64,000 nt of DNA from Pelagomonas calceolata (GCA_918797485.1 CAKKNE010000006.1:1178001-1242000); one strand, 5' to 3'; positions 1-64,000 are shown, counted from the stretch's first letter. A program made the numbers and translations. The notes: a model not told the origin generated them from the sequence alone.

Positions 1-469
1 CCGCAATATGAATGCCGAGGACCGTTCTCCCATTCTCCTCATGGATTGACAGGGCGTCATCTACATCTCTGGTGGAGGCATTATCAATGGACATGCAGTG
101 CAAGTGGCGGCAGTCCCTCCGATCATCTGGGTCAGACAAGGCCCAGGGCTGTGCCGGATACCGGCAGGGCTTCACGCGGAAATGCAGTTGAAAGGCTAAC
201 AGTTCCGTAGCGTGGTCGCCGACCGGTCCTAAAATTTCGATGAGATCCGCATACCGTGCGCCCTTGACGTCGTCATCATTCTCTCTTAATTTAACTTTGG
301 CCCACTGGTTGAGCTTCGTTGGCGTCTTGCAGGTCACGATGTATTTGACGCCTCCGCCGTACAGTAAAGTGGCGGGCACGCCGTCCGTACCATAACGGTT
401 GCGGTCGTCGAATTTTAATATCGCTACTCTATCTGGTCCCGGCGGCTGCGGTGGCAGGGGGTGCTGCAT
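1..469 (-). CDS. RNase II/R (RNB-domain) exoribonuclease, 5' part; runs off the window start
   Basis: Manual translation from ATG 469 is open to base 1 and ends ...RRDCRHLHCMSIDNASTRDVDDALSIHEENGRTVLGIHIA, matching the RNB catalytic motif (SID..x.D.DDALS...GVHIAD). In-frame TAG upstream at 569-571. Absent from the ORF track. Confidence 0.8.
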   Translation of the reverse strand, partial: MQHPLPPQPPGPDRVAILKFDDRNRYGTDGVPATLLYGGGVKYIVTCKTPTKLNQWAKVKLRENDDDVKGARYADLIEILGPVGDHATELLAFQLHFRVKPCRYPAQPWALSDPDDRRDCRHLHCMSIDNASTRDVDDALSIHEENGRTVLGIHIA

Positions 470-668
470 GGCTGCGCGCGCCTGCTGCTGCGGGTCAGCA
501 GCCTTGCTGGCCTTTGTGGTGGGCGCTTTGCGGTGGCTTTTGCGGCCGAAGCGCTGCGCGCGCGTTGTCTACGATGCGTTTGCAGTAATTACTGTGCGCG
601 CCGTGCAATGCGCGCGCGATGCAGCGCGTTTGACTCGAATCGCGCCTTACCTAAAGCCTTAGATGATA

Positions 669-676
669 GACACTAG
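669..676 (+). promoter_or_regulatory. Degenerate copy (right half only, GACACTAG) of the recurrent promoter motif
   Basis: GATAGACACTAG in the divergent gap between the RNB and AAA genes. Confidence 0.35.
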
Positions 677-1006
677 ACTATCCCACGCCTGCGATTTACA
701 GCGATTTTTCCCACAGTCGTGGTTGCACGAGTGTTGCGACTGGTTGATAGATAGAAACCTCTGTTTTACAAATTTGATCTCGATGACGCCGCGTGCTGGA
801 TTCGACGCCGTAGTCACGCCCGTGGCCAGCATTCGTGCTGTCTGGTAGCTCGAGACATCTATTTGTTGTCTCCCTTCAGTGCCGTTGCGCGTGCGTGATT
901 ACATTTGAGCTGTACGGCAGCAGAGCGACAGCAGCCTGCAGTCCCCATTCACAGCAGCCATAAGCGACGCCGATCGCATCGCGGCGTCGACGAAGCAGCC
1001 GCAGCC

Positions 1007-2614
1007 ATGGCACGCCTGCTCGCACTCCTCGCCACGACCACGGCATGGCAATCACCGCAGCAGCTAAGGCAGCCGACACGCTTGTACCGCATAAAAAACT
1101 CCGCCTCCGTCGGAGCAGAAGCACCCGTAGCGCCCAAAATAAGGTACACGAAGCCCGACTTAAGTAGCGCCACGGACACTTTTAGTGCATTAGCAAGGAT
1201 GTGCGGCGTCACTAGTAATGTGCAGGACGCTACCCTCGACTTCCAGGGCTTCTCCCTAGCTTTTGAGCAATTGTACAACGACAACGTCGCGCTGGAGGAG
1301 GGCCAACTGTCAGAACTACGACGGGAACTCTCAATAAATTCAGATGATGATCCGGTCTCGTTACACGACTGGGGCCCGTTCCACGCGGCCTACATGAAGC
1401 GGAGCGGCATGGCCTCCGTCCTCTCGATGCAGGCTACTCAAAAACAAAAGGAGAAAGATAACGAAGATGCATTGCGATTGCTACGAGACCAGCACGCCCA
1501 GCGCGAGAAGGACTGGGCCCAGGAGCTCCAAAAGGCGAAGATGGACCAGGCGGCCCGGAGTATGTCCAAGGCCAAGCTCCTGTCCAAGGACATGGAGGCC
1601 GAGAAGAAGTCTAGGGGGAAGTACTTCGAGGCTAGGGAGAGTGCGGCCAAAGCCGCGGCGCAGTATAGAAGCCTAGAACCGGGCCGGTGGGACGAAGTTG
1701 TCTCAGATGTCGGTGGCATGCGTAAGGCACTGGAGGAGATTCGACGACGGGTCTGGACGCCGTTGTGTGCGCCTACTGCTTTACTTGATGAGCTCGGTGC
1801 CGAAAGGTTGAAGGGTGTGCTGTTGTACGGTCCGCCCGGATGTGGTAAAAGTTACTTGGCCAAACGGTTAGCGAAATCTCTCTCGAGGAGGCCGGCGACG
1901 GTCGTCAGCGGCCCGGAGATCATCGACAAGTACGTCGGATCATCAGAAGCGCAACTCAGGGATTTATTCGCGTCCCCACCTTTGGTGCCACCGCGACCGG
2001 GCGACGCCGAGGACGTCGCGCAGATCGCGGAGAACAACGAACTCCATGTCGTCGTGTTGGATGAATTCGACGCGATAGCTCGCGTGCGCTCCGACGGGAA
2101 GAAGTCTGATACCGCTACGAGAGACAGTGTAGTGAACCAGTTGCTGGTGCTCATGGACGGCATCGCGGCCATGCCCGTGCCGACGTTCGTCTTAGCTTTG
2201 ACGAATCGGAGGGAATTGATCGATGGTGCTATACTACGACCCGGTCGGCTGGAGGCCCATGTGGAAGTACCATTACCTGATTTAAGTGGGAGGGGTCAAA
2301 TCCTCAAAATCCACGCCGAAAAGATGCGCCAGTCGGGCCGGCTGCGGCTGGACGACCACGACCCCTTCCAGGACGGCTGCACGCTGCAGGCCGTCGACGA
2401 GTCGACGTACTCCGAGTGGGTTTCTTCAGTTGCTTTGAAGACCGAGGGCTTCAGCGGCGCGTCGATGGCGGCCGTCGTGCGCGCTGCGGTCGCTAGGGCC
2501 TTGTCGCGAAGCGTGGAGGCCGACGACGTCTTTGCGTGCGCGGTCACTTCCGTAGATTTCGACGACGCCGTCGAGGACGTGAGGCGGTCGCAGATGCCAG
2601 TGCTGGAGGACTAA
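1007..2614 (+). CDS. NSF/Sec18-like AAA+ ATPase with N-terminal signal/plastid-type presequence
   Basis: Walker A GPPGCGKS, Walker B LHVVVLDEFDAI, DSVVNQLL..MDG and LRPGRLE as in the NSF D1 domain. Likely start MARLLALLATTTAW at 1007. Confidence 0.75.
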   Translation: MARLLALLATTTAWQSPQQLRQPTRLYRIKNSASVGAEAPVAPKIRYTKPDLSSATDTFSALARMCGVTSNVQDATLDFQGFSLAFEQLYNDNVALEEGQLSELRRELSINSDDDPVSLHDWGPFHAAYMKRSGMASVLSMQATQKQKEKDNEDALRLLRDQHAQREKDWAQELQKAKMDQAARSMSKAKLLSKDMEAEKKSRGKYFEARESAAKAAAQYRSLEPGRWDEVVSDVGGMRKALEEIRRRVWTPLCAPTALLDELGAERLKGVLLYGPPGCGKSYLAKRLAKSLSRRPATVVSGPEIIDKYVGSSEAQLRDLFASPPLVPPRPGDAEDVAQIAENNELHVVVLDEFDAIARVRSDGKKSDTATRDSVVNQLLVLMDGIAAMPVPTFVLALTNRRELIDGAILRPGRLEAHVEVPLPDLSGRGQILKIHAEKMRQSGRLRLDDHDPFQDGCTLQAVDESTYSEWVSSVALKTEGFSGASMAAVVRAAVARALSRSVEADDVFACAVTSVDFDDAVEDVRRSQMPVLED

Positions 2615-2621
2615 CTAACAA

Positions 2622-2695
2622 GTATGAATTCCATCGACGCCATCGGCGCGAGTCTAAGGCAACACGTCGCGTCGATGGCGTAAGGGGGACGCCAG
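2622..2695 (+). repeat. Inverted-repeat element in the 3' UTR/convergent gap; possible GT-AG UTR intron
   Basis: ACGCCATCGGCGCGA (2637-2651) pairs with TCGCGTCGATGGCGT (2667-2681), the same core seen inside introner-like introns. Bounded by GT(2622) and CAG(2695). Confidence 0.45.
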
Positions 2696-2714
2696 GTGTC
2701 AACGACTAGTATTG

Positions 2715-3611
2715 TTAGGCCGCGTCCACGAGCTTGACGGGCGTCGCGTTCGGCATGATGTACTTGCCGTCAAATCCTAAATAGGTCTTGCCGTCGACCT
2801 GCTTGCCGTTGCCCGTCAGGACACTGAGGGCGGCGCCGGCCATGGAGTGGCCGTAGATGATGACCTGCTTGGGCTTGCCGTCAGCACGTGAAGGCAGGCC
2901 GTTCACGGTCTCCGTCAGCGTCGTGAGCATGGCCCGCGTCCGGTGGAGCACCTCGACGAAGTTCTCGCCCGGGACGGTGTTGCCATTTGATGGGTCGACG
3001 TATAATCCACTTGATTTCACGACGGCGTTCTGGCCGAGGTAGAACAAGTGGCAGATGCTATCGGTAGGCATGTCCTTGACCATCATGTTGTCCCAATCTC
3101 CAAAACGCATCTCCGCGCAGGACTCCCAGGTCAGGACGCGATCTTGCGGGAACGTTTTTTTTCGTTCTAGGAAAGCTTTTCCGGTGTCCGCCGCCCGCGC
3201 CAGCGGCGACAAGACCACGAGGTCGGGGTCCAATCCTAAAGCCTCGAGCTTGTCCGCCGCGTCCTGGGCCTGCTGGAGGCCGACCTCATTGAGTGCGTTC
3301 GAGGGCTCATCCACATACCCCTGGTAGACTCGAGGTTCCGTGTTTCCTGTGGTTTTGCCGTGGCGGCAGTACCACAACTCAAAAGGTAGGGACGGGGCCT
3401 GGAACGCATCGGTGTAGGAGATCGTGCCGCTCGCGACGTCGAGGGCGAGACCTAGCGCGGCCGCCATCTCCTCGTAGCCTTGACAATTAACGGTGCCGGA
3501 CGCGAGCCACGCCGCGTAGTGCTGCTCCTGCTGCGGCTGGGCCGCCTTGATCGCGGCGTAGCGTTCTTCTAAGCCGTCCGCGACCTTCGGGCCGTTCCGG
3601 TAGGACGCCAT
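2715..3611 (-). CDS. Histidine-phosphatase-family mannitol-1-phosphatase (Eimeria-type His-M1Pase), putative
   Basis: RHG motif (RHGKTTGNTEPRVYQG), SPLARA, EMRFGDWDN, HLFYLGQNAVVK, YGHSMAGAA and GFDGKYIMPNATP match my recollection of apicomplexan-type M1Pase. Divergent from an M1PDH-like gene. Confidence 0.75.
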   Translation of the reverse strand: MASYRNGPKVADGLEERYAAIKAAQPQQEQHYAAWLASGTVNCQGYEEMAAALGLALDVASGTISYTDAFQAPSLPFELWYCRHGKTTGNTEPRVYQGYVDEPSNALNEVGLQQAQDAADKLEALGLDPDLVVLSPLARAADTGKAFLERKKTFPQDRVLTWESCAEMRFGDWDNMMVKDMPTDSICHLFYLGQNAVVKSSGLYVDPSNGNTVPGENFVEVLHRTRAMLTTLTETVNGLPSRADGKPKQVIIYGHSMAGAALSVLTGNGKQVDGKTYLGFDGKYIMPNATPVKLVDAA

Positions 3612-4069
3612 CGTCAGCGCGCGCGTGGTGTGGCCCGCCGCCGCCACCGCTGCGAGTACGAAAGGTCGCCTCGTCGTGCAGAGTCGCCGCCGCGTCGAGG
3701 CCGTGAACGCTGCGGTAGATGCACTGGTGGCTCCTCACAGGTGCAAAGCTGTGCTGCGCTCGCGCTGCCGTCGGGACCCTCGGAACCCGCCTGGGAGCGT
3801 ACGTAGACAAACACGAAGAGCGCTTCGCGAGCACTGCGATGCTACGCGCGGCTCAAGCAGCAATTTGAGGCTCAGCGGCAGCGTGCGTTTGTGGCCCCGA
3901 CTCATTGCGCTCTGAATACCGCCGCGGCGACGCGTCGGCTCACACACACGCGCTGATAGCGCTGCGAGACCGCTGTCGGCAGCAAAAAAAAAAGCGCTGC
4001 CGCCGCGCGCGCCGCTGCACAAGCAACCACAAGCACACACGTGAGCGCTGCCGCGCGACGCGAAGCGCC

Positions 4070-5869
4070 ATGTGCCCGCCGAGCGCCCCGAGCCCGCGGC
4101 TCGACCCGCCGCCGCCGCCGTCGCCTAGATTAGCCGAGGCCGTCACGGATGAATTAGATAAGGCCGCCGCGCGCGCCTACCGCCTCCAGTACCAGAGCTA
4201 CAGGAGAGGCTCGGCGACGGGTGTGATCGGCGAGGCCCCCGACGATCCCAGACGACAACTCGCCTTGGACGAAGACGAGGAAGACAGCGGCCACGCCTCG
4301 ACTTCGGAGGCTGCCGAGGTCGCGTTCAACGAGCTCTTGGAGTGGCGCCTCGAGTACCAGGCCTACCGCGCCGGCGCCGCCAAGGGCGCCAAAGGAAGAG
4401 CCTCCGGCAAGAAATGGCCGCTGGAGACGCTGCGGATGCTGCCCGTCGCTCGGTTGGCCGCGCACGTGCGGACGCAACGCAAACAGCTGGCCTCAGCCAA
4501 GTCGTGTATTCATGCGCATGTGGGTTGTGGGAGGTTAGGTCTTGGTCTAGTAGTGCCTTCGCTCGCGAAGGGCTGCGACAAAATTATTTTAGTGCAGCGG
4601 CCCTCGGCCGCGTGGACTCTGAACGAGAAGGTGCTGGAAGATGGTTCTCAAATCGCCTGCTGCGTCAATTCCCATAAAGTGCTGACGCTAGAGGTTTGTT
4701 CTGCTGCAGATGCGGACGTCGCCGAACGGCTCTCGAAATCAGAACACGGGCTCCTGTTACTTTCCACATCACAAAAACACATGGACGCCGTCGCATCGGT
4801 AGCGACGTCGAGTTCCGTATCCCTAGGACCGGCCCTCGCCAAAGGCCTAGAACCTCTAGCAGCGGCGCTGCGGAGGAAGGGCTCGTGCCTCGTTTGCTAC
4901 GCGGCGGAAAATGACCACGACGCGGTGGAAAGGTACGCGAAGACCGACGTGCCTTTCCGGCTCGTGCCTCTGTTGGTCGATCGGGTCTGCACGGGACGGG
5001 AGTTGACACAGAGTGAGACGGGGTATGTAGTTGATACAACTACAGAACCGTGGCGCGGGGAAATAGTCGTCATGCGCGGCGAGGACGACGTAGACGATGG
5101 CGGCGCGTTCCCCTTCGGCGGTGAAGGGGTGTATAGACCACCCTCAGCAGCTGCAGCCCAGTTCCTGCACCGGCGCAAAATACTAACCGTGAACGGGACG
5201 CATACGACGTTAGCATTTTTAACACTAGCGGCGAAGGAGCCGCCGCCCCACAAGGGTTTACCGAAAGGCGACTATGAATTGGTAAGGTGCATCGCCGACG
5301 AGAATGATGATGATTTCTTAGATGCGGAGGAGGCGTACCGCCAAGTTTGGTGCTTCGCGGTCGCGCGCCAACTGCTCTTATTGTTCGAGAGCGACGTCGA
5401 GGTCGCCGAGGCCGCTCTCGCGGAATGCGACGACGACGCTTCCTCAGAGGTGAAACGGGAAGCTCTAGTGGAGGCGCTCCTGTCGAACGCGCGGGCGGCC
5501 ATCGAGCGGTTGGGGCGGGGCGGCGATTTGACGTCAAGGGTCTTGGGTGCCGGCGTCGTCAAGCGCTACGAGGGCCGTTTATTACCTGTCGCCAAGTTTC
5601 TCGAATGCGCGGCGTTGGCGCGAAGCTTCATGAAGACGCCGCTCGCGCGTCTTTTGTTGAGGAAGGCGAGGCTCACGGAAACCACTTTGAGATTAACGGT
5701 GCTGGGCCTGACGGCCGACGCCGCTAGATTCGCCGAAAAAACGCCGGACACGTCGACCCCCAAAACGCCGCCCCAGTCGCCGCGAAAAGCACCAAAGCCG
5801 CCGACGCCGCTCTCCGCGAAGCGGCGCATCCAGTCCTCGACAAACCTCTTCGGGATGGTCCCCCGGTGA
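4070..5869 (+). CDS. Mannitol-1-phosphate dehydrogenase-like (polyol-specific long-chain dehydrogenase)
   Basis: Rossmann motif HVGCGRLGLG, AEND, LVDRVC and catalytic K..(x)N..H motif RRKILTVNGTH. N-terminal extension carries a duplicated YRLQYQSYRRG/WRLEYQAYRAG motif. Confidence 0.7.
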   Translation: MCPPSAPSPRLDPPPPPSPRLAEAVTDELDKAAARAYRLQYQSYRRGSATGVIGEAPDDPRRQLALDEDEEDSGHASTSEAAEVAFNELLEWRLEYQAYRAGAAKGAKGRASGKKWPLETLRMLPVARLAAHVRTQRKQLASAKSCIHAHVGCGRLGLGLVVPSLAKGCDKIILVQRPSAAWTLNEKVLEDGSQIACCVNSHKVLTLEVCSAADADVAERLSKSEHGLLLLSTSQKHMDAVASVATSSSVSLGPALAKGLEPLAAALRRKGSCLVCYAAENDHDAVERYAKTDVPFRLVPLLVDRVCTGRELTQSETGYVVDTTTEPWRGEIVVMRGEDDVDDGGAFPFGGEGVYRPPSAAAAQFLHRRKILTVNGTHTTLAFLTLAAKEPPPHKGLPKGDYELVRCIADENDDDFLDAEEAYRQVWCFAVARQLLLLFESDVEVAEAALAECDDDASSEVKREALVEALLSNARAAIERLGRGGDLTSRVLGAGVVKRYEGRLLPVAKFLECAALARSFMKTPLARLLLRKARLTETTLRLTVLGLTADAARFAEKTPDTSTPKTPPQSPRKAPKPPTPLSAKRRIQSSTNLFGMVPR

Positions 5870-5917
5870 GCGCGCGAGCGCTCCCCTTGTAATATACATA
5901 TGTTTTAAAAGGACTGA

Positions 5918-5980
5918 CGGGGGCGCGAGTCGGGAGCGGTACGTACGCAGACGTACCGCCCCGTCACGGGGCGCCTCGCC
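5918..5980 (-). promoter_or_regulatory. SECIS-like element in the 3' UTR of the Rdx-like selenoprotein
   Basis: Minus strand GUGAC-GGGGCGGUACGU-CUGCGU-ACGUACCGCUCC-CGAC: GA/GA core, 12-bp helix II, lower helix GGCGC/GCGCC. Confidence 0.7.
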
Positions 5981-5985
5981 ACCAA

Positions 5986-6327
5986 TTAGTCCTCTAAATC
6001 TTCTTTGAGCATCTCGAGCCGCTCCAAAATCTTCGGCGCCGCGGGCCACCGGTACTTCGAGAAGAGGTCGCGCTGCTTGACGGCGATGACCGTCGTGGCG
6101 TTGTGCTTGATGATGACCTGGCCGAGCGACGACGAGCCTTGCGTTTTCACCTCGGCGCCGGGGAAGACGCGCGTGATGAGCTCCACGGCCTTGCGGCGCT
6201 CCTGGTCCCCGCCGTCTCAGTTGTACCCGTATTCCACAGTGAACGAGGGCATGCTGGAAGCGGTGCCCGAGGAGGCCACCGGCGCGTCGCTTTGCTGGGG
6301 ACTTGGGGAGGACAGGAGCTGCCCCAT
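5986..6327 (-). CDS. Small Rdx/SelW-like selenoprotein (in-frame UGA at 6217-6219 read as Sec)
   Basis: ATG 6327, MGQLLSS...FTVEYGYN-U-DGGDQERRKAVELITRVFPGAEV...EDLED, TAA 5986-5988. The TGA is in frame with both segments, and a SECIS-like hairpin follows immediately. Confidence 0.7.
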
Positions 6328-6466
6328 GCACCACGCAGTCTCAGGCTGCGTGTATGCCCTAAGCTCTGAACGCTGGCTGTCCTGCCGGTCCCGACACGCC
6401 TAATACGCACGAAACGACGGCGCTTTCAATCACAATCGTCAGCGCCCCCAAGGTTTTGTGCACTTC

Positions 6467-6489
6467 CTAGTGTCTTACACGACGCTAGC
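6467..6489 (-). promoter_or_regulatory. Recurrent promoter motif copy
   Basis: CTAGTGTCTTACACGACGCTAGC in a divergent gap. Confidence 0.7.
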
Positions 6490-6628
6490 TTGGGCTTCGG
6501 CGCCGCGCGCAGGGGCCGTACTGCTCTGGAGAGGAGACGCGCAGAGTTCGCATACGGGGCGTATCTGTCGCCGCGACCACGTTTCCGCACGCGTTCGGCA
6601 GGGCAGCCCGCCCCAGAGCAGCCGAACC

Positions 6629-7234
6629 ATGCTCCGCCTCGCGGTGCTCGCAGCGCTCGTGTACGCGGACGAGGAATTGCGTTTACGCGTGAACATTCCA
6701 GTCATCGACGAAGCGACGATGCACGAGCGCGCCTTTGCGGACGTCGATGCAACGGGCGACGTCCGCGAGGTCGAGCTCGTCGTCCCAAAGGGCGCGGAGC
6801 CCGAGGGCGCGGCCTTGAAACTGTGCCTGAAGGAGGTGGGGCCCGGCGCCGGCTTGGTGGACTGCGTCGTGCAGCTCGCAAGTCACGCGACGGTCGAGCG
6901 GATTCTGCGGCGGACGCCTGAGGACGAGCCCCTTCCGTCACTGTCGCTGAATGTCGAGGGCGACGTCGGGACCTTCGAGCATGCGGAAGGGGCGGATTTC
7001 GGGGAGGAGGCGCTCTCATTTTGTTCTCGCGTCGTCCGGGAAGACCGATCGAAGTCAATCGTGAAAAACTGCGCTCGAAACCTCAAGGCGCAAGCGCGAC
7101 GCAAGGTGACGCAATTATTGGTCGACGAGCAGACGGACGAGAGACGGAAGGCCATCGAACAGGCCGTGGACGCGTCCCTATCCTCTAATCCCGACAAGTG
7201 GAAGAAGGCTCGACGACGACGTAAGGACCGTTAA
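6629..7234 (+). CDS. Hypothetical secreted protein
   Basis: Signal-peptide-like MLRLAVLAALVYA, GC3-rich codons, internally duplicated ~70-aa unit with conserved Cys pairs. Confidence 0.6.
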   Translation: MLRLAVLAALVYADEELRLRVNIPVIDEATMHERAFADVDATGDVREVELVVPKGAEPEGAALKLCLKEVGPGAGLVDCVVQLASHATVERILRRTPEDEPLPSLSLNVEGDVGTFEHAEGADFGEEALSFCSRVVREDRSKSIVKNCARNLKAQARRKVTQLLVDEQTDERRKAIEQAVDASLSSNPDKWKKARRRRKDR

Positions 7235-7238
7235 GCAC

Positions 7239-7682
7239 CTACATCCCCGCGCCGCCCAACCCGACGGACGCATACAACGCCTGCATCTTCTCGTTCATCG
7301 CCGCGAGGCTCTTGGCCTGCGCGTCGGCCATGGCCTCCGAGAAGGCCTTGGACAGGTCCTCGGCGGACTTGCCGTCGAAGCCTGGCGCCGCCGCGCTCAC
7401 GGGCTGCTGCTGGCCGTTCATCTTGAAGGTCACGGCGCCGTCCGCGCTCGCGCCCTCGAACTCGGCCGCGGCGAGCTCGGTCTGCAGCTCCTGCGACTTC
7501 TTGGCGATCTCCTGCGCCTTCTTGAACTGGTCCATGACGCCGGCGACGTTGCCGAGCGCGCCGCCGCCGCCGCCCTCCTTCTTGCCTCCAAATAAATGGT
7601 GTCGCGTGAGTGTTTGTGGTGCCGGGGCCGGTGCCATGAAGGCGGCCGCGCCGGGCAGCAAGAGGGAGAGCACGCGGACCAT
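7239..7682 (-). CDS. YbaB/EbfC-family protein, plastid-targeted
   Basis: Signal + AAAF presequence; FKKAQEI..KSQELQ.EL....FEGAS.DGAV...MNGQQQP typical of YbaB/EbfC. Confidence 0.8.
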   Translation of the reverse strand: MVRVLSLLLPGAAAFMAPAPAPQTLTRHHLFGGKKEGGGGGALGNVAGVMDQFKKAQEIAKKSQELQTELAAAEFEGASADGAVTFKMNGQQQPVSAAAPGFDGKSAEDLSKAFSEAMADAQAKSLAAMNEKMQALYASVGLGGAGM

Positions 7683-7855
7683 GGTGCTCTCTCAATCAGG
7701 GAGAGCTATGCAACCGCAAGGTGCCAACGAAGCTCGCTGTAATGCAACGTCTGCGACCGCAGCGATGCCTGAAACTGCAGCGGATAAAAGGCGCGCGCCC
7801 TGCCAATCCCTCGATCGAGAGAGCTGCACACACAAGCTAAGCCTGCAAGTCTGCA

Positions 7856-7874
7856 GCTAGATAGAGGCACTAGC
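7856..7874 (+). promoter_or_regulatory. Degenerate promoter motif copy
   Basis: GCTAGATAGAGGCACTAGC in a divergent gap. Confidence 0.45.
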
Positions 7875-8189
7875 TTTTTTTAGACCCGTAAATACGTCGA
7901 AAAGAATGATCAAACGAGCTCTCCGATGTTTCGCGGCGCCCGGCGTCGAGCAAGCAACGACAAGGCCAACGCAAAGCCGGTGCGAAACGCCGTGCAGACA
8001 CCCGCTGAAGCAGATAGCGCATTTGGGGTAGCATCGCTCCTAGAGAACAACGTTTGCTCGGACTGCGCCGCGAAACCGCGCTCACACCTCGGCAAAAAAC
8101 CCAGTTTTGCCCCAAGCTGCCAACACTCGCAGCTCGTATAGCTGCGAAGACGCCGTCGCCGCGCCGTCCCCGAGCCTCAGACCAAAAAG

Positions 8190-9410
8190 ATGGCCGCAGA
8201 AGCCCCCATCGCCGCGCAGCCGATGGAAGGCGACGCGACATTAGCGCACACGACGTTCACGCCCATCCAAGAACAGCGCCCATCCCCGGCGTCCGAGGAC
8301 CAGGGCTGCGCGAACAATTGTCTGATCTCCACGGCGCTGGCGGGCATCCTCTGCTCGAAGCGGTGCGACGTGGGAAGGGTCGTCGCGGATTTTGCGTTTT
8401 TCCCCCCGGACCCTCCAACTTATTCGGTACCGACAGAAGACGACGACATACAACGCATCGACTTCAACTACCGGGAATTGGATTGTGACCCGGCGTACGC
8501 GTCCTTGCGACGGACGGACGGTGTTGCGGGGCGGTGTTCCGGCCGGTTGCTCACGACGAAGCGAGGATCGCGGACGCCGTGTTTTTATTTTGCTAGACCT
8601 GGGGCAGATGCTTGTTTGCTCTACCTACATGCGAATGCTACCGATTGCGGCGCGATGCTGCCGACCTATGCGGCCTTTTCTCGTCGATTGGATGTCCACG
8701 TCCTCGCCGGCGAGTATTCGGGGTATGGCCCGGCGACGAAGTCCGCGACGCCTCGGAACGTGGAAGCCGACGCCGAGGCTTTATATGATGAGGCTCTGCG
8801 GTTGGGGTTTGCGGCAGATCAGTTGATACTGTACGGCCAGTCCGTCGGGAGCGGACCGGCGTGCTATTTGGCGGCCCGTAGACCATGTAGAGGAGTGGTC
8901 CTCCACTCCCCAATAGCGTCGGGCATTAGAGCATTGGTGGCCCCGGGCTGCTGCTCGCCGGTCTATGTGTACGGGTGTCTGGACCCCTTCAACAACGCGC
9001 GCGAGGCGAAAAGGATTAAAGCGCCCGTCTACGTCGTCCACGGCACGAGAGATGATGAAGTGCCCATCGAGCACGGCAAGATGATCGTCGCGAACGCTCA
9101 GCAGGCGCACGAGCCCTTCTGGGTCGCGGGCGCCGGGCACAACGACCTGTTGGAGGTCGCCGGTGATGCTTTTTTTGTGAGATTGAAGGCGTTCTTGCTC
9201 GCGGTTGGTAAAAAGGACGACTTCGCCGTCGGCACGCGGCAACGACGGCGTATTACTGGATTGACGGCGCGGCCGGAGCTCAACGGGGCGCTCGTCGACG
9301 TCGTGACGGTCGAGTCGGCGCAGCGCGTCCGCGTGCGCCTCGTGGCGGAGCCTCATACGGAGTTCGCGGTCAAGCGGGAGAACCTCGAGGACGTCGCCGG
9401 TGGCTCCTGA
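8190..9410 (+). CDS. ABHD17-like alpha/beta hydrolase (protein depalmitoylase family)
   Basis: N-terminal Cys cluster, FAFFPP, YSGYG, nucleophile GQSVG, HGTRDDEV, GAGHND. Confidence 0.8.
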   Translation: MAAEAPIAAQPMEGDATLAHTTFTPIQEQRPSPASEDQGCANNCLISTALAGILCSKRCDVGRVVADFAFFPPDPPTYSVPTEDDDIQRIDFNYRELDCDPAYASLRRTDGVAGRCSGRLLTTKRGSRTPCFYFARPGADACLLYLHANATDCGAMLPTYAAFSRRLDVHVLAGEYSGYGPATKSATPRNVEADAEALYDEALRLGFAADQLILYGQSVGSGPACYLAARRPCRGVVLHSPIASGIRALVAPGCCSPVYVYGCLDPFNNAREAKRIKAPVYVVHGTRDDEVPIEHGKMIVANAQQAHEPFWVAGAGHNDLLEVAGDAFFVRLKAFLLAVGKKDDFAVGTRQRRRITGLTARPELNGALVDVVTVESAQRVRVRLVAEPHTEFAVKRENLEDVAGGS

Positions 9411-9429
9411 CCGTCAGCACGACGCTATG

Positions 9430-9484
9430 GTACGTCACCTCGACGCCATCGAGCCGTCGATGGCGTCAAGCAGACGACCGACAG
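9430..9484 (+). repeat. Hairpin element after the hydrolase stop; probable 3'-UTR intron
   Basis: GTACGT donor at 9430, perfect 11-bp hairpin GACGCCATCGA-GCCG-TCGATGGCGTC (9442-9467), CAG at 9482-9484. Confidence 0.45.
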
Positions 9485-9545
9485 TGCGCTCCGCCGCCGC
9501 TTCTTAGATTAGTATTGTGTGTTTAAGTTTAAGTTACAACAGTCG

Positions 9546-10412
9546 TCACCGCCGCCCGACGGCTTCCAAATTAGCCATCGCCGCGAGGAACGTCGAGGGC
9601 TTCACCGGCACCTTGGGCGACCGGAGCACCTTGAGCATTTCTCTCAAATTCATCATCGAGATGCTGTCGTAGGCCTCCTCTCGCGGTTTGCCCGACGCGG
9701 TCTCCCACGTCTCGAGGAGGTCCTTGGAGGAGAAGTACCAGGGCGCCTGTGTGGAAATCAACCAGTGAGTTAGGTCATCCTCCACGCCATCGAGCCGACG
9801 CGCCCACGACGTCGCGTCGATGGCGTGGAATCGCCACGCCATCACACAGACGGAGGGGGGTGCCCGAAATTTGATTTCCACACAGCAGGGCGCCGGCTCG
9901 TCCGCCGAGAGCCGCAGCGCGTCGATGCAGAACAAGGGCACGTCGAGTGGTGTGGCGAAGCTCTTCCGCGGGTCGAGCGCCTCGTACGTCGCGAGGAGCT
10001 CTTCCAGGGACTCGGGCACGTCGCCGCCACTGCACCGCACGAAGATTCGCCGCGCTTCGTTGAGCTCGTCTGGTGACGCGACGAAGCGCGCGGCCGTTTC
10101 ATCATCACCGTAGGCAGCTAAAGCTTTGCCCAGCGACAGCGGCTTGACGGTAAGCTTGTCGCCGTCGACGTCCCAGTATTGTTTTCTTTTCACTGCTACG
10201 TCTGCATCGATGTAGAACTCTATAGCTTTATTTTTGCCATCATCTAACAGGGCGAGCTGGCCGTCCGCGTCCGCTAGGGCGAAGCAGGGCGTCTCGGCGA
10301 AGAGGGTGGCGAGGTCCGGTTCCGCGTGCCGCTTCGTTAGGTGCGTCCTGCGGCTTTGCGGTGGCACCAATGCGTGCACGCAGGCGCTCAGCAGGAGTAG
10401 TTTGTGCAGCAT
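9546..10412 (-). CDS. Plastid-targeted protein, possibly Tic22-like; one in-frame intron (9747-9893)
   Basis: Signal peptide (VHAL), P.F.LAD..G.L, FY.DAD.A, V.PLSLG.A, VPLF, P.YFS..DL...W pattern resembling Tic22. Confidence 0.55.
   Translation of the reverse strand: MLHKLLLLSACVHALVPPQSRRTHLTKRHAEPDLATLFAETPCFALADADGQLALLDDGKNKAIEFYIDADVAVKRKQYWDVDGDKLTVKPLSLGKALAAYGDDETAARFVASPDELNEARRIFVRCSGGDVPESLEELLATYEALDPRKSFATPLDVPLFCIDALRLSADEPAPCCVEIKFRAPPSVCVMAWRFHAIDATSWARRLDGVEDDLTHWLISTQAPWYFSSKDLLETWETASGKPREEAYDSISMMNLREMLKVLRSPKVPVKPSTFLAAMANLEAVGRR
9747..9893 (-). mobile_element. Introner-like element forming a GC-AG intron: 15-bp perfect TIR and perfect 8-bp TSD
   Basis: TIR CTGTGTGGAAATCAA (9747-9761) / TTGATTTCCACACAG (9871-9885); CAGGGCGC duplicated at 9739-9746 and 9886-9893. 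Removing 147 nt restores EPAPWYF. Confidence 0.85.
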
Positions 10413-10662
10413 ACTGCCTCTGAGAGATGGGAGAGCACAGAGTGCAAAGTGCTGGAGATGTGATGCAAGTGCTTCGCCGTGCCGTATTTTTCACAGCAGT
10501 GATCTTCACGACAAATGATGGCAAAAAGCAGTCTTTGCTTTTGGCTAGGTGCAGTCATGCGCGGCACTGCAGGCTGCAAAGAGGCAAGCAGGCAAGCAGG
10601 CAGTACCCGCGCGCAGAGATCACAGCTCACTATTCCTACCACCCACGCACACAAGTTTCACT

Positions 10663-11763
10663 TTACACATCGCGCGTCTCGGAGAAGTCCTCGTAGTCGC
10701 GGCTCGGCGCGCGCGACGGAGTCGCGCGGTCGGGCTCCGTGGCCCGCTGAACGGCGTCGAGCGCCGCGGCGCCCAGGGACGCGGCGACGCCGCCGATGAC
10801 CGCCGAGGCCTCGCCGATCGCGCTCGCGACGCCGGGCAGGGCCTCACCGAGGAACTCTTGACCCGCCCGGACCGCGGCATCAAGAGAGGGCACGTAGTTG
10901 TTCATGACCAATTCGTGGGGCAGAAAAGCATGGCCCGGAGCACACGCGCACGAAGCCACGCCGTTCCGCGCGAGCGCGCCGCATTGGAAACAGAACTTCG
11001 CGCCGCACCGACAGGTCATGTTGTCGCAGCCGCCGTCGCTCTTCTCTACCAAAGCCCCGCACGTCGGGCAGGGCCGCACGCCCAGCCCGCGCATCTCCGC
11101 CGCCGTGGCCGCGTTGTCGGCGCGGCGGCGTGTCCTCAGCTCGTTTAAGCCTCGGGCAGCAGTATTGTAGCGCGCCTTCGCGGCGGCGTCGGGCCCGAGC
11201 GCCGCCTTGACGGTGCGCGCGGGCCAGGCCTCGGGGCACGTGGGGCACCGCGGCGGCAGGCGCCCCGAGTCGGCTGACGCGAGGCAGTGCTGCGACGCGC
11301 ACGCGCGGTGGAAAGTCCCGCGACACGCGCCGCAGCGGACGACCGCGGGCCAGCCGTCCTCCGATGCCTCGCCTATCTCGTCGAGGCAGATGGGGCAATT
11401 TTTGAGCGTCTCGCGCAGCGCCCTCGCGAACTCTGCCTTCTCGACGGCGTCGGGAACTGTACCACCGTGGAGCTCGATGAGCCGCTTCAGCTCTCGCACC
11501 GGCAACAAGCCGGGGTCGTTGTGGCGCAGGACCGCCTCGAGGTCCGCCTTCTCCACGCACTCCGAGTCGTCGAGGCCGCGCGCGGCAATCTCGCGGCGGA
11601 GCGCGGCGACGCTCGTGGGAGCATTTGCGGGCTGCGTCTCGCGCGCGCTGGCCGCCAGAGAGCGTCGCAGTCGTTCCGAGGCACTCATTTCATCTCCGAG
11701 AGCATCTCTCAGTCTGAGGCCTTGTTCATGAAGCACCGGCTCCGCGGGCGCACCGCAGCGCAT
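10663..11763 (-). CDS. RING/IBR (RBR-like) E3 ubiquitin ligase with two N-terminal SAP-like repeats
   Basis: LRREIAARGLD..C.EKADL repeated twice; RING CPIC...C..C...H..C...CPTC; CPTCGALVEKSDGGCDNMTCRCGAKFCFQCG. Alternative start at 11688. Confidence 0.7.
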   Translation of the reverse strand: MRCGAPAEPVLHEQGLRLRDALGDEMSASERLRRSLAASARETQPANAPTSVAALRREIAARGLDDSECVEKADLEAVLRHNDPGLLPVRELKRLIELHGGTVPDAVEKAEFARALRETLKNCPICLDEIGEASEDGWPAVVRCGACRGTFHRACASQHCLASADSGRLPPRCPTCPEAWPARTVKAALGPDAAAKARYNTAARGLNELRTRRRADNAATAAEMRGLGVRPCPTCGALVEKSDGGCDNMTCRCGAKFCFQCGALARNGVASCACAPGHAFLPHELVMNNYVPSLDAAVRAGQEFLGEALPGVASAIGEASAVIGGVAASLGAAALDAVQRATEPDRATPSRAPSRDYEDFSETRDV

Positions 11764-11856
11764 GAATGAACAAGCCAGCGAAATATATGGTTTGCAGCTG
11801 CTCTGACGTCCAGAGCGCTTGCTGGTCGCGCGTACGGGCGTACAAACTCGCGGTTG

Positions 11857-11878
11857 GCTAGCGGCTATAAGACACTAG
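11857..11878 (+). promoter_or_regulatory. Recurrent promoter motif copy
   Basis: GCTAGCGGCTATAAGACACTAG in a divergent gap. Confidence 0.7.
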
Positions 11879-12081
11879 AATCGAGGCGGCGGGCTCCGGG
11901 CGGAGCAGCAAAATAAAAGGGACGACGTTGCGTCTCGAGATCATAACCTATCGCAACACACGCATAGGAAGCGATTCTGGCCAGCGCTGCGCCGCCGCAC
12001 AGGCCACACCTGCACACGCTGCAGCCAGCCCCCGCGACGCGCGGCCACAAAAACGCCATCGCCGCGACACCATAACTCACC

Positions 12082-13725
12082 ATGTCGAGCGTCTACCACA
12101 CGGAGCCGCCGACCAAGGGCAAGGTCGTCTTCCAGACGTCTGTAGGACCGATCGACGTCGAGCTGTGGTCGAAGGAAGCGCCGAAGGCCTGTCGCAATTT
12201 CATCCAGTTGGCGTTGGAAGGGTATTATGACCGCACGACTTTTCATAGAGTGATACCGGGTTTTATGGCGCAGGGCGGCGACCCGACCGGTACCGGAGAA
12301 GGTGGGGATTCGGTATGGGGCAAATATTTTAGGGACGAAGTCAATGCGCGCATCCGCTTTAACCATAGAGGGCAGCTGGCCATGGCGAACGAGAACCGAC
12401 CGGACACGAATCGCGCGCAGTTCTTCTTCACGCTCGACGCCTGCGAATGGCTTAACGGGAAGCATACGATCTTTGGCACGGTCGCCGGCGACACCGTGTT
12501 CAATTTGTTAAGGATGGGGGAAGTAGAAACGGATGACAACGATAGACCGGTCGACGGTATTACGCTCAAAACGGTCGAAGTGCTGTTGAACCCTTTCGAC
12601 GACGTCGTGCCGCGCATCTCGCAGAACGTTCCTGCGGAAGTTGTTGAGGTGAAGCCGAAGCCCAGGGGCACGAAGAATCTCACGCTGCTCTCCTTCGGCG
12701 AGGAGGAGGCTTCCGAGGCGCCACAGCAGAGAATGAAGCCGGCCCCGGCGCGGAAAGAAGAAAAGCCCCTCAGGCCCATGCTCGAGCAGGCCGAGTCCTC
12801 GTCAGATGAGGAGGACGAGGAGGATCGGTTGCGGGGCGCGGTGAAGTCCGCGGTCGCACGGGGAGGCACGGGGAACGCGCGCGCGTTCGAGAAGAAGGGC
12901 CCGACGGGCGCCGCGGGCTTCGCGGCGAAGATGGCTCAGAAACTGAAGGAGCGGCGGGCGGCGGTCGCGAAGCGCGAGGCCGTGGACAAGCGCAAGGCCG
13001 TGTGCATCGGCGTCCTGTCTCACCGCGCGCCATCGCCGCGACGTCATCGCTGTGACTCTATATACACACAGGAGAAGCGCAAGCGCGACAACGCCGACAA
13101 CGAGTACGGCTTCGAGCAGGAGGAGGACGATGTGGATGAAGGTGTGCAGCAGCAGGCGCTGGAGGCCAAGCGCGAGGAAGCGCGGCAGGCGCGGCGGGCC
13201 TTAGCGCGCTCGTTGCGGCCTACGGTGTCGGCGCCGTCCTCGAGACCGGCACAAGCCGCTCTAGCCTCCGATGATAAGAGGAGAGAGGCCGTGGCCGCCG
13301 CGAGACAACTGCTCTCACCCTCGGAGACGCTACGGCAGCAACATAGGGCGAAGTCTGGAAGGACGCGGTCGCGGGAGGCCGACACCTTGGCGAAGCTCAG
13401 CGCGTTTAGTTCTTCTTTGAAAGCTACTAAGGAAGAGGTCGGCGAGCCGTCCGTCGAGCCCGTGACGTATTCCGGGCAAGTGCTCGACGCGGACAGCGAG
13501 TCCGACGACGAGGCCTGGTTCGCGGGCAAGCTCAAGTTCCGAAAACACACCGACGACTTGTTTCGCACGGGCACGGTCGACGACTACGCCACCTACGATC
13601 CTCACGGGAAATTTGGGTCGACGGCGGTTCCTCGGCCGCGGTCGTACGGGGGGCAGGCGCCGCCACCGAATCGCGGGGGCGACCGGCGCGGCGACGGACG
13701 TAGCGGTGGGGACTGGCGACGGTAG
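12082..13725 (+). CDS. CWC27: Spliceosomal cyclophilin CWC27; probable in-frame intron ~12997-13071
   Basis: MSSVYHTEPPTKGKV, ELWSKEAPKACRNFIQL, FHR, QGGDPTGTGEGG, NPFDDVVPR, LLSFGEEE, C-terminal TL.KL..F and W....LKF...YDP. Confidence 0.9.
   Translation: MSSVYHTEPPTKGKVVFQTSVGPIDVELWSKEAPKACRNFIQLALEGYYDRTTFHRVIPGFMAQGGDPTGTGEGGDSVWGKYFRDEVNARIRFNHRGQLAMANENRPDTNRAQFFFTLDACEWLNGKHTIFGTVAGDTVFNLLRMGEVETDDNDRPVDGITLKTVEVLLNPFDDVVPRISQNVPAEVVEVKPKPRGTKNLTLLSFGEEEASEAPQQRMKPAPARKEEKPLRPMLEQAESSSDEEDEEDRLRGAVKSAVARGGTGNARAFEKKGPTGAAGFAAKMAQKLKERRAAVAKREAVDKRKAVCIGVLSHRAPSPRRHRCDSIYTQEKRKRDNADNEYGFEQEEDDVDEGVQQQALEAKREEARQARRALARSLRPTVSAPSSRPAQAALASDDKRREAVAAARQLLSPSETLRQQHRAKSGRTRSREADTLAKLSAFSSSLKATKEEVGEPSVEPVTYSGQVLDADSESDDEAWFAGKLKFRKHTDDLFRTGTVDDYATYDPHGKFGSTAVPRPRSYGGQAPPPNRGGDRRGDGRSGGDWRR
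12997..13071 (+). other. Probable in-frame intron (donor GC at 12997 or GT at 13000), decayed introner-like
   Basis: Non-protein-like segment AVCIG...SIYTQ interrupts a KRK-rich helix, ends TATACACACAG and contains a GCCATCGCCGCGAC core. Confidence 0.55.
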
Positions 13726-13895
13726 GAGTAATGTGGGATGTATCTGGTCCACTGGAAACCCGTTTTGATCACCACCGCGCGCGCGAGATCACCACATTGC
13801 ACGCTAACCGTGTTAGTGGTCCATTCGACCGTCAAATTTACGGCGCAGAACAGATAACTCACGTGGAGCCAATCGTTGAGCCACAAATCCAAAAT

Positions 13896-14787
13896 ATGGC
13901 AAAAGTAGAAGATGTGACCGCCAGCGTGCCCGCGTCGCTCGAAGGCCTGGACGACGACACGGTGCTGATCGTCACGAGCTTTCTCCCGGAGTGTCGCGAC
14001 GTGCTGAGCCTGTCGGTCACGCGCGCGCTGCCGGAGACCGCCTGGCGCGCGGCGCACAATCGCCGAACACGGGCCGGCGCGCTGGGTCGAGGTCCTCACG
14101 GCGGAACCCGACGAGCACGGCTGGCGGTGGGAGGACGACGCGCAGTTCTTCTCCGGCCTCGTCCCGAGCCGCTCGGCGAACGGCCTGGCGTTCGTCGCCG
14201 CCCTCGAGGAGTGGACCTCGAACAAAAGAAAAGGCTCGTGGATCCGTCTCGACCTCGCGACGCTCGAGCTCACCACGTCGGGACTTACGGTGTCGGACAC
14301 GGATTGGGTCGTCGTCACGTCCCGCACCGACGTGGTGAGCCCCGACGGGCGCTCGTTCCTCGTGCCGTCGCCGTACGAAGACGCCCCCACCGGCGAGTCG
14401 CGCGCGAAGATCCTCCGTATCGCGCCGGACCGCGACGGCACGGCCCACGACGCGGCGATCCAGCGCAAGTTAGCGCGCCTCGAGGGACAGGCCGCGGCGG
14501 AGGCGCACGCGCAACGGTCGCCGACAGGCGAGGCGACGCTTGGCGTCGTCGACGCCATTTTCGACAGCGACCAGATTCTGCGCGGCGACGAGGCCGTGGC
14601 GTGGCAGGAGACGTGCGGCGACCTGCGCCGCAGCTCGTGTATCAAGTGCGGCGCAACCTCCCCGAGTATTCGCTTCCAGACGTTCATGGTGGGCAACCTC
14701 CTCGTCAGCTACCAATACCATGGAAGAATTGAATCACCTCCGTCTCGGTGTCCTAAGCGAGTCGTGCTGAAGGTGTGGCGCTTCTAG
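13896..14787 (+). pseudogene. F-box-like gene with an apparent +1 frameshift near 14050-14060
   Basis: Frame from ATG 13896 gives F-box-like SLEGLDDDTVLIVTSFLPECRDVLSLS. Coding-like sequence continues in the +1 frame (IAEHGPARWVEVL...KVWRF, stop 14787). No convincing intron found. Confidence 0.45.
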
Positions 14788-14910
14788 AGATGGACGCGGC
14801 GCGACCGCCGGCCGCCGCCCGCCTTCCTCTTCCTTCCGCGTGGTAATATTCCTCCTCCACTCGTCCAACCGACCCACGGGAGAAGCCTCGCCGCCCCGGG
14901 ACGCGTCCGC

Positions 14911-14931
14911 GCTAGCGCTTTAAGACACTAG
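14911..14931 (+). promoter_or_regulatory. Recurrent promoter motif copy
   Basis: GCTAGCGCTTTAAGACACTAG ~190 bp upstream of ZDS. Confidence 0.7.
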
Positions 14932-15122
14932 ACTGCCTCAGCTTGAGTCTGTGACGGTGCCGCTGCTACCTACGGACGCTGCTCCAGTCGGCAGGCGTCA
15001 GTGCGTAAGAGCATAAGTGCACTCGTACGCATAGCTGCACTGGGCTCATACGCGTGCAGAACCAGCAAAGAGCGCAGCCACGCACACGCCGCACTGTAGC
15101 TCTATTGGATATTTGCGCATAG

Positions 15123-17227
15123 ATGATGCGGAGCCTCGCGCTAGCGGCGCTGGCCGCGACCGCTGTAGCCCTCGCGCCGCCCGGCGCCCCGCGCACGCTC
15201 AAAACACGTAGACAAGCCGTCGTCTCGGAGCCCGACGCCAAGGCCAAAGTCAGCTCCGCGAATGCGAAACGGCAAGTAGGGAACGACGCCTTCCTCAACA
15301 AGGACCTGCGGGCACGAGCGCGGGGCGGCACGGGCGTCGTCAACGACGCGAAGCTGAAAATTGGAATTGTGGGCGCGGGCCTCGCGGGCATGGTCTGCGC
15401 GATGGACCTCGCAGACGCGGGTCATGAGGTGGAGATCTTCGAGCTAAGACCCTTCGTCGGTGGGAAGGTCTCGTCGTGGAAGGACAAGGAGGGGAATCAC
15501 ATCGAGATGGGCCTGCACGTGTTTTTTGGTTGCTATTACAACCTGTTTGGTATCATGGAAAGGACTGGGAGCTATGATTTATTGAGGATGAAGGAGCACA
15601 TCCACACCTTTGTGAACAAGGGTGGGGAGTTGGGTGCTTTGGATTTCCGGTTCCCGGTCGGCGCTCCGGTGAGCGGTTTACAAGCCTTCGCGAGAACGGA
15701 ACAACTAGGATGGGGCGACAAGGCCGCGAACGCCCTGCGGCTGGGCACGTCGCCCATCGTTCGGGCCTTGGTCGACTTCGACGGCGGCATGGACATGGTG
15801 AGAGATTTAGACGACATCACGTTCACCGAGTGGTTCACGTCGTTTGGCGGCTCGCGCGGCTCCATCGACCGCATGTGGGACCCCATCGCCTACGCGCTGG
15901 GCTTCATCGACTGCGACCACATCAGCGCGCGGTGCATGCTCACCATTTTTATGCTCTTCGCTATTAGAACAGAAGCTTCTGTTTTACGGATGTTGGACGG
16001 TTCTCCGCAGACTTATCTCCATGACCCGATCGTCAAGTATCTCGAGGAGCGAGGCGTCAAGATCAACCTGAGGACGGGCATTCGGGATATAGTGTACGAG
16101 ACTGATAGCAGTGGCAAGCCGTGCAAGGTTACTGGATTACAAGTGCAGTCCGAGCTCAAGGAGTTCGACGCGGTCGTTGCCGCTGTTGATCTGCCCGGTG
16201 CTAAGAAATTGATCCCGGAGCCGTTCCGGGTCTATCCCGAGTTTGATCGCATCTACGAATTAGATGCCGTGCCGATCGCGACGGTGCAGCTGCGCTTCGA
16301 CGGTTCGTGCGCGGCGTCCTTTGTACACGGTCGCGGCGATGGCGTCGTCGCGAGTGCCCGGACGCCGTGGCGCGCCGACGCCGTCGCCGCGAGACGCGCT
16401 CGTGATCGTGGAAGACGGGTCGCGTCGATGGCGTCTTCACGAGACCATCACGTCGCCTCGACGCCGTCGACGCGGGCCCGAGAGGGTCTACGCGTCTCGC
16501 GAGAGCCGTGGCACGCCATCGACGCGACTCACCTTTCAACAACGCAGGCTGGGTCACCGAGTTGCAAGATCAAGACAAAATGAAGAGTACCGAGGGCGAC
16601 TTGAGCGATGGGCGCGCCCCCGGTATTGATAACTTATTATACTCAGCGGACGCCGAGTTCTCGTGCTTCGCGGATCTGGCCCTTACGTCCCCGGCCGAAT
16701 ACTACAAGGAGGGCGAAGGGTCTTTGATGCAGTGCGTCATGGATTCTAGAGCGTACGGCCGCAGCGAAGCGCAGATCGTGCAAGATACGCTCGACCAGAT
16801 CCACATGCTCTTCCCCTCGTCGAAGCAGCTGACGATGACGTGGAGCAACGTCGTGAAGCTAGGGCAATCTTTGTACCGAGAGAAGCCGGGCCAGGACAAA
16901 TATAGACCTTCTCAAGCGACGCCCATCCCGAACTTCTTCCTGGCTGGCTCGTACACTTATCAAGATTATATTGATTCGATGGAAGGCGCAACGAAGTCGG
17001 GCCTCATGTGCGCCGACGAGATCGTATCGAAGGCGGACGCCATCGCCGCCGAAGCGGCGAAGAACCTGGATCTGCCGTCGGGCAAGGTCCCGCCCAACGT
17101 GCCGGGCCGGGGCCCGCTCGACATGACGGCGGCCGTCACTTTTGTGGATGACGGCTCCTTCGACGCGAACGAGAACACGGACATGTCCCAGCGGCCGGCG
17201 AGCGCGCCGGCGATCGACTCGTTCTAA
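15123..17227 (+). CDS. ZDS: Zeta-carotene desaturase, join(15123..16302,16548..17227)
   Basis: [51 protein letters not shown]; splicing restores [30 protein letters not shown]. Confidence 0.92.
16303..16547 (+). mobile_element. 245-nt GT-AG intron with multiple internal ACGCCATCGACGCGAC-type inverted cores
   Basis: Removal joins the two ZDS ORFs in frame; contains GTCGCGTCGATGGCGT and ACGCCATCGACGCGAC. Confidence 0.75.
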
Positions 17228-17399
17228 GTTTCTTGATTGGGGTCGCGTCTGGGGGCGGGGCACTGGGGGGGCGCGGGCAGCGCCTTCGTGATGGCATACT
17301 GCCTCCAGCAGGACCACTCCGACAACCCCCCGACGCGTTCGTTCAACAGGCTTGGTTTATCTGAACGGTGCTAGGAGCTGCTAGGACTGGTGGGGCTTA

Positions 17400-17418
17400 C
17401 TAGTGTCTTTACGCTAGC
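17400..17418 (-). promoter_or_regulatory. Recurrent promoter motif copy (short spacer)
   Basis: CTAGTGTCTTTACGCTAGC upstream of Rab1. Confidence 0.6.
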
Positions 17419-17673
17419 GCATCTCGAAATATTTTTTGTCGTGGCCGAGCCGCGCCTCCTACGAGCGCACCCCCTGGTGAGTGACTGACCCGACCGCTAC
17501 CCGCTGAGCCCTCCCTCTGGTCCAACGCGCCGCGGAACGCCGCCCGACGCCGACGCCCCGCGCCGTTCGCAGGCTGGACCCGAGGAACTCGCAGCCGCCT
17601 TTCTTTTCACTGCGCGGCGCGGCGGAGGTCCCTACGCGACGCGGAGGCGTGACGCGGCGGCGGCAGCGCTACG

Positions 17674-18279
17674 ATGAACAGCGAATATGACTACCTGTTC
17701 AAACTGTTGTTAATCGGCGACTCCGGCGTCGGCAAGTCGTGTCTTTTACTCCGCTTCGCCGACGACACCTACACCGAATCGTACATCTCGACGATCGGCG
17801 TCGATTTCAAGATCCGCACGATCGAGCTCGACGGCAAAACGATCAAGCTGCAGATCTGGGACACGGCGGGCCAGGAGCGCTTCCGCACGATCACGTCGTC
17901 GTACTACCGCGGCGCCCATGGTATTATCGTGGTCTTCGACGTCACCGATCAAGAATCATTCAACAACGTGAAGCAGTGGCTCCACGAGATCGATCGATAC
18001 GCCTGCGCGAACGTCAAGAAGCTCCTCGTGGGCAACAAGTGCGACCTCGCGTCGAAGCGGGCCGTGCCGACGGAGCAGGCGGCCGAATTCGCGGAATCGT
18101 TGGGCGTCGAGTACCTCGAGACGTCGGCGAAGAGCGCCCTCAACGTCGAGAAGGCCTTCACGACGATGGCGTCGGAGATCCGCAAGTGGATGCAGAGCCA
18201 GCCGGCGCCGGCCGCGCAGACCAAGGTGAACATCGGCAAGGGCCAGGCCATCGGCAAGGAGAGCGGCGGCTGCTGCTGA
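17674..18279 (+). CDS. RAB1: Rab1/Ypt1 small GTPase
   Basis: [47 protein letters not shown]-terminal GGCC. Confidence 0.97.
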
Positions 18280-18400
18280 GCTCGTGTTGACTACTCCCCC
18301 GCCTAAGGCGCCTGGCGGTTAGGCAGTTACTATAGGAACACACCCCTCACGTCGCCGTCACGGCGTCTCCCACAGCAACCACAAATGGGCGACTAAGGAC

Positions 18401-20698
18401 TTACTCCGCCTTCAGCACGAGCACGCGCACGCCCGACAAGTCCTGGACGTCCGCGACGGCCCTCAATATGCGCTTGATCGCGTCCTTGTTCGCCGGGTTC
18501 GCCTTGAGCCGCGCCTTGAACCGGACCAGCAGGTCCTTCGTCTTCATGCGCCCGCCCGCCGCTTGCAAGGCGCCGCGCACTTCCGCCTCGGTAAGTTCCG
18601 CCCCGTCGTCCGACGTGTCGGTGCGGAGCCGGTGGGGCGGCGCTCCATATGTTGCGTCTGCCACTGGGTCTACCACTGGGAACGCGGGCCGGAGCGTTGC
18701 GCTGTCGCCGCCCTCGCGGAGCGAGACCGCGGGCCGCACGTGGTCGAGAGCGACGCCGTCGGTTATAGACTCGAGGCCGACACCAACGAACTCTCCGTCC
18801 ACGTAGAAGCTCAGCCTTTGCCTCGGAAAGCGGCGGTCGACGACGACGCCAATACGCAGAGGGGACTCACGCAATTTTTCGGCAAGACTATCCTCATCCA
18901 AAGCCCGACGCGGCAAGAAGGGCCCGAGGGACCGCGGCTCCACGTTCGTGCCGTAGAAGAAACCTCCGTACAGGTCTAATGCGAACGATATCCCAGCGGA
19001 GCCGTCGCACGGCTCGCAACCTAGCCAGAACGGCGATGGATTTCTCCTCCTCTCACCTAGAGCGACGCCGACGGCGGCAACGCCGACAACAGACGAGACC
19101 TCAATTTCGAACGCACACAGTGGACCCTCCAGCAAGTGTTCCGCGCATAGGGTGAGATCGCCGGCGCTGTTGCCCACCTTCTGCACCGCCGCAAAGCGGT
19201 CGGGACGCGGTCGTGTCGCGCGGAAGCTCGTTGCTCCCGGACCAGCGTTCTCAGTCGGAGCGTGCCGCGCGGCCCAGTGGAGATGCGCGCCATCCAGGGC
19301 GCGACAAGCTTGCCACGCGTCCGTGTAGTAGCCGGCCCGCAGCGCGGCCGCGCCGTCGGCGCCGTGGTCACGCGCCAGCATCGTGGTGAACAAGCGATTT
19401 GCGTCTCCTTTGATCGTGGAGTAGCCCAGTCGCCCTGTCGTCGCGAGCGCATCGATATCGCGACATTGGAGCCATGCCGCAGCCAAGTCGAGAACCGGCG
19501 CGCCGGCGCGCCAGGGCAGCGGCTCGAGACTCCGGCGCGCCGGCGTGGGGACAGTGATTTTGGCACCGCGCGTCCGCGGCGCTGGACCTAGCACCGACGC
19601 AACGACAGCGCGGCTCGCCGCGCGCTCGCCCTCGGTCACGGCGAGGGGCCGCGCGCAGGCCGCGTCAGCGTCAGCCTTGGGCCTCCGGGCGGCAACGCGT
19701 GCGGCCTGGTCGAACGGCGCGCCGCCGAGGCGCACGCGGACCTTGCTGTAGCTAGGAAATCTATTCTGGCTCGCCGCCGCGGCCGGGACGCCGCTTCGCC
19801 GGCACAGGTCAGCAAACGCTGCCCAGCGCGCCGCGCCCGGCGGCGGCCGACGCATCCTGGCGCAGGTCGCGAGTTCGCACGGGTTCATTAACTCCTGGTC
19901 ACGCTCGTACAGCTCACGCTCGTACAGCACGCGGTACTTGCCTTCGTGCGGCCCGTCGGCCACGCGGCCCTCGTGCCACGTCTCCTCCTCCTCGTCCTCC
20001 CCGACAACCTCGACCCAGGAGACGAGGCACCGCGGGTCGAGGTGCTCCGTGCAGTGAACGACCCTTTGTCTATGACGTGTCCGCCACCAGTGCCACTCAA
20101 CGAGTCCCGCCCGTAACGCGCAGGGAAAATGGAAAGACCTTCTAGAGCATGAGTGGCAGCCGACAGTCGCGCCCTTGAGCCCGCAGAGCGCGCAGGTCAG
20201 CCGCTTGCCCCGCCGCAGCTCGCTGCGCAGGCTCTCGACGTCGACGACGCCCGGGTTCTCCAGCACGACGCGAATTCTCGGGTTGTCGCCGAGCAGGTCG
20301 ATGTCCACTTGGGCGCCAGACGAGTAGAGCGCGCACATCTCGTGCGCGACCAGGTCCGGCGCGAACGATACCAAGTACCCAGGGTTATTGACGGGAGAAA
20401 GAGGGCAGAATCCGCGGATGGAGGAATCACCCCCGCAAAAGCAGCACTTGAACCCGGGAGGCGCCGCTCCATATATGTGTCGAGTGGCCATCGCCTCGAG
20501 GGCCTTCGCCGCCTTCGCTAACCGTTTTTCTACTTTTCGTTCGTAGTCCTGCGCGTCCTTCGCGCTGTCGTAGCATTTGGCTTCGATCTGGCGCGCGGCA
20601 TCAATCATATTCTGGCCGGCCTGCATCGCCGTGAGGCACCAGGCGATTTCATGGGTCATGGCTTCTCTAGCTTGCGCGTCGACGCCCTTGGGGGGCAT
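18401..20698 (-). CDS. Multidomain nuclear protein: KIX-like, extended PHD (zf-HC5HC2H), Tudor-like, F-box-like, SPRY-like and winged-helix-like C-terminus
   Basis: CCFC...HEMCALYS...CALCGLKGATVGC..C.RRSFHFPCA (ePHD); WHEGRV...YRVLY; IGVVVD....LSFYVDG..G...PAVSL (SPRY). Confidence 0.65.
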   Translation of the reverse strand: MPPKGVDAQAREAMTHEIAWCLTAMQAGQNMIDAARQIEAKCYDSAKDAQDYERKVEKRLAKAAKALEAMATRHIYGAAPPGFKCCFCGGDSSIRGFCPLSPVNNPGYLVSFAPDLVAHEMCALYSSGAQVDIDLLGDNPRIRVVLENPGVVDVESLRSELRRGKRLTCALCGLKGATVGCHSCSRRSFHFPCALRAGLVEWHWWRTRHRQRVVHCTEHLDPRCLVSWVEVVGEDEEEETWHEGRVADGPHEGKYRVLYERELYERDQELMNPCELATCARMRRPPPGAARWAAFADLCRRSGVPAAAASQNRFPSYSKVRVRLGGAPFDQAARVAARRPKADADAACARPLAVTEGERAASRAVVASVLGPAPRTRGAKITVPTPARRSLEPLPWRAGAPVLDLAAAWLQCRDIDALATTGRLGYSTIKGDANRLFTTMLARDHGADGAAALRAGYYTDAWQACRALDGAHLHWAARHAPTENAGPGATSFRATRPRPDRFAAVQKVGNSAGDLTLCAEHLLEGPLCAFEIEVSSVVGVAAVGVALGERRRNPSPFWLGCEPCDGSAGISFALDLYGGFFYGTNVEPRSLGPFLPRRALDEDSLAEKLRESPLRIGVVVDRRFPRQRLSFYVDGEFVGVGLESITDGVALDHVRPAVSLREGGDSATLRPAFPVVDPVADATYGAPPHRLRTDTSDDGAELTEAEVRGALQAAGGRMKTKDLLVRFKARLKANPANKDAIKRILRAVADVQDLSGVRVLVLKAE

Positions 20699-20890
20699 GG
20701 CTTCGATGCTGCGGCGGCGTGATGCTATAGGTGTGGTATGTGCAGAGGGCAGCTAATCCCTCCGCACCAGGGCAGCCTTTTGGCACGGATTCTTATGAGC
20801 GGTGAAAAAGGGTGTACTGCAGCCGCGCTGACCAGCGTTTGGGTGCTCTGGCGGCCCACCAGAGCCCAAAAAGAACGGAGAGCTTGCTTG

Positions 20891-20911
20891 CTAGTGTCTT
20901 ACAGACGCTAG
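20891..20911 (-). promoter_or_regulatory. Recurrent promoter motif copy
   Basis: CTAGTGTCTTACAGACGCTAG in a divergent gap. Confidence 0.7.
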
Positions 20912-21107
20912 TAATCACAAAACCTTGGCCGCAACCCAGCCTGCAGTGGCCCTCAGGCGACTTTGTGGACGCGACGCTCTCACCTCGCAGCAGTCCTTGG
21001 TCCACCGGCCAGGATTTCCAGCTCTACGCGCTGCCGGGCCCGATATCCAGCACCTTGCATTGCAGCCTTGCCAGAGCATCTAGTCCAGCCGGCGCTGCCA
21101 GGCATAA

Positions 21108-23346
21108 ATGCGGCGCCTCCTCTGGCTCGCGGCCACGAGCGCGGCGCTCGTCGGCAGGGGCTCGTTGAAACCGAGGCGCTCCATCCAAAGACGCGTCTTC
21201 GGCCGCCAGGGCATTGACCTGAGACCATTAAGACCGCTCGTCGACGTCGTCGAGGAAGAATACATCACGGCAGATAGCAAACTGACCAAAGATAGATCGG
21301 TAGTTATTGTGACCACCGCATCGCTGCCGTGGATGACGGGCACGGCCGTGAACCCCGCGCTGCGCGCCGCGTACATGGTCGGAGGTGGGTACGAAGACGT
21401 CACTCTGTTACTGCCGTGGCTCGAGGACGACAACGATCAACGAACACTCTTCAATGGCCGGGTCTTCGCCAACAAATCCGAGCAGGAGTTATTTGTGCGA
21501 GACTGGATTAAAAAAAATGCCCCCGACGCCGACGCTTCTACCTTAAAGCTAGGCTGGTATCCTTCGAGGTACGCCACGGGTTTAGGTAGCATCCTCAACC
21601 TGGACGACATCACGAGTCATATACCTTCCGATAAAAATGATATTGTTATATTAGAGGAGCCGGAGCATTTGAACTGGTACCGCAACGGCCCGCGCTGGAC
21701 GTCGCGCTTCCGCCACGTCTGCGGCATCGCCCACACGAATTATGAAGCGTACGCCATCGCCGACAACGAGGACAAGGACGGCGCGCCCGAAGAGTATTTT
21801 AACGTCAGGGCCAGTGAGGAACTTCAAGCGCCCTTCAATCTGGGGTCTCTCGCGGTCGGAGTGAGGTGTTTCTGTCTATATACGGTCGCGTGTATCTCTC
21901 GGAGGTCGTGTCCGAGTTTGAGCCGAAAACATGAGTCTCGAGACTCACTGGTTGCTTTCCACACAGGTCAAGGCGGAGCGGTTCTTCACGGAGACGGTGA
22001 CGCGGGCCCACTGCGACGTGGTGGTGCAGTTGTCACGCACATTGAGGCCGTTGCCGCATTCGCGCGTCGAGAACGTGCACGGGGTCCGGAAATGCTTCCT
22101 CGACGTCGGAGCGTCTGGCGGCCCGCCCGCGTACCAGCCGAAGCCGGGCAACGCGCGCTGCTACTTCGTCGGCAAGGCCATGTGGGCCAAAGGGTATACT
22201 CAGTTGTTAGTTCTGTTGCAGGATTCGACAGATGTCGAGATTGATTGCTATGGTGGGGGTCCGGAACTGGCAGATATCCAGAACAAATCAAGAGTCCTAC
22301 AAACCTCCTTAAATTTCAAGGGCCCGGCGGACCATGCTGACTCCAGTATATTCGGGGCTTATGACGTTTTTGTCAATCCCTCTATCTCGGAGGTGTTGTG
22401 TACGGCCACCGCCGAAGCGTTGGCCATGGGCAAACGCGTCGTCATCGCCGAGCACCCGTCGAACGAGTTCTTCTACCAGTTTGATACCTGTTACAAGGTG
22501 CCGCCTGGGGATTCGGAAGCCTTTTCGCGGCAGTTGCAACACGCGCTCGATGCCGCGGCACAAGATAGAGTCAGGTACAAGCCCTGGGCCTCTTCCCAGC
22601 TCCCCGATTCGTTGAAACCATTAACGTGGGCCGCGGCTACGGACCGATTGGTGCAAGCGTCGGCACTAGACGCTCGAGCCCCACCTGCAAGACTGGCACT
22701 CGCGTCCCTCGTGATGCACTCGTACCACTGGGGCATGACGGCCTCGCCACTCGCATTGGATTTATTTCTGACGATGAGCGGTGCCGGCCCGCACACGCCC
22801 TGGAGCGAGTGGCGGGAACGGAGCATCGGTCTCTCGTCGCTAAAAAGAGGGGACGAGTCCGACTCGAAATTCCAGGAAATCCTGCGACGTAATTTAGCGA
22901 CCACCTCCAAGGCCCTGAAGAACGCGAATCGCCTCTCAAAGGTCATCCAGGAGCGACTAAGGAAGAGGGACGGGGCCGCGCGGGTCGCGCGGCACATGGG
23001 GCCCACCGTGTCCGGGCGGCCTCGACGACGTAGGAAGCTGCGGGAAGCGCTGCCGGGCCCCGGCGTGCCCGACGCGGCGGAGGAGGAGGAGTCGCTGCTC
23101 GAGGAGTCGCTGTTCTTCGACAGCGAGGAGCCTTCTCCGAAGGAGTCGTGGCCGCGGACGCGGCGCTTCTGGCGGCGGCTGCGCGGCGACGTGCGGTATT
23201 TGTCCGCTTCTTGGTTGGAGCCGCGCCAGTTTAGGGAACGGGACCGGTCGCTGCCGCGACGCGTGGCGACGCGGGCGGCGCGGGCGACGCAGAGTCTGAG
23301 GCGGGAGCTGGCTCTCAATAGGACGGCGACGAAGTACTTCCTCTAG
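21108..23346 (+). CDS. DGD: Digalactosyldiacylglycerol synthase, join(21108..21803,21967..23346)
   Basis: VTTASLPWMTGTAVNPALRAAY, ILEEPEHLNWY, HTNY, NVHGV, GK..WAKGY, FVNPS.SEVLCTATAEALAMGK, HPSNEFF. Confidence 0.9.
21804..21966 (+). mobile_element. Introner-like GT-AG intron with 7/8 TSD
   Basis: GTCAGGGC (21804-21811) vs GTCAAGGC (21967-21974); 3' end CTCACTGGTTGCTTTCCACACAG. Removal gives YFNVKAERFF. Confidence 0.8.
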
Positions 23347-23506
23347 GCTGGTTCCCCGTTTAAAATTCGAATTATCAACTGCGCGAAAGGCGTCGTCCCA
23401 CAGCTCGCCGCCGCCGACGCGCAGGATCGCTGGTTTACCTCGCGTTCGCTAAAACTTCTCTATGCACATTTGTGGTGGTCGCATCGACGGCGTCGCAGCC
23501 GTATCG

Positions 23507-24130
23507 TCATCGCCGCAGCAGCGCGGCAAGCGCCCCGACCGCTGCGGCAATAACGACGACCGGCGCGCCGCCGCGGCACGCGCAGGCGCGCTTTGTATGA
23601 GCGCGCGCCGTCAGCCCGTAGGCCGCCGCGTCCCACGGATAACAATTCCACTCGTCCGGGACCTCTTCGCACGCGATGTAGGTGACGTCACTTGGCAATG
23701 AGGCTCTTTTCGCCTTGAGCTTGTTGTGGACGACGAGACACCCTACTTGTGAAGGCTTGTGCCTTTTCCGCAACTCGCTCACACACGCGGCTAACGTCGT
23801 CCGCGTGTCGTCGACTTCATCAACAATTAAAACCCTACCATTTTCCACCAGAGCCCCCGGGCCGTAGTCCGTCGAGAACCACTGTTTTATTTGAACGCCA
23901 TTCTCGTTGATCGTGTTCGTATTGTCGTCGTAGAGCTCTAAACCAACAGCGACGATGGGCACCTTCACCTCCGTCCGCAGCATGCGCGCCGGGATGAAGC
24001 CGCCGCCGCCGATCGCGACGATGACGTCGGGTTTAAACGCTTTAACGCGCGCTACGGACGAACTGACGGCGTCGTGGATGTCCTCGTACGAAAAATAGAC
24101 CTTGCCGTCGAGGGCGCGGCGTGTGGTCAT
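23507..24130 (-). CDS. Xanthine/hypoxanthine phosphoribosyltransferase (yeast XPT1/HPT1 type)
   Basis: YFSYEDIH, PDVIVAIGGGGFIPARMLR, PRPP loop VLIVDEVDDTRTTL, VHNK, W..YPWD. Start MTTRR at 24130. Confidence 0.85.
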   Translation of the reverse strand: MTTRRALDGKVYFSYEDIHDAVSSSVARVKAFKPDVIVAIGGGGFIPARMLRTEVKVPIVAVGLELYDDNTNTINENGVQIKQWFSTDYGPGALVENGRVLIVDEVDDTRTTLAACVSELRKRHKPSQVGCLVVHNKLKAKRASLPSDVTYIACEEVPDEWNCYPWDAAAYGLTARAHTKRACACRGGAPVVVIAAAVGALAALLRR

Positions 24131-24316
24131 TTTGCGTGTGTTTGATTGTGGCAGTGCAAAACTCGAGCTGTGCCTGGTTTTGAGCCAGGAGCGCTGTGGA
24201 CGTGCAAGCTGGTCTTGCAGACAAGTGAATGGATCGACGGCGTCAGCGACGCGGTGCAAGAGAGCTTTTCTGGATGCGTACGGCTTGGTTTTTAAGGCGA
24301 GCGCCAAAGTGTGGAC

Positions 24317-24338
24317 CTAGCGGAGTGTAAGACACTAG
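24317..24338 (+). promoter_or_regulatory. Recurrent promoter motif copy
   Basis: CTAGCGGAGTGTAAGACACTAG in a divergent gap. Confidence 0.7.
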
Positions 24339-24587
24339 AAACAAGCCAGCCGGAAAAATTCTGGCTTTACGCGTAATAGCGGAACCATCGGCACCAGGTG
24401 CACGCTAAGAGCTGCCTACGCTGTCGTACTGCAAGCAGTGGCTGTAGAAACTGCGCGCATTGGGTTCCAGAGCCTTGCCAGAGCTGCAGTGCTGCCAAAC
24501 ACTAATTGAGGGTCCCCACGTCCGCGCGGCGGGGCTACGCGAGCTCGACAGCTCAAAAAGACCAGCGCGGGACGCCACCACAAAACC

Positions 24588-25994
24588 ATGAAGTCCATGT
24601 TCAAGAGCAAGAAGAGCACTGATACAATAGAGACGCCGCCAAGCGCCAAAGCTTCAGTAGGATCGAGCGCTTGGAGAAGACGCGTCGGCGAGTCCGCCAG
24701 GAACAAGTTGGGCCTGTCGCGGCACGAGACCGACGAGGTGACGGGCGACGTGGCCGCCGGTGTGTCTTCTTATAGAGCCGCGGCTTCGAAACTAAAAGAG
24801 GCCGTCAAAGCCCTGGAGAGCGCCGAGGCGTCGGAGCGGAAAGCGGATGCCAGGCGGAAGGACGCCTTGCGGGCGCTCGGCGACGACGACGCGCTGATCG
24901 AGGCCTGTTTAAGTTCTGATGAGAGGACGGACCGCTTCGATCGGACCGAAGGCTGGGCGCTGGAACCTTTAAGATCTGTACGCCGCTACGAGGCTCTGGT
25001 CGACTCCACAATAGCGTCGCGCGAGTCTCTGTTACAAGATTATTTCGCACGCAAACGGAAGCTCGATTCAGGAAAAAAAGAAGACGAGCGCCAATTTAAA
25101 TTCGAGCAGGCGTGTCGAGCTGTCAAAGCCGCGACGGCGCGGCTGGAGCCGCTGCTCGAGGCGTTTGTGAGCGCGGCGGAGACGGCGTTGCGTGACGCGC
25201 TGCGCTGCGCGGCAGCTGCCAGAATAGTACAACTCGAGGACGCGGCTTCCAGATTGCGGCCGTGGGCGGCCTCCACCATCTCCGGGGAGAGTGAGAGCGC
25301 GGCCCGCGATTTATTGCGGGACGTTGCGGCGGCGCGGCGGGACGGGTCGGTCATTCGACCGGCGGCGCCGGCCTCGCCGGAGCTCGAGCGCCTCGCGGCC
25401 GTCGCGTCGCAGCAAGCCGAGGTGCCGGAAGCGGCGACGCCCCCGTCATTCACTCCGGACGTTGTCCCGGACGTCTCTGATCAGGAGGCGGCCGCACTGA
25501 GGGCGCTCCTGCGGCGCCTCGGCGCCGAGGACGCGCTGGCGCGGAAGGGCCTCTTCCGGATTCCGGGCGACGCTACAAATTGCGCCGCCGCGAGGGAGCG
25601 CCTGGCGGCGGGCGACGACATCGCTAGTTCTCTGGACGTCGACGACGCCGCGACTCTAGCAAAAGGCTGGTTCCGCGACCGGCCGGCCCTCCTACCTAGA
25701 TCTGTGAATGAAGCTTTGCGGGCCGCGGCCGAGGCGTGCGCTGATGATGAAGTTTTCGCCGGGCAGGCGCGGGAGCTGCTGGACGGCGTCCCCGTCGTCC
25801 GCGACTTACTGAGCTTGTTGAATGCCGTGGCGCGGCGCGAGGCCGACAACGCCATGACGCCCGAGAACTTGGCGATTTGCTGGGCGCCGAACGTCTTCGT
25901 GCTGGACCCGAATAGTGCTGCTTCGGTTGCCGATCTGCAACCGGCCATTCGATTAACAGCGCGGCTCGTCGGCGTCGGGGACCGGCTGGCCTAG
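24588..25994 (+). CDS. BAR-like domain plus RhoGAP-domain protein
   Basis: Helical N-terminal half (R..LL.DY...RKL); GLFRIPG, ATLAKGWFR, N.MTPENLAICWAPN. Confidence 0.75.
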   Translation: MKSMFKSKKSTDTIETPPSAKASVGSSAWRRRVGESARNKLGLSRHETDEVTGDVAAGVSSYRAAASKLKEAVKALESAEASERKADARRKDALRALGDDDALIEACLSSDERTDRFDRTEGWALEPLRSVRRYEALVDSTIASRESLLQDYFARKRKLDSGKKEDERQFKFEQACRAVKAATARLEPLLEAFVSAAETALRDALRCAAAARIVQLEDAASRLRPWAASTISGESESAARDLLRDVAAARRDGSVIRPAAPASPELERLAAVASQQAEVPEAATPPSFTPDVVPDVSDQEAAALRALLRRLGAEDALARKGLFRIPGDATNCAAARERLAAGDDIASSLDVDDAATLAKGWFRDRPALLPRSVNEALRAAAEACADDEVFAGQARELLDGVPVVRDLLSLLNAVARREADNAMTPENLAICWAPNVFVLDPNSAASVADLQPAIRLTARLVGVGDRLA

Positions 25995-26167
25995 TTAAGT
26001 ATGTGTGAACGTTGACCGTCGGTTTGTTGCTAGGGCGCGTCATCTTATGTTACGCTGAACTTACGGTGCTAGGACTAGTTGGCGGAGCTATATATGTATA
26101 CGGGCTCGAAGCGTGCGGATATCCGCCCCGGGGCGCGGCTTCCAAGGGCTCCGCTCGGAAATCCCGC

Positions 26168-26190
26168 GCTAGCGTCTTGTAAGACACTAG
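26168..26190 (+). promoter_or_regulatory. Recurrent promoter motif copy
   Basis: GCTAGCGTCTTGTAAGACACTAG ~150 bp upstream of ATG 26339. Confidence 0.7.
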
Positions 26191-26338
26191 CAAGCAGCCG
26201 ATTTTTGCGGTGGCTGTTCAGGCCAGCCCCGGCCTAATTTTGTGCAGCCCGCGTGCGTGCGAACGTGCGTACAAATCGTCACACGCCGGCGCGCCGCAGC
26301 GATGCCGCTCGCCCGTCGCACGAGTCGATAACTAAAGG

Positions 26339-28675
26339 ATGCCGCTCCTGCTACAGGCGCGCATCACCTCGGTGAGCTTCGAGGAGGCGAGATATAGGCA
26401 CTACCGCGCGCGCCAGCGGAGAGATGGTGCCCTGCAGAAGGCCGCGGCCCAGGTGCGAAAAAGGGCGCCGTCGCCGTTCGACGAGGACGCGGCCCAAGCG
26501 ACGCGGCGCCTCTTCGCGCGCACGGTGGCGCAAGTTGTCGAGATTCATGCGTTAGAGCGGACCTTCGACGCGTGGCGGAGCCTCGAGGCGCGGCCGAAGG
26601 CGCCTCCGAGCCTGCCCGCGCGGCCGGCGACGAACGGGGCTCCGGACGAGGCCAAGTACGACCCGCGCGCCCTGGATCTGGGCGCGCGCCTGGCGCAGCG
26701 CGTCTTAGATGATCAGAAGGCGCGGTCGCGGTTGCGCCAGTGGTCCTCCATCACGAAGCGGCCGGCGTCGCCCGCTCTCTCATCTCTGACCGAGGATTTC
26801 GTGGTCGTGGAGGACGCGCCGCCGCCGCCGCCGCCTCCCATCGAGTCGCCCGTCTCGCCCGCGCTGTCTGATCAACGAAGGGAGCTCGCTGACGTCATCG
26901 CCAAAAATTGCGGGCTCGTGGCGCTCTGCCGGTCGTTGTCGCGGCGGCGGCGGGCCGACGCCTTTAGGAGGTGGGCGTCGTGCCACCGGACGGAGCACAC
27001 GAATGGCCTCGAGAGCGCGCTCTTCGAGGCGCAGCGCACGCTGGACGCGCGGCGGACGCTCGTGGCTCTCGACGACGCCTGGCGGCGGCGGCGGCGGGAG
27101 CGGCTGCGGCGCGTGATCGGTACATGGCGGGCCCTGAGCGCCGCGGTCGACGTGGCGGCGGCGGAGGCGCTCCGCGACGAGCTCGATGATACGAGAGAGC
27201 AGCTCGGGAAGGTCACGCGGGAGCGCGACGCGGCGAAAGCGGACGCGGCGGCGGCGGCGACGCTCCGCGGCGAGCTCGCGAGTGTCACCGAGGAACGCGA
27301 CGCCGCGCGGGAGGAGCTCGCGACGGCGGCCACGCGGGTGGAGTCGCTCCGCGGCGACATCGATAGTTTGTCGGCGGAGCGCGACGCGGCGAACGCGGCG
27401 CTCGAGACCGGCACCGCAGCGGCGCAAGAGCTTCGCGGCGAGCTCGAGGCTATGACCGAGGAGCGCGACGCCGCGCGGCGCGAGCTCGAGGCCCGCTCCG
27501 GCGACGCCGACGAGCGGATCGCGCGCGCCCGCGAGGCGGCCGACGAGGCGCGGGCCGAGGCCGTGCGCCGCGCCGTCGCCGCGGCGGACGCGCGGGCCGA
27601 GGCCGCGCTGGACGAGCAGCGGCGGCGGCACGCCGACGAGCTCGAGGCGGCGCGCAGGCGCGCCGTCGAGGTCGCCGAGGTCGTCGAGGGCGACGCCGCC
27701 GAGGCCGAGAGCGCCGTCGCGGCCGCCCGGGCGGAGGCCGAACAGCTGCGCGGCGAGGTCGAGCGGTTACAAGCCGAGCTCGACGGCGCCCGCGCGGAGG
27801 GCCGCGAGACGTCGGCGACGGCGGCCGAGGCGGCTGAGGCGGTCGCCGAAAGGGCGCGCACGCTCGATCGGCGGCGGAGCCTGGCGGCGCTGGACGCGTC
27901 GTGGAGACGACGGCGGCGCGAGTCCGTGAGGAGCGGCTTCCTCAAGCTCGGGGACGCGGGCCGCGCCAACCAACAACTGCGCACGAAGTTAACGGCTCTC
28001 TCGGACGCGTGCGAGCGTCGTAGGCGAGATAGGATGAGGCGCGTGCTCGCGCGGCTGACGACGTCTGGAGCGGACGGTGCCTTGAAAGCCGCGCGGAACG
28101 CCTGGGCGCGGGGCAACGTGTCTAGAAGGCTCGAAGATGCGAAACGGAAGGCGTTTTACCGGATGCGCTGCTTGACGCTGGAAAAGGCCCTCTCATTTGA
28201 ACGGAGCCGGGCGGATACCGTGGCGGGCGACATATCGGCCGCGGAGTTTACGGCATTAGACGCTTCCGCGCGGCGCGAGCGGGCCGACGCCGCGGCCGCA
28301 TCATCGCAAGCCGCGGCCGCACGTGCCGACGCTGCTTTAGCTCGGGCCGTCGCCGACGCGGCCGAGGCGGCCGCGGCGTCGGGCGAGCAGGTCCAGAACG
28401 CCGCTCTCGCGGAGGAGCGCGCGTCGACGGAGCGGGCGCGCCTCGAGCAATTACTAGTGGACGCGAAGATGGAAATCGTGCACCTCAAAGCGGCGATGGA
28501 CGCGATACAACCCTCCGAGCGCGCCTCCCAATACTCGTCGGCGCCGCCCTCCGAGGCGTCGGAGCTCGGCGAGGCGCCTCCCACATTGCCGCCGCGGAGC
28601 CGCGTGGGCCGCCTGAAGTCCGCGGCGGCGTCGGCGCGGGCGTTCGCGTCGCGGCGGTCCGGGCGGGAGAAGTAA
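26339..28675 (+). CDS. Long coiled-coil protein with internal repeats
   Basis: 778-aa Ala/Arg/Glu-rich ORF; repeated LRGEL..VTEERDAA units and repeated L.ALD..WRRRRRE motifs. Confidence 0.65.
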   Translation: MPLLLQARITSVSFEEARYRHYRARQRRDGALQKAAAQVRKRAPSPFDEDAAQATRRLFARTVAQVVEIHALERTFDAWRSLEARPKAPPSLPARPATNGAPDEAKYDPRALDLGARLAQRVLDDQKARSRLRQWSSITKRPASPALSSLTEDFVVVEDAPPPPPPPIESPVSPALSDQRRELADVIAKNCGLVALCRSLSRRRRADAFRRWASCHRTEHTNGLESALFEAQRTLDARRTLVALDDAWRRRRRERLRRVIGTWRALSAAVDVAAAEALRDELDDTREQLGKVTRERDAAKADAAAAATLRGELASVTEERDAAREELATAATRVESLRGDIDSLSAERDAANAALETGTAAAQELRGELEAMTEERDAARRELEARSGDADERIARAREAADEARAEAVRRAVAAADARAEAALDEQRRRHADELEAARRRAVEVAEVVEGDAAEAESAVAAARAEAEQLRGEVERLQAELDGARAEGRETSATAAEAAEAVAERARTLDRRRSLAALDASWRRRRRESVRSGFLKLGDAGRANQQLRTKLTALSDACERRRRDRMRRVLARLTTSGADGALKAARNAWARGNVSRRLEDAKRKAFYRMRCLTLEKALSFERSRADTVAGDISAAEFTALDASARRERADAAAASSQAAAARADAALARAVADAAEAAAASGEQVQNAALAEERASTERARLEQLLVDAKMEIVHLKAAMDAIQPSERASQYSSAPPSEASELGEAPPTLPPRSRVGRLKSAAASARAFASRRSGREK

Positions 28676-28691
28676 AGTAGTTTATGGAATC

Positions 28692-29816
28692 TTAGGAATG
28701 CGGCGCCTCGCGGAGGGCGGCTCGCGATCTTTCCAAGTCGCGCTCTATTGGCCCTAAGAACGGGTGCCCGCCACCCATCACGCGCCGCGCGATCCGAACC
28801 GTGTCCTCGTACGTCGTCACGGCCTCGCGGAGATCATCGAGCGTGGCCGCGGGGTCCGTATAGAGCGCCCGCGCATAATGCGCCCTCATCGAGAGCGTAA
28901 GTAGATGACTCTCTCCAAGAATGCGTCGCGCCACGGGTATCGTTTTGCGCAGCAACTTCTTGGCTTCTTCGAAGCGCTTTTGATCAACAAGAAAACGCGC
29001 GTAGTTGTTGGCCTCTCGAATTGTTTCATAATGTTCTTCGCCGTGGATCTTCAGCCATCCAGAGTAGACGTCTCGTCGCAATAGCAGGGCCCTTTCAGGC
29101 CGTTGCAGCGCTTCATACGTGTTTGCAAGATTTCCATGCACGATGAGAATGTTTTCTATTAATGCGCCATGGCGCTGCAGCATAGCCAACTCGGCCTCTT
29201 GCACGGACAAGGCGTCCTCGGGGTGATTCGCACGGGAGAAACTGCTCCCAAGCTGCCTCATCGCCATCAACCGAGTCCAGTGTGCCTCTGGCCGGCCCAC
29301 GTACGTCTTCCAGCACGCCCAGCTGAGCGCGCAGTTCACGACGCCGTGGTATTCTTGCTCGCAAAGGCTACACGTGTGCCATCGACAAGTCGTCGTTTGC
29401 AACTTTTCAGGCCCCAAATTGTTTTCCTCGGCTTCAGCGACTAAAATCTTCGCCTGCTCCGCCAAGCAAGACACGTGCGCGAAGCCCGCCGTGCCGCGGC
29501 ACGCACACCCGCGCACGAGGCCCTCCTTCGTTTTCCAGTGGAGGGCCTGCGTGCAGATGTAGCACGTCTGGCCCTTGGTGTCGTCCGCGCACGCCTCGGC
29601 CGCGACGGCTACGGCCTCCGTGTACTTCTTATTTGCGTTATATTGCTCTGCGCCGCCTGCTTTTTTAATCAATTTGCAGAGCTTGTCGTGCCCGCCTTCT
29701 TTCCAGTGCTGCACCTGGCATTCAGGCCCACAATAGCGCGTGCTGCAGCGGCCACATTTCTTCCCCAATGATAAGCCCAGTGGGGCAGCGCAGACGGCGC
29801 ACTGCGTGAGTATCAT
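28692..29816 (-). CDS. zf-MYND + RING-variant (C4HC3) + TPR-like repeat protein (paralog A)
   Basis: CAVC...CGRCSTRYCGPECQVQHW...H...C; CYIC...CACRGTAGFAHVSCL...CSLC; kinesin-light-chain-like TPR repeats (NLANTY, GEEH..T). First ATG at 29816. Confidence 0.8.
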   Translation of the reverse strand: MILTQCAVCAAPLGLSLGKKCGRCSTRYCGPECQVQHWKEGGHDKLCKLIKKAGGAEQYNANKKYTEAVAVAAEACADDTKGQTCYICTQALHWKTKEGLVRGCACRGTAGFAHVSCLAEQAKILVAEAEENNLGPEKLQTTTCRWHTCSLCEQEYHGVVNCALSWACWKTYVGRPEAHWTRLMAMRQLGSSFSRANHPEDALSVQEAELAMLQRHGALIENILIVHGNLANTYEALQRPERALLLRRDVYSGWLKIHGEEHYETIREANNYARFLVDQKRFEEAKKLLRKTIPVARRILGESHLLTLSMRAHYARALYTDPAATLDDLREAVTTYEDTVRIARRVMGGGHPFLGPIERDLERSRAALREAPHS

Positions 29817-29886
29817 CTCTCTTGTGGTCAATTGCGTGCGCTGCGTCCTTTTGAGTGTCTTTGGCTTTGCTCCCCTTGCCTGCCTG

Positions 29887-29909
29887 CTAGTGCCTTACTC
29901 GACGCTAGC
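29887..29909 (-). promoter_or_regulatory. Recurrent promoter motif copy
   Basis: CTAGTGCCTTACTCGACGCTAGC in a divergent gap. Confidence 0.7.
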
Positions 29910-30057
29910 TGCGAGCTGGGCAAAAAACGCAGTTCTGCCGCAAAAATCAGCTAGCTTCGCACACACGCAATCAAGAGCGGCAGCCAGCCTATCCCGTGCC
30001 CGCCACCCGAAGAGCGCGTCGACGAGGCGCCGGAAGTCCCTCAAACAGGCCTGCACC

Positions 30058-31752
30058 ATGGATGGCCTTTCTGCGCTCATCGAAGCGTCCGCCGGTGACC
30101 GTCCGGAGGCGGCGCGCGCGCCGCCGCCGGAGGTGCCAGAACCGAAGCTCGAGGCGCCGCGCGCGAGCGTGACGCCGCCGCTCGCGACCGCGCCCGTTCC
30201 CGATGCTCCTCCGGCCCCCGCGGCCGCCGCTGCCGCGGCGCCGGCGGCCCAGAACATGGCATTGCCCACCGTCGCTGCGCCGCAGCCCGTGGCCGCCGTC
30301 GCTCCACCGGCGCCGACCACCGCGGCACTGATGGCCGCCGCGGCACCGATGGCCGCCGCGGCGCCGCCTCACGCCGTCGCCGCGCCGGCGCCGGTCACGA
30401 CGGCACCACCGGCCGCCGCGGCAACGGACGCAGCGGCGCGCAAGCTCGCGGCGGACCACGCCGCGATCCGCGAGGCCTACGCGCGCGAGCAGGCCGCCGC
30501 GGCGCCGCCTGCGCCACCTGCAGCGCCCCTCGTCCAGGGCGTCGACGACGAGTGGGCCGACTGGCGGGGTTGTATTTGTGGAGGGAGTTATTATGGGGAG
30601 ATGGTGGGCTGCGACGGGCACTGCGACAACTGGTTCCACTTCGCGTGCGTCGGTTTGACACGGCTGCCGCGCGGCGAGTGGCTCTGCCAGGACTGCAAGA
30701 ATAAACCGAAGAAGAAGAAGCAGAAGGTCGAGGAACCGCCGCCACCACCACCTCAAAAAAAGAAACGGGAGAATCCCGCCCATTCGAAGCACGAGCGCAA
30801 AGATAGGGAACAACTCGAGGCGTTGGTCGAGCGGGCCAAGCCCCTCAAGTTCGTTGGAGGTCGAGCTCCGAGTGACCACACGTGTAGTGGTGCGGGGTTC
30901 TGCTCGCTCGATCCGTCGATCTTTGCACCTTTGCAGCAGTTGCATGCCAATATAGTAGCGGCTTTAAGAAGAGGCAAACTGTTACAATCGTGGGAGGGCA
31001 AGGGGAAAGATGTGCGAGAACGGGGCTTCGCTTTTCTACCACCTACGATGATTCCCGTCTGGGATCGCGCTCGTCTAGAAAAAGGCGGTCTGCGCTTCGG
31101 CGCGGCCCAGAAGGAGGGTCAAGACTTCTTGAACGACGAGGAGGCGAACTGGAAGTCGTCGTTCCACCTCTTTCCTCGCGATGTCTCTCCTGAAGCGCGG
31201 ACGGCGCTACACGCGTTGATCGAGTTAGTTAAACAAAGAGTAGATGATAAATACAAGGACTACGTCAGTCTGGAGAATCTCATAGCACTACAACCAAACC
31301 TGCACAACGACGCGAAGCACCTCCCACCGCACCTCGACTTTCCGATGCATGATGGCTTTGGCGTCGTCATCGTGACCATCCAGATGGCGGGGCCGCAGTC
31401 CGTGATTGCGTTGCTGAAGGGTGCCGATAGCGATTTCGACGTCACGGTCGAGAAGGAGAAGGAGCGGTGCTGGACGTTTTCTCTCAATGTGGGCGACTGT
31501 TATATCCTGTCGGGGGATGCGAGAAACGTCTGCGACCATGGGGTATTGTGTGTGGGCGGTGGTCGCCGTTCGCATAAAGTGGACGCGGCGCGCGAGTCGC
31601 TGAATTTGAGGTTTGGGTTGCACACGCCGGCGTTTGCCGACGAGGAAGTCTACTGGCAGTTCCCCTCGTTCTCTTCTACCTTGCAAGCGGCGGCGCAGGC
31701 GTCGCACAACGGGGAGGCGCCGGCGTCGAAGGGGCGGCGGCGGCGGCGCTAG
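30058..31752 (+). CDS. PHD finger + AlkB-like 2OG-Fe(II) dioxygenase domain protein
   Basis: ING-type PHD CICGGSYYGEMVGCD..CDNWFHFACVGL...PRGEWLCQDC; HLD...GVVIVTI...GDCYILSGDAR...HGV...RESLNLR; NLS-like basic runs. Confidence 0.7.
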   Translation: MDGLSALIEASAGDRPEAARAPPPEVPEPKLEAPRASVTPPLATAPVPDAPPAPAAAAAAAPAAQNMALPTVAAPQPVAAVAPPAPTTAALMAAAAPMAAAAPPHAVAAPAPVTTAPPAAAATDAAARKLAADHAAIREAYAREQAAAAPPAPPAAPLVQGVDDEWADWRGCICGGSYYGEMVGCDGHCDNWFHFACVGLTRLPRGEWLCQDCKNKPKKKKQKVEEPPPPPPQKKKRENPAHSKHERKDREQLEALVERAKPLKFVGGRAPSDHTCSGAGFCSLDPSIFAPLQQLHANIVAALRRGKLLQSWEGKGKDVRERGFAFLPPTMIPVWDRARLEKGGLRFGAAQKEGQDFLNDEEANWKSSFHLFPRDVSPEARTALHALIELVKQRVDDKYKDYVSLENLIALQPNLHNDAKHLPPHLDFPMHDGFGVVIVTIQMAGPQSVIALLKGADSDFDVTVEKEKERCWTFSLNVGDCYILSGDARNVCDHGVLCVGGGRRSHKVDAARESLNLRFGLHTPAFADEEVYWQFPSFSSTLQAAAQASHNGEAPASKGRRRRR

Positions 31753-32031
31753 GCCTGTGGTAAGTTATCTCATCTCCTCCCGCGCGACCCTGGCGGTTTC
31801 GGCTGTTTTTGTGCCCCCAGCTTGTTGCATCCGTAGATCAGCGTCGAATGACGACCCGTCGCATGCCATTCAAAGCTGCGTCGACGCCTAAAAAACAAAT
31901 CGGTGCAAATTGCGTGTCCAGCTTGACACCGCCACTCTGCGCTCGTCCTCATCATCTGGCGCCCTATTGATCAAAAGCAGCTGCGAAGCACTTAAACACT
32001 CATCGGATCTCAGCCTTCGCGAAGTTTAACG

Positions 32032-32706
32032 ATGCCTCGTTCGCTTATCGTGGCGCTTGGGCTCCTGCACTCGGCAGCCAGCTTCCAACCCACCAGCCGC
32101 GCGGTCACGCGGACAGCACCGCTCCAGGCGGGCTTCGCGACGACGACGCGTAAAAAGAAAGTCAAAAAGGGCAAGGGATCGAAGAGCAAGGACGCCGCCG
32201 GGCTGACCACAGACAAGGGCTGGGTCCCGCTCGACGAGCTCACCGAGCGAGTAGAGCTAGGCTCCGCGAAGGCCGTCGGGCGCAGTGCGTAAATCAGATT
32301 GTCGCGTCGATGGCGTGGAGTGCACCCGTCTCACTGGTCGATTTGTGCACAGGTCGGCCGCACGATCCAGGGCAAGCCGTATTTAGTAAGACGCCTCTCG
32401 AACGGCGCGCTCGCCACCACATCAACGGAGTGCGGCCGCTGCGAGTACCCGCTCTTGCAAGCCGAACAAAAAACCTTCGAGGACTCGGAGTTCATCTGCT
32501 GCGACATGTGTGGCGCGACCTTCGACGTTGAGGACGGCGCGCCGCAACCCTCCGCCGAGGGCGCCGGCAAGCCGTTATTTGGGGCTCTTTTGAAGGCCAA
32601 GCCGCAGAAGAGTCTGCTCGTCTTCGAGAACCGCGAGCTGAAGGACGGGAGCGTCTACGTGAACATCACGCCCAAGAGCAAGCAGTTGTTCGAGGACGAG
32701 GAGTAA
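32032..32706 (+). CDS. Plastid-targeted Rieske-fold-like protein with 4-Cys ligands, join(32032..32274,32353..32706)
   Basis: Signal + AASF presequence; WVPL, CGRCEYPL...ICCDMCGATFDVEDG, L..F......G.VYV as in Rieske ferredoxin folds. Confidence 0.65.
32275..32352 (+). mobile_element. Short introner-like GT-AG intron (78 nt) with 7/8 TSD
   Basis: GTCGGGCG vs GTCGGCCG; imperfect TIR CAGTGCGTAAATC / GATTTGTGCACAG; contains an in-frame TAA and the GTCGCGTCGATGGCGT core. Confidence 0.8.
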
Positions 32707-32725
32707 TAGTTTGTTGTCTTATATT

Positions 32726-35305
32726 TCACACCACAGTCTCGCCCCACCGATTCGGCCGCGCGTCGAAGCTGCCGCGCCGCAGCAGGTGCGGGTTCCCGCC
32801 ATCAGACACGGACGAGAGCGCCGACGCGTAGTCGCTCGAGGGCGGCTTCGGCGGCGTCTTCGGTGGTGGTGATGGCGCGAGGGACTCCAACGGTAACGCT
32901 GGCAATAGACCTAGCGCGACGGTGGACGACCGCCGCGCCGACGCCTTCTCCGTCAACTCCTCATCCGTGAGCTCAGCTAGAGCCATCACCGCCTTCAAAG
33001 CACTTTCGGCATCCGACGGCCGGAAGGCGTCGGCAAACCCCTCCGCGTCCCCAGCGCACAATCGAGCACAGACGTCATGCGCGTGCAGGGCGTCCCGTCG
33101 TCTTGAATCATCTTCCAAGGCGCCGCGCGCGGCTGTATCTAAAGCGGCAGAATCCCGCACGAACGCCGAGGCGACGAGCTCCGCTTGGGTCGGCGGCCGT
33201 ACCGAAGCCTGCGCGTGCATCGCCGCCCTTTCAAAAGCCGACGTGCCTCGTTGTATGGAGGGCCGCGCTATTTTGTCGACGCGGTCCAGCCGTAGAGCTA
33301 AACAACGCATCGCGACGCGTTCCAACGCACAGGCGGCCACGAAGGCCCGGTCCGCGTCGTCGGGCTCCAGCGCTTGGACGGCGTTCAGCGCTTGCGTTAA
33401 TTGGCGCGCACTCTCCGCAACGGACGAAGCCGTCAGCGTAAAAGCCACCACTGAGGAGGAAGTTGCTTCCTGCACATGTGCACCGACACCAGGCGGCATC
33501 GCGAGGCCCCACTCGGCCGCAAAATGCCGGATATGAGAGAGGCGTTTCAACGCCGCGGCGGCGTGAGCCGTAGATGATGAGGGCTTCGTCGCCGCGTCGG
33601 CGAGCGCCTGTAAACAAGCTTCCGCCGTCGCCGGTCGTGCGGTCGCGGGACACTCGTCCACGAGCCGTTTCGCGGTCTTGGCGGCCTCGGCAGGGGTTGA
33701 TCGCGCAGCCACATCAGAAGCCGCGGCGCGCGCGCGCAGCGCTGACAAATCAGAGACGATGGCTTGGACGGAGGCGTCGTCCGGGAGCGCCGAGGCCCAC
33801 CTTAATAAAGGGTCGACGCGGTCGGTACTGTCACAATCCGCCGCCCGTTTTTGGGCGTCCTCAGCTCTCAGACGCAGCCGCGGCACGGCCTCTAATAAAA
33901 CAGCTTCCCGGCCCGACGCGCCGCCGTGGTCGAGGACATTCCTACAAGCCTTGGCATGTAGAGCTACTGCGGACGCAGCCGTCGGCGCGTTCTCGCAGCG
34001 CTCGCCCGCTCTACTCAACGCGCGCCGCCAGGCGTCGCGCCTCTCAGTGTCATCTTGGACCGCCTTTGCCGCCTTCGCCGCATCTGATGGAGACGCCCCT
34101 CTTTGCCCCGGCAGCAACGCGCACGCAGCCACAGCCTTGGCTGCACTTGCAATGCTCGCCGCCGCCGCGACCTCCGCCGCTTGGGACGCCTCGGAGGCTA
34201 GCGCTCTCAGTGAATCCGCCAGGGCGTGGTGCTGCGCGACCGTCGAAGCGGACGCGGTCCTCCTAGCGGCGGCCCGGGCAGCGCAGACCGAGGCCCGGTC
34301 GACGTGCTGTCGGGCCCGTTCCACCGCTTGTAGGGCGTCTTCCGCGTCCTCCTCGTCTTCCTCTTCCGAGGTACTATCCTCCTTCGTCTCGACGCGCACA
34401 GAATCACTTCGTCGCGCATCGACGCGCCTCCGAAACCGCCGCGCCTCCAGGGGATCTGAAGCTCGAAACACGACGCGCGGCCCGCCCCGCTGCACGAGCA
34501 CCACACAAGACGCGTCCGCGCCGCAGACGCTTCGCACGAGCTCGGCATGCATGAGTTCGCCCGACGTGTGTTTGTCCGGCCCCGCCCACCTGACCAGAGA
34601 CCGCTCCACTCTCACAGAAACCTGGCATTCGCGCACGGGCGCCAGGGTCCACCTTCGGACATCCGCCCTCGCGTCCAACCGCGACTGTTGGATATGCAGC
34701 TCGAAGTCGTCCTGATCATCAGTATCGAAAGTTGTGGAAGGCTTCGACGCCGGGTATAACAATTGCGTCTTCGCTTGCGACGAGATGCGCCACCGGTTCA
34801 GGACGTCTATTATACAGTGCGAGGAATCCACCGGTAACAACCCAGTATCCGTCGACGCCACCAGCACGACATCGACTGCCGCACTCAACCCTAGATACCT
34901 CCCGCACCGTCTCGACAAGACAGCTAGGGTCTCCGTCGCGTGGATCGGAAAGACCTTACAACTTCCATCAGCAAAAAACACCCGCACCTTCTCGTCGTCG
35001 TTTACGACGAGGCTCCCCTCGTCCACAAACCGTCTCAGCTTCGAATTCGAAGCCTGGCGCTTCTCTTCGTCCGATTGCCCCAGGAGTTTTTCGTGATGCG
35101 CCGTCCAGCAGCCGTCGCAGACGCGCTCGTCCTTCTCGTCGTCGTTTTTCAGTGCATTGCGCGCGCACGACCCGCAGAAGACGCCGCCGCACCGCCGGCA
35201 GTGGTGCCGCCGCCGCGCCACCGCAAAGACGCGCTCGCAGCCGAAGCAGGTCTTCGTGGCGGCGTCGGAGACCCAGAGCTCGTCTTTATCGGTGTTGGAG
35301 CTCAT
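32726..35305 (-). CDS. FYVE zinc-finger protein with ubiquitin-like/PH-like and helical regions
   Basis: WVSD....CFGC...F....RRHHCRRCGGVFCGSC...RVCDGC. Start MSSNTD at 35305. Confidence 0.75.
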   Translation of the reverse strand: MSSNTDKDELWVSDAATKTCFGCERVFAVARRRHHCRRCGGVFCGSCARNALKNDDEKDERVCDGCWTAHHEKLLGQSDEEKRQASNSKLRRFVDEGSLVVNDDEKVRVFFADGSCKVFPIHATETLAVLSRRCGRYLGLSAAVDVVLVASTDTGLLPVDSSHCIIDVLNRWRISSQAKTQLLYPASKPSTTFDTDDQDDFELHIQQSRLDARADVRRWTLAPVRECQVSVRVERSLVRWAGPDKHTSGELMHAELVRSVCGADASCVVLVQRGGPRVVFRASDPLEARRFRRRVDARRSDSVRVETKEDSTSEEEDEEDAEDALQAVERARQHVDRASVCAARAAARRTASASTVAQHHALADSLRALASEASQAAEVAAAASIASAAKAVAACALLPGQRGASPSDAAKAAKAVQDDTERRDAWRRALSRAGERCENAPTAASAVALHAKACRNVLDHGGASGREAVLLEAVPRLRLRAEDAQKRAADCDSTDRVDPLLRWASALPDDASVQAIVSDLSALRARAAASDVAARSTPAEAAKTAKRLVDECPATARPATAEACLQALADAATKPSSSTAHAAAALKRLSHIRHFAAEWGLAMPPGVGAHVQEATSSSVVAFTLTASSVAESARQLTQALNAVQALEPDDADRAFVAACALERVAMRCLALRLDRVDKIARPSIQRGTSAFERAAMHAQASVRPPTQAELVASAFVRDSAALDTAARGALEDDSRRRDALHAHDVCARLCAGDAEGFADAFRPSDAESALKAVMALAELTDEELTEKASARRSSTVALGLLPALPLESLAPSPPPKTPPKPPSSDYASALSSVSDGGNPHLLRRGSFDARPNRWGETVV

Positions 35306-35489
35306 CCTTGCTGACCGCGCGCCTCGATTGTTCTGCACAGCTACACTGGAATTGGCTCTGCGTGAAATTGCTGGGCCCACCGGTGGCGCAGTCGTGCTCT
35401 GTCTATCAAGGCGTGTCTCTGCTGTTGCGGTAGTCCCTCCTTGGCCGCTGTAACTCGTGCTTTGCCGCTTTGGTCGAATGCTCGGCTTT

Positions 35490-35511
35490 CTAGTGTCTTA
35501 CAGCCGCTAGC
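35490..35511 (-). promoter_or_regulatory. Recurrent promoter motif copy
   Basis: CTAGTGTCTTACAGCCGCTAGC in a divergent gap. Confidence 0.7.
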
Positions 35512-35675
35512 CGGCACAGAGCGCGACTTTCACGCGGCTTGTACGCCACACCAGGACGTCGCAGGGACGCGTGCTTCAAGGCACGGCCAGACATTAAAGA
35601 CAGCTTGAGTTGCCGCAGCTCTCCGGGGCGTGAAACTCGGCCTGATGCGCGAGCAAGGCACAGAGCATTAGCAAG

Positions 35676-36578
35676 ATGCGTGGCCTCTTAGTCCTGCAGA
35701 TGATGCGTGCGAGCGCCATAATAGCGCGCCGCGGCCGCTCCTCCCTGGTCTCGGCGCCCTGGCTCAAGATCAATCTAAACGACCCGAAGATTAGAGTATT
35801 AGACGTGACTCAAGCTCTCGACCGGACGACAAACACAGTCTCGCCGAGCGTCGACACGTACATGACCTCGCACATCCCCGGCGCTCGATTCGTGGACGTT
35901 GGCGGCCGGCTCTCTACGCCAAATCCGAAGCTGCACAACTTAGCACCGTCTCCCGAGCAGTTCGCCGCCGAGCTGTCGCGCCAGGGCGTCGACGACGACT
36001 CTCACGTAGTCTTATATAGCTCGTCGAAGGTCATGTGGGCGACGCGCGTCTGGTACCTCATGAACGCCTTCGGCTTCGAGGGCCAGGTCTCGGTGCTCGA
36101 CGGCGGCCTCAAGGCCTGGACGCGCGCCGGCGGCGGCACGGTCAGCGGCGTCGAGCCAAAGCCGACGCCGACGACGCTGCCGATCCGCCAAGCGCGGCGG
36201 ACGGCATTTGCTGGTAAGGACGACGTCCTCCGCGCCATCGACGAAGAAAAAACACTGGTGGACACCCTCAAGCCCACGAGCTTCGACGGCTCGAAGCCGT
36301 CGCGCTACGGCCGCCGCGGCCACATCCGCACGGCGGTCAACGTTCCATACACGTCGCTCCTCGACGAGGCAGGCTGTTTCCTCCCCGAGCCCGAACTACG
36401 CCGCGCCTTCGCCGGCGTCGCCGAGGACGGGCTCGTGGCCTACTGAGGCAGCGGGATCAGCGCGACGGTCTTCTTGTTTGCCGCCGTATTGCTCGGCCGC
36501 GACCCGTCGACGCTATCCCTATACGACGCGAGCCTCAGCGAGTGGGCCGCCGCCGACGACCTGCCCATGGCGCCATGA
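35676..36578 (+). CDS. Two-domain rhodanese / 3-mercaptopyruvate sulfurtransferase, selenoprotein (UGA 36444-36446 = Sec at the catalytic Cys site)
   Basis: HIPGA, VLDGGL.AW, GHI..AVN; readthrough gives LVAY-U-GSGISA...LYDASLSEW, matching CGSG and LYDGSWSEW. Stop TGA 36576-36578. Confidence 0.88.
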
Positions 36579-36631
36579 TGACGGCCGACGCCCTTCCCTT
36601 GCCGGGGAGACGCCGGCCCGACGCCGCCATG
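36566..36631 (+). promoter_or_regulatory. SECIS-like element overlapping the rhodanese stop codon
   Basis: CAUGGCG..AUGAC-GGCCGACGC-CC-UUCCC(UUGCC)GGGGA-GACGCCGGCC-CGAC..CGCCAUG: type II-like fold with C residues in place of the AA bulge. Confidence 0.7.
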
Positions 36632-36720
36632 CCCTAAGGTCACTGTTGTTAGACATAATAGTACACGCAACCCCCCACGACGTCGATGCGACCGATAACA
36701 CGACGCGATGTTATACAAAC

Positions 36721-38751
36721 CTACTTCTTGCGAGCCCTCTTCGCCGGCTTCTTCGCCGCCGGCTTCGCCGCGGCCCGGACGAGCGCCGGGGCCACGCGCT
36801 CCTCGCGGTCGCCGTCGTCGTAGGCGACGGCGTAGGTGCCGTCCTCGTTCACACCATCGATCTTGCCGGGGAACCACTCGACGTCGCCGCGGAAGCGCGC
36901 CTCGACCGCCGCGCCGACCGCCAGCGCCTCCGCGGCGGCGGGGGCCCAAGAGTAACACCAGGACCGCCGCGCCTCGTCGACGGGCAGCTCACAATCACTA
37001 CGAAAAACGACGGTGCCCTTCGACGGTTCGCTTTCGCAGGACCAGGTCTCGTCCGTCCAGTGCTCCTGGCCGTCGACGGCCATGACGTCCAAGATCCTAG
37101 GACCGAAGACCTGGCACCTCGCGTGCTTTGCCGCGAGATCCTCCCGTCTCCCTCCATCGGTCCTCTTCACTTGCGCGCAGACAAACGAGCGAGCCGGAGT
37201 GTTGGCGGGAGCGTTCCCTAGCAGGTCCAGGCACCAGTGCGCGCCGTTGTCGTCACACCGCAACGTCTTCTGCACACTCTTGGAAGGATCGCATTGCGGG
37301 ATGATGCCTTCCAAGCCGACTAGTATGGGTTCCGGCGCGCCAGGCGACCATTTGGCGCACCAGTGATATAAAGGTACCATCTTTTTCGAGAGCCGGCGTT
37401 CGACGACGGGCCACTTCACTTCTAGACTATCGAACGCGCGCACGGCGGCGCTCTGCGAGGCGCCGGTCATGACCTCGTCGGCTCGGTACGCGTCCTGCAC
37501 AGTAGCTGCGTTGCGGTCTTCCGAGAGCGATCGGACCCCTCTCGACGTATTTGCTGTTCTTAAATCAGGACTCTGCCTTTCGGCCAAGCGTCGACAGACG
37601 GCGTCGGGCTCATACAGTACAACGTCGGCCCCTATGGACTGTAAGTACAAGGCTCGAGGCGCGTCCCTATCGCAGAGCCACTTCTCGCCCTTGTTCTCCG
37701 GGACGGTATAATCAGCTAACGCTCGCAACTCAGCAGCGTGCCGCGAGGACACCTCGTTGATCTCCGCGCTTATTGATAAGTTACCTAGCCTGATAGCAGG
37801 TAACCCGTTCGCCGAATAAGAAGTTAATTTGGCCGTCGCGCTTCTCGAATCGACAGAAGCACATAAAAAGCCCCACGCGTCGTACCGCCCCAGCGCCTCC
37901 GCCGCTCCGATCGTCTCATGTATCTCCCGCACCGTGTCGATCGTGTTGTGCAGTCGGATAGTGCCCCACAAAATACATTCAAATTCCAACACTACTAAAT
38001 CAACACCATCGGTGCTCTCGGGCCACTCCAACGAGTCCGCGGACCGTAGCGCCTCGTGCTTCTGAAAAGGGACCTTCCCAAAAAAGTCCGTGCGGACTTC
38101 CACGCGACCCTCGACGTCGCACCGTTCCAGGAAATAGGCTCCTAGTTCGTTCGTCGGCGTCCAGCTCGGTGCGGCCGTGCACTGTTTCAATAGTTCGCGG
38201 CCGTACGCTTGGCAGACGGGCGGGAGTGTCGTGTCGTCTCTCACGACCACCGTTCTCAGATAAGTAGAACATACGGAAGGCACGACGTAGGTGCACGTGT
38301 CGTAACCGTGTAACTTAAACGTATTTAAATATTTAGAAGCTTGCTTGGCATACTCGGGTAGATTTTCAGAGGTATGTAGGGTACCCAAAATTTCCGAGAC
38401 CATGACGTCGAACTTGACATCTTTATCGGCCGCATATTCTTCTACCGTGCCGTGGTATATTTCATACTTTTCTGCTGGGATGTTTGCGGCTTTCAGGGCC
38501 CTTGTCGCGAGTGAGCACATCGTGTGGTTCGTGTCGACGCCGACGACCTTCGCCGCGCCGTGCATCAAAGCTAATCGTGTTAATAGGCCCGTGCCGCAGC
38601 CGAGATCTAAGACTAATGGAGCTCTGCCCTGTTGCTTCCGGAACTGGCCGATGCACTGTTTTATGGCCTCGGCGTATTTTACGTTTCGATCTTCGTCGGC
38701 GAGCATGGCTAAGAAATACGTGGCGAAACCTTGGTCCGCCGGTTGATACAT
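36721..38751 (-). CDS. PRMT7/9-like protein arginine methyltransferase with C-terminal Tudor-like domain
   Basis: MLADEDRNVKY..AI, VLDLGCGTGLL, VSEILGT...E; C-terminal VGAAVEARFRG...WFPGKI..VNEDGTYAVAYDDGDRE. Confidence 0.7.
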   Translation of the reverse strand: MYQPADQGFATYFLAMLADEDRNVKYAEAIKQCIGQFRKQQGRAPLVLDLGCGTGLLTRLALMHGAAKVVGVDTNHTMCSLATRALKAANIPAEKYEIYHGTVEEYAADKDVKFDVMVSEILGTLHTSENLPEYAKQASKYLNTFKLHGYDTCTYVVPSVCSTYLRTVVVRDDTTLPPVCQAYGRELLKQCTAAPSWTPTNELGAYFLERCDVEGRVEVRTDFFGKVPFQKHEALRSADSLEWPESTDGVDLVVLEFECILWGTIRLHNTIDTVREIHETIGAAEALGRYDAWGFLCASVDSRSATAKLTSYSANGLPAIRLGNLSISAEINEVSSRHAAELRALADYTVPENKGEKWLCDRDAPRALYLQSIGADVVLYEPDAVCRRLAERQSPDLRTANTSRGVRSLSEDRNAATVQDAYRADEVMTGASQSAAVRAFDSLEVKWPVVERRLSKKMVPLYHWCAKWSPGAPEPILVGLEGIIPQCDPSKSVQKTLRCDDNGAHWCLDLLGNAPANTPARSFVCAQVKRTDGGRREDLAAKHARCQVFGPRILDVMAVDGQEHWTDETWSCESEPSKGTVVFRSDCELPVDEARRSWCYSWAPAAAEALAVGAAVEARFRGDVEWFPGKIDGVNEDGTYAVAYDDGDREERVAPALVRAAAKPAAKKPAKRARKK

Positions 38752-38932
38752 GGCTGCTGCGATTTGCTGCGATTCAAATCTGTGAGAGCAGCTGTCTCGC
38801 TGCGGAGCGAGTGGCGCCTCCTGAGCTTGCGTCTGCTGAGGAGGATGCGAGAGAAGAATCCTCAAGCCTTCTGGGCGTCTGCGCGCGCAACCAAGCGCCG
38901 TGGAGCCCAAAAAGCTGTGCTGCCGGGCAATG

Positions 38933-38955
38933 CTAGTGCCTTACAGGACGCTAGC
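38933..38955 (-). promoter_or_regulatory. Recurrent promoter motif copy
   Basis: CTAGTGCCTTACAGGACGCTAGC in a divergent gap. Confidence 0.7.
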
Positions 38956-39061
38956 AGGTCGCCGCGCAGGCATGGGGCGCATTAGTGCAAGAGGCACGCT
39001 AGGGAACTTAGCACGACATCTAATTACAGCGCGGCGCCGGCCCAGGTGAATAAAACCACCG

Positions 39062-40087
39062 ATGGCTACAAATAGCTCGCGTTTCAGGGCCCTGCCAGAT
39101 GATGTGCTGCATCGCGTTCTTGCGGGCGTGGCACTCGACGACCACATACCTACGGCAGCTGTCTGCAAAACCTTCCGCGCGGTCATTTGCGGCCCGCGGT
39201 TTCTAGCGCTCCGCCAACGGTACGGCTTCGCGCAGCGCGGCATCGTCGTGGTCGGATCACCAACAGGAGTGGCTCAGAAGCCCTTGAGAATTCAAGTGAC
39301 GCACAAAGGAGGAGTCCTGGCAAGATTTCCTGGAGATTGGGAAGTCGAGTCCCGCGCCTCGACAGGCTCGACGACCAACGGTGGTACCCGGCTATTTGTC
39401 AGCACCAGGGACCCCCATCAAATTTTGGCTATAGATGCCTCTTCGCGCCGATGGCGACGTCTCACGACTCCGCCATTGGGCCAAGGATCGTACTGCATGG
39501 AGTGGTGCGGCGGCCGCTTGTATGTCGCCGGTGGATACATACAAGGCCCAAATGACCTTAATTCTCTCCACGTGTTTAACGAAACAACTGGGCTTTGGGA
39601 GGAGTTGCCTCCTATGCCGTATTCTTGTATGTGCCAGGCGTCGGGCGTTATTGGGAACCAGCTGTTTATCGCTGGCGGATGCGGATCTGGAGCTACATAT
39701 GCGCACAGATTGCAAATTTATGACACTGCCGCCCGCACGTGGCGGCTTGGTGCTCCGCTTCCACTCTCATTTTCCTCTACGACTGCCGTCGTCCTTGACG
39801 GGAAGTTCCATGTATTCTTTGTATCAATGCCAGGCCTTTATGGCTCTATGTTGGTGTATGACCCTCAGTCCAATACTTGGGCTGAAGAGACGGTGCCCTG
39901 GCGTTATGGGCAATTTTGTCGTGTGGACACTGCCTGTGCCCATAACGGCCGGATCATCATCTTCCTCAATACTGGAGATGCATACGCGCGAGCCTCTGAC
40001 GGCTCGTGGTCTTTGTACGAACCTGCCGATCTATTGCCACAAACACACCAGGGTTCTTACGCCCTCGGGTCCGTCGTCCTCGGCTAG
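39062..40087 (+). CDS. F-box/Kelch-repeat protein
   Basis: ALPDDVLHRVL...AAVCKTFR; Kelch repeats LYVAGG...W..LPPMP, LFIAGG...YD....W. Confidence 0.8.
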   Translation: MATNSSRFRALPDDVLHRVLAGVALDDHIPTAAVCKTFRAVICGPRFLALRQRYGFAQRGIVVVGSPTGVAQKPLRIQVTHKGGVLARFPGDWEVESRASTGSTTNGGTRLFVSTRDPHQILAIDASSRRWRRLTTPPLGQGSYCMEWCGGRLYVAGGYIQGPNDLNSLHVFNETTGLWEELPPMPYSCMCQASGVIGNQLFIAGGCGSGATYAHRLQIYDTAARTWRLGAPLPLSFSSTTAVVLDGKFHVFFVSMPGLYGSMLVYDPQSNTWAEETVPWRYGQFCRVDTACAHNGRIIIFLNTGDAYARASDGSWSLYEPADLLPQTHQGSYALGSVVLG

Positions 40088-40168
40088 ATTTGACGATACT
40101 AGTAAGAAGAATGTGAATTACTAGTAGGAATCATGATAAGGAAGGATAAGATACCACACACAAAACAC

Positions 40169-41437
40169 TTACTCCCCAACGCCAGCCAACCGTTGATAAG
40201 CCTCAGCACCCGCCGCAACTTCATCAATTCCCACGCCGAGCTTGTTCCCGAACCGCTCCACCACAAATCTCTCATTCTCTTCGCAGATTGTGAGGACCGC
40301 ACCATTCCTTCCAAGGCGCGCCGTCCGGCCCGCGCGGTGCAGGTAGTCCGTCGCCGTGCGAGGAACGTCGAAATTCACGACCAGTGAAGTACGCGGCGCG
40401 TCGAGGCCTCGCGCCGCCAGGTCCGTTGTCAGCAGAACGTCGACCTCGCCTCTTACAAAGGCCTCGAAGGCGCTCGATCGACTTTCCAGATCGTCGGCTT
40501 CGTTCAATACGTCCACCCGCAGGTCGTCCTGTTTTAAGGCAGAAGCGATCTTCGGCAGCAGTCCGAGACGTTTCTCGTCGAAGAAGACCACTGTAGGTGT
40601 TCTCACGCCCTTGAGGAACTGTCTCAACACTGCCAAACGAGCTTCTGGTTTTGGGCAGAGCACTAGAGTATGTTGGATGGTCGGCATGCCGCGCTCCGAC
40701 GATAGATATGAGACGGGTCGCGTCGCCCACCTTCGTCGCAGCAAGTCGCCGGGCAGGCGCTGGGGCGCGTCCACGGACGCCGTCGCGAAGACGGTGGACC
40801 GCTTCCTCGGCAAGTGGTCGTTCAGCAGACGATGTAGAGCGTCCCGCCTCTCATCATCATCGAGGAACGAGTCCACTTCATCAATGACCACAAACGCACA
40901 CGCGTCCAGACTTTTTAAACCAGCTTCATCAGCCATACGTCGGAGAGGTGTGGGATTCCCTACCACAATATGCGGAGGCTCCGCCCACGCCCACGTCCGT
41001 TGCCTCTTGAGCGAAGACCCGTCTAGCAACGACATGACCGTGCCCTTCGTCAATCTTCGTAAAACTTTGGCGACCTGCAGTCCCAATTCGCGCGTCGGCA
41101 CGACGACGCACCCTTGCGTCGCTTGCCTGCTACTGTCGATTCGCTCGACCAAGGGCAGGAGGTAGGCTAGCGTCTTGCCGGACCCCGTCCGGGCATGGAT
41201 CAACGCATCGCTTTCGTCCTTGACGATGGAGGGAATCGCGCTCGCTTGCACGGGCGTCGGGCTTTGGAATTCGGGCCCGAGGTGGCGCGCGGCGTCGGCC
41301 GTCGTTGGTTGGAGGCCGAGCTGCTCCCAGGCATCGCTTTGTTGGGCGCAGCGCGGTGCGACGGCGCGTCGTCTGCGCTGCGGCGCGTAGGCTGCTGCAG
41401 TGCAGGCTAGGCATGCAACTTGCAGCGTGCAACGCAT
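40169..41437 (-). CDS. DEAD-box-family RNA helicase (DEVD), probably plastid-targeted
   Basis: Q motif PTPVQ, ARTGSGKT, PTRELG, DEVD, ARGLD, HRAGRTAR; presequence ...TAAAYAP from ATG 41437. Confidence 0.85.
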   Translation of the reverse strand: MRCTLQVACLACTAAAYAPQRRRRAVAPRCAQQSDAWEQLGLQPTTADAARHLGPEFQSPTPVQASAIPSIVKDESDALIHARTGSGKTLAYLLPLVERIDSSRQATQGCVVVPTRELGLQVAKVLRRLTKGTVMSLLDGSSLKRQRTWAWAEPPHIVVGNPTPLRRMADEAGLKSLDACAFVVIDEVDSFLDDDERRDALHRLLNDHLPRKRSTVFATASVDAPQRLPGDLLRRRWATRPVSYLSSERGMPTIQHTLVLCPKPEARLAVLRQFLKGVRTPTVVFFDEKRLGLLPKIASALKQDDLRVDVLNEADDLESRSSAFEAFVRGEVDVLLTTDLAARGLDAPRTSLVVNFDVPRTATDYLHRAGRTARLGRNGAVLTICEENERFVVERFGNKLGVGIDEVAAGAEAYQRLAGVGE

Positions 41438-41546
41438 CGCTTGCTGTAGACTACCGCGCAGCGATGGCGTCTGGTAGTGCAGAGGAGAAGCGAGACAGCT
41501 CTGAATTGCGCACAGCGCCTGCAACTGCAAGCTGAGCACGGCTGCA

Positions 41547-41568
41547 GCTAGCGGCTGTAAGGCACTAG
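41547..41568 (+). promoter_or_regulatory. Recurrent promoter motif copy
   Basis: GCTAGCGGCTGTAAGGCACTAG in a divergent gap. Confidence 0.7.
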
Positions 41569-41631
41569 CCTTACAGCATCGCATCGATTTGCCTCGTAGG
41601 GCTGCCCCCGAGCTATTCGACCACATAAAAG

Positions 41632-42768
41632 ATGATCCTCACGCAGTGCGCCGTCTGCGCCACCGAGCTTGGGCTAACCTTGGGCAAGAAATGCGGCCGC
41701 TGCAGCACGCGCTACTGTGGGCCCGAATGCCAGGTGCAGCACTGGAAAGAAGGCGGGCACGACAAGCTCTGCAAATTGATAAAGAAAGCAGGCGGCGCTG
41801 AGCGATACTACGCAAATAACAAGTACGCGGAGGCCGTATCTGTCGCGGCGGAGGCGTGCGCGGAGGACACCAAGGGCCAGACGTGCTACATCTGCACGCA
41901 GGCCTTGCATTGGAAGACGAAAGAGGGCCTCGTGCGCATGTGCGCGTGCCGCGGGACGGCGGGTTTCGCACACGTGTCGTGTCTAGCGGAGCAGGCTAAG
42001 ATTTTGTGGGCCGAGGCTGAGGAGAACAATTTGGGCTTCAAGGTGATGACTGAGAGATGGGAGCGGTGGCACACGTGCAGCCTGTGCGAGCAACGGTACC
42101 ACGGCGTCGTGGCGTGCGCGCTCGGGTGGGCGTGCTGGAAGACTTATGTGGGCCGGCCGGAGACGGGCATGGCTCGGAGCTTGGCGATGAGCCTGCTTGG
42201 GAACGGTTTATCCAATGCAGGACACGACGAGGACGCGTTGTCCGTGAGAGAGGCCGATTTGGTCATGCGGCTGCGAATTGGCGCACCAGAACGGTGCCTA
42301 CTCCTCGCGCAGAGCAATCTTGCAAACACGTATCAAAGACTCGGACGGCTCGATGACGCCCTACGCCTGCGGCAAGACGCATACTTTGGAACTCTGAGGC
42401 TCGACGGCGAGGAAAGTAGAAATACTTTCTTGGAAGCCAACAACTACGCGGCAGACCTTCGCTGTCTGGAGCGCTTCGAAGAAGTGAAGAGACTGCTGCG
42501 CAGATTGATGCCCGTGGCGCGGCGCGTTCTTGGAGATAATGATAGACTTACGCTCAAAATGAGCTGGAATTACGCGACGGCGCTCTACATGGACGATGGA
42601 GCCACGGTCGATGATCTCCGCGAGGCCGTGACGACGCTCGAGGACACGGACCGGATCGCGCGGCGCGTGATGGGTGGCGGGCACCCGCTCACACTTGATA
42701 TTCAGGATTGCTTGCGAAACGTACGAGCCACGCTCGCCGCCCGCGAGGCGCCACTGGGGAGCGCGTAA
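41632..42768 (+). CDS. zf-MYND + RING-variant + TPR-like repeat protein (paralog B)
   Basis: N-terminal ~130 aa nearly identical to 28692..29816; same architecture. Confidence 0.8.
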   Translation: MILTQCAVCATELGLTLGKKCGRCSTRYCGPECQVQHWKEGGHDKLCKLIKKAGGAERYYANNKYAEAVSVAAEACAEDTKGQTCYICTQALHWKTKEGLVRMCACRGTAGFAHVSCLAEQAKILWAEAEENNLGFKVMTERWERWHTCSLCEQRYHGVVACALGWACWKTYVGRPETGMARSLAMSLLGNGLSNAGHDEDALSVREADLVMRLRIGAPERCLLLAQSNLANTYQRLGRLDDALRLRQDAYFGTLRLDGEESRNTFLEANNYAADLRCLERFEEVKRLLRRLMPVARRVLGDNDRLTLKMSWNYATALYMDDGATVDDLREAVTTLEDTDRIARRVMGGGHPLTLDIQDCLRNVRATLAAREAPLGSA

Positions 42769-42879
42769 GCCTGTTACCCCGCCCAGACTAGTATACAAGT
42801 GAGTAAGCCAGTTCACCGTACGCCATCGCGGCGGTAAAGTTATATGTAAGGAACCGTTAGACGAAGGGGAACAGGGAAT

Positions 42880-43995
42880 CTACACGGTCGCCGCGCCGGC
42901 GAGGAACTTCTCGGACGACGTGTGCTCCAAAACCATCTGCTGGAACTCGCCCGCGTCGACCGTCTCCTTGTCCACCAACCGGTCGACGAGCACCTGCATG
43001 AGCTCCTTGTTATCGGACAACGTCTTGTAGCAGTGGTCGTACGCCTGTTGGACCAGTTTCTTGGTCTCCTCGTCGATCAACCGCTCGGTCGTGTCCGACG
43101 CCGTCTGGGGCGCGCCCATCTGGCCGCCGCCGTCGGGCGTCTCCCAGGCGACGGGCGCGCGGAGCGCGTTGCCGTTGCCGCGGTTCGCCTCGTCCGCGAG
43201 GAAGCCCCACTGCGCGATCATGCGGCGCGCGAGGTCGCGGACCTGTTGCAGGTCGTTGGACGCGCCCGTCGTGACGTCCTCCCGTCCCACGGCCAACTCC
43301 TCGGCGACGCGGCCGCCCAGAGCCACCGAGAGCTGGCTCTTGAGGAACTTGTAGCTGTACAGGCCCGACTCCATGCGGTCCTCGGACGGCGTGAAAAGCG
43401 TGAAGCCGCCGGCGCCGTTCGTGCGGGGAATAATGGTCACCTTGGCGACGCCGTCGTAGCCCGGCGTGAGCGCCGCCATGACCGCGTGGCCCGCCTCGTG
43501 CCACGCGACCAATTCCTGGCGCTTGCGCGCCGCGTCCTTGTTCTGGAAGCCCTGGGTCGACGGCTTCTGCATGCCGACTTGCAGGCGGTCGATGGCGAAG
43601 TCGATCTCGTCAAAAGTGATGACCTCCTTCTCGCGGCGCGCGGCGACGATGGCCGCCTCGTTCATGAGGTTCTGGAGGGACGCGCCGGAGAAGCCGATGG
43701 CCCGGGAGGCGATCGCATCTAAGTCCACGTCCGGGGCGAGCGGCTTGTCGCGGCAGTGGACCTTGAGGATCTCAACCCTTCCAGCCTTGTCCGGGAGGTC
43801 CACGGGGACGCGGCGGTCGAAGCGGCCCGGTCTCAACAAGGCGTTGTCGAGGATGTCGGCGCGGTTCGTGGCCGCGATGACGATCACGCCCGTGTTCCCC
43901 GAGAAGCCGTCCATCTCCGTCAGGATCTGGTTGAGAGTCTGTTCCCGCTCGTCGTTGGACGCGAAGCCACCTCCCGACGATCTTTGCCGGCCAAT

Positions 43996-44028
<33 letters not shown>

Positions 44029-44379
44029 CGCGTTCTTCTTCGCGTCAGCAAACAAGCTTCTGATACGAGATGCGCCGACGCCGACGAACATCTCGACGAA
44101 CTCGGAACCGGAGCAGGAGATGAAGGGCACGCCGGCCTCGCCCGCGACCGCGCGCGCGAGTAAGGTCTTACCGGTACCCGGGGGACCCTCGAGCATCACG
44201 CCTCTGGGAGACTGGGCGCCCACTTTATCATACTTCTCGGGGTTCGACAGGAAGTCCACGACCTCCTCGAGCTCGAGTTTGGACGCGTCGCAGCCGGCGA
44301 CGTCGTCGAACGTGACGCCCGTCTGGGGCTCCATCTCGATCTTGCTCTTGGGCTGGAGCATGCCCATGGGCCCGCCGGG

Positions 44380-44413
<34 letters not shown>

Positions 44414-44937
44414 CCCCGTCGGCCGAGGAAGAAGAGGCCTCCGAGCAGCACCAAGGGGAAGAGGAGGTTGGCGGCTAATCCAGCGAGGGCGTCGCCGTCG
44501 CCCGTCGGCGCGGCCTGGACCGCGAAGGGCACGGACTTGGCCCGTAATTGCGTCACGAGTTCGGGCACCTCCGTCGGGAGGATTTCTACGGAGTGTCTGG
44601 CGCCGTCGGCGTCCAGCGCGAGTAAATTCTTGGAGTCGGCGGAGAAGACGACGCGCTCGACGCCGTCCTTGCCGACCACATCCAAAAATTCGGAGACGGC
44701 CCACCTGGACCCTTCGGCGGCGAAGGCCGCTTTACTGGAAGCGAGGGCGGCGCCGGCGGCCAGCGAGGCGCCGAACGCGCGGCGGCCCTGCATCGACATG
44801 GCTACCGTGTTGGCCCGCGGGCCGTTGGCCCGCGGGCCGCTGCGGCGGGCCGTCGTGGGCAGCTGCATCGAAAAGGCCGCCACCTCATTGCCTAGGAGGA
44901 GCGCGGCTAGCGCGAGGGAGCGCGAAGTTTTCGGCAT
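42880..44937 (-). CDS. ftsH: Plastid ATP-dependent zinc metalloprotease FtsH
   Basis: Bipartite presequence (VAAF) plus twin-Arg lumenal signal; GPPGTGKT, IIFIDEIDA, LLRPGRFDR, HEAGH, LGGRVAEE. Confidence 0.92.
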
Positions 44938-45451
44938 CGTGGTTTGCGTGTTTTCGCGCGCGCGCTTGCAAAAAGCGGTGCGCGTAGGCGTGAGGGATGT
45001 GTAGAGCAGCTTTTGCACAGCGTGGTATCCTTGCTGCTGTTCAGGTGGCGGTGTATGACCTAAATGAGCTGTCTGCGGTGGCAACACGAGCTTAAGGTGC
45101 GGGGTTACCACGATAACTTGACCCCCCATTTTCCCCGTCCAAAACACCGTCAGCATGGTCGCACTTGCTGCTTGTACAAGTAGAACGGCAGAAAATAGCC
45201 ATGCGCGAACTTGACGTCCCCGCGTCGCGCCCCGCGTTTCATGCCCCAGGACACGTCCTCGCCCTGCGCTACTTCCCGGAGACATCCCGCAGACGACTCC
45301 TGGCGCGTCGGGAGCGTTTCGCGGGGGGCAAGCGCGGAGCTCATTTTTGCCAAGGTCTGCCGTGTCCAAATTGGAGCTACTCAAACGCGGCAATAATTGA
45401 CATGATGGGAACAGAAATTCGGCAGCAGGACCGCTGATTACAGCTTACGCG

Positions 45452-47815
45452 ATGTGTGAAGCGATAGCAGCCAACAGCAACGCTACGCCGAGCACGACTC
45501 AAACAATGGATGCAGCCGGCGCCAGCACTGCCACACTGCTCGAGGACTACGATGCCGCAAACGTGCGACCGTGGCCGCACCAGCTCGACGCCATCCGCGC
45601 CATCCAACAAACGAAGAGCCAGCGCTGCCTCGTCCAGCACGCGGCCGGCTCCGGCAAGTCGCTGACCATCGCGGGACTCGCGTCGTCGCTCGCGGACGAC
45701 GGCTTCCGGGTCGTCGTGATCTGTGATAGACGCCAGCTCGATGCGCAGATCTACGCGACGGTGCGGCGCGTGTGTCAGAGGCGCCACAGCGTCGGACGCG
45801 CTGCATCGGTCGCGGACCTCGCGACGGCGACGGCGACGGTGCTCTGCACGACGCTCCAGAAGGTGAGTCGCGTTTCTCAATCGCAACGCTCCACAAAGAA
45901 GACCGCCGTCCTCGTCGACGAGTGCCACCGGTCCTACGCTGATGAACAGGTGTGGCGGCGGCTCGACGAGGCGCTCGGCGCGCCCTCTCTGATCGTCAGG
46001 TTCCGTGCGCAAATCAGATTTGACACGTCTGCTCGATGGCGTGACGGTGTTGATTGCACGCAGGTGGGCTTCACGGCGACGCCCGAAGACCGCGAGTTGG
46101 CGACGCTCGGCAACCCACTCCATTGCTTCCCGCTCTCGTCCGCGATCCAGCACGGCTTCGTGCTCGACGTGCTCAGGGACTTCCGGGCGCCGCGGCTGCC
46201 CGTCACTGTGTTAGATGCGGTGTCGAAGCGGCCTGTGGACGACGCGCGCCTGCGGCGCCTCGCCCTCGAGACGGCACAGGTCGTCCAAGCAAAAGCTTCG
46301 CACGCTGCCTTGGAAATCAGAGCCGTCCAGCGGACGTGGCCGCGCGCCCGTGCCATGGTCATCTGTAGATCGAGAAGGGCCGTCGCGACCTGGACCCGTT
46401 CGTTGAGACGCCTCGAGCTGCGGACGTACGGCGCGTTTTCCGGCGCCTTGAGCGACGGTCTCGACGAGTCCAAGCTCAACCCCTTATTGGCGTTGAACGA
46501 GGCCGAGGTCGTGGTGGTCTGCGGGAAACTGGAGGCTGGCTACGACGACCCTTTACTGGCTTGTTTGATCGTTGACCGCCACGTCAGCTCGCCGGCGCGC
46601 CTCGTCCAAATTTATTCAAGGGTGAACCGGGCGTCACCAAACAAGCCACCGCCGCGCGTGGTGGATTTCGCGAACGGCGCCGACTTCGTGGCGTTCGCGT
46701 TCCGGCGGTTCTGGCGCGAGCGCAAATTGGATGAGCGGGACCGGTCGCGGCTCGGCGCCGCGGCGTTCCGCGCGCTCTCGTATATTGACGCCGCCGGCGC
46801 CGCGAATTTGGACACCTCAAACGCCGCGTCGCGCGTCGCCACGGTGCTCGGCGCGGACGCGGCGGCGGCTCTTGGAGCGGATGCCGCGATCGTCGCGGCG
46901 TCGAGGGACGAGGCCTGCCCCGAGTTCCCGGCGGCGTACGCGCGGCAAATTACCGCCGCGATCGGCGAAGCGAAGGACGACGACGCCGACGCGGCGACGA
47001 CGTTTAAAGCCGCGAACGTGGCCGTCACCGTCGGCGCCGTCGTCGACGGCGGGAACACGACGCTCGCCGTCGAGGCGGTCGCTTGCCTACCGACGCACGG
47101 CGGCGCCGGTCCGTCGTTGCGGCCCGGCGAGTCGCTCGCGGACCTCACCCGGAGAGCGGCGCGCGGCCACCTCGCGTCCGTATTAGCGAGCGTGACGTCG
47201 GCCCTCGCGGCCGCGCCCGACGCGGCTTCGAGGCTCGCGGCGTTGCGTCGATTGGACCGCCTCGCCGTCGACGATGCCGCGGCGATCGCAAGTTCGGGCG
47301 TCGGGCGCGCGGCGGCGGCGCTCAAAAAATCTCCGGATCCTGATGTAGCCGCGCTGGCGCGCCGGGTGGTTTCCGAGGCGAAGAAGCGCGTCGCCGCGGC
47401 GTTGCCGCCAGACGCGACGCCCAAGCTCGTGGCCTTGGGCCTGCCGCAAGATATTGCCGCCGCCGTCGCGGCCGCCGCCCGAAACAAGCCCGCGGCGGAG
47501 GTCCGAGCTCTCATTGCCGATCTCAAACGCAACGACGCGTTGCGAGGCCGCGTCGCGACGGGCGCACTCTCCGCGGCTTCGCTGGTAGCGATGGGCGCCG
47601 ACGACCGATGCCGCGAGGACCGGAAACGCAAGGCGCCGCCGCCCGTCGTCGAGGAGGAGATCCTCGCCGAGGGCTACGTGTGCGAGACGTGCGGCTCGAC
47701 GCGGATCACGTGCGCCACGGAGTCGCGGCCGACAACCTCATACGGCACGTCCGAGTTCCGGCAGATCCTGTTCCTCGACTGTCTCGACTGTGGAAGGTCT
47801 TGGCAAGAAGACTAG
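45452..47815 (+). CDS. HsdR (type I restriction R subunit)-like SF2 motor fused to TFIIS N-terminal, central and Zn-ribbon domains; intron 45995-46063
   Basis: QHAAGSGKS, VVICDRRQLDAQ, TTLQK, VDECHRS, GFTATP, AI..GFVLDVL, AMVI..SR, AFSG, K..AGYD.P.L...VDR, VQ.YSRVNR..P.K...VDFAN; then TFIIS-like domains ending C..C...C..CGRSW. Confidence 0.75.
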   Translation: MCEAIAANSNATPSTTQTMDAAGASTATLLEDYDAANVRPWPHQLDAIRAIQQTKSQRCLVQHAAGSGKSLTIAGLASSLADDGFRVVVICDRRQLDAQIYATVRRVCQRRHSVGRAASVADLATATATVLCTTLQKVSRVSQSQRSTKKTAVLVDECHRSYADEQVWRRLDEALGAPSLIVRFRAQIRFDTSARWRDGVDCTQVGFTATPEDRELATLGNPLHCFPLSSAIQHGFVLDVLRDFRAPRLPVTVLDAVSKRPVDDARLRRLALETAQVVQAKASHAALEIRAVQRTWPRARAMVICRSRRAVATWTRSLRRLELRTYGAFSGALSDGLDESKLNPLLALNEAEVVVVCGKLEAGYDDPLLACLIVDRHVSSPARLVQIYSRVNRASPNKPPPRVVDFANGADFVAFAFRRFWRERKLDERDRSRLGAAAFRALSYIDAAGAANLDTSNAASRVATVLGADAAAALGADAAIVAASRDEACPEFPAAYARQITAAIGEAKDDDADAATTFKAANVAVTVGAVVDGGNTTLAVEAVACLPTHGGAGPSLRPGESLADLTRRAARGHLASVLASVTSALAAAPDAASRLAALRRLDRLAVDDAAAIASSGVGRAAAALKKSPDPDVAALARRVVSEAKKRVAAALPPDATPKLVALGLPQDIAAAVAAAARNKPAAEVRALIADLKRNDALRGRVATGALSAASLVAMGADDRCREDRKRKAPPPVVEEEILAEGYVCETCGSTRITCATESRPTTSYGTSEFRQILFLDCLDCGRSWQED
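45995..46063 (+). mobile_element. 69-nt in-frame GT-AG intron, decayed introner-like
   Basis: Removal restores helicase motif III LIVGFTATP; GTCAGGTT vs GTGGGCTT (5/8); ends CCGTGCGCAAATCA / TTGATTGCACGCAG. Confidence 0.7.
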
Positions 47816-47830
47816 TATGTGATAAAATTG

Positions 47831-48517
47831 TTAGAACATGCGCTTTGCCCGCGCGGCCCGTTCGGCCTCGGCCTTCGCGGCCGCCTCCGCGGCCCGCTGC
47901 CGCGCGATTTGCTTCTCGCGCTCGGCCTTTTCCCGTGCTACTTTCATCTCGGCGGTCTCCTCGGCGAAGTAGCCGCGCATCTCCTCGAGCTGGAGCTTCT
48001 GGGCCTCCTCGAGGGCCCGGATGGCGCTCTCCTTCTCTCGGCGGAGTTCCTGCTCCAGGACGTCCGTTCGGACTTTCAAAGTTGTTTCGTATTCCTTTTT
48101 GAGGGCGTCCGTGCGCGCCTCGAACTGCGCGTCGGCCTCGAAGAAGTCGCTTTCGACCTTCTGGACGCGCGCTTCTAGTTCTTCAGCTTTCGCGACGGCC
48201 TCGTCGCGCGTGGTTTTCATTTCTTTCCGCTCCTCGCGGTTGAATAAGCGCATCGCAGCGGCGCCGAGCGCCGCGGCCGCCACCACAATCCCGGCCTGGG
48301 CCAGCGTGAATCCTGTGGATGCCAAGAGGGACGCGTCGGCGCCCGCGACGGCGGCCGCGATGGCGGACGCGGCCTTGTCGGCGTACGCCTGCACGGCGAC
48401 GGAGGCCTCCTCCGGGGCAAGACGTCGTGTCGTGGGTAGGCGTCGTTTTTGCGGCGGCTGGAAGGCGTGCGTGGTGCAGAGTAGCGTGGCCGGGAGCACG
48501 AGCAAGCTTGCGAGCAT
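47831..48517 (-). CDS. Plastid-targeted membrane-anchored coiled-coil protein, unknown function
   Basis: Signal + HAF presequence, hydrophobic TM segment, long charged helix. Confidence 0.65.
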   Translation of the reverse strand: MLASLLVLPATLLCTTHAFQPPQKRRLPTTRRLAPEEASVAVQAYADKAASAIAAAVAGADASLLASTGFTLAQAGIVVAAAALGAAAMRLFNREERKEMKTTRDEAVAKAEELEARVQKVESDFFEADAQFEARTDALKKEYETTLKVRTDVLEQELRREKESAIRALEEAQKLQLEEMRGYFAEETAEMKVAREKAEREKQIARQRAAEAAAKAEAERAARAKRMF

Positions 48518-48743
48518 GGTCGGCGGCTGGTTTTGAGTCGGTGGCTGCCGATCGACGCGGTCGTCGCGCGCGTAGCTGAGAGCAAAGCTTGTTTGAAACT
48601 TGGGGGGTGACACCTAGCAAAAGCTCTTGTTTCACAGCGGCTGCAGAACAGGAGCTCCGAGACGAAATGACGAATGGATGGCGCGTAGCTGCACACTCGT
48701 TTGTTTTAAGGCGGCTGCTTGACAGGAGATTGGACAGTGCTTG

Positions 48744-48765
48744 CTAGTGTCTTACAGCCGCTAGC
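48744..48765 (-). promoter_or_regulatory. Recurrent promoter motif copy
   Basis: CTAGTGTCTTACAGCCGCTAGC, identical to the 35490 copy, upstream of minus-strand ATG 48517. Confidence 0.7.
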
Positions 48766-48776
48766 AGAATTCTCAA

Positions 48777-49607
48777 TTACACGTCGATTCGCCAGGGCGG
48801 AAGGATCGCTCCGAACAGGTCGAAGCCGCGGAGATGGAAGCACCTCGCGCTGTATCGCTCGCTGGCCGCCAGCCGTATCCGAAATCGAGAGGAGCCGAAG
48901 GAGGCGTCGACGGGGATATTAACGGCACGTCGTAGTAAAAAAGCTGCTGTACTGCGAGCCCACGGGCTCTCGTCGCAGTAATAGAGCTCGCGCCACTCTT
49001 CCCGCTCGGCATCGAACGCCTCAAACGTCCAATCCTGAAATTTGTGAAAATAGCAGCTCCCGAATGCTAGGCGAAAGCTTCTGACTCGCAACGCAAAAGG
49101 CAGTTGATACTCCACGTAAGAGCCAGCAACGATAGAGCACTCTGTGAAAAACGACAAATCCACATCGGAAACTGAATCGACGACAGCAGACTCGAAACAT
49201 AACAGACTGTCTCTTTGAGGTCGCGAGGCGCCGCCAGCGCGCATCCGAAGCGAATTTATTTGGAGCGCCGCTGGCGGCGCCGCTGCGACCTTCCAGGCGG
49301 TACGGGTATGGGGACCAGTTGAATCAAAACGAACTTGTCTGGTGGGCCGCACGCGCGTCCCGCAGGCCGTCGCCAGGAAATGTACGACGCCGTGCCTATC
49401 GCCGCGCAACACGTAGCGATCCGAGAAACGCGTCCGCGCGAGCGCCGTCGACGTTGCGAGGGCGCGGACGTGCTTGGCGGTCGCTCCGACCGATCGACGG
49501 CATTCTGAAACAGACAGGAAGGACAGCGCCGCGCGTAGCGGGTCGTCGCCTAGGGCTGTCAAAGACTTGGGGGCATTCAGCTGAATCAGCTCGCCTGCCT
49601 TGGCCAT
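48777..49607 (-). CDS. F-box-like protein with a galactose-binding/discoidin-like C-terminal domain
   Basis: SLTALGDDPLRAALSFL; GVVHFLAT; W.FEA......W..L, FRI....., HL.GFDLFG. Confidence 0.55.
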   Translation of the reverse strand: MAKAGELIQLNAPKSLTALGDDPLRAALSFLSVSECRRSVGATAKHVRALATSTALARTRFSDRYVLRGDRHGVVHFLATACGTRVRPTRQVRFDSTGPHTRTAWKVAAAPPAALQINSLRMRAGGASRPQRDSLLCFESAVVDSVSDVDLSFFTECSIVAGSYVEYQLPFALRVRSFRLAFGSCYFHKFQDWTFEAFDAEREEWRELYYCDESPWARSTAAFLLRRAVNIPVDASFGSSRFRIRLAASERYSARCFHLRGFDLFGAILPPWRIDV

Positions 49608-49781
49608 ATCTGACCCTGGCTCTTCGCCGAGGGGTTTGGGCCGATGCGTGGGAATGCCTGGAACTCGCGCAAGGCCACACAGGTTACGATTACACTATAT
49701 ATACACACACGCGCCCCCCCGATAAAAAAAAAGCGGACCAAAACGGGTTTTTCAGGACGCATCGGATAAAATAAACACCAC

Positions 49782-52755
49782 TTACCCGCCCCCCTCCTCC
49801 GGTGAAGAAGACTTCTGCGCCCGCAGCCGCTCGATCAGCGTCGCGCGCGCGTCCAGGCCCCGCTTGACCCGCGACTCCAGGCCGCGCGCCTCGCACAGCC
49901 GCCGCAGCTCCGCCACTTTGAGAGCGGAGAACTCGTCGCGGTCGTCTTCACTCACGACCTCGACCTTGGACGCCTTCCGCGCGCTCTTGACGATGGCCGC
50001 CAAACCGGTTTTGAGGTAGTTTTGCCGCGCCTTCTCGTCCGGGAGTCGAGCCCAGTCAAAATACGGGACATGTAAGACCCGCCACCCCAGAGCGCGCAAC
50101 AAGCGGACCTTGAAATTCGTCCGCCCCGTCGGTAACCTCTTCTCATTCCGGAAGTAGTGCCGAGGGCCGTCGAATTCCACGGCGACGCGCCACCTCAAAG
50201 GCTTCAGCGCGACGTCGACGCTCAGACCGTCGGGAATCACGAACTCGTGGACGACCTCCAACCCGAGCGCTTCCAACGACTGCGCGACCTCGTCCTGGGC
50301 TCTAGATGGAGACGCGTCGGCCTCCGCTAAAGAACGCCGCAATAACCCGGTAAAGCCGGCCGGCGCGCGCGCGATGTCCGTAACGAGCCCGTCCATGTTC
50401 GTGCCGCGCCCCGAGTTTCTCGCATGCAAGACAACTTGCTGGAGCTGCCGCAGCTCCTCGATCGTGAAGCACTGGGTGGCGTCGTCGGCCGCGACCTCGA
50501 CGACCGCGTTCCAGAGCTTTCTTAGTAAAGCGCCATCGACGTGGTCGGCGCAGGCGTAGGCCCACGCTAGGTTTGAAAGCTCCTGCGGCGTGAAGCCCGC
50601 CCTCGTCAGGTCGCCGCCGCTCTTGGCGCCGAGCACGAGCGTCATCGTGGCCAGCGAGTCGAACAACTGCTTCGAGCCCTCCGCGTTCTTCGCGAAGGCC
50701 CAGGCCGTGTTCGCGATCTCCTGGGGGTTGAAGCGCGCGGCGCGGTTCTGCTTGGCGATCTCGGACGCCATCGCGTCGAAGAGCTCCGAGGACGAGAGCT
50801 CGGCGGTCGAGAATGCCCAGGCTAAATTCGAGAAGCCCTGGGGCTGGAACTCGGCCACGCGCGGCGCCGCTTCGCTCGCGACGGCGCCGAAGAGTTTCTC
50901 GTGCCGTTGGGCCTCGCCGGCGGCGGCGAACGCCCAAGCAATATTCGATAACCCTTGATCGGAGAAGCGGTCCAATCGTTTATAGGCCGCGCGCGCGATG
51001 TTGTCGAAGAGCTGCCTTTGTATTTTGGCGTCAACAAAGTCATCTCTGCTACAGGTGGCGAAGGCCCAGGCCGTGTTCGCCTATGTGTATGTAGTGAGAG
51101 TGCTTTGCATTAACGGGACACGTACCAGTTCTTGAGGTTTAAATTCGTCCGCGCGCCGCGCCGCTTCGCGCGCGACGGCATCCAATAAACGAGGCGCCCG
51201 GTGCGACGCCGTCGCGAAGGCCCAAGCCGTATTGGCTGTGTGGAAATCAAATTTTGGATGCCCCGCCATCGACGCGACGTCGTCCCCGTAACTGCATCTG
51301 CTCGATGGCGAGGTAACTAACTCACTGTTTGATTTCCACACAGCTAGGCGCCCAGGTTCTGGGCGATGAAGCGCTCGACGCGGCCCTCGGCGCTCGCCGC
51401 GATGGCGTCGAACAATTCTGGAGCCGCGATGGACGCCGTCGCGTACGCCCAGGCCTGCGCGGTTGACATGTAAGCGTTCCTTCCAACTAAATAACGTACC
51501 GTGTTGCCCAGCTCCTGGGCGTTGAACTCGTCGACGCGCTTTGACGCGGCGTCCGCGAGCTCCGAAAATAATTCCTTCCGGACGGCGGGCGTGCCGTCTC
51601 CACTTTTAGCGTAGGACCACAGACAGTTCGCGATGTTCTGCGTCTGCGCCTGCTCGGGGTCGCGCATGAGCGGCACGGCGGCTCTTGCAGCCGTATCCCA
51701 GAATTCGTCCGAGGCCTCGAAGCCGGCGGTCGCGACGGCCCAGACGGCGTTCGCCAGCTCTTGAGCTTTAAAGTCGCCGTCGGGGAAGCGCAGGATGCAC
51801 TCCTCGCTCCAGGCCTCGAACATCGTGCGCGAGGCTTCCGCGCAGGCGACGTCGTCCGGCGCGTTGGTGTTGGGTACGCCGGCGGCGCCCGTTCCGAGTC
51901 TCTTCGCGAAGGCCCAGGCGACCTGCGTGGACGCCGACGGGTGACGCTGTGACCTCCACGCCATCGACGCGACGCCAGCTCGCTCGATTCCGTGGGAAGA
52001 TCTGATTTCCGCGCAGGTCGCACGTTCGCCAATTCCTGGGCGGAGAACTGGGCCAGACGCGGCGTCGCCGACGTCGCGAGCGACGCGTACAGTCTAGGGG
52101 CGTCCAGGTCGGCCGTCGCGAAGGACCACGCAACATTGGCGAGCTCCTGGGCCTTGAAGTCGTCCGGCCGCGTCTCCGCGAGGTCGCCGATCTTCCTAAG
52201 CAAGGAAGCACAGGCAGCTTTAAGAGCTTCCTCGATATCAGAGCCCTGGACCGCCCTTCTTTCGCGAGGATTCGCGTACTTCCGGGGCTGCAACAACTTC
52301 GCGGCGCCCCAGGCCGCGTTCGCGAGCGCCCGCGCGTCCCAGCCGTCGGGGTTCGCGTCGAGCTGGTTCGACGCCGCGAGGATGAGCTCCGCCAGGTTCC
52401 GCGCGTCCTGCGAGTCCACGGCGTAGCCGCCCCGCGGCTGCTTCTTCGCGAGCCAATTTAAGGCCGTCGCGTAGTTCACCTCGCAGAAGTCCTTTTTTCT
52501 CGTATTGAAGAGCCGAAAGATGTCCTCGTGGGACCCGTCGCGGTTCGCGATCTGGCGGTTGAGCTTAATGGCCTGGGGGTTCCAGGACCGGCGCTCCGGT
52601 TCGCGTTCGGGCTCTCGTCGCTTGTGTAAACGCTTCGGGCGCTGCTGGCGCTGCTGTTGCGCGCGGAGCGCGAGCGGGACCCGCGTGCAGACCGGGTGGT
52701 AGAACGAGTCGAGCGGTGCGACCAGCAGCGCTAGGAGTAGCGCGCGGCAGCCCAT
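49782..52755 (-). CDS. Organelle-targeted helical-repeat (OPR/FASTK-like) RNA-binding protein with RAP domain; 4 introns (51923-52023, 51455-51499, 51236-51351, 51081-51125)
   Basis: Many F.AQELAN.AWAFA repeats; RAP motif GLSVDVA...VAVEFDGPRHY...K.RLLRALGWRVLHVPYFDW; SAP-like tail. Splicing joins the ORF fragments in frame. Start MGCRALLLALL. Confidence 0.85.
51081..51125 (-). other. 45-nt GT-AG intron
   Basis: GTACGT...CATAG; removal gives QELANTAWA. Confidence 0.75.
51236..51351 (-). mobile_element. Introner-like GC-AG intron with perfect 15-bp TIR, inserted antisense relative to the 9747 copy
   Basis: CTGTGTGGAAATCAA (51236-51250) / TTGATTTCCACACAG (51329-51343); removal gives QNLANTAWA; no intact TSD. 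Confidence 0.8.
51455..51499 (-). other. 45-nt in-frame GT-AG intron
   Basis: GTACGT...CGCAG; removal gives ELGNTAWAY. Confidence 0.75.
51923..52023 (-). mobile_element. 101-nt GT-AG intron, decayed introner-like
   Basis: GTGCGAC-CTGCGCGGAAATCAG...GTCGCGTCGATGGCGT...CCACGCAG; removal gives QELANVAWAFA. Confidence 0.75.
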
Positions 52756-52962
52756 GGCCAGCCGGTCTACGGGGTAGCGCTCGCGCTGGCCCGGTGACTG
52801 CAACTGCAGGCCAGAGCTAATTGCTCCAGAGGTACGGTAGCGTGCGGTTTGGTTGAGCGTACGCGAGTAGTGCGACAAGGGGTGCTTCTGAAGACTCTTA
52901 CTGCCGCGTTGGTCTGCTGCCAGAGCCACGCAGCGCCTGCAACGCGCCGGCGCCGCAGGCTG

Positions 52963-52985
52963 GCTAGCGGCATGTAAGACACTAG
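52963..52985 (+). promoter_or_regulatory. Recurrent promoter motif copy
   Basis: GCTAGCGGCATGTAAGACACTAG in a divergent gap. Confidence 0.7.
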
Positions 52986-53147
52986 CGCACCCTAACAAAA
53001 TCGTCTGCCAGGCCGCTCTGGCCATCCAACGGCCGCGCCTGGCTGTCGACCTGCGCTTTTGCACTGTCGAAGCCGTCTTGCTGCGCTGTATCGGTTTTCC
53101 CGCTTGTTTGAACACTGCGCCCCAGCGGTGCACAAGGCGCCTCCAAG

Positions 53148-53918
53148 ATGGTCGTACCGCGGGAAGTAATGGACGCTGCGGAGGCTGGCAATATCACAGT
53201 AGTGCGCGAGTGGCTCGAGAGCGGTGGCGACGCGAATGACAGGAGCCAAAACGGCAGCAATGCGCTACTCGCGGATGTTTGTGGGGCAGGCGGGCAAGGC
53301 GAGATCTCAGAGGCTCACCTCGACGTGGTGCGTCTGCTAATAGCACGCGGTGCAGACGTCAATGGTGCCGAATCGAATGGGTTCGGCCCCCTACATTGTT
53401 GTACCGTTTATCCAGAGCACAGCTGGTACGGGCCCATAATAGGGCTCATCCTAGAGGCCGGCGCCAATGTGCATGCGAAGACTGGCGATGGAGAAACTCC
53501 CTTGGGTGTGACGTTGGCCTGCTCAATTTGGAACGGAACGGACACGGCGAGTTCGTGTCTAGACGTAGTTACCAGATTGCTTCGAGCCGGGGCGGGGCTG
53601 GACGCAATCCAACGCGATAGAAGTGCTGAAGATATGCTGCGTAGCGAGGAAGCGCATAATTCCAGATTGTTCCCTGACTTCTACGTCTGCAAAACTCTCA
53701 TATCAGACTATCGAGCGGCCGGACAAACCTGGAAGGGCTACGTTCGAGCGCTACCCAAGGAGCTGCTCCGCCTCCGGTCGCTCGTCGCGCGCGGCCGCGC
53801 ACGAGAGAAAGTGCGGACGCGCACGAAGACGCCGCGCGAGATCGCGCTCCTCTTCGCGCCGGCGTTTCCGAACGAGCTCTTCTGGAAGGTCTCTGAGTAC
53901 TGGAACCCGCGCTCCTAG
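53148..53918 (+). CDS. Ankyrin-repeat protein
   Basis: AAEAGN...V..WL..GGD.N, VVRLLIARGADVN, G.GPLH, GANVHA..GETPL. Confidence 0.8.
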   Translation: MVVPREVMDAAEAGNITVVREWLESGGDANDRSQNGSNALLADVCGAGGQGEISEAHLDVVRLLIARGADVNGAESNGFGPLHCCTVYPEHSWYGPIIGLILEAGANVHAKTGDGETPLGVTLACSIWNGTDTASSCLDVVTRLLRAGAGLDAIQRDRSAEDMLRSEEAHNSRLFPDFYVCKTLISDYRAAGQTWKGYVRALPKELLRLRSLVARGRAREKVRTRTKTPREIALLFAPAFPNELFWKVSEYWNPRS

Positions 53919-53935
53919 CTGTGTAAGGTGATGTG

Positions 53936-55087
53936 TTATCTATGCGCCGGAAGGCTCCCCCGCAGCGACACCCGCTCGTGCATATCAGCCGTGGACGGGA
54001 CCCGGAAGAGGCGGTCCAGGTCCGCCGCCGAGGCGCGTTGGTTGGCGCCCATCAGTCGCGTCGCCTGCTCGTGCGACGCGCCCACGTCCAGCTCCTCGAA
54101 CATGGACTGGGCCTGGTGCCGCGACAGGTAGCCGTCCGTGCCGTATTCCGCGACGAGCTCTTTGGACGTCTTCCGCCCGCAGAGCGCCCGCGTCACGACG
54201 GCGAAGCGGTTGCCCTGCGTCCGCGTAGACGGGACGTGGTTTAATACAGGCGGTGCGAAGGGCTCGGCGATGACCGTCGGCGGCTTGGACATGTGCGGCT
54301 GCTCCGAGTCGAACATGACGAGCCGGGCGGGCTTCGGCAGGACCGGCAAAAGCAATTCCGCGTCCTCGCCGCCGCCCGAGTCGCTCAGGAACACGGTCTC
54401 GCCGCCCCAGTGGGGATGCCACCGCTCGTGGGGATACCATATTGCTGTAACACTGAATGCGTCGCCGTCGTGATTCCGGTCCTCGTGGGCCTCGTCGACG
54501 TCCGCGAAGTTCTGCGCGTAGACCGTGCAACGGGTTGCCCAGATGGGTCGTAATGGGGAACATTGATCAAAAAAGTGGGGCGCGATGGCCCGCACCGCAT
54601 CGAGCCCAGCGCCGGCGCCGCACTCCGTATAAGGTAAATCTTTCGCCATGGCGTTGCCTTCGACGGACGCGTCCGAGGCCTTCTCGCGGCTCCAGCCGGA
54701 CTCGGCGCGCGAGCCCGTCAGTTTCACGTACGTGTCGGCGACGTGCGCTCTGGCTTTCTCGCTGATGGCGCCGTCGACCACGACAATCCTCCGCCCGTCG
54801 ATGGAATGCGCCACCGAGGCCACGTCGGACTCGTGCGCGTCCGGCGGGCGCGAGGCGATCTTCCGCGCGAGCGCCGACGCGCCGTCGGCGCCGAAGACCA
54901 AGGCGAAGGGATGTGGCGCGAGGCGTGGGTATCGGCGCCGGAAGACCTGGTCGCCCGTTGTGAGTAAAAGTGTCATGAATACCGTGAGCCAGAGCAGCGT
55001 TACGAGGGCGCCGATGCCAAGTGACCACAGAATGCACGTGTCGCGGCGGCGGCGGGACCAGCGCGGGTCGCGCTCGTGGCCCTTCAT
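53936..55087 (-). CDS. Type II membrane 2OG-Fe(II) oxygenase (prolyl-hydroxylase-like) with EF-hand-like tail
   Basis: N-terminal TM; HED, W.P.WGGETVF, PKPARLVMFD...PH, R.AVV. Confidence 0.7.
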   Translation of the reverse strand: MKGHERDPRWSRRRRDTCILWSLGIGALVTLLWLTVFMTLLLTTGDQVFRRRYPRLAPHPFALVFGADGASALARKIASRPPDAHESDVASVAHSIDGRRIVVVDGAISEKARAHVADTYVKLTGSRAESGWSREKASDASVEGNAMAKDLPYTECGAGAGLDAVRAIAPHFFDQCSPLRPIWATRCTVYAQNFADVDEAHEDRNHDGDAFSVTAIWYPHERWHPHWGGETVFLSDSGGGEDAELLLPVLPKPARLVMFDSEQPHMSKPPTVIAEPFAPPVLNHVPSTRTQGNRFAVVTRALCGRKTSKELVAEYGTDGYLSRHQAQSMFEELDVGASHEQATRLMGANQRASAADLDRLFRVPSTADMHERVSLRGSLPAHR

Positions 55088-55424
55088 TGGTTATTTTTGT
55101 GCTCTCTCGCGTTCGCGTCGACGGCGTCGAGGCGTGCAATTTCGTACGCTTAATTATCGCCTCGGCGCGCGTCCAAAACAGCTTGGTGGTGCTTTTGGCT
55201 GAATTTTTGACGAGTGGTCCGACCGTCTCTAGCTTGCGAATTAAAAGTAGGCGAAGTAGATCGCTTTGATCTATATCGCCTAGCTCGTGCGCGTGTAGCG
55301 TGGGAGATAAGCATTAAGTATATATTATATAGGTACCTGGTACCATATACATAAGTACCTAGGTAGCCAAGCCGGCGCTCGTGCAGGCGCTCCGAGAGCT
55401 GCTGCCACGCCAAGCATCAGAGCA

Positions 55425-56045
55425 ATGCGTTACCAGCATTTCGTTCTCGCCTGCACACTGCTTCAGCAGGGCCAGCCATTTGCACCACCACTATGCGTCC
55501 GCAAGCAGTCAGCTGTGCTGAGAGCAAGCAGTGCAGATGACAATACGGATGAAAATGATGCCGACGAGGCCGCACGAATCGCAGAAATGCGCAAACGCAT
55601 GGAAGGCATGTTCTCGGGCGCCGAGGCGGAAGCTGCGCCGGCGACCGAGGATGCGCCCGCGCCAGCCGCCGCCCCAAAACCGCCGCGCCTCGGCCGTGGG
55701 ACGCCACGATGGACGCCGCCGAAGCGGCGCGCCGTGACGAAGGCCCAGGACGCGGAGCCATTCACGCGACGGGAGGTCCGGGGCGGCCGCGACGTCGTCC
55801 AGGAGCGACGGCGGAACGACGACAACATCCCGGGCCTCGTCAATTTTGCCAGCGACCCGCGGACGTTCGCGGCCGGCGGGGCTATCGTCGCGCTGTCGTT
55901 CGTGCTCTACGTCTACGCGTTCCTCTCGGGGGGAATCAACGACGGTACGGCGCGCTACGCCGGCGACCCCGAGACGATGGGCAGCGGGTTCGACTTCTTC
56001 GCGTCGGAACCAGACGATCGACCGGGCGAGCGCGTGTGGATTTAA
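55425..56045 (+). CDS. Hypothetical plastid-targeted membrane protein
   Basis: Signal + QPFAP presequence; C-terminal TM followed by GGI.DG..RY. Confidence 0.6.
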   Translation: MRYQHFVLACTLLQQGQPFAPPLCVRKQSAVLRASSADDNTDENDADEAARIAEMRKRMEGMFSGAEAEAAPATEDAPAPAAAPKPPRLGRGTPRWTPPKRRAVTKAQDAEPFTRREVRGGRDVVQERRRNDDNIPGLVNFASDPRTFAAGGAIVALSFVLYVYAFLSGGINDGTARYAGDPETMGSGFDFFASEPDDRPGERVWI

Positions 56046-56047
56046 GA

Positions 56048-56749
56048 TTAACTTACAACGCTCCGCGAAAACAGGTAGTGGATGTCCGGGTTCAGGCCGA
56101 GGGCCGTCCCGAACTGGCGCAGGTCCCGGTCGACCTTGACTCTCGCGAAGTTTTGGGCCTCGTAGAACGCGATGGCCGCGTCGTTGTCGTCCTCGACGTG
56201 CAGGATCACTTGCGCGAGGCCCTCGCGCTTCGCGTGCGCGTCGACGGCCTCTAACAAGGAAGACGCGACGCCCCGCCGCCTTAAAGCAGGATGCACGGCC
56301 AGCGCCGTCAAATATAGAGCGTAGTCCGGCGCGAGCGAGTGCGTGGGTAAATCGAACTCATGTCTAGAAACATCACAGACCCCCACAATCCGACAATCGT
56401 CCAGCGACTCGTCCAGCGTCGCGCCGGGCTCACTCTTAAAGAAGGACTGGAACAGTTTCATCGGCTGGCTCGTCTCGAGGCCCGGATGCCACCCATCGCC
56501 CTCTGTTTCTTCCTCGAGGCACGCCGCGTCTTCACCGGAGGCGAGTGCACAAAGTAATGTAGAGCCGCGCGCGACGCGGTCCTCCACGAGTTTGTGGACG
56601 GCCTGGGCCCGCGCGGGCGAGGCCGTCCGGCCGTCGCTCGAGAAGGCGGCTGCTCTGAAGCGCGCGACTCTTAGTAATTCGTCGGGCGCGGCTTGTCTGA
56701 CTACTATGACGGCTCCTGCGGTCGCGGCGCAGAGCAGGATGGCTCGCAT
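56048..56749 (-). CDS. GNAT-family acetyltransferase
   Basis: YLTALAVHPALRRRGVA..LL, LHV..DN.AA..FY...F. Confidence 0.8.
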   Translation of the reverse strand: MRAILLCAATAGAVIVVRQAAPDELLRVARFRAAAFSSDGRTASPARAQAVHKLVEDRVARGSTLLCALASGEDAACLEEETEGDGWHPGLETSQPMKLFQSFFKSEPGATLDESLDDCRIVGVCDVSRHEFDLPTHSLAPDYALYLTALAVHPALRRRGVASSLLEAVDAHAKREGLAQVILHVEDDNDAAIAFYEAQNFARVKVDRDLRQFGTALGLNPDIHYLFSRSVVS

Positions 56750-56957
56750 GGCTGTCGTCGGCTAGCGTATATGCTGCAGCGTGGGTGCTGCTGCTGCTGC
56801 GCTGCGCTGCTGCTGCGCTGCTACTCTAGCAGCTTAGGAGGTACCACAGATGGACTGAGCTGCAGCGCTGCTACGGAGGGTTACTGTATATCCCAGAACG
56901 ACGCCGCGTAGCTGCCAGTGCAGCTTATAGGGCGTGTGCGGGACGCGGCCCTTTAGG

Positions 56958-56980
56958 GATAGCGTTAATTGACACACTAG
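56958..56980 (+). promoter_or_regulatory. Degenerate promoter motif copy
   Basis: GATAGCGTTAATTGACACACTAG in a divergent gap. Confidence 0.45.
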
Positions 56981-57176
56981 AGCCTCGGCGCCGCGCGCAT
57001 CCACGCCGGATTACTCACCTGTGCGCTGCATTCAGTGGACGCCAGCCAGTCGTTCAATCATTATTTCACAGCAGCTTTCCATCGCCAAGGTTGCTTTAGC
57101 ATTGCGCGCGCCTGGACACGCCACTGAGAGCCCAGCATCCTTTCGGCCTCTACACGGCGCGCGGGCGTAGAGCGCA

Positions 57177-59258
57177 ATGTCGGACGCCATGTCGAGAGCG
57201 CGAGAAATCGCCGCGAAGCTACGGGGCGGCTTCAGCGACACGGGCCCGCCGCCCGAGAAGCGGCGCCGCGGCGGCTTCTCTGACGGACCCCCTGCGGGCA
57301 AGCCCCACCTCGCCGACATCGCCGCCGCCGCCGCCGCGGCGGTGCGAGAACGGCTGTCCGGCGGGCCGCCCCAGCCAAAACAATCGCAAGGCGACCACTA
57401 CGGGCCAGGACGATCTACTCACATAGCGGAACCGGCAGTAGCCTTACCTACGGCCCAGAAATTTTTATTTACGGACGAGCCGGGCATGGAGTTCGAGCTG
57501 AAGGAGTTACATGTCGCTTTGGCCTGCTCAGCGCAACCCATCACTTCTACGAAAATCTTTACGCCCGAGGACGGCCTGACGAACTACATGGGCTTGGTCC
57601 TGGGCCCCAAAGGGAGCTCCTTAAAGCAAATGCAGGAGAAGTACCGCTGCAAGATTGTGGTTAGGGGCCGGGGCATCCAGCGAGGCGGCGCGTTCGACCC
57701 CGACCCTTCGCCCGACGACGACCTGCCGATGCATGTAAGCGTGACGGGCCCGCAAGACGCGGTCCAGTTCCTGGAGAAGGAGTACCACGCCATGTTCACG
57801 AATGCTGAGAAGAGAAGAGAAGTCAAGCAGCGGCAGATGGACACGATGGTCTCCGGAGAAACGGCTGGTACGCAATTAGCTTTGAGGGACGGGGCATTAG
57901 TCGTAGCATCATCATCCGGAGACAACTGGCGCGTCATCCCGTCGGCGCCGCGGCCGGGCGAGAAGACGTATGAAGCTAGAGTACCCAATGGCATGGTAGG
58001 GTTGGTGATTGGGAGAGGTGGGGAAAACATCAAGCGGCTCAATCTGGACTTTGGCGTGCGCGTGCAAGTCGCCAAAGAAGCGGAACCGAGGAAGACCCCG
58101 GATGCCGTCGAGACGCGAAGAATCGCGATAACAGGAACGCCGGAAGGTATTGACAGGGCGAAAAAGGACCTGTCCGAGATGATCAAAACCCGAAAGGCGA
58201 ACGGCGGCTGGTCGACGGGCCCCTGCGCCAAGACGCTGGTCGTGGACAACTCCAAGATCGGTTTGATAATAGGCAAGGGTGGGTTGACCGTCAAAGGGAT
58301 CCAGGAGCGGTCCGGTGCGAATGTGGCCATCCCGTCCGAGGCCGATACAGACAACCCTCTGAAAAGGACTTTGACCATCACGGGCCAGACCGACGAGGCC
58401 GTGCGGGAGGCCTCGGTCGAGATCGAGAACATGCTGCGGAACCACGACCTCTCGAACGGCTTCGACGCGTCCGATAGTCTGTGGGGGCCGCCGACGCCGG
58501 TACCCGTGCCCGAGGGCTGTGTCGGTCTCATCATCGGGAAGGGTGGAGAAACGATTCAAAGGCTCCAGCAGGGCACGGGCGCGAAGATCCAAATTCCCAA
58601 CGACCCGCAGCCCGGTTCCGACCCGCCGATGCGCGTGATCCTCGTCGCGGGCTTGCCGCAGCAGCGCCAGAACGCCTACTACGAGATCCAACTCTTGGTG
58701 GAGCAGCACAACCAGCGGAACCCGCAGTACCTCGGAAGTAGCGCGATGGTCGACCCCTACGCCGAGTCGCAGATGCTCGCGCCGGACGCCTACTACCAGG
58801 ACTTCTGGAACTACGCGGGCTGGTACGGCGAAGAAGCGGCTCGACAAACATACGGCGCCTACGCGCCGCCGGTAGGCTCGCAGCCGCCGGCCGCGGAGCC
58901 CGCGGTGCCCGGCGTCGAGCCCGCCGCGCCGGGCGTCGCCGCGCCGGCGCCGGCCGCGGCCGCCGGCGCGCAGACTTATGGGGCTGCGCCGCTGACCTAC
59001 GCGCCGGACTACGCCGCGGCGCCGCCGGGCGTGACGCCTCCTGCAGCGCCGCCGGCGCCCGCGGCGGGCGTCATGGCAGGGTTCGTCGCCGCGACGTCGC
59101 CGGCGGCGCCCGCCGGTCGCGGCCGCGGCGTCTCGAACCTGCCGGCCTGGATGACGAACGCGGAAGCGCCTGCACCGGCAGCAGATCCCGCGGCCGACGC
59201 GCTCGCCGCGGCGCTCGCGACGCCGGGCGCGCCCGTGCCGCCGGCACCGGGTACTTAG
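57177..59258 (+). CDS. Multi-KH RNA-binding protein (one SF1/BBP-type KH plus three FUBP-type KH domains)
   Basis: NYMGLVLGPKG...KIVVRGRG...DLPMHV; three VGL.IG.GG..I..L repeats; Pro/Ala tail with GRGRG.SNLPAWM. Confidence 0.85.
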   Translation: MSDAMSRAREIAAKLRGGFSDTGPPPEKRRRGGFSDGPPAGKPHLADIAAAAAAAVRERLSGGPPQPKQSQGDHYGPGRSTHIAEPAVALPTAQKFLFTDEPGMEFELKELHVALACSAQPITSTKIFTPEDGLTNYMGLVLGPKGSSLKQMQEKYRCKIVVRGRGIQRGGAFDPDPSPDDDLPMHVSVTGPQDAVQFLEKEYHAMFTNAEKRREVKQRQMDTMVSGETAGTQLALRDGALVVASSSGDNWRVIPSAPRPGEKTYEARVPNGMVGLVIGRGGENIKRLNLDFGVRVQVAKEAEPRKTPDAVETRRIAITGTPEGIDRAKKDLSEMIKTRKANGGWSTGPCAKTLVVDNSKIGLIIGKGGLTVKGIQERSGANVAIPSEADTDNPLKRTLTITGQTDEAVREASVEIENMLRNHDLSNGFDASDSLWGPPTPVPVPEGCVGLIIGKGGETIQRLQQGTGAKIQIPNDPQPGSDPPMRVILVAGLPQQRQNAYYEIQLLVEQHNQRNPQYLGSSAMVDPYAESQMLAPDAYYQDFWNYAGWYGEEAARQTYGAYAPPVGSQPPAAEPAVPGVEPAAPGVAAPAPAAAAGAQTYGAAPLTYAPDYAAAPPGVTPPAAPPAPAAGVMAGFVAATSPAAPAGRGRGVSNLPAWMTNAEAPAPAADPAADALAAALATPGAPVPPAPGT

Positions 59259-59279
59259 GTTTAACATCACAGACACTTA

Positions 59280-60473
59280 TCACAGTTCCCCGCCGCGGAG
59301 GTGTGTTTCAAGTGGCGCCCGCAGGACCTCAGCAGGCAGCCGCGCGTGGAACTCGTCGGCGAGGGCGCAGCCGTCTCCATCCCCACGGACGGCGGCGACG
59401 CCGCACGTGTCTCCAGCACGATGTCGAAGCAAAGCCGCCTCGACCTTTAGCAGGCCAAGCTCGAGCTGCCCCGCGTAGAAGAGCGTCGTGTAGAGCGGAC
59501 CCTCCCTTAAAGATTGAAGCTTGGGATTGTCCTCCGCCACAAGAACAGTGACACCGCACGCTCTAGCTTCGAGCACCGCCCGTTCCCCACCCCCGCGCCA
59601 GTCGTCGGGGACGAGCACGTTTTTTGATGATGCGACCAGCGCCATCATGTCGATCCAAGATACGGCCTCGCGCACCTCGACGCCCGAGGCCTGTAACTTA
59701 TCTATAGCTCGCTGGGCGATGTCGGAAATCGAGCCGCCGTTGTCCCGAATCTTGCCGATCGCCAGACGTCTCCCATTCAGCTGGGCCAGGGCCTCGGGCC
59801 GCTTGAAGCCGAGGTGGTCCCCGAAGGCGCCGACGAAGAGGTAGTCCCACGTCTCTTCCGTTGGTGTGCATGCTTCTCTCGCGCCGTCGGCATTAATCCC
59901 AAACGCTTGGACTAATCGTGGATGCTTCTCCCTCAAAAACGCGTCGAGGTACCAGTTTGTTTCTGGATACAACACATCATAGAACCGCGACAGTGCAACA
60001 CCAGTAGGTGGGGGATAGCTCCCCGCGATCTGCAAGGATCTCGTAAGTGCACAAGCGCTACCGTCGTCCTCCCAGAGGTGCCTCCTGACAAACACGTCCA
60101 CGACGTAGTCCCAGTTCGATTTTACAATAAGATGGTCGACCCTTCTCTGTAAAAAGTGGCACAGCTCTCCGGGATGCGCCGGGCGCGCCTTTTCTAGGGA
60201 GGCGACATTCAGCATCAGTACTTGACGCTTCGTCGCCCGCGTCCACGTCTCCAGGGCCCGTGCAAGGCCGAGGTCGGGCTGCTTCAGCGTGGGCGGCTGG
60301 TAATAAACGACCGCGACGCGGCCGAGGCCATTGCGTTTCGGAACGTCCCACGCCTCCACGGCGTCGTTCCACCTACACGAGATGCTATCAGATAGATGCT
60401 CGAGGCAGGTGCCGTTCGTGAAGGCTTGTCCTGTTGTGAGGTAGGCGAGGGGGAGCAGCCTCATTGCTCTCAT
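59280..60473 (-). CDS. Secreted GT-B glycosyltransferase-like protein
   Basis: Signal peptide; WDYLFVG...KRP, V.VP...GGGERAVLEARACGV.V (E-x7-E-like GT-B motif). Confidence 0.55.
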   Translation of the reverse strand: MRAMRLLPLAYLTTGQAFTNGTCLEHLSDSISCRWNDAVEAWDVPKRNGLGRVAVVYYQPPTLKQPDLGLARALETWTRATKRQVLMLNVASLEKARPAHPGELCHFLQRRVDHLIVKSNWDYVVDVFVRRHLWEDDGSACALTRSLQIAGSYPPPTGVALSRFYDVLYPETNWYLDAFLREKHPRLVQAFGINADGAREACTPTEETWDYLFVGAFGDHLGFKRPEALAQLNGRRLAIGKIRDNGGSISDIAQRAIDKLQASGVEVREAVSWIDMMALVASSKNVLVPDDWRGGGERAVLEARACGVTVLVAEDNPKLQSLREGPLYTTLFYAGQLELGLLKVEAALLRHRAGDTCGVAAVRGDGDGCALADEFHARLPAEVLRAPLETHLRGGEL

Positions 60474-60607
60474 CAGGCCCCAGTGGTGGTCGCGTCAATG
60501 CGTGACGCGTGGGCGCCGGCGACCGATGCTACTCTCGCGGCGCCGTCGCAGCGATATGGGCAGCCTCGACGGCGTCTTGTGGCTGCCAAAGCCATCAGCC
60601 TTTTTTG

Positions 60608-60629
60608 CTAGAGTGTTACAGGCCGCTAG
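60608..60629 (-). promoter_or_regulatory. Degenerate promoter motif copy
   Basis: CTAGAGTGTTACAGGCCGCTAG in a divergent gap. Confidence 0.5.
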
Positions 60630-60778
60630 GATTAAGTGCTCTCCGCATTTTTGGATCTGCAGCGCGCGCTTGTGGATTCTGCGCGCGACAGGCTGTGCTC
60701 GGTCGGAAAGTGCTTTTCACAGCGTTTTCACAGCGCGTACAGAACCTGTGCATCGCGATCCAGCGCTCTGCGCGCTCT

Positions 60779-63142
60779 ATGGCCCTGGTGGATTCAGAAG
60801 GCATGAGGTCGCTGTGCCCCCACGGCAGCGATTGTGGCGGCGGCCGCTGCCTCGGAGAATGGCTGAATAAAAACGTAGCGTCGACGAGGCACCAGGAGGT
60901 GCTCGACGCCGCCGATTGCATCGACGACCTCGTGGTCGCGGACGACGAGGCGGAGATAACGGACACGCTCGGGCTCGATTCGTGGGCGCCCCTACCGCGG
61001 CGGCGATTCCTCAGGGCATGGCGGCAATTGAAGGACGAGTCGCAAGGTGACGCCCCACCGGCGGCCGCGGCGCCGGCCGCGCCGCCGGCCGTGGTGGCGC
61101 CCGCGGCGCCGCCGGTCGCCGTGGCGCCGGCCGTGGCGCCCGTGGTGCCGCCGATCGCTGCGGCGCCAGTCGTGGCGCCGGTCGCGCCGCCGGCAGCGCC
61201 GTTGGTCGCGCCGCCGGCCGCGCCGCCGCTCGTGGCGCCTGCAGCGCCGCTGGCCGCGCCGCCGCTCGTGGCGCCTGCCGCGCCGCCGGCCGTGACGCCG
61301 CTCGCGCCGGCCGTAGCGCCGGCCACTCCTCCGGTCGCCGTGGCGCCGACCGCGCCACCGGCCGTGGCACCGGCCGTGGCGCCCGCGCCGGCACCCCTGC
61401 GCGTGGCGGTGCAGGTGGGCACGAGCAAGTTGCCCTTGAAGGTGCCGCGGCAGGCGGGCGGCACGGTCGACGACCTGTGTCGCACGATCTCCCGCGCGAT
61501 GCACCGCGGCGACGAACGGGTCGTATTGTCCTGCAACGGGTATGACTTGCACCCGACCTTTTCAATCGATCTGTTGGACACCGACAACGTCGACGACATC
61601 GTCGCGACCTTCGCGTCGGAGGCCGCGCCGCCGGCAGCAGCGCCGGTCGCCGCGCCGCCACCGGCCATGCAAGCGCCGCCTCGCGCGCCGCCGCCGCCGT
61701 TGCCGGCGGCCGTGCCGCCCGTCCGAGAGCTCGAAGAGGCGCCGCCGCCGCTGCCGCCTCCTGACGACGACGAGACGACGATGACGAGCCGCCGCTCGGA
61801 CTCCGAGTCTGGCGCGGAGCAGGCGGTTCCGCCGGATCAGGCCGCGCAGGAGGCGCCGGTGTGGTTTCCGCCGGCGCCGTCGCCTCCGCCCTCACCACCC
61901 GCGGCGCCTCTGCCGCCCGCGGAGCCGCCCGTCGCCCAGACGCAGATCGCCGCGCAGTCGCCCGCCGCGCCGCCGCCGGCCACAGTCGCCACGCAGCCGC
62001 CAGCGCCGGCAAAGTCGCACGTCGCGTCTGCGGCGTCGCCGTGGGTCGACGTCTGCACGGATTTGTTGGCGGCGATCGAGAATCAGAAAGGCATCATGGG
62101 CTTCCGCAACCGGCTCGTGAAGGCCGGCTTCCGCTGCGGCCAGCCGATCGTGAAGTGTAGTAAAGGTGGTTACTACGAGATCTCCGTGCCGCTCACCTTC
62201 CCCTGCTGCTACGACGTCGCCGGCAAGGACTACGCGTCGAACCAGGACATGCTGCGGTCGAAGCCCCAGCTCGTCAAGTACTTCGAGGGCTGCATCGCCC
62301 TCGCGCAAGCTGGTGGAGCGTACCGCACGGAGGCCGACCGCGAAAAGGACGAGGGCGAGGACGCGCGGCGCGCCGCGCTGGAGAGCGACGACGACGACGC
62401 CCCGCACGCGCCGCCGCAGCCGATTGTGAGGGTGCCGCCGCCGCCGCGGAAGGCCACGGGCCAGGTCGAGGAGTTCAAGGTCGGTGACCGCGTCAAGGCG
62501 CTCTACCAGCGGGGACAGCGCTGGTACCCCGGCCGCGTCGTCGCCGTGAACGTACAGCATCGATCGCTCGGAGTGTGTGACCGCTCGTACGACATCGAAT
62601 ACGACGATGGCGATGAGGAGTCGAACGTGCGCCCGGCGCTCATGCGACGCATCAGGGCGCCCGCGGCCGCGCGACCGCCGGCTCTGCCCAAACCGCCGCG
62701 CCGGGCCGCGGGTGGCGCGGCGGCACGGCCGTTTCAACCGGAAGAGGACAGCGAGGGCAAGCCCGCGGCGCCCGCGCTGGCGCAGACGCCGGCGACGCCG
62801 CGGCCTGCGGCGCCCAAGAAGCGCCCGCGCTCCCTCGACCTGGGCCCCTGCCGACCGCGCTCCCAGGGGCCGAAGAGCCTCTTCGCGCCGCCGACCGGCC
62901 CGCGCCGCGCCATCAAGCGGGCCCGCGCCGAAGAGCCCGAGTTACTCTTCCGCGAAGGGGACTCGGTGTGGGCCCTCGAGCGCCCCGACATCAAGGAGGC
63001 CGCCCACGGGACGGTCGTCGAGGACGTCCCCGTCGGCGCGACGACGGGCCGCGTCAAGTGGGACAACCCGGCTTACCCCGAGGCGGAGCTGCCGATCGCG
63101 CAGATCGCCCCGGCGCGCTCCGGGCGCCGCTCGTCGCGCTGA
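60779..63142 (+). CDS. Pro/Ala-rich protein with SAM-like, ubiquitin-like and Tudor-like domains
   Basis: N-terminal LGEWL...LG...PL.RRRF..AW; (VAPAAPP)n linker; FKVGDRVKALY..G.RWYPG.V...YDIEYDDGDEE. Confidence 0.6.
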   Translation: MALVDSEGMRSLCPHGSDCGGGRCLGEWLNKNVASTRHQEVLDAADCIDDLVVADDEAEITDTLGLDSWAPLPRRRFLRAWRQLKDESQGDAPPAAAAPAAPPAVVAPAAPPVAVAPAVAPVVPPIAAAPVVAPVAPPAAPLVAPPAAPPLVAPAAPLAAPPLVAPAAPPAVTPLAPAVAPATPPVAVAPTAPPAVAPAVAPAPAPLRVAVQVGTSKLPLKVPRQAGGTVDDLCRTISRAMHRGDERVVLSCNGYDLHPTFSIDLLDTDNVDDIVATFASEAAPPAAAPVAAPPPAMQAPPRAPPPPLPAAVPPVRELEEAPPPLPPPDDDETTMTSRRSDSESGAEQAVPPDQAAQEAPVWFPPAPSPPPSPPAAPLPPAEPPVAQTQIAAQSPAAPPPATVATQPPAPAKSHVASAASPWVDVCTDLLAAIENQKGIMGFRNRLVKAGFRCGQPIVKCSKGGYYEISVPLTFPCCYDVAGKDYASNQDMLRSKPQLVKYFEGCIALAQAGGAYRTEADREKDEGEDARRAALESDDDDAPHAPPQPIVRVPPPPRKATGQVEEFKVGDRVKALYQRGQRWYPGRVVAVNVQHRSLGVCDRSYDIEYDDGDEESNVRPALMRRIRAPAAARPPALPKPPRRAAGGAAARPFQPEEDSEGKPAAPALAQTPATPRPAAPKKRPRSLDLGPCRPRSQGPKSLFAPPTGPRRAIKRARAEEPELLFREGDSVWALERPDIKEAAHGTVVEDVPVGATTGRVKWDNPAYPEAELPIAQIAPARSGRRSSR
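61050..61395 (+). repeat. Coding imperfect tandem repeat (VAPAAPP-like)
   Basis: Repeated GTGGCGCC...GCGCCGCCG units encoding a Pro/Ala/Val linker. Confidence 0.7.
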
Positions 63143-63242
63143 GCGTTCCTCCATCCCCACCCTGTCTGTAACGACGTGAACACATAATGCAGATCTTGAT
63201 TCTCGGCACGAACTCGCACAAAAAGGCTCGGGGCGCGTCCGC

Positions 63243-63265
63243 GCTAGCGGCCTGTAAGACACTAG
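63243..63265 (+). promoter_or_regulatory. Recurrent promoter motif copy
   Basis: GCTAGCGGCCTGTAAGACACTAG ~150 bp upstream of ATG 63418. Confidence 0.7.
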
Positions 63266-63417
63266 CAAGATGCTCTGCCTTCAAGCTCTCCGAGTCGCAC
63301 TGATGGCCATGCGACGCGAAAGCCGTGCAAAACCGATGCGCCAACTACGTCTCATCATTCATTGATCGCTGGGTTCAGTTGCTGCGGTTGCACTGCACAG
63401 CAGCACTGTGTTGCGCC

Positions 63418-64000
63418 ATGCTGCTCCGTCGCGTCGTGACACGCACAGCGTCGCATCGATCACTCGCAACTTTGGACGCGGTGCACAACGTCGACGACTT
63501 CCAGCGGCTAGCGAAAGATGTGCTCGAGCGGCCGCTCTACGAGTACCTCGCGTCCGGCTCCGGCGACGAGGTCACGCTGCGGGAGAACCGCGCGGCCTTT
63601 GGCCGTTACGCGCTGCGGCCGCGCGCGCTGCGGCCGGTCGACGCGCTCTCGACGACCTGCGAGCTCTTCGGCAACGAGCTCGCGCTGCCCGTCTTCGCAT
63701 CGCCCGCGGGCGTGCATTCGCTCGTCGACGACGAGGGTGAGTGCGCCACCGCGCGCGCGTGCGGCCGCGCCGGCGTGCTCTTTGGACTCAGCCAGCACGC
63801 GACTGTCTGCATCGAGGACGTCGCGGCAGCGGCGCCGGGCGCGCATCGCTGGTTCCAGAGCTATTTGTTGAAGGACCGCGCCGCGACGTTGGATTTGGTG
63901 CGGCGCGCCGTCGCCGCGGGGTATCGCGGGGTCTTCCTCACCGTCGACTCCGTGCGCTTCGGCTTCCGCGAGGTGGACGCGAGGAATAACTTCTGCGCGT
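63418..64000 (+). CDS. FMN-dependent alpha-hydroxy acid oxidase/dehydrogenase (glycolate oxidase/L-LDH family), partial
   Basis: Manual translation: MLLRRVVTR...NVDDFQRLAK..L....YEYLASGSGDEVTLRENRAAF...LRPR.L...PVFASPAG...GE..TARA...WFQSY...LTVDS..FG.RE. Open to the window end; absent from the ORF track. Confidence 0.88.
   Translation, partial: MLLRRVVTRTASHRSLATLDAVHNVDDFQRLAKDVLERPLYEYLASGSGDEVTLRENRAAFGRYALRPRALRPVDALSTTCELFGNELALPVFASPAGVHSLVDDEGECATARACGRAGVLFGLSQHATVCIEDVAAAAPGAHRWFQSYLLKDRAATLDLVRRAVAAGYRGVFLTVDSVRFGFREVDARNNFCA

What the first reader, a model, noticed from the sequence alone, without database searches (positions are those of the whole stretch)
45452..47815. Bacterial type I restriction motor (HsdR-like) fused to a complete TFIIS-like module in a eukaryote
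Seen: the N-terminal ~430 aa carry HsdR-specific motifs, not just generic SF2 motifs (QHAAGSGKS; VVICDRRQLDAQ; TTLQK; DECHRS; GFTATP; AI..GFVLDVL; AFSG; K..AGYD.P.L..VDR; VQ.YSRVNR..P.K..VDFAN). The ORF starts just before the Q motif, so there is no N-terminal nuclease domain, and no hsdM/hsdS is nearby. The C-terminal ~230 aa read as TFIIS domain I (L..L..L.....I.SSGVG..A..LKK.....VA.LAR.VV...K), domain II (R.LI.DLK.N..LR.RV..G.LS...LV.M) and a C4 zinc ribbon (YVCETCG...CLDCGRSW). The ribbon's hairpin is ...YGTSE.. rather than the catalytic RSADEP. An intron and host-like GC indicate genuine nuclear integration. Inference: a horizontally acquired dsDNA translocase recruited to RNA Pol II via a non-cleaving TFIIS-like adaptor, perhaps to push or remove stalled polymerase (Mfd/CSB-like) or silence foreign DNA.
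Basis: partly seen in the sequence, partly recalled or inferred. Interest (0 to 1): 0.85.

Follow-up and report, generated by a model that had tools for sequence, protein, structure and literature searches.

The report
Restriction motor fused to TFIIS
An algal nuclear gene, shared with green algae, joins the DNA motor of a bacterial restriction enzyme (without its cutting domain) to a full-length copy of the RNA polymerase II rescue factor TFIIS that lacks TFIIS's RNA-cleavage residues, and it likely frees stalled polymerase by force rather than by cutting RNA.

Summary
Observation confirmed. The gene at 45452-47815 (+) has one 69-nt intron (12 spliced reads) and encodes 764 aa. It carries an HsdR-type SF2 motor with all motifs intact and no nuclease domain, then TFIIS domains I, II and III. 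A family profile matches human TFIIS residues 3-302 in one stretch (E 9e-34). The catalytic DE pair is absent in 19 of 19 C4 ribbons.

It is not a one-off. The same fusion occurs in Chlamydomonas incerta, Pleodorina and Cymbomonas, and in an Atlas cluster of 53. Related motors carry WW (oomycetes), TAGT (dinoflagellates) or no such module (amoebozoans). Forty eukaryote-type motors form one clade (SH-aLRT 94-98) beside a bacterial HsdR subfamily, which points to an old acquisition; an AU test did not enforce a single origin.

Best mechanism (about 0.42, untested): a Pol II-tethered dsDNA translocase that resolves stalls mechanically.

Caveats: this lineage's domain II is eroded; RNA depth is zero at 46896-47157; Pol II binding could not be modelled. 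Eight searches of an open-access library showed no title or abstract describing it, and the scan had not found it before.

The parts
45452..45994 (+). Exon 1 (aa 1-181): short low-confidence N-terminus, Q motif and first RecA lobe; no nuclease domain
   Evidence: pLDDT <50 only for aa 2-21; RNA depth starts in bin 45324-45454
45635..45661 (+). Walker A, QHAAGSGKS (aa 62-70)
   Evidence: QH..GSGK[ST] in 12 of 12 fusions checked
45917..45934 (+). Motif II, DECHRS (aa 156-161)
   Evidence: DE.HR in 12 of 12 fusions; same DECHRS as EcoR124I HsdR
45995..46063 (+). 69-nt GT..AG intron, in frame
   Evidence: 12 junction reads, 45994 to 46064, in 4 runs of one sample; absent from P0001, P0004, P0007
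46064..46720 (+). Motif III (GFTATP) and second RecA lobe with motifs V and VI (aa 182-400)
   Evidence: T1R_D3-like 4e-6
46721..47140 (+). Helical and C-terminal region (aa 401-540), possibly the remnant of the HsdR C-terminal domain; holds most of the zero-depth RNA stretch
   Evidence: Atlas lead only: EcoR124_C clusters at 0.85; helical in model; RNA depth 0 at 46896-47157
47153..47395 (+). TFIIS domain I (TND/LW helical bundle), aa about 545-625; conserved W replaced by A in this lineage
   Evidence: Med26 PF08711 above cut-off; TIGR01385 positions 9-77
47408..47635 (+). TFIIS domain II (shortened) and linker, aa about 630-705, ending in a basic RKRK cluster (possible nuclear signal, inferred)
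   Evidence: TFIIS_M 7.6e-5, below cut-off here and above it in P0020, P0023, P0053, P0083
47681..47791 (+). C4 zinc ribbon (aa 721-757) with a 29-residue loop (24 in human TFIIS), tip SYGT, no DE pair; E745 at the Asp-equivalent position
   Evidence: long beta hairpin 729-740/743-754; 92% identical to P0004, the most conserved part
47813..47815 (+). Stop codon TAG

Best explanation
This is one spliced, expressed nuclear gene for a nuclease-less HsdR-type motor fused to a full-length TFIIS homologue without the catalytic DE pair, and it likely works as an RNA polymerase II-tethered, ATP-driven DNA translocase that resolves stalled or backtracked polymerase by force instead of by RNA cleavage. 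Shown: the anatomy, the intact motor motifs, loss of the nuclease, loss of DE, and conservation from this alga to named green algae. Step 1 (inferred from TFIIS and Bye1): domain II docks on the Rpb1 jaw, competing with ordinary TFIIS. Step 2 (inferred): the lengthened ribbon hairpin enters the secondary channel and loosens the backtracked RNA without promoting cleavage. Step 3 (inferred from HsdR): the motor grips duplex DNA, probably downstream because of where TFIIS binds, and translocates. This tows Pol II forward to re-register the RNA 3' end, or collapses the bubble and releases it at a hard block.
For: Motor: motifs intact in 12 of 12 fusions. The HsdR profile match is 5e-41. The AF2 model has pLDDT 87, and 8 of its top 10 Foldseek rows are HsdR chains.

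TFIIS part: collinear with human TFIIS 3-302 at 9e-34, and the profile also hits PHF3 and Bye1. TIGR01385 hits 11 of 12 fusions and 0 of 2 bacterial controls. DE is absent in 19 of 19 C4 ribbons, yet the ribbon is the best-conserved region between P0001 and both P0004 and P0007 (92% and 56%), so it is under selection for something other than canonical cleavage.

Second hint of a Pol II link: the oomycete group has a WW domain instead (5 Pfam hits). WW binding of the phosphorylated Pol II CTD is recalled, not checked.

Precedents (passages read): TFIIS-like domains bind the Pol II jaw and compete with TFIIS (PMC10111866). HelD couples a long secondary-channel arm to a helicase-like ATPase to recycle stalled RNAP (PMC7749167). 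Mfd pushes backtracked RNAP forward or releases it (PMC8501993).
Against: No activity or binding was measured. In this lineage domain II is short and its basic helix begins AAEVR where human TFIIS has YKNRVR and most non-pelagophyte-type relatives have Y-K/R. The domain I Trp is also lost. The hairpin tip differs between lineages, which is odd for a fixed contact with a conserved active site. An Asp-equivalent Glu is kept in 13 of 19 ribbons, so weak cleavage stimulation is not excluded. P0184 and P0298 lack the third Cys. Amoebozoan-type, oomycete and dinoflagellate members have no TFIIS module, so the motor has a Pol II-independent or differently targeted role. A DE-less paralogue can be a plain inhibitor (TFS4, PMC5715097). 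RNA reads do not bridge 46896-47157.
Confidence: 0.42

Rival explanations
1. A repressor or terminator: the DE-less TFIIS module blocks Pol II (as TFS4 or PHF3 do), and the motor strips the arrested polymerase, perhaps at modified or foreign DNA.
For: TFS4 lacks the acidic pair and is a potent inhibitor (PMC5715097, passages). PHF3 displaces TFIIS and leaves Pol II stalled (PMC10111866, passages). The Glu291-equivalent position is never acidic and is Arg in the green-algal members. Three relatives fuse the motor to a TET-associated glycosyltransferase, linking the family to DNA base modification.
Against: The window protein has no reader of modified bases or sequence. It has no lysine tip like TFS4's. 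It is expressed at a low level in an ordinary gene neighbourhood. None of 31 viral loci carries the module.
Confidence: 0.22
2. A general DNA-repair or chromatin translocase (RadD- or Irc3-like). The TFIIS part only recruits it to transcribed chromatin, through domain I partners, and does not act on the Pol II active site.
For: RadD is the top fold match (Foldseek rank 1; Z 18.6, rmsd 3.8, 310 aligned). Seven amoebozoan-type members have no TFIIS module and sit as sister group. Domain I is the only TFIIS part above Pfam's cut-off in the window protein.
Against: The fold scores of SF2 families are close together. Recruitment alone does not explain why domains II and III are kept in order from this alga to green algae, or why the ribbon is the most conserved region.
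Confidence: 0.22
3. It is still a cleavage-stimulating TFIIS variant that uses one acidic residue, with the motor as a helper.
For: Glu at the Asp-equivalent position in 13 of 19 ribbons, across two lineages.
Against: TFIIS-type factors use two acidic residues at the tip (PMC5715097, passages). The loop is 2-5 residues longer than TFIIS's, which moves this Glu off the modelled tip. Six of 19 ribbons have no acid there.
Confidence: 0.07
4. At this locus the two halves are separate transcripts, or the TFIIS half is decaying.
For: Zero RNA depth at 46896-47157 in all 4 runs. A bin of similar GC (0.75) in the next gene keeps 11-22x. Domain II is eroded.
Against: One open frame with no stop. 28 stored proteins from three identity levels span motif VI to the ribbon. 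No read ends cluster at the gap. The 5'-weighted run X24 has no peak at the start of the TFIIS half. GC stays at 0.70-0.76 for about 800 nt here.
Confidence: 0.05

Closest known systems
HsdR, the motor-nuclease subunit of type I restriction-modification enzymes (EcoR124I; the DEAHSS subfamily is closest)
   Same: SF2 motor motifs and fold; sister group in the tree at about 30% identity; possibly part of the C-terminal domain (lead only).
   Different: No HSDR_N nuclease (0 of 28 eukaryote-type proteins, 2 of 2 bacterial controls); no HsdM or HsdS nearby; spliced nuclear gene; fused to TFIIS.
TFIIS (TCEA1/Dst1)
   Same: Domains I, II and C4 ribbon in order; one collinear match to residues 3-302.
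   Different: No DE pair, longer hairpin, fused to a motor; domain II eroded in this lineage.
HelD of Gram-positive bacteria
   Same: One chain combining a helicase-family ATPase with a long secondary-channel arm; recycles stalled RNAP (PMC7749167, passages). The closest functional analogue.
   Different: HelD is SF1, has an acidic arm tip and a clamp arm, and acts on bacterial RNAP. No homology was seen.
Mfd, Eta, TTF2 and CSB/Rad26 polymerase-moving translocases
   Same: ATP motors on duplex DNA that push forward or release stalled polymerase (PMC8501993, passages on Mfd, Eta, TTF2; CSB/Rad26 recalled).
   Different: Different SF2 families. None is fused to a secondary-channel factor. Mfd and CSB act from upstream DNA (recalled).
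TFS4, Bye1 and PHF3 (non-cleaving TFIIS relatives)
   Same: TFIIS-like binding modules without cleavage residues (PMC5715097, PMC10111866, passages); Bye1 and PHF3 are profile hits.
   Different: None has a motor. TFS4 has a shorter lysine-tipped hairpin. Bye1 and PHF3 lack domain III.

Membership tests
Type I R-M HsdR | SF2 motor with HsdR-type motifs | tested here: met
   PF18766 5e-23, T1R_D3-like 4e-6; PDB profile 5e-41
Type I R-M HsdR | N-terminal nuclease domain (HSDR_N) | tested here: not met
   Walker A at aa 62 versus about 260-370 in full-length bacterial relatives; no PF04313 hit
Type I R-M HsdR | Linked hsdM and hsdS genes | tested here: not met
   None among 43 window ORFs; the rest of the genome is not held. 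Control: N6_Mtase within 5 kb in 3 of 6 bacterial loci
Type I R-M HsdR | Curated score of TIGR00348 | tested here: not met
   81.8 bits (window) and 96.3 (P0001) versus 284.55; two true bacterial relatives also fall short at 189 and 204
Type I R-M HsdR | ATP-driven dsDNA translocation | not testable with these tools
   Motifs are intact; needs an assay
TFIIS (TCEA) | Domains I, II, III in order | tested here: met
   Profile versus human TCEA1 residues 3-302, one stretch, 9e-34
TFIIS (TCEA) | Domain II at Pfam cut-off with its basic helix | tested here: inconclusive
   23.5 versus 29.2 bits in the window protein; above cut-off in P0020, P0023, P0053, P0083; YK.R lost here
TFIIS (TCEA) | Acidic DE pair at the ribbon tip | tested here: not met
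   0 of 19 C4 ribbons; one Glu at the Asp-equivalent position in 13 of 19
TFIIS (TCEA) | Binds the Pol II jaw and funnel | not tested
Ordinary eukaryotic SF2 families (XPB, Snf2, DEAD-box) | Best sequence match within the family | tested here: not met
   No XPB or Snf2 among 13 PDB hits at E<=0.01; no PF00176 hit for the window protein. PF18766's name is misleading: every bacterial HsdR tested carries it
Irc3-like mitochondrial translocase | Groups with Irc3; organelle targeting | not tested
   No Irc3 sequence was in hand and no targeting predictor was run
HelD / Mfd / CSB | Sequence homology beyond shared helicase folds | tested here: inconclusive
   Not among the sequence hits; Mfd and CSB appear only as generic SF2 fold matches, Z 15-16

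The most novel reading that the evidence does not exclude
Eukaryotes domesticated a bacterial restriction motor early, and several algal lineages welded it to a cleavage-dead TFIIS. The result would be an undescribed, cleavage-independent way to rescue or remove stalled Pol II, a eukaryotic counterpart of HelD and Mfd. Oomycetes would have re-targeted the same motor to Pol II with a WW domain, and dinoflagellates to base modification with TAGT.
Probability: 0.35. Interest if true: 0.88.

Novelty: new variant of a known kind. Interest (0 to 1): 0.72.

Why it matters
Known Pol II rescue splits the work: TFIIS cuts RNA and separate translocases push. A single chain that holds a cleavage-dead TFIIS and a restriction-enzyme motor suggests another route for handling stalled Pol II, in lineages absent from yeast and animal work. 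It also shows a type I R-M motor kept across several eukaryotic supergroups with changing partners (TFIIS, WW, TAGT). Named green-algal members make it testable with standard genetics and Pol II assays.

Tried and rejected
No whole genome is held. I could not check for hsdM/hsdS elsewhere or for a separate ordinary TFIIS.

The second read lay, meant to bridge the RNA gap with contigs, gave no result, so the gap stays open.

The single-sequence fold failed (pLDDT 40). The alignment-based fold worked. Fold searches covered only the motor (residues 15-511), so the TFIIS part was not tested by structure.

This says nothing about binding.

The careful tree did not finish, so supports are SH-aLRT from quick trees. 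The AU test did not reject placing the three closest rows with the bacterial group (p 0.325). A single eukaryotic origin is favoured, not proven.

DExHR as a eukaryote marker: rejected, since distant bacterial HsdR has it too.

Virus as carrier: 31 viral loci gave only 21-26% matches with long N-termini and no TFIIS module.

Literature: searches listed nothing whose title or abstract describes this family. The 'HsdR' hits in PMC13547706 were 'HsDrosha'. PMC4738411 and bioRxiv 2021.11.30.470311 do not mention HsdR or TFIIS in their main text. The recalled 2013 paper that defined TAGT was not held; it and its supplements could mention the TAGT fusion. Subscription journals were not searched.

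Full report
1. The locus. The window is eukaryotic nuclear DNA. Its ORFs carry Ras, RhoGAP, PHD, FYVE, kelch and cyclophilin families, and no HsdM or HsdS family appears among 43 ORFs scanned. I take the organism to be a pelagophyte-like alga. That is inferred from GC, gene content and a recalled intron type; no call names it. The gene lies between an FtsH gene transcribed away from it and a convergent gene of no known family. The frame 45452-47815 is open. A 69-nt GT..AG intron at 45995-46063 is spliced in 6+1+2+3 reads of four runs from one sample, giving 764 aa. GC3 is 0.80-0.86, against 0.90 for FtsH.

2. One transcript or two. Reads of the expected strand cover 45324-46895 and 47158-47812 at low depth (up to 25x), but depth is zero at 46896-47157 in all four runs. 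For one transcript: there is no stop; no read ends cluster at the gap; run X24 is 5'-weighted on the next gene and has no peak at the start of the TFIIS half; GC is 0.70-0.76 for about 800 nt; and 28 stored proteins in three identity groups span motif VI to the ribbon. Against a pure GC explanation: a 0.75 bin in the next gene keeps 11-22x. The gap is not bridged by any read that I saw.

3. The motor. Pfam and NCBIfam rank HsdR-type models first. A profile of 20 family members hits EcoR124I HsdR at 5e-41, RadD at 4e-9, and no XPB or Snf2 at E<=0.01. The AF2 model has pLDDT 87 and pTM 0.76. Its top 10 Foldseek rows are 8 HsdR and 2 RadD chains; the wide structural search ties many SF2 families. 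Walker A is at residue 62, against about 260-370 in full-length bacterial relatives, so the nuclease is gone. Residues 400-560 resemble HsdR C-terminal clusters at lead level only (0.85).

4. The TFIIS part. A profile of 17 sequences matches human TFIIS residues 3-302 in one stretch at 9e-34. It also hits yeast TFIIS, Elongin A, PHF3 and Bye1. TIGR01385 hits 11 of 12 fusions (not P0007) and 0 of 2 bacterial controls. The ribbon loop is 26-29 residues against 24 in TFIIS. DE is absent in 19 of 19 C4 ribbons. The Glu-equivalent position is never acidic; the Asp-equivalent position is Glu in 13 of 19. Two further sequences lack the third Cys. The window's lineage is the most eroded: a short first helix of domain II, AAEVR for YKNRVR, and A for the domain I Trp. 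Yet the ribbon is its best-conserved region (92% to P0004 against 82% for the motor).

5. A family. The first search found 8 close relatives, among them full fusions at 90, 73 and 42%. The Atlas top hit (0.98, 230 shared features) is a cluster of 53 members with the motor in 94-98% and Med26 in 81%; phylum is known for only 2 of them, and it may be this protein's own cluster. Profile searches and name look-ups gave four architectures. Motor plus TFIIS: Chlamydomonas incerta, Pleodorina starrii, Cymbomonas tetramitiformis and unnamed members, 13 distinct representatives. WW plus motor: Pythium oligandrum, Peronosclerospora sorghi. Motor plus TAGT: Durusdinium trenchii and two unnamed proteins. 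Motor without these: Entamoeba, Balamuthia, Tieghemostelium. A Hanusia phi fragment also appears. HSDR_N was found in 0 of 28 eukaryote-type proteins and 2 of 2 bacterial controls. A TFIIS-part profile hit 51 of 302 stored proteins, none of them bacterial, WW-type, TAGT-type or amoebozoan-type, and 0 of 111 viral and prokaryotic loci.

6. Origin. The tree used 83 motors: 40 eukaryote-type, 28 close bacterial and 15 distant bacterial, picked by hand from 262 extracted. Near-duplicates and fragments such as P0083 and P0202 were left out. Ten of the 40 carry a species name and one more comes from EukProt; for the other 29 the label is inferred. The 40 form one clade (SH-aLRT 98 under LG+G4; 94 under PMSF), sister to and not inside the close bacterial group. 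Seven amoebozoan-type rows are sister to a 33-row clade (96/94) that holds all fusions and the WW and TAGT forms. The bacterial sisters are true HsdR: HSDR_N in 6 of 6, a methylase within 5 kb in 3 of 6, about 30% identity, spread over many phyla. The careful search did not finish, and the AU test did not reject moving the three closest rows to the bacterial side (p 0.325). So an old single acquisition is favoured and not proven. The shared, identically placed DE-less TFIIS module supports a common origin of the fusions.

7. How it likely works. TFIIS-like domains bind the Pol II jaw and compete with TFIIS (PMC10111866, passages). Cleavage factors need two acidic residues at the tip, and a paralogue without them inhibits (PMC5715097, passages). 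HelD uses a longer-than-Gre arm plus a helicase-like ATPase to displace nucleic acids from stalled RNAP (PMC7749167, passages). Mfd pushes backtracked RNAP forward or releases it (PMC8501993, passages). HsdR as a duplex-DNA translocase is recalled. Putting these together, I infer docking through domain II, a non-cutting hairpin in the secondary channel, and a motor on nearby duplex DNA that moves or ejects Pol II (0.42). Rivals are a repressor or terminator (0.22), a repair or chromatin motor merely tagged to transcribed DNA (0.22), a weak cleavage factor (0.07), and two transcripts or decay (0.05). Binding could not be modelled.

8. Novelty. It is not a member of HsdR or of TFIIS by their defining features, but it is built from both. 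Database entries name members only by domain. Eight literature searches aimed at the family (listings and abstract starts seen) showed no description. The library lacks most subscription journals, and the paper defining TAGT was not held. PMC12462365 (passages) was read for TFIIS background only. A word search returned two notes on giant-virus R-M pairs.

9. Verdict. It is a new variant of a known kind (polymerase-moving ATP motors) with an architecture not found in print here. Interest 0.72.

Noticed in passing
P0052, P0095, P0114 (P0052 = Durusdinium trenchii): The same nuclease-less motor is fused to a TET-associated glycosyltransferase (PF20691, E 1e-11 to 2e-14), suggesting a motor-coupled DNA base-modifying enzyme in dinoflagellates.
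   Followed up: partly
P0014, P0017, P0018, P0025, P0028: Oomycete-type members have an N-terminal WW domain and no TFIIS module.
   Followed up: partly
P0188, P0191: The Balamuthia member adds armadillo repeats and the Tieghemostelium member a PF01805 domain (precomputed Pfam).
   Followed up: no
window 45402-45437 (+): A short out-of-frame ATG-started ORF (11 codons) ends just before the main start and may lie in the 5' leader.
   Followed up: no
window 45069-45450: The FtsH transcript end clusters at 45069-45070 on the minus strand, about 300-380 nt from this gene's start: a likely shared divergent promoter.
   Followed up: no
window 44931-44932: A few FtsH reads have loose, non-matching ends here in two runs (table 7); unexplained.
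   Followed up: no
window 49785-53193 (-): A multi-exon helical-repeat gene ending in a RAP domain, typical of organelle RNA factors (recalled).
   Followed up: no
P0312: An Aureoumbra-labelled Rpb1 of 2194 aa carries PF14890 in its precomputed domains, possibly an intein in Pol II.
   Followed up: no
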